IMG/VR virus record: IMGVR_UViG_2693429621_000004 | Strand: one strand, 5' to 3' | Source of the DNA: a virus | Lineage: Duplodnaviria; Heunggongvirae; Uroviricota; Caudoviricetes | DNA length: 17,206 bases | In this document: positions 1-17,206 of the stretch, piece after piece | Layout: each line of letters opens with the position of its first letter | Numbering within the stretch: position 1 is the first letter of the stretch | Program-made: the position numbers and the translations under genes | Notes under the pieces: generated by a model | Database searches by the model: none | What the model saw: only the letters and a program-made list of their open reading frames with translations | What the model was told of the DNA's origin: nothing

Positions 1-441
1 CCAGCCACCGTTACGCTGTATCTGAACCAGCAGGCGGACTTCCGACGGATTCCGGTCACCCTTTGAGGTGGTTTCCACCAGTGCCTGCACACCGAAGGTC
101 AGGCGCAGACGGTCGATGTTTGCCGACGTGATGGTCCGGGTGATCGGCGTGTCATATTTCACTTCCGTACCCAGCACCGTCTCGGAGCCGGAGGATTCAA
201 AACCCTCCGGCGGTGTCTGCTCCTGCTCACCTGCACGGAACACCACCGTAACACCGGAAAAGTTTGTCTTCCCCTCGCTGTCCAGGACCGGCGTACCGTT
301 CAGCAGCACGCTTTTTAATCCATCCACCGGACCGTCAACCGGCCCTTCGCTGATGGCATCAATCACACTCAGCAACTGCGTGGATTTCAGGTTGTCCTTC
401 GCTTCGCGCGGGGTATGCCCCTTACTGCTGCCTTTACCCAT
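1..441 (-). CDS. J: Tail tip / host-specificity protein J, N-terminal 147 codons only (gene continues beyond the left window edge)
   Basis: Reverse complement from 441 reads ATG GGT AAA GGC AGC AGT AAG GGG CAT... = MGKGSSKGHTPREAKDNLKSTQLLSVIDAISEGP..., which matches the lambda gpJ N-terminus as recalled. It starts 60 bp downstream of the I stop, as in lambda. The track's plus-strand ORF 68..457 is its antisense shadow. Confidence 0.9.
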   Translation of the reverse strand, partial: MGKGSSKGHTPREAKDNLKSTQLLSVIDAISEGPVDGPVDGLKSVLLNGTPVLDSEGKTNFSGVTVVFRAGEQEQTPPEGFESSGSETVLGTEVKYDTPITRTITSANIDRLRLTFGVQALVETTSKGDRNPSEVRLLVQIQRNGGW

Positions 442-501
442 TCCTCACGCTCCATAAACGACAAAACCGCCCGCAGGCGGTTTCACATAAAACATTTTGC
501 A

Positions 502-1143
502 TCAGCGACCAATCACCACAACCTGACCACCATCCCCTTCGTCTGCCGTGCTGATCTCCTGAGAAACCACACGTGACCCCACGCGCATTTCACCGTACAG
601 AACGGGCAGAACATTGCCCTGGGCAACCATGTTATCCAGTGACGAGAAATACGTGTTCTGCTTACCGTTATCCGTTGTCTGTGTACGGGGAGTTCTGGCT
701 TTCGGTGCCAGCATCTGTGCAACACCGCCAAGCGTCATACTGGCACCGAGAGAAAACAGCAGATTACTCGCCATAATTCCTACCCCCGGCATCCATATAG
801 CAACCGCCATAACAGCCGCCCCCAGCACCGCCTGAAACACACCGCCACTTTTAGCTCCCACCAGACGCGGTACTATGTGGATCACTGCACCATTTGCCAG
901 CGGCTCATTAAGACGGGCAGACAATTCGGTTTCACCTGCATCACGCCCGGCAATGCGCACCTGATACCAGCCGTCACTCAGTTTCTGACGAAACGCCGGG
1001 AGCTGTGTGGCCAGTGCCCGGATGGCTTCAGCCCCCGTTTTCACACGAAGGTCGATGCGGCGACCAAATCGTTGTAAATCCCCGTAAAGGCAGATGCGCG
1101 CCATGCCCGGTGACGCCAGAGGGAGTGTGTGCGTCGCTGCCAT
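502..1143 (-). CDS. I: Tail tip assembly protein I (213 aa)
   Basis: ORF track 502..1143(-). The N-terminus MAATHTLPLASPGMARICLYGDLQRFGRRIDLRVKTGAEAIRAL and C-terminus ...VVSQEISTADEGDGGQVVVIGR are lambda gpI-like. The start overlaps the 3' end of K by about 100 bp, as in lambda. Confidence 0.85.
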   Translation of the reverse strand: MAATHTLPLASPGMARICLYGDLQRFGRRIDLRVKTGAEAIRALATQLPAFRQKLSDGWYQVRIAGRDAGETELSARLNEPLANGAVIHIVPRLVGAKSGGVFQAVLGAAVMAVAIWMPGVGIMASNLLFSLGASMTLGGVAQMLAPKARTPRTQTTDNGKQNTYFSSLDNMVAQGNVLPVLYGEMRVGSRVVSQEISTADEGDGGQVVVIGR

Positions 1144-1971
1144 TTGTCGGTATACCTCTCTCGTTTGCTCAGTTGTTCAGGAATATGGTGCAGCAGCTCG
1201 CCGTCACCACAGTAAATGGCGGCATGATTCGGCACCGATGAACCAAAACAGCACAGCAGCACATCGCCCGGCTGCGCCGCTGACAACGGCACCTGATACA
1301 GCCCTGTGGCCTCCAGATTATCCAGATAGAGATTCTGACCGTGACGCCACCAGTCATCCTCACGATGAAAATCCGGCATCTCAATCCCCGCCAGATGGTA
1401 AGCATCCCGGAACAGCGTGTAACAGTCCGTCANNNNNNCACAGCAGCACATCGCCCGGCTGTGCCTCTGTCAGTGCGACACGGTAAAAACCCGTCACCTC
1501 CATATTGTCAAGATAGAGATTCTGACCGTTACGCCACCAGTCATCCCCGCGATGAAAATCCGGCATCTCAATCCCTGCCAGATGATAAGCATCCCGGAAC
1601 AGCGTGTAACAGTCCGTCACCCCGTGCTCAAAGCGCCGCCCGGTAAGATGTGGCACACAGCGGAACTTGTGAATCGCCCCCCGGCAGACCAGCCACCACG
1701 GCAAATCACTCTGCACCTGCAGCCGCCGGTCGGCCTCACTCAGCCAGGGCAGACCACCGGGGTGGCTGTGGACCAGTGCCACAATCTCACCCTGCATCTC
1801 TGCCTGCAGCCAGTCTTCCGGCGACATACGGAAATACGCCTCCGGCTCACCGGAGATATTCACGCAGGGGAAATATCTTTCCCCCTCCGGCGTTCTTACC
1901 ACGAAGCCGCACGACTCCGCTGGAGCACATCGCCGGGCGTGCGCCAGAATCGCTGATTCTGTCTCTGTCAT
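1041..1971 (-). CDS. K: Tail tip assembly protein K (JAMM/MPN + NlpC/P60 domains); reading frame split in two by an N-gap and a flanking 181-bp duplication, most likely an assembly artefact (intact gene would be about 247 codons)
   Basis: Track ORFs 1381..1971(-) and 1041..1451(-) together read as one K protein. The first carries the exact JAMM motif HSHPGGLPWLSEAD (H-x-H-x7-S-x2-D) with upstream ESCGFV. Both carry the NlpC/P60-type segment TDCYTLFRDAYHLAGIEMPDFHR..QPGDVLL. The ATG at 1971 sits 5 nt after the L stop. Confidence 0.8.
1252..1619. repeat. Direct repeat, 2 x 181 bp (1252..1432 and 1439..1619), about 87% identical, flanking a 6-N gap
   Basis: Both copies begin cacagcagcacatcgcccggctg and end gcatcccggaacagcgtgtaacagtccgtca. 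By hand count there are about 24 mismatches, concentrated in the first 70 bp of each copy. Confidence 0.9.
1433..1438. other. Assembly gap (NNNNNN)
   Basis: Six ambiguous bases seen directly in the sequence. Confidence 0.99.
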
Positions 1972-1976
1972 GGGAT

Positions 1977-2675
1977 TTACTGCGAAAGTTTGTTAATGGA
2001 AAGGAAGCCGCCAAAGTTGCCGACGTTATTGCGAAACTTACAGCCACTCAGGCATTTGCTGCATTTATCCTTCGTGATGTCGGACGTTGGCTGGTCATAT
2101 TCATCCGCGACCGCCGGACCGTGATAACCGCACTCATCGCCGCGATAGGTCCAGGTGCAGGTGTTGGCCAGCATGATACGTCCCGGAAAAACAGCGCCAT
2201 CTGTTTCCGTCGGCGTGGACAGTACAAAAGAGGCACTCACCGCGCTCAGTTCGCTGCACTGCTCAATGCGCCAGCGGCTGATCACCTCCTGCTCCGGATC
2301 GGCGTCACTGTTTCCGTTGACGAAGTTCACCGCATCCAGAAAACGGGCGTAAACCTTACGCCGGACCACCGTTCCGCCGACCAGACTCTGTAGATCTTCC
2401 GCCATCCCGGTGACCATACCGTACAGGTTAGAAACCATCAGCGTGGGGCGCGTACTGGTGCCTTTGCCATTCAGTTCAAAACCACTCCCCTGAATGGGAT
2501 ACGGCTGATACTGTCGCCCCTGCCAGGTGACCGGCTCACCTTTTTCGTTCTGCTCATTACAGAAAAAATAACGTTCTCCACCGACCTCTGTCAGATCGAT
2601 TTCCCAGAGCACCACGCTGGCCGACTGCTCCGCACGGGTGCATTCATTCAGTGTTTCCTGCCGGATATCCTGCAT
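1977..2675 (-). CDS. L: Tail tip assembly protein L (232 aa), with C-terminal Cys cluster
   Basis: ORF track 1977..2675(-). Same length as lambda gpL. The C-terminal cysteine-rich segment CGYHGP...CSKCLSGCKF is consistent with the Fe-S-binding region reported for gpL. Confidence 0.9.
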   Translation of the reverse strand: MQDIRQETLNECTRAEQSASVVLWEIDLTEVGGERYFFCNEQNEKGEPVTWQGRQYQPYPIQGSGFELNGKGTSTRPTLMVSNLYGMVTGMAEDLQSLVGGTVVRRKVYARFLDAVNFVNGNSDADPEQEVISRWRIEQCSELSAVSASFVLSTPTETDGAVFPGRIMLANTCTWTYRGDECGYHGPAVADEYDQPTSDITKDKCSKCLSGCKFRNNVGNFGGFLSINKLSQ

Positions 2676-3004
2676 CAGTTCACCACCTGTTCAAACTCTG
2701 CGCTGAACTCAACACGCAGCATACTGACCCGCGACGACCATTTTGCGCAGGTCACCTTTATCTGCCGCCACTCATAAGGCGGCGTCCACAGAAAGGCTTT
2801 CCAGCCCCCGTGCTCTTCCAGAAACGACTCCAGTACCATGGCCTCCTCACGGGGGACAGAAAGCGTCACGCTGTACGTTTTCAGGTTGGCATTCAGCCCG
2901 GCAGGCGCTCGCTGGGAATAGCCATCACCAAAGCGCACCTTTCTTACAGAAGGGGCCGAAGCCACATCCATACCGGGTTTCACTTTCCAGCGGAAGGTTT
3001 TCAT
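2675..3004 (-). CDS. M: Tail tip assembly protein M (109 aa)
   Basis: ORF track 2675..3004(-), MKTFRWKVKPGMDVASAPSVRKVRFGDGYSQRAP.... Same length and position as lambda gpM; start overlaps the H stop by 4 bp. Confidence 0.9.
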   Translation of the reverse strand: MKTFRWKVKPGMDVASAPSVRKVRFGDGYSQRAPAGLNANLKTYSVTLSVPREEAMVLESFLEEHGGWKAFLWTPPYEWRQIKVTCAKWSSRVSMLRVEFSAEFEQVVN

Positions 3005-5562
3005 CGTCCACCTCCGGAGAACAGGCCACCATCACGCATCTGTGTCTGAATTTCATCACGGGCACCCTTGCGGGCCATGTCATACACGGCCTTCATCATC
3101 TGTGGACCTGGCAGACCATTCGTACCGTCGTTCTGAATCACCACGTGATTGTTCTGATTAAAATTAATGCCTTCAGCCCGCCGCATCTGCGCCGGACTTC
3201 CGGCACCGCCCACATAACCACCTTCCGCATAGCCGCGCATCAGCCGGTAGAGATTCCCCACGCCAATCCGGCTGGTTGCCTCCTTCGTGAAGACAAATTC
3301 ACCACGGTGAACAATCCCCGCTGGCTCATATTTGCCGCCGGTTCCCGTAAATCCCCCGGTTGCAAAATGGAATTTCACCGCAGCGGCCTGAATGGCTGTA
3401 CCACCTGACGCGGATGCGCCGCCACCAACAGCCCCGCCAATGGCGCTGCCGATACTCCCGACAATCCCCACCATTGCCTGCTTAAGCAGAATTTCTGTCA
3501 TCATGGACAGCACGGAGCGGGTGAAGCTGCGCCAGTTCTGTTCACTGCCGGTCAGCATCGCCGCCATATTCTGTGCAATACCATCAAAGGTCTGCGTGGC
3601 TGCACTTTTAACCTGTGACATACTGTCCGTGGCGCTCTCTTCCCACTCACTCCAGCCGGACTTCAGGCCTGCCATCCAGCTCCCGCGAAGCTGGTCTTCA
3701 GCCGCCCAGGTCTTTTTCTGCTCTGACATGACGTTATTCAGCGCCAGAGGATTATCGCCATACTGTTCCTTCAGGCGCTGTTCCGTGGCTTCCCGCGCTG
3801 CCTGCCGGTCAGTCAGCCCCCGGTTTTTCGCATCAATGGCTGCCCGTTTTGCCCGTTGCTGCTGTGCGAATTTATCCGCCTGCTGCGCCAGCGCATTCAG
3901 GTGCTCCTGATACGTAACCTTGTCACCAAGTGCAGCCAGCTGGCGTTTGTACTCCAGCGTCTCGTCTTTATGCGCCAGCAGGGATTTCTCCTGTGCGGAC
4001 AGCTGGCGACGTTGTGCCGCCTCCTCCAGTACCGCGAACTGACTTTCTGCCTTCCACAAATCCCGGCGCTGCTGGCTGATTTTCTCATTCGCTCCGGCAT
4101 GCTTCTCCAGCGTCCGGAGTTCTGCCTGAAGCGTCAGCAGGGCCGCATGAGCACTGTCTTCCTGACGATCGCCCGCATACACCTTCACGCCGGACTGTTT
4201 CGGCTTTTTCAGCGTCGCTTCATAATCCTTTTTCGCCGCCGCCATCAGCGTGTTGTAATCTGCCTGCAGGATTTTTCCGTCTTTCAGTGCCTTGTTCAGT
4301 TCTTCCTGACGGGCGGTATATTTCTCCAGCGGCGTCTGCAGCCGTTCGTAAGCCTTCTGCGCCTCTTCGGTATATTTCAGCCGTGACGCTTCGGTATCGC
4401 TCTGCTGCTGCGCATTTTTGTCCTGTTGACGCTGTTGATCTACCCTCTTTTGGGCTGCATCCCGCTCCAGGCGTTTTTTTTCACGATCATCCCAGTAACG
4501 CGCCCGTGCTTCATCGTTAACGAAATAATCATCCTTGCGCAGATTCCAGATGTCGTCTGCTTTCTTAAACGCAGCCTCTGCCTTAATCAGCATCTCCTGC
4601 GCGGTATCAGGACGACCAATATCCAGCACCGCATCCCACATGGATTTGAATGCACGTGCAGTCCTGTCTGCCCAGGTCTCCAGCGTGCCCATGTTCTCTT
4701 TCAGGCGGCGGGTCTGGTCATCAAACCCTTTCGTTGCGGCCTCGTTCGCCGCCTGCAATGCCCCGGCTTCATCGCCGGAACGCTGCAACTGAGCAACATA
4801 CGCAATCTGCTCCGCCGTCACGTTATGGAACTGGCGTGCCATCGCCGTCAGCCCCGACGTCGGGTCTGTGGTCAGCTTCCCGAAGGCTTCAGCGACCTTG
4901 TCCACCTCCACGCCGGATGCATAGGAGAAACGCGCCACACTCTGGCTGATGGACGCAATCTGAGCCTCACCGCTTACCCCCGCCTTAACCAGTGCGCTGA
5001 GTGACTCGCTGGTCTGGTTAAACGTCAGCCCTGCCGCCTGCCCGGCTCTGGACAGGACCAGCATACGATCTGCCGTCAGTCCCGCCTGATTACCGGAAAG
5101 GACCAGCGTTTTGTTGAAATCGGACAGGGTTGAGTTGCCCTGATACCAGGCATACGCCAGCGCACCGGTCGCCACCGCCAGCGAGGTGGCCCCCACCATC
5201 GGCAGGGTGATCGCGCCGGCAAGCCCCCTGAACATGGGGATCATCCCGCCGAAGGAGTCCTTAACCTGACCACCCTGTTGCAGCAGGATCAGCCAGGGAT
5301 TCTGCCCCCCTGCAAGCTGCGTGGCCACGTCGGTGAACTGTGCAGGCAGCATACGCATGGCGGCTTTATACTGCCCGACGGAAATCCCCGCTTTCTGTGC
5401 AGCCAGCGCCTGTCGGCTCAGCGACTGTTCAACGACTGCCGCTGTTTTTTTCGCATCACTTTCCGTACCGGAAAAATGACGCCTGACTCTGGCCATCTGC
5501 TCGTCAAATCTGGCCGCATCCAGACTCAAATCAACGACCAGATCGCCTACCGGTTCAGCCAT
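3001..5562 (-). CDS. H: Tail tape measure protein H (853 aa)
   Basis: ORF track 3001..5562(-). Length is identical to lambda gpH. It has a long Ala/Gln/Lys/Glu-rich presumably helical central region, a Gly-rich hydrophobic segment (IGGAVGGGASASGG) and the C-terminus ...RDGGLFSGGGR. Confidence 0.95.
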   Translation of the reverse strand: MAEPVGDLVVDLSLDAARFDEQMARVRRHFSGTESDAKKTAAVVEQSLSRQALAAQKAGISVGQYKAAMRMLPAQFTDVATQLAGGQNPWLILLQQGGQVKDSFGGMIPMFRGLAGAITLPMVGATSLAVATGALAYAWYQGNSTLSDFNKTLVLSGNQAGLTADRMLVLSRAGQAAGLTFNQTSESLSALVKAGVSGEAQIASISQSVARFSYASGVEVDKVAEAFGKLTTDPTSGLTAMARQFHNVTAEQIAYVAQLQRSGDEAGALQAANEAATKGFDDQTRRLKENMGTLETWADRTARAFKSMWDAVLDIGRPDTAQEMLIKAEAAFKKADDIWNLRKDDYFVNDEARARYWDDREKKRLERDAAQKRVDQQRQQDKNAQQQSDTEASRLKYTEEAQKAYERLQTPLEKYTARQEELNKALKDGKILQADYNTLMAAAKKDYEATLKKPKQSGVKVYAGDRQEDSAHAALLTLQAELRTLEKHAGANEKISQQRRDLWKAESQFAVLEEAAQRRQLSAQEKSLLAHKDETLEYKRQLAALGDKVTYQEHLNALAQQADKFAQQQRAKRAAIDAKNRGLTDRQAAREATEQRLKEQYGDNPLALNNVMSEQKKTWAAEDQLRGSWMAGLKSGWSEWEESATDSMSQVKSAATQTFDGIAQNMAAMLTGSEQNWRSFTRSVLSMMTEILLKQAMVGIVGSIGSAIGGAVGGGASASGGTAIQAAAVKFHFATGGFTGTGGKYEPAGIVHRGEFVFTKEATSRIGVGNLYRLMRGYAEGGYVGGAGSPAQMRRAEGINFNQNNHVVIQNDGTNGLPGPQMMKAVYDMARKGARDEIQTQMRDGGLFSGGGR

Positions 5563-6393
5563 ACCGGACTCCTCCTGCGATCCCTTCTGATACTGTCATC
5601 AGCATTACGTCATCCTCCGTCATGTCCGCCACATCCGGGGAAGCGGGGATAACTTCATTCCCGTCCGGGCCAAAGCGGACACCTCCGGCAAGCCCTGCCG
5701 CTTTCTGCATCAGCACATCATCTTCAGGCTCTTCGTCAGCCTCGCGCCGGTTCAGCAGACTGAAATCCAGCGGATGCATCTCCGGATCGCTGAAAAACAG
5801 GCTGAGCACGGTGTACGTCAGCCCGGAAAAGTGCATATCCAGCAGAACATCATGAAAATAATGGGTACTGTAAAAGCGGTGCCAGTCGGCATACTCCGTG
5901 GATGACATCCCGGCAAGCATGGCGCGCCAGTCGGGTCGCCCCATCTCACGCGCCAGTTTCAGGGCAAAACTCAGCTCACCGTCGAACACTTTCCCGCAGA
6001 AACAGGCTCTGCAGGCCCGGCGTCCTCTGCCTGTTCAGGAGCATCATTCACCACAAACTCATACATACCGGACAGCCGGTACACCACGTTTTCAGCATGA
6101 GAAATTGCCTCTGTGGGCCAGGTGGTAAGCACTTCCTGCTCAATCTGTTTAACGGCTTCATTCATGGACGGCATCTGCGTCTTCTTCGGATGGTTATGCC
6201 ACAGGGACATCGCAACCACAAAAGCGCCGGTTCTGATGGCGTCTTCCACAGTAAACTTCCGGTTGCTGTCTGACTCCGCCTGTTCTGCCTGCCGTTTCAT
6301 CAGGTCGAGATGCTCAATACGCTGCAGGGCTGACAGTTCAGAAAGCGTGACGGTCACACCGTTATGTTCAAATGATTCGGTTTTCAGGAACAT
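5555..6393 (-). CDS. GT: Tail assembly chaperone G-T fusion made by programmed -1 ribosomal frameshift (T frame 5555..5989)
   Basis: Slippery heptamer G GGA AAG on the minus strand (plus coords 5989..5995) lies 8 codons before the G stop. The -1 frame from it reads GKVFDGELSFALKLAREMG... with no stop until 5555, overlapping the H start. Confidence 0.85.
5971..6393 (-). CDS. G: Tail assembly chaperone G (140 aa)
   Basis: ORF track 5971..6393(-), MFLKTESFEHNGVTVTLSELSALQRIEHL...SAGKCSTVS. A GGAGAG Shine-Dalgarno lies upstream of the ATG at 6393. Confidence 0.9.
   Translation of the reverse strand: MFLKTESFEHNGVTVTLSELSALQRIEHLDLMKRQAEQAESDSNRKFTVEDAIRTGAFVVAMSLWHNHPKKTQMPSMNEAVKQIEQEVLTTWPTEAISHAENVVYRLSGMYEFVVNDAPEQAEDAGPAEPVSAGKCSTVS
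5989..5995 (-). promoter_or_regulatory. Programmed -1 frameshift slippery site GGGAAAG (G/T)
   Basis: Plus-strand ctttccc at 5989..5995 is the reverse complement of GGGAAAG. G frame reads GCG GGA AAG TGT; the -1 frame reads GGG AAA GTG TTC. Confidence 0.85.
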
Positions 6394-6408
6394 CGCTGAC
6401 TCTCCGGA

Positions 6409-7149
6409 TTAACTGGCGGTGACGTTGATTTCTGCAACCGCAGCAAACTCACCATTACCAGATACGACCGGAATGTTGACCTTGCCTGCAGCAACACCTT
6501 TCACGGTGATGGTCATACCACTGACCGACACGGTGGCTTTTGTTTTATCCGCAGACACCGCACGGAAGCTCTTGTCGGTTGCGCCATCCGGCTGGAATGC
6601 CACGGTCAGCGTGGTGCTCTGCCCTTTCACTACGGAAGCACTGGCGGGTGTCACCGTCATGCCGGTCGTCGCCGTCACCGTGCTGCGATCTTCTGCCATC
6701 GACGGACGTCCCACATTGGTGACCTTCACCGTGCGGGTAATCACCTCCTTCGCCGTCACCGCCTTACCGATACTGCTGACCCAGCCACGGAACACATCGA
6801 CCGTGCCGTTCGGGAAGCGGATTTTATAGGCACGGGTATCACCTTCATTAAACCACGCCAGCAGCGCCTGCTGCCCCTGCTCTCCGGGCATCCACGCCAG
6901 CGTGAAGCTGGTATCTCCGGCAGATTTCTGCCCCTGCCCGGTCGCAGTCCAGTCTGCATCTTCATCATCGAGATAGCTGTCGTCATAGGACTCAGCGGTC
7001 AGTTCGCCGGGCGTCAGGTCTTTAACTTTTGCCAGACGCGACCAGTCAACGTCTGAAAGCGGGTTCGCATAAGGGTCACCGCTCCCCTTATAAACCCACA
7101 GGGTGGTCCCGGCACCTTTCACCGGCATTGTAGGATTTGGTACAGGCAT
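6409..7149 (-). CDS. V: Major tail tube protein V (246 aa), with C-terminal Ig-like region
   Basis: ORF track 6409..7179(-). The probable start is the internal ATG at 7149 ([22 protein letters not shown]...), preceded by GAGGA and lying 8 nt after the U stop. Confidence 0.9.
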
Positions 7150-7156
7150 AGCGTCC

Positions 7157-7552
7157 TCACATTTCATAGATAATGACATAAGTCAGATCGGCTGAACTCC
7201 ACAGGCCCGCATCATCGTCGCGCCGGTAGTCATAGCCGCTGGCCACCATACTGGTGATCAAATCTGACAGTGCCGGGATATCGCTCATCACCGGATAAAT
7301 CCGGGACTCCATCCACGAATCCAGCTCTGAATCCGGCACCTGAGCAGGCAGGAAAACTTCAATATGCAGCTCCGCCTGCCAGGTATCGCTGTCCAGCTCT
7401 TCGCCCGTGTATTCAGCGCCGGTGAGATAAACGGCAATTGCCGGAAAATCTTCCTCATCAAAAACAGCGGGGCGACCATCAAAAAGCGTCGCCCCGGTGT
7501 CATGCTTCTCCAGTGCATCCAGTACGGCTGCACGGAGTTCAGTATGTTTCAT
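7157..7552 (-). CDS. U: Tail terminator protein U (131 aa)
   Basis: ORF track 7157..7552(-), [45 protein letters not shown].... Length equals lambda gpU; 4-bp overlap with the Z stop. Confidence 0.9.
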
Positions 7553-8127
7553 CGCTTTATTACCATTCTCAGTTGATGCTGCAGCGCATAGCCCAGCTCT
7601 TTCGGAAGACGTTCACGCCGTATCCGTTCAATATTCTGTTTAAACGCCGTGGTCAGCGGCACCGCCATCGGGATTTTCACCACATCAATGGGGTAACGGT
7701 TTTTCCCGGCCACACGCTGCATAACATGCCACCGGCCGTTTTTCAGTTGCTGAATAAACGCGCCGGGAATACGACGGTTACCCACCACAAGCACGCTGCC
7801 GCCACCTTTCAGGGATGAACGCTGCCCCTTTTTATGACGCCTGCGGCGGGACAGGACAACCCGCGCATTACCCAGCTTGATTACGGGCAAATCCCCCCGG
7901 TTAACTTTGATTCTGGCCTGCGGATTTTTGACCGTGGCCCTTTTCAGCCTGGCCCTTTCCTTTACCAGTTTCCGGCGTACCTTTGTCTCACGGGCAACCT
8001 GTGACGCAGACTGCGATATCGCGGATGAAGCAACGCGGTTAATGGCCATTGCGGCGGCACCGGGCACCGCCGTTTTGCTGATACGGCTGAGGTTTTCAAC
8101 GGCCTGCTCAAGACCTTTTATGGCCAT
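7549..8127 (-). CDS. Z: Tail completion protein Z (192 aa)
   Basis: ORF track 7549..8127(-). Length and position equal lambda gpZ. Confidence 0.9.
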   Translation of the reverse strand: MAIKGLEQAVENLSRISKTAVPGAAAMAINRVASSAISQSASQVARETKVRRKLVKERARLKRATVKNPQARIKVNRGDLPVIKLGNARVVLSRRRRHKKGQRSSLKGGGSVLVVGNRRIPGAFIQQLKNGRWHVMQRVAGKNRYPIDVVKIPMAVPLTTAFKQNIERIRRERLPKELGYALQHQLRMVIKR

Positions 8128-8138
8128 ACATCCCCCTT

Positions 8139-8492
8139 TCAGCGGCGACGGTTAACGGCAGGCGGTACGCCCCGTCCAAGCCAGAGATGACAACTTCCGC
8201 CATCATCCGGCGAAACCCGATCTACCCAGAAATTTTCCTCACCGATGGTCAGCGTGTCTCCACGCCGCAGCTGCCGCACCTCATCAGTCCGGACAAACAG
8301 GGACGGGCTGGAGCCTTCAACGCGCACGCCCTGTCCGGCATAGCTGATATTTTCAGGGTCATCAAAAACACCACGTATCACCGCACCTGACTGCTCACCG
8401 GATGTCATGGTGGCTGACGTTCCCATGTACCCGCGTATCGTTTCATCGGCGCGGGCAATGGCAGCATCGAACAGGTTATCGAAATCAGCCAC
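8139..8492 (-). CDS. FII: Head-tail connector / head completion protein FII (117 aa)
   Basis: ORF track 8139..8492(-), MADFDNLFDAAIARADETIRGYMGTSATMTSGEQSGAV.... Length equals lambda gpFII. Confidence 0.9.
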   Translation of the reverse strand: MADFDNLFDAAIARADETIRGYMGTSATMTSGEQSGAVIRGVFDDPENISYAGQGVRVEGSSPSLFVRTDEVRQLRRGDTLTIGEENFWVDRVSPDDGGSCHLWLGRGVPPAVNRRR

Positions 8493-8503
8493 AGCGCCTC
8501 CCG

Positions 8504-8902
8504 TTATTGCATTCTGGCCAGGCCGCGCTCTGTCATTTCGGCTGCCACACCGGCAGAGACACGAAACGCCGTTCCCGGCAGCACAAATGCCACAGGTTTA
8601 TCCCGCGTGGCGTGAAGTGCATCAGTATGCAGCGTCACCAGTGCCACGACCGTGACCAGTTCAGCCGTATCCTGAATCACGGTATCCGGCTGCGCTGATA
8701 CCACCTCATTTTCATGCCCGGTCAGCACATTTTCCCGGCTGAGAGGGGTGTCCTGACCGGCAGTTTCATCCGTGTCATCAAGCTCTTCTTCCAGCTCTGC
8801 CACACGAAGCGCCAGTTCTTCTTTCGTTCCCGTCAAACTGACATCGCGGTTCAATTGCTCACCCAGCTCCTGAAGACGGGCAATCAGTTCATCTTTCGTC
8901 AT
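8504..8902 (-). CDS. FI: DNA-packaging accessory protein FI (132 aa)
   Basis: ORF track 8504..8941(-) is 145 aa. The internal ATG at 8902 (MTKDELIARLQ...) has a strong GGAGGA Shine-Dalgarno 5 nt upstream and gives the lambda gpFI length of 132 aa. Confidence 0.85.
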   Translation of the reverse strand: MTKDELIARLQELGEQLNRDVSLTGTKEELALRVAELEEELDDTDETAGQDTPLSRENVLTGHENEVVSAQPDTVIQDTAELVTVVALVTLHTDALHATRDKPVAFVLPGTAFRVSAGVAAEMTERGLARMQ

Positions 8903-8943
8903 GAACTCCTCCACAGAGAGAAAATGGCCCCGAAGGGCCATGA

Positions 8944-9969
8944 TTACGCCAGTTGAACGGACACGAACTCATCAGGATCAGCCAGCAGCATCAGCGGTGC
9001 TGACTGAATCATGGTGAACTCACGCGCCGGATCGCCGGTGGTCACCCAGTTTTTCGGGTAACGGGCAGAAGCGTTAATGCCTTCGCGCTGTGCGTCCGCA
9101 TCCTGAATGCAGCCATAGGTGCGCAGACCGCGAGCCTGAGTGTTCCCCAGCACCATCGTGTTGTCCGGCAGGAAGTTCTTTTTGACGCCGTTTTCCACGT
9201 ACTGTCCGGAATACACGACGATGGCCACATCGCCATACATTCCCTTATAGGACACCGCTTTGCCCAGGTCTTTTACCGCTGTCTCCAGCTCGGAATGAGA
9301 GCCGCGACGGGTATCCAGCTTCTCCTTGACGGCTTTGAAGGAACGGAACAGCGCCCAGCCTTTCGGGTCAAACACGATGATATTCACCACACCGCTGGCG
9401 TTCAGCGCGTAGGCTTCGATATCGTCGGTCGGGTCATACGTGGACTTGTCACGCTTGCTCCACTCCGTGACGCCGGACTGTGTGATGTTGTTCGCCGCAC
9501 TGCGGCCCATATCCACCTCAACCGGATCGAAGGCTTCACCGGTCATGGTGTATTTGCCCTTGAGCACGGCAGAAACTGCCTGCATCTCTTCGACCTGAGC
9601 AATGGCCAGCTCTTCGTCACGCATGTTCTGCATGATGATGCGACGGCGGCGGTAAGCCGGGTCCGCCAGATTCTGCGGATCTTCATCCGGCAGGCGACGC
9701 AGGGTCATCTGCGGATTCACCTCATGCTTGGGTTTGACATATCCCGGCGTAAATTCAGAGGTGGAGCCGCCACGGGAACGGATAACCTCACCGGAAACAA
9801 TCGGCGAAACGTACAGCGCCATGTTTACCAGTCCCGGAATTTGTGAGAGATAGACTTTCTCCGTAGTGAAGGGATAGCTCTCACGGAAAAAGAGACGCAG
9901 AAACAGCGGATCAAACTTAAATTTCTGCTCATTTGCCGCCAGCAGCTGGGCGGTTGTGTACATCGACAT
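8944..9969 (-). CDS. E: Major capsid protein E (341 aa)
   Basis: ORF track 8944..9996(-). The start at 9969 gives MSMYTTAQLLAANEQKFKFDPLFLRLFFRESYPFTTEKVYLSQIPG... (341 aa), matching the lambda gpE N-terminus and length. Confidence 0.95.
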   Translation of the reverse strand: MSMYTTAQLLAANEQKFKFDPLFLRLFFRESYPFTTEKVYLSQIPGLVNMALYVSPIVSGEVIRSRGGSTSEFTPGYVKPKHEVNPQMTLRRLPDEDPQNLADPAYRRRRIIMQNMRDEELAIAQVEEMQAVSAVLKGKYTMTGEAFDPVEVDMGRSAANNITQSGVTEWSKRDKSTYDPTDDIEAYALNASGVVNIIVFDPKGWALFRSFKAVKEKLDTRRGSHSELETAVKDLGKAVSYKGMYGDVAIVVYSGQYVENGVKKNFLPDNTMVLGNTQARGLRTYGCIQDADAQREGINASARYPKNWVTTGDPAREFTMIQSAPLMLLADPDEFVSVQLA

Positions 9970-10024
9970 AAAAAAATCCCGTAAAAAAAGCCACACAGGC
10001 GGCCTTTAGTGATGAAGGGTAAAG

Positions 10025-10357
10025 TTAAACGATGCTGATTGCCGTTCCGGCAAACACGGTCCGTTTTTTCGTCTCGTCGCTGGCAGCCTCCGGCCAGAGC
10101 ACATCCTCATAACGGAACGTGCCGGACTTGTAGAACGTCAGTGTGGTGCTGGTCTGGTCAGCAGCAACCGCAAGAATGCCAACGGCAGCACCGTCGGTGG
10201 TGCCATCCCACGCAACCAGCTTACGGGTGGAGGTGTCCAGCATCAGCGGGGTCATTGCAGGCGCTTTCGCACTCAATCCGCCGGGCGCGGTTGCGGTATG
10301 AGCCGGGTCACTATTGCCCAGCGGCTGGTAATGGGTAAAGGTTTCTTTGCTCGTCAT
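10025..10357 (-). CDS. D: Head decoration protein D (110 aa)
   Basis: ORF track 10025..10363(-). The start at 10357 gives [43 protein letters not shown]..., lambda gpD-like, 110 aa. Confidence 0.9.
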
Positions 10358-10366
10358 AAACATCCC

Positions 10367-10972
10367 TTACACTGGTGTGTTCAGCAAATCGTTAACGGCA
10401 TCAGATGCCGGGTTACCTGCAGCCAGCGGTGCCGGTGCCCCCTGCATCAGACGATCCAGCGCAGTGTCACTGCGCGTCTGTGCACTCTGTGGTGCTGCGG
10501 CCAGAATACGGCGGGCCGTTTCCACGGTCATACCGGGGGTTTCGGCCAGCACGCGTGCCTGTTCTTCGCGTCCGTGAGCCTCCTCACAGTTGAGGATCCC
10601 CATAATGCGACTGTTTTCTGCCGCAACCGCTGCGGTGATCTGCGCGTTCACGTCCGGCTGCGCCGCGCTGGCGTTCTCGCCCTCCGTCGCTTGCACCACG
10701 CCAGTAACGTCAGCCTGCGAAGCAGTGGCTGAAACAGTTGTTGATTGAGTCTCTTTGGTCATTCGCCCTCCTGAGAGACGGGATTTACGTGCATCCAGTG
10801 CATCACGCATGACGGTGATCGCATCGGTACTGTTAACAAGTTCATCAGCCAGTCCGGCATCAATGGCCTCCTGACCGCTGTACACTGCAGCCTCGGTATC
10901 CAGCACAGCCTGCACGGACAGGCCGGTATATGCCGACACCTTCTGTGCAAACATCCGGCGGGTTGCATCCAT
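10367..10972 (-). CDS. Nu3: Scaffolding protein Nu3 (201 aa), nested in-frame in the 3' part of C
   Basis: The in-frame ATG at 10972 reads M D A T R and shares the C stop at 10367. This position corresponds to the lambda Nu3 start by coordinate mapping. Confidence 0.7.
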   Translation of the reverse strand: MDATRRMFAQKVSAYTGLSVQAVLDTEAAVYSGQEAIDAGLADELVNSTDAITVMRDALDARKSRLSGGRMTKETQSTTVSATASQADVTGVVQATEGENASAAQPDVNAQITAAVAAENSRIMGILNCEEAHGREEQARVLAETPGMTVETARRILAAAPQSAQTRSDTALDRLMQGAPAPLAAGNPASDAVNDLLNTPV

Positions 10973-11666
10973 CCGGGACTGCAATGTTTCCCGGACATCA
11001 TCCGGTAGATGGCTGTAGGGGTTGCCATCCACCTTATGGCTGCCGCTGTAAATCAGCGTGATTTCCACGCCCTGTTTCTCCAGTGCAGCGCCGTAATTAC
11101 TGTGAGCCATCATGACGCCGATGGAGCCTGTCCGGGCGGTCTGCGTGACCAGACGCCGGGAGGCGGCACTGGCAAGCAGCTGACCTGCGCTGCAGTTCAT
11201 GTCATTGGCCAGCGCCCATACCGGCTTTATGTCACGCACACGGGCGATGATGTCAGCGCAGTCAAATGCTCCCGCCACCATTCCGCCCGGTGTGTCCATA
11301 TCGAGCAGAATGCCGTCCACCATCGGGTCGCTGGCAGCCTGTTGCAGACGGGCGATAATGCCGTTGTAACCGGTCATCCCCGAGTACGGCTGCAGCGCCC
11401 GCGTCCGGCTGACCAGCGTGCCGGACACCGGCAGCACGGCGATGCCGTTCATTACCTGATAACTGCGGGCCTGTCGTGGTCCGTCATCATCACCGGATAA
11501 CGCCAGCGCCGCGGGTGCCTCTCCGGCAGTCAGGCTGTCGCCGGATACTGCATCCGTCAGGCAGCTGATCCCAAGCTGGCCTGCAAGCGCACAAAAGAAA
11601 ACCCGCGCATAGGCGGGTTCAAGCATCAGCGGCTCATTAAAAGCCATGCTGGCAATATGCGGGAGA

Positions 11667-11686
<20 letters not shown>
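10367..11686 (-). CDS. C: Capsid maturation protease / scaffold C (439 aa, GTG start)
   Basis: ORF track 10367..11821(-). The GTG at 11686 is preceded by AGAGGAGGAGAAGA and gives (M)TAELRNLPHIASMAFNEPLMLEPAYARVFF..., 439 aa as in lambda gpC. The start overlaps the B stop by about 20 bp. Confidence 0.9.
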
Positions 11687-15367
<3,681 letters not shown>

Positions 15368-15393
<26 letters not shown>

Positions 15394-15913
15394 TCAGCAA
15401 CCCCGGTATCAGTTCATCCAGCGCGGCTGCTTTGTTCATGGCTTTGATGATATCCCGTTTCAGGAAATCAACATGTCGGTTTTCCAGTTCCGGAAAACGC
15501 CGCTGCACCGACAGGGGGATCCCGTCGAGAATACTGGCAATTTCACCTGCGATCCGCGACAGCACGAAAGTACAGAATGCGGTTTCCACCACTTCAGCGG
15601 AGTCTCTGGCATTTTTCAGCTCCTGTGCGTCGGCCTGCGCACGCGTAAGTCGATGGCGTTCGTACTCAATAGTCCCTGGCTGGAGATCTGTCTCGCTGGC
15701 CTGCCGCAGTTCTTCAACTTCCCGGCGCAGCTTTTCGTTCTCAATTTCAGCATCCCTTTCGGCATACCATCTTATAACGGCGGCAGAGTCATAAAGCACC
15801 TCATTACCCTTGCCACCGCCTCGCAGAACGGGCATTCCCTGTTCCTGCCAGTTCTGAATGGTACGGATACTCGCACCGAAAATGTCAGCCAGCTGCTTTT
15901 TGTTGACTTCCAT
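15368..15913 (-). CDS. Nu1: Terminase small subunit Nu1 (181 aa), with N-terminal winged-helix DNA-binding domain
   Basis: ORF track 15368..15913(-), MEVNKKQLADIFGASIRTIQNWQEQGMPVLRGGGKGNEVLYDSAAVIRWYAERDAEIENEKLRREVEELRQ.... Length equals lambda gpNu1; cosB lies immediately upstream. Confidence 0.95.
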
Positions 15914-15929
15914 TGTTCATTCCACGGAC

Positions 15930-16135
15930 AAAAACAGAGAAAGGAAACGACAGAGGCCAAAAAGCCCGTTTTCAGCACCTGTCGTTTCCTTTCTTTTCAG
16001 GGGGTGTTTTAAATAAAAACATTAGGTTACGGCGAAGAAGAACGGAAACGCCTTAAACCGGAAAATTGTCATAAATAGCGAAAACCCGCGCGCCTTCCGC
16101 CCCGTAACCTGTCGGATCGCCGGAAAGGACCCGCA
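15930..16135 (-). other. cos: cos region: cosB (Nu1-binding R1, R2, R3 repeats), cosN and cosQ-like right-end sequence
   Basis: GAAACG-core repeats match the lambda R-site pattern: agagaaaggaaacgacag at 15936..15953 (R1), gtcgtttcctttc at 15981..15993 (R2, inverted) and aacggaaacgcctt at 16041..16054 (R3). gcgaaaacccgcg at 16078..16090 is the reverse complement of lambda left-end bases 13..25. gtaacctgtcggatcgccggaaaggacccgc at 16104..16134 is the reverse complement of the lambda right end. Confidence 0.85.
16091..16102 (-). other. cosN: Predicted 12-nt cohesive-end core of cosN (phage sense GGGCGGAAGGCG)
   Basis: Positioned by ungapped alignment of conserved flanks to lambda. Lambda has GGGCGGCGACCT here; this window differs at 5 of 12 positions. 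Confidence 0.6.
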
Positions 16136-16301
16136 AAATGATAATAATTATCATCTACATGTCACAACGTGCATCTACGCCATCAAACCACGTCAAATAA
16201 TCAATTATGACGCAGGTATCGTATTAATTGATCTGCATCAACTTAACGTAAAAACAACTTCAGACAATACAAATCAGCGACACTGAATACAGGGCAACCT
16301 C

Positions 16302-16535
16302 ATGTCAACGAAGAACAGAACCCGCAGAACAACAACCCGCAACATCCGCTTTCCTAACCAAATGATTGAACAAATTAACATCGCTCTTGTTCAAAAAGGG
16401 TCCGGGAATTTCTCAGCCTGGGTCATTGAAGCCTGCCGCCGGAGACTGTGCTCAGAAAAAAGAGTTTCGCCTGAAGCAAACAAAGAAAAGAGTGACATTA
16501 CTGAATTGCTCAGAAAACAGGTTAGACCAGATTGA
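16302..16535 (+). CDS. Small hypothetical protein (77 aa) with ribbon-helix-helix-like N-terminal pattern; possibly the lambdoid right-end small ORF family (lambda orf next to cos / E. coli YlcI-like, DUF3950)
   Basis: ORF track 16302..16535(+), MSTKNRTRRTTTRNIRFPNQMIEQINIALVQKGSGNFSAWVIEACRRRL.... It has a basic N-terminal tail, a short beta-strand-like RNIRFP, helix-like NQMIEQINIALVQKG, a G-x-N loop and helix-like AWVIEACRRRL. No strong Shine-Dalgarno; family assignment is from memory only. Confidence 0.55.
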   Translation: MSTKNRTRRTTTRNIRFPNQMIEQINIALVQKGSGNFSAWVIEACRRRLCSEKRVSPEANKEKSDITELLRKQVRPD

Positions 16536-16592
16536 AGCAATTTAGATAATCGTGCAGACTACGCCCCCTCATATCACATGGAAGGTACTACA

Positions 16593-17003
16593 ATGGCTCA
16601 GGTTGCCATTTTTAAACAAATATTCGATAAAGTGCGAAATAATTTAAACTATCACTGGTTTTATTCTGAACTAAAACGTCACAATGTCTCACATTACATT
16701 TACTATTTAGCCACAGAGAATATTCATCTTGTTCTTGAAAACGATAATACGGTTTTAATAAAAGGACAGGGTAAGGTTGTAAATGTAAGATTTTCAAAAA
16801 ATAAATGCCTTATAGAAGCCACCTTAAAAGGATTCAAATCAGGAGAGTTATCATTTTACGAATACAGGAAAAATCTTGCTACAGCAGGGGTTTTCAGATG
16901 GATTACAAATATCCACGAAAACAAAAGGTATTACTATACCTTTGATAATTCATTACTCTTTACTGAGAACATACAGAACACTACACAAATATTTCCGCAC
17001 TAA
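16593..17003 (+). CDS. AT-rich hypothetical protein (136 aa from ATG 16593; 141 aa if ATG 16578 is used); possibly the lambdoid right-end orf family (YbcV/DUF1398-like)
   Basis: ORF track 16578..17003(+). The ATG at 16593 has GGAAGG 7 nt upstream. About 32% GC against about 55-58% in the structural genes. It has two similar half-motifs (..[10 protein letters not shown].. and ..[23 protein letters not shown]..). Family assignment is tentative. Confidence 0.55.
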
Positions 17004-17206
17004 ATCATAACGTCCGGTTTCTTCCGTGCCAGAACCGGACTCGCTGGCATGATGAAATATGTGTACCCGGTAACCCCGGTGTGCATCGTTTTTGATTATT
17101 CCCGCACACTCGCGCAGAAGGAGTTCCCCGTCGGGCTACGGTCTCTGTTAATACGGGAATACGGCGACGATTGGATTTGCCCCTATATTTCCAGACATCT
17201 GTTATC

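Follow-up and report, generated by a model that had tools for sequence, protein, structure and literature searches.

The scaffold and its interrupted gene K

The window analysed here, meaning the whole stretch of 17,206 nt, is the entire scaffold CXDP01000082.1 of the draft assembly GCA_001247735.1, a single record recognized by an exact match of the window's 196-aa K fragment with its XXX residues included. The strain table of PMC5447701 gives CXDP00000000 as Shigella sonnei Sh988743, a lineage IIIb member of the Holt et al. 2012 collection. The structural genes of the scaffold all lie on the minus strand and run from the start of J through I, K, L, M and H onward to terminase and Nu1. The left end of the window (1..1099) holds the first 441 nt of J, the whole of I (longest ORF at 502..1143) and the 3' end of K, and a lambdoid structural module occupies 1645..17206, with the minus-strand order Nu1, terminase, W, portal, protease, D, E, FI, FII, Z, U, V, G, T, H, M, L and the 5' part of K. 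Between these two regions the scaffold contains its sole run of undetermined bases, a gap of 6 N at 1433..1438, so that the piece to the left of the gap is only 1,432 bp in length.

Two further features of the module may be described here. The tail chaperone ORFs G (PF06894, 5971-6393) and T (PF06223, 5555-5989) overlap on the minus strand in the canonical layout of the lambda G/GT genes, an arrangement which in lambda uses a programmed -1 frameshift. Past Nu1, at 16302-17003, ORFs for DUF3950 (77 aa) and DUF1398 (141 aa) lie on the plus strand, opposite to the structural genes, and the DUF1398-Nu1 neighbourhood is also present in two other public contigs (L025 and L026).

A sequence-only reading of the window had drawn attention to the gap and to a divergent 181-bp direct repeat that flanks it within K, had placed most of the mismatches in the first 70 bp of the repeat, and had pointed out that the insert is not a multiple of 3 in length and splits K into two ORFs. 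All of these observations hold in detail. The two copies, designated A (1252..1432, minus strand) and B (1439..1619, minus strand), form a gap-free, in-register alignment of 181 nt at 87% identity, and of the 24 mismatches 19 fall within the first 72 nt. A match of this length and identity is far beyond chance, and the pair is the sole direct repeat of at least 40 nt in the window; its start-to-start spacing is 187, which is not divisible by 3. Read on the minus strand, both copies code for the same segment of K, TDCYTLFRDAYHLAGIEMPDFHR...QPGDVLL (TDCYTLF...QPGDVLL), at the start of the NlpC/P60 domain, with 9 residues that differ between them.

The consequence for the reading frame is an artefactual N-terminal ORF of 196 aa (1381..1971, minus strand), which passes from copy B through the Ns into an out-of-frame copy A and which carries the Prok-JAB domain (PF14464, E = 3.3e-14), and an artefactual C-terminal ORF of 112 aa (1041..1379, minus strand), which carries the NlpC/P60 domain (PF00877, E = 4.5e-08) and which is the form called in the deposited record. 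When the Ns and either one of the copies are removed, an intact K of 247 codons is restored, which is the approximate length that the sequence-only reading had given for a single intact K. The merged gene, of 744 bp, is that of an ordinary lambda gpK-type protein of 247 aa, in which a Prok-JAB (MPN) domain is followed by NlpC/P60, and its place in the tail tip cluster H-M-L-K-I-J is between L and I. The protein family of lambda gpK, annotated as “C40 family peptidase”, has this same domain composition, gene order and length, and no biological difference from it is left once the artefact is removed; what sets the deposited record apart is the division of the gene into two ORFs.

The longest ORF across the gap (136 aa) has no database record. 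The 112-aa K fragment, its source record aside, matches only unrelated defective prophages, so that a search with this fragment is uninformative on whether the split gene recurs. The contigs concerned (L025-L032, from Logan/ENA) are of E. coli and metagenome origin and are unrelated to the scaffold; in them the 112-aa fragment occurs exactly (for example at 7282-8712 in L025), and a 180-aa portal fragment abuts the partial K followed by I and J, an organization which resembles that of a defective prophage that has lost a large internal segment from portal to K.

Two source prophages and a crossed haplotype map

The sequences on the two sides of the gap can each be traced to a lambdoid element in public assemblies. 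The first element, P1, was found through the window's L protein; this prophage has a complete complement of head and tail genes and was examined at seven loci (L003-L006, L009, L011 and L012) on 4.8-Mb chromosomes and long contigs, among them that of S. sonnei 3226-85 (L006); CP104423.1:1298373-1311071 is an example of native P1. The second, P2, was found through the window's I protein at four loci (L014-L017) on chromosomes of 4.8-4.9 Mb; it is an IS-truncated lambdoid remnant with the order Q antiterminator, IS elements, 127-aa H remnant, M-L-K-I-J-lom, IS, and a native example is CP023645.1:1949253-1961894. In three of these loci (L014-L016, 1689-4318) H is cut to its 127-aa 3' remnant beside rve/HTH_Tnp_1 transposases, and another IS follows lom. 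Since H survives only as this remnant beside an IS, with a further IS after lom, P2 is a non-functional remnant, one which keeps an intact M-L-K-I-J-lom block.

The right flank of the repeat is 100% identical to P1 (L003) over 1620..8000, the extent of the window covered by comparison with the finished genome, and on this basis the module at 1645..17206 is assigned to P1. The left flank (1..1251) is 99.76% identical to P2 and 87% identical to P1, with 100% identity to L014 over 1..800; each flank, compared with the other element, reaches only 80-92% identity. Between the two elements L is about 80% and I about 87% identical. The K genes of the two elements are near-identical outside a core of 124 bp that contains the 24 differences between alleles A and B, and this core is flanked by blocks of exact identity of 45-80 bp. 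Copy A matches all seven P1 loci with 0 mismatches and differs from P2 at 24 positions, and copy B matches the finished P2 loci L014-L016 equally perfectly and differs from P1 at 24. In the finished elements, therefore, the K allele that adjoins the window's right flank is copy A, and the allele that adjoins its left flank is copy B.

All 11 finished loci (7 P1 and 4 P2) are native in organization, with no hybrid K, and each has the K segment in single copy. An intact 247-aa K was called at 9 of the 11; the exceptions, L006 and L017, lack the call for other reasons. In L017 (CP022455.1, 5356-6001) the P2 K is uncalled and copy B aligns with a gap of 1 nt, which could be either a frameshift or homopolymer error of the assembly or a sign that K is truly a pseudogene in this P2 remnant.

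The record can also be read literally, K being inactivated by a genuine tandem duplication of 181 bp with a sequencing gap in it, in which case ...GTCCGTCA would be expected to be directly joined to CACAGCAGCAC.... The layout of the record is the one observation in favour of this reading, and almost no credence can be given to it. The copies are not derived from each other, since each is base for base the sequence of a different finished chromosomal locus; the N gap falls exactly between them; and contiguous copies related by descent were not found at the locus. The duplication is absent from all of the finished and long contigs examined, K is intact at 9 of the 11 finished loci, and each of the two native K proteins is found on roughly 1000 contigs or more. 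The sequence-only reading had already considered a duplication the less likely explanation and had proposed instead an unmerged, chimeric join of two lambdoid K alleles; the exact identity of copy A to P1 and of copy B to P2 agrees with it on both points.

The pairing of alleles with flanks is nevertheless not the one that the earlier reading implied. It had attached the left copy to the K 3' end, I and J, and the right copy to the K 5' part, L, M and H. As a description of physical adjacency this is correct, but the implicit native membership of each copy in the flank that it touches is contradicted by a map of the 58 sites that separate the P1 and P2 K genes, together with flanking sites. 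In the left piece all sites from 742 to 1099 (including the P2-specific sites 1063, 1075 and 1099 in the K 3' part) have the P2 state, and sites 1152, 1198 and 1209 and 24 of 24 sites within copy A have the P1 state. In the right piece the P2 state is found at 24 of 24 sites within copy B (1462..1585) and the P1 state at all sites from 1645, with P1-specific sites at 1645, 1651 and 1732 in the K 5' part. There are no private bases in the K region: in the site-by-site map every base is that of P1 or of P2. Painting with k-mers agrees, and assigns 17-1119 to P2, 1132-1418 to P1, 1442-1605 to P2 and 1625 onward to P1, with the Ns between the second and third of these segments.

The pairing is thus crossed. 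Copy A, which natively belongs with L-M-H, adjoins the I and J of P2, and copy B, which natively belongs with I and J, adjoins the L-M-H of P1. Because copy A sits by a P2 flank and copy B by a P1 flank, each contig end is itself chimeric, and merging the two ends yields neither native gene. Both changes of haplotype lie within exact P1/P2 identity. The left piece switches from P2 to P1 in a 52-bp block (1100..1151), beyond which its P1-state tail, copy A included, extends over 1152..1432 on the minus strand; the right piece, which ends with copy B, switches from P2 to P1 in a 59-bp block (1586..1644). Further identity blocks of 45, 65 and 80 bp lie around the divergent core. The outer left end of the scaffold (window position 1, corresponding to 7143 in L014 and 8518 in L003) falls midway along 74 bp of J over which P1 and P2 do not differ, with the nearest mismatches at -37 and +38 from the scaffold end, and the 1,432-bp left piece is therefore bounded at both ends by blocks of identity between the prophages.

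The linkage of J and I to the rest of the module had been called unproven, and this caution is justified: I and J belong natively to a separate IS-truncated remnant. The further suggestion that the host carries more than one lambdoid prophage is sound for the host lineage, which carries more than one lambdoid element. The finished P1 and P2 loci came from different finished assemblies, and the presence of both elements in one chromosome is suggested by the drafts that hold both P1 and P2 sequence (the window, L021, L034 and L082) and by the near-ubiquity of both native K proteins. Two alleles within one assembly might also come from a mixed or contaminated sample, with the K alleles contributed by different strains or phages. 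This is very improbable, since both alleles are those of resident S. sonnei-type P1 and P2 at 100% identity, which makes a second organism unnecessary, and since other drafts of single isolates carry both alleles.

Comparisons outside the two elements gave nothing closer. A third prophage was considered as the source of the left piece, the candidate being that of E. coli FDAARGOS_943, which has a similar arrangement at 98.4% identity, and it was discarded, since an exact mosaic of P2 and P1, without a private base, accounts for the left piece. Among complete E. coli genomes no locus is identical to either flank, the best matches being 98.4% and 98.2% in different genomes; K-bearing prophages are multi-copy in these genomes, with a median of 2 and up to 13-14 per genome. 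Junction probes (84-mers and 131-mers) were also compared with IMG/VR and were rejected as a test of recombination after returning from 3 to 78 matches. Such probes cannot discriminate between models, because these local combinations of haplotypes commonly occur as natural mosaics among the lambdoid phages of E. coli; they are useful only for finding sibling scaffolds.

Hybrid K genes in sibling drafts and the question of recombination

Sibling drafts show comparable scrambling of this region, but the block at which the haplotype changes varies among them (52, 59 and 80 bp). The Sanger draft scaffold CWTP01000056.1 (L021) has, over 1-11334, the order P1 H-M-L-K', P2 H'-M-L-K, a second K 3' fragment and P2 I-J, with four N gaps and with homologous overlaps across gaps of 250-274 N. 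Its K switches exactly from P2 to P1 at the 59-bp block (a form that may be written P2/59/P1) and remains in the P1 state for approximately 160 nt past the end of the gene. It represents, at greater extent, the kind of false duplication described for the window. In the contig L082, whose 7,700 bp equal the length of the only contig with the mergeB protein described below, a short N gap separates a native piece of the P1 K from P2 sequence with allele B, which switches to P1 in the 80-bp block, so that the P1 5' part of K is present twice, and in L034 a P2 K is joined to P1 across a short N gap.

A census of exact K proteins places these hybrids in proportion. The native P1 protein occurs on at least 1000 contigs, the longest of 5.03 Mb, and the native P2 protein on 999 contigs, the longest of 4.94 Mb. 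The hybrid proteins occur on 1-61 contigs each, all of 37 kb or less: P1/59/P2 on 32 contigs (longest 37 kb), P2/59/P1 on 61 (36 kb), P2/65/P1 on 2 (7.4 kb), the product of merging that is designated mergeA (P1/52/P2) on 3 (17.9 kb), and the multi-switch mosaic mergeB on a single contig of 7.7 kb. P1/65/P2 and P2/52/P1 are absent from this exact-protein census. Several hybrid S. sonnei entries annotated as “C40 family peptidase” in public databases probably arose in the same way. Three of them (WP_052993646.1, WP_052995237.1 and WP_072120437.1) are exact P1/P2 mosaics of K found on 1-3 short contigs each; their changes of haplotype fall in the 52-bp block, in multiple blocks and in the 65-bp block, and they are probably assembly chimeras now present in reference protein databases.

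Smaller patches of the other haplotype are also seen. In short-read drafts, pairs of sites in the P1 state occur within an otherwise pure P2 K at merged sites 1458/1464 in L036 (5539 region) and L034 (5313 region), and at 1198/1209 in L100 (3050 region) and L082 (2239 region). The patches are flanked by long identity blocks, and the finished P2 loci L014-L016 are pure P2 without them. Bubble-popping by a de Bruijn assembler would yield precisely such a pattern, and the patches may be interpreted in this way or, alternatively, as real micro gene conversion between the prophages.

The principal alternative to an assembly origin of the whole arrangement is that its backbone is real, having been produced in the strain's lineage by homologous recombination between P1 and P2 within K at the 59-bp block, through inversion or gene conversion. 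One locus would then truly run from the P1 head and tail genes and the K 5' part through copy B to the P2 K 3' part, I and J, and the right piece and its linkage to I and J would be genuine; the end of the left piece that carries copy A (1152-1432) and the gap would alone be artefactual, and the duplication and the split of K would remain artefacts in this case as well. Several observations are of the kind that such an exchange would produce. The P1/59/P2 form of K and its reciprocal are found verbatim in the tens of contigs counted above, from Sanger and from other submitters, and the K of L021 is exactly the reciprocal product, with a P1 state that continues beyond the gene, which exchange would explain more simply. 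The window itself would require one wrong turn of the assembler, compared with two for a non-recombinant genome with the crossed order. Recombination between prophages that causes large rearrangements is reported in E. coli O157:H7 (PMC8743559).

The resemblance to the O157:H7 hybrid prophages and inversions (PMC8743559) is that there are likewise two resident lambdoid elements whose near-identical tail genes are plausible substrates, and that hybrid K alleles appear in some drafts. The difference is that none of the long-read or finished S. sonnei loci examined is hybrid, and that the two junctions seen here do not come from one crossover: a crossover in the 59-bp block gives the P1 K 5' part joined to B and not A joined to the P2 K 3' part, and one in the 52-bp block gives the reverse. 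Because no single crossover gives both junctions, the junction in the left piece (whichever of the 52-bp and 65-bp blocks it lies in) is artefactual under any model with just the P1 and P2 loci, and the left piece is chimeric regardless of how the right piece arose.

Recombination as the origin of the backbone is unlikely for further reasons. The seven P1 and four P2 finished loci are all native, and no hybrid junction was found on a long-read or chromosome-scale contig, the hybrid K never occurring on contigs longer than 37 kb. The switch blocks differ among the sibling drafts, and L082 combines native and hybrid junctions with a duplicated P1 K 5' part, which is impossible from a simple recombinant genome. 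If the P1-state patches represent the true P2 of some strains, they lengthen the exact repeat to approximately 120-146 bp, which makes chimeras likely even with longer reads. A similarly low probability is attached to the proposal in its most specific form, in which the exchange within K is genuine and took place in S. sonnei lineage IIIb, or in a sublineage to which Sh988743 belongs, possibly with a chromosomal inversion, to give a hybrid with the head and tail shaft of P1 and the I-J tip of P2. Were this true, the patches would be real micro gene-conversion tracts instead of the result of bubble-popping.

A probable false duplication of paralogous alleles

Taken together, the comparisons favour, with a probability of roughly 85%, the reading that the repeat is a false duplication generated in the assembly and scaffolding of a short-read draft, in which the two alleles of a bubble would have been placed in series and joined to chimeric P1/P2 flanks. 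The N gap lies between the copies in a scaffolded draft record, and each copy is identical to a distinct genuine locus without private mutations. K is most likely intact at both loci.

The steps by which such a structure could arise may be outlined as follows. Represented as a de Bruijn graph, the K genes of the strain's P1 and P2 would form a two-allele bubble between collapsed repeats: the near-identical stretches at 1100-1274 and at 1399-1544 (merged coordinates) would collapse with short reads, and the 124-bp core would stay a bubble. Read pairs over the collapsed flanks would link whichever unique contigs had absorbed those flanks, so that both arms of the bubble could be placed in series, with P2 (J, I and the K 3' part) leading into A, then NNNNNN, then B and P1 (the K 5' part, L, M, H and onward). 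The edges of the gap may then have been extended into different alleles, with 6 N left over; their 24 differences over 181 positions kept the two ends from being merged.

A plausible sequence of software steps would comprise graph simplification by Velvet, a greedy join by SSPACE and extension from both edges by GapFiller, and we infer that the record originated in a pipeline of this type. Bacterial drafts of the Sanger Institute from that period were produced with Velvet (k of 66-90% of read length), SSPACE and 120 iterations of GapFiller (PMC5320598), and the authors of that pipeline state that its steps are greedy and that false joins are possible (PMC5320598). S. sonnei was the most fragmented of its species, with a mean of 405 contigs over 299 genomes (PMC5320598), and the supplement contains S. 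sonnei records with neighbouring accession prefixes (PMC5320598). GapFiller extends both edges base by base and closes a gap only where the extensions overlap by 10 nt or more and the insert departs from the estimated length by no more than 50 nt; the gaps which it leaves open are mainly in repeats (PMC3446322).

The biological weight of the duplication is very small, since K is almost certainly intact and the duplication is nonexistent in the cell. Its importance lies in the use of the record. On the assembly reading the two K ORFs of the deposited annotation are spurious, and the scaffold ties the structural module of P1 to the tail tip (I and J) of P2, so that inferences about host range or prophage type drawn from it would mislead. 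Contig ends beside gaps may hold the allele of the other paralogue, and merging of the overlap then recovers no true sequence.

False duplications at gap edges, in which unmerged haplotigs or bubbles are placed in series, are well known from the assembly of diploid genomes, and the present case may be regarded as their bacterial, paralogue-driven equivalent. As in diploid assemblies, two divergent versions of a sequence flank an N gap, the gene appears duplicated or frameshifted, and dropping one copy restores the ORF. Unlike the diploid case, the “haplotypes” are paralogues in two prophages of a haploid bacterium, and each contig end switches paralogue within a short identity block, so that the flanks are chimeric too.

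The outer end of the scaffold lies 36 nt beyond the last P2-specific base, and an overhang of this length would fit a Velvet k of 37, which hints at reads of approximately 41-56 nt.

Follow-up and report, generated by a model that had tools for sequence, protein, structure and literature searches.

We found that the cos site of a lambda-like prophage, carried by a viral DNA stretch of 17,206 nt (IMG/VR record IMGVR_UViG_2693429621_000004, hereafter the window), has the 12-mer GGGCGGAAGGCG in place of the lambda cohesive-end sequence. With a probability that we put at roughly 80%, this site is a functional natural allele of lambda-type cosN, which would be cut by an unchanged terminase at the lambda positions, would be self-compatible, and would have spread by recombination. 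It is a genuine and fairly ordinary further right-half cosN allele, and not a new packaging system or mechanism. The sequence, its conservation, its distribution and the absence of terminase co-variation are observed, while nick positions, cleavage efficiency and annealing consequences are deduced.

The window and its cos region

Read along its minus strand, the window is a prophage left arm of lambda type. It carries the complete lambda series of 19 genes, Nu1 through I, in unchanged order (Nu1, A, W, B, C, D, E, FI, FII, Z, U, V, G, T, H, M, L, K, I), with 82-100% protein identity and at full length except for the gap-interrupted K. Seventeen of these 19 head and tail genes are 93-100% identical to lambda, the exceptions being I (82%) and K (scaffold gap). 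The homologue of gene I (505-1143, minus strand), which is only 82% identical to its lambda counterpart, lies beyond the N gap, and this low identity may reflect either a mosaic boundary near the tail-tip/host-range module or a different contig beyond the gap.

The gene K homologue is split into two ORFs (1971..1381 and 1451..1041), and two 181-nt copies that are 87% identical to each other (1252-1619) flank six Ns (1433-1438) inside it. We rejected a real 181-bp duplication in gene K, as the copies flank the N run and mark an assembly join, which is no sign of a defective prophage. The interruption looks like a scaffold join of two contig ends carrying different K alleles and, because the N run joins two K alleles, the window is a draft assembly, probably from a polylysogen. 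Since the scaffold is a draft interrupted by Ns in gene K, this particular prophage is only putatively viable. On the other side of cos, two plus-strand genes read toward it from the phage right end, coding for a 77-aa DUF3950 protein of the YlcI/YnfO family (16302-16535) and a 141-aa DUF1398 protein (16578-17003). The DNA of the DUF3950 gene is nearly identical in the lambda right end, where J02459 annotates nothing.

Table 1. Features of the cos region and adjoining terminase genes in the window
Feature	Position	Strand	Basis
cosQ heptamer GGGTCCT, packaging-termination element	16126..16132	-	exact match to lambda -30..-24, same spacing to cosN
16-bp cosN, CG/GGGCGGAAGGCG/CG in phage sense	16089..16104	-	gap-free alignment to the lambda ends
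Predicted 12-nt 5' cohesive end, left GGGCGGAAGGCG, right-end complement cgccttccgccc on the plus strand	16091..16102	-	alignment to lambda
Variant block, cosN bp 7-12	16091..16096	-	AAGGCG vs CGACCT in lambda
cosB R3, Nu1 (TerS) binding site, AGGCGTTTCCGTTCTT	16038..16053	-	exact match to lambda bp 50-65
R3-R2 intervening segment	15996..16037	-	5 substitutions vs lambda (bp 71, 73, 78, 97, 102)
cosB R2, inverted R element	15980..15995	-	exact match to lambda bp 108-123
cosB R1	15937..15952	-	exact match to lambda bp 152-167
Nu1 (TerS), 181 aa	15368..15913	-	178/181 (98.3%) identical to lambda; Pfam Phage_Nu1, E=2.4e-101
A (TerL), 641 aa, ATPase and endonuclease domains	13468..15393	-	637/641 (99.4%) identical to lambda gpA; Pfam GpA_ATPase, GpA_nuclease

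The site is recognizably of lambda type (Table 1). It has the left half GGGCGG with CG dinucleotides flanking both predicted nicks (16104..16089), a cosQ located about 24-30 bp upstream of the predicted top-strand nick, a complex cosB (R3, inverted R2, R1 and the predicted IHF segment) at lambda spacing, and adjoining genes for a Nu1-type TerS and a gpA-type TerL that read away from cos. The coordinates of R3 on lambda (bp 50-65) follow published work (PMC9026076), and the lambda IHF site I1 has been placed between R3 and R2 (PMC4669245), an assignment made here for the segment as a whole and not for single bases. Aligned by MAFFT to the lambda cos junction, rebuilt from the two record ends, the minus strand of the window shows no gap from lambda -298 to +136, and no indel to the right of cosN before bp 137. 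The two sites (lambda J02459 / NC_001416) are therefore collinear, with identical cosQ, R3, R2 and R1, identical cosN bp 1-6 and bp 11, and identical flanking CGs. An earlier note on this DNA had described conserved cos flanks and a terminase nearly identical to that of lambda; the exact matches at cosQ, R3, R2 and R1, together with the protein identities given in Table 1 at equal lengths, bear out both statements.

Cohesive-end sequence

The lambda end was given correctly in that note: J02459 begins with GGGCGGCGACCT, while its last bases are ...CCGACAGGTTACG, and the position and number of the differences had been given rightly as well. The cos junction on the minus strand of the window reads ...CCGACAGGTTACG GGGCGGAAGGCG CGCGGGTTTTCG..., with the cohesive-end 12-mer of the prophage at 16102..16091 in the context GTTACG/GGGCGGAAGGCG/CGCGGG; its complement on the plus strand (16091..16102) is cgccttccgccc. 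The gap-free alignment with J02459 upholds the claim of five differences out of 12 positions, all in the Nu1-proximal half. These are C7A (16096), G8A (16095), A9G (16094), C10G (16093) and T12G (16091), so that bp 7-12 read AAGGCG in the window and CGACCT in lambda, with C11 as the sole unchanged base. The G+C content of the end is kept at 10/12, the same as in lambda. The rotational symmetry of the 16-bp cosN involves four pairs, against five in lambda: 2/11 and the flanking pairs persist, 4/9 is new, and 3/10 and 6/7 have disappeared. The loss of pairs 3/10 and 6/7 could lower the efficiency of bottom-strand nicking.

Outside the 12-mer, window and lambda diverge at 19 of 422 positions (4.5%). 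The probability of meeting by chance five or more differences in any 6-nt interval of the aligned stretch is about 5e-4, which sets the cosN substitution cluster apart from ordinary scatter. A second cluster is found upstream of cosQ at 16173-16178, with four changes in six nucleotides (CGTAGAT in the window, CCTCCAC at lambda -76..-71); here the consensus of 77 related prophages sides with the window, and lambda is the outlier. Block polymorphisms are thus not confined to cosN, since this second cluster lies outside any known cos element.

The lambda cohesive-end compatibility group, with ends GGGCGGCGACCT, includes lambda, 21, phi80 and 434. As membership rests on a 12-nt end identical to that of lambda, the window prophage, which differs at 5 of 12 positions, stands outside it. 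It falls instead in the class of natural right-half cosN variants, in which changes are restricted to bp 7-12 while bp 1-6 and the flanking CGs are intact.

Distribution of the variant allele

The earlier note implied that a changed cosN would be a rarity, which is overstated, as GGGCGGAAGGCG turned out to be a widespread allele. A first scan of IMG/VR, with conserved flanks and a free 12-mer, gave 117 canonical sites, two with GGGCGGAAGGCG and one other among the matches listed. Scanning directly for the exact variant 12-mer recovered it in 29 IMG/VR contigs, and in at least 51 when the flank requirement was relaxed. Over two targeted IMG/VR scans, AAGGCG makes up 51 of 57 non-canonical sites, and no other non-canonical allele is as frequent with the lambda-type flanks searched; other right halves (CAGGCG, AAGGCT, AAGCGT) are rare.

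Of 5426 complete E. coli genomes, 3456 have a lambda-type cos. Counted by genome record, lambda-type cos sites occur in 3472, and at least 86 of these (~2.5%) carry the variant, two of the 86 having been sequence-checked directly. Records were scored as variant from a match of at least 95% to a 64-nt query, a level that implies the variant, since a canonical site reaches at most 59/64. One cryptic-clade genome, Escherichia sp. E1V33, also carries the variant 12-mer. It was the only variant in a one-genome-per-species scan, which gave 11 matches only and therefore says little on host range, the other matches being six canonical sites in enteric species and four in non-enteric assemblies. The latter, all canonical, are from Raphidiopsis brookii D9, Aeromicrobium sp. 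PE09-221, Archangium violaceum Cb vi76 and a 39.8-kb 'plasmid' of Alicyclobacillus fastidiosus (L159, L160, L161 and L162, respectively). Three of the four have lambda-identical flanks and the Archangium site differs just left of cosN; they probably represent lambda control or vector contamination.

We also assembled a sample in which loci were gathered through the Nu1 protein and not through cosN. Among its 77 usable loci, 69 are canonical and eight are variant (~10%), with neither intermediates nor other alleles. Across the 52 distinct 300-nt haplotypes of this sample, there is no variation in cosN bp 1-6, bp 11 or either flanking CG, and cosQ is invariant or nearly so, while bp 7-10 and 12 switch as one block. 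The variant 12-mer occurs behind at least 13 distinct haplotypes of the cosQ-cosN spacer (left flank), and before several types of cosB. Such association of one exact 12-mer with many flank haplotypes, together with its inheritance as a block, points to an established allele that is mobile by recombination.

The variant is carried by elements of three kinds. The first are chromosomal lambda-like prophages, such as the one in the lambda attachment region next to ybhC in E. coli APEC E14033. The major capsid gene E of this prophage (L165, NZ_CP126948.1, 26160-38461) contains an element of about 11 kb that encodes an integrase, a primase, an SSB, its own capsid and a decoration protein, and which looks like a capsid-encoding satellite integrating into a structural gene of its helper. 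In another variant-cosN lambda-like prophage (L134, IMGVR_UViG_2623620496_000002, 1-12500), the portal gene B is truncated at 293 aa by a satellite-like insertion encoding an integrase, a Bro-N protein, an AAA_25 protein and an E-type capsid protein. This insertion ends in a satellite-type cos with a canonical cosN, and the two alleles thus lie 12.3 kb apart on one contig.

The second kind are N15-like phage-plasmids of about 46 kb, namely pAH01-1 (L276, NZ_CP055252.1), PhiR46_1 (L123) and YDC107_1 (L124). In pAH01-1, an N15-type replication protein accompanies lambda-type genes from Nu1 through J. All three combine an N15-type plasmid replication/immunity region with a complete lambda-type virion module and a lambda-type cosB, and have the spacer CCGGCAGGCTACG in front of the variant cosN; several further phage-plasmids of this sort are found among the complete E. 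coli genome matches. PhiR46_1 and YDC107_1 were deposited as phages, the status of PhiR46_1 as a propagated phage resting on its host field (E. coli ECOR13).

The third kind are PICI-like satellites, which possess cosQ and cosN with a differing right flank and a Nu1-family protein, and no TerL. The 33 satellite-context cosN sites from IMG/VR comprise 25 canonical, four AAGGCG, three CAGACG and one CTGACG. With 8 of 33 sites non-canonical (L126, L167, L183, L187, L169, L184, L280, L290), these satellites exceed phages in the diversity of the cosN right half. One of them (L126) additionally carries an Abi_C protein and a capsid gene.

Two variant cos sites (L173 and L175) lie on a single metagenome-derived contig of 56,122 bp (IMGVR_UViG_3300045988_113976), which could be a longer-than-unit-length assembly or contain two adjacent elements. 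A variant cos joined straight to an internal part of gpA (L139) was set aside as a deletion or a chimeric metagenome contig. The 12-mer GGGCGGAAGGCG forms neither the start nor the end of any phage record in the collection; the phage records that start at cos all align from bp 13 on, as expected if their 12-mer is a different one (most likely the canonical).

The site might instead be a decayed, non-functional cosN of a defective prophage, the substitutions being damage accumulated by DNA that is never packaged. The window is indeed a draft scaffold whose gene K homologue is interrupted at an N gap, and some variant carriers are disrupted, with a satellite in the portal gene (L134) or in the capsid gene (APEC E14033). 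However, upwards of 50 viral contigs and at least 86 records of complete genomes (two sequence-checked) have the identical 12-mer, with many flanks and in three kinds of elements; a site in decay would not have stayed the same, letter for letter, in settings so diverse. Moreover, no change has touched the critical left half, bp 11 or the flanking CGs, the terminase genes and the other head and tail genes are full length, the break in K coincides with the N run of an assembly join, and the 12-mer occurs in records deposited as phages. Decay is accordingly very unlikely.

Terminase and cosN alleles

The comparison took in 63 loci where gpA is complete and 115 where Nu1 is. Carriers of the two alleles have in common, at 100% identity, two gpA and four Nu1 sequences, and no gpA column is diagnostic for either allele across variant and canonical carriers. 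The strongest gpA association is T466I, with Ile in 14 of 20 variant and 9 of 38 canonical carriers. Codon 466 lies in the endonuclease domain (window 13996-13998), and codes for Ile here and for Thr in lambda and in 29 of the 38 canonical carriers; its association with the allele is probably due to linkage.

The excess of Ile at gpA 466 among variant carriers, shared by the window (I466), is what could be expected from a terminase that co-evolved with a new cosN specificity, so that it and the lambda enzyme would not cut each other's sites. This scenario is nevertheless highly improbable. The same gpA and Nu1 proteins adjoin both alleles and no residue is fixed for either, which means that no co-adaptation of the terminase is needed; PICI-like satellites, which lack TerL and depend on a helper, have the canonical, the variant and further alleles following one and the same satellite-type flank; and published tests of the lambda and N15 alleles revealed no cosN specificity (PMC4669245). 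The lack of gpA/Nu1 co-variation and the several alleles of TerL-less satellites argue that one terminase cuts both alleles, and the variant cosN is probably cut by an unchanged lambda-type terminase. For this allele the support is comparative, the direct tests being those of the N15 allele.

Published data on lambda-like phages are in line with this. Differences at bp 7-12 are described as 'common' among them, the right half being tolerant to mutation (Feiss et al., 2015, PMC4669245): C11G is without phenotype and the symmetric G2C costs about 10-fold, an asymmetry of the two half-sites that depends on closeness to cosB, while the flanking CGs and cosQ are conserved (PMC4669245). Lambda with the N15 cosN (A9T, T12G) has a normal yield, 132 vs 120 pfu per cell (PMC4669245). 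We therefore find no support for an effect of the changed cosN on nicking, as proposed in the earlier note, or on packaging by lambda terminase, given that the changes fall in the tolerant bp 7-12, that terminase proteins are shared between alleles, and that the yield of lambda cosN-N15 is normal (PMC4669245). Nor is its suggestion of an effect on cross-packaging with lambda cosmids supported: cosmid packaging should be unaffected, as both packaged ends would come from the cosmid's own cos sites.

By analogy with lambda, Nu1 dimers would bind R3, R2 and R1 of the unchanged cosB, and IHF would bend the DNA between R3 and R2. The gpA positioned in this way would nick the two strands 12 bp apart and just outside the conserved CGs, at the same positions as in lambda, with a predicted top-strand nick (minus strand of the window) between 16103 and 16102 and a predicted bottom-strand nick (plus strand) between 16090 and 16091. 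Virion DNA would then have 12-nt 5' single-stranded ends GGGCGGAAGGCG and CGCCTTCCGCCC. With gpA tethered by Nu1 at R3, nicking would be insensitive to sequence in bp 7-12, the cosB-proximal half, and an unchanged lambda-type terminase would for this reason cut both alleles.

One may ask whether the nicks are displaced, giving an overhang that differs from the 12-mer in length or register. The substitutions create an alternating GCGCGCG run across the predicted bottom-strand nick, terminase nicking becomes inaccurate when the geometry is disturbed (PMC4669245), and nick positions are here transferred from lambda. Yet the cosQ-cosN-R3 spacing, which sets the nick position (PMC9026076), equals that of lambda to the base, the left half and the CGs flanking both predicted nick sites are invariant, and N15, with G at bp 12 as well, is annotated with a 5' end of 12 bases. 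We consequently see scarcely any chance of such a displacement, and favour cutting at the lambda positions.

Annealing of the cohesive ends

Nearest-neighbour DNA duplex energies were computed for the 12-nt ends. Pairing of variant with variant (-18.6 kcal/mol) is close to that of lambda with lambda (-19.0 kcal/mol), whereas the lambda/variant heteroduplex reaches only -9.5 kcal/mol, with only the 6 bp of the left half paired; the lambda/N15 heteroduplex has an intermediate value of -15.3 kcal/mol. A mismatch of 2/12 between lambda and N15 ends already reduces viable yield about 4-fold (PMC4669245). The altered annealing with lambda ends that had been proposed earlier is thus supported as an expectation, both by the energies (-9.5 vs -19.0 kcal/mol) and by this published loss. 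The variant end is most likely self-compatible for cyclisation, and is predicted to be poorly compatible with canonical lambda ends.

These values raise the question of whether the two-allele pattern is adaptive, for instance as a second cohesive-end compatibility group that penalises hybrids of co-resident elements, or through some other selection on end sequence. Self-annealing strength is kept while cross-annealing is halved, a 2/12 mismatch has a measurable cost (PMC4669245), and the five changes are inherited as a block (eight variant, 69 canonical, no others), with CAGGCG, AAGGCT and AAGCGT rare elsewhere. On the other hand, recombination that imports a diverged patch also yields a block, and a similar one exists at 16173..16178, outside known cos elements. 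In the published view, bp 7-12 are simply not under selection (PMC4669245). Moreover, one and the same cos, in two copies, normally supplies both chromosome ends, and end mismatches would therefore arise only in rare hybrid concatemers. Adaptation remains an unlikely explanation, and an allele spread by recombination among lambda-like prophages, N15-like phage-plasmids and PICI-like satellites would account for the pattern.

Relation to known cosN variants

Compared with lambda, the cosN of N15 and phiD326 differs at bp 9 and 12, and that of Gifsy-1 at bp 8, 9 and 11 (PMC4669245); we re-read the two ends as GGGCGGCGTCCG in N15 and GGGCGGCAGCGT in Gifsy-1. The N15/phiD326 cosN is a natural right-half variant that has T12G in common with the window allele; its 12-base 5' end has been defined by experiment, and it is cut normally by the lambda TerL. 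However, it has just two changes and keeps C7, G8 and C10, and N15 has a simple cosB and another TerS specificity, unlike the full lambda-type cosB of the window. The Gifsy-1 cosN (CAGCGT) shares A8 and G9 with the window allele and is also changed only in bp 7-12, but it has three changes, keeps C7 and T12, alters bp 11, which is kept in the window, and is associated with a cosB and terminase of phage 21 type. A further inferred right-half variant among lambdoid coliphages is the putative cosN of mEp213 and LLS, GGGCGGCGCGCT (PMC12315714), which differs from lambda at bp 9 and 10 only and accompanies Gifsy-2-like head genes. From lambda itself, the window differs at cosN bp 7, 8, 9, 10 and 12.

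The 12-mer GGGCGGAAGGCG or its complement is absent in a phage context from the open-access literature searched, which gave only unrelated plant and Streptomyces matches. Natural cosN variation in lambda-like phages is the subject of a dedicated survey by Vahanian, Oh, Sippy and Feiss (2017, Virology 509:140), where the allele has possibly been catalogued already. As far as the papers citing it relate, the left cosN bases and the 2 bp flanking each nick are conserved, which the invariant bp 1-6 and flanking CGs seen here match. In the parts of the literature consulted, there are no tests of C7A, G8A, A9G or C10G with lambda terminase, either singly or combined.

Origin of the substitution block

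Two local origins of the block were considered and rejected. A micro-inversion would have replaced GCGACCTC by its reverse complement GAGGTCGC, which matches the observed GAAGGCGC at only 6 of 8 positions. A templated copy of the AAGGCG located just left of R3 (lambda bp 49-54) carries little weight, as a shared 6-mer within 200 bp is expected about once in ten cases. The right halves of Gifsy-1 (CAGCGT) and of the rare IMG/VR sites (CAGGCG, AAGGCT, AAGCGT) share A8 and G9 with the window allele, which suggests stepwise divergence in another lineage followed by import as a recombined patch.

Implications

A search that uses the exact lambda end will miss about 2.5% of the complete E. coli records with a lambda-type cos, and about 10% of the Nu1 clade to which the window belongs. 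The ends of phages, phage-plasmids and satellites carrying the variant should be predicted as GGGCGGAAGGCG. Among the right-half cosN alleles seen here within a cos and terminase otherwise identical to those of lambda, this one is the furthest from lambda, with five changes against two in N15 and three in Gifsy-1. It is therefore a natural test case for the idea that cosB places the bottom-strand nick whatever the sequence, and may be used to gauge how many end mismatches cyclisation tolerates.

Finally, there is a small chance that canonical and AAGGCG ends are two compatibility types maintained within one terminase specificity group, forming a cryptic barrier to the exchange of packaging modules. 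With no more than 6 bp of pairing between unlike ends, most chromosomes cut out of a hybrid concatemer would be unable to cyclise. If real, such a barrier would cover hybrid concatemers between phages, between phages and phage-plasmids, and between phages and satellites, and would shape which lambda-type elements swap packaging modules.
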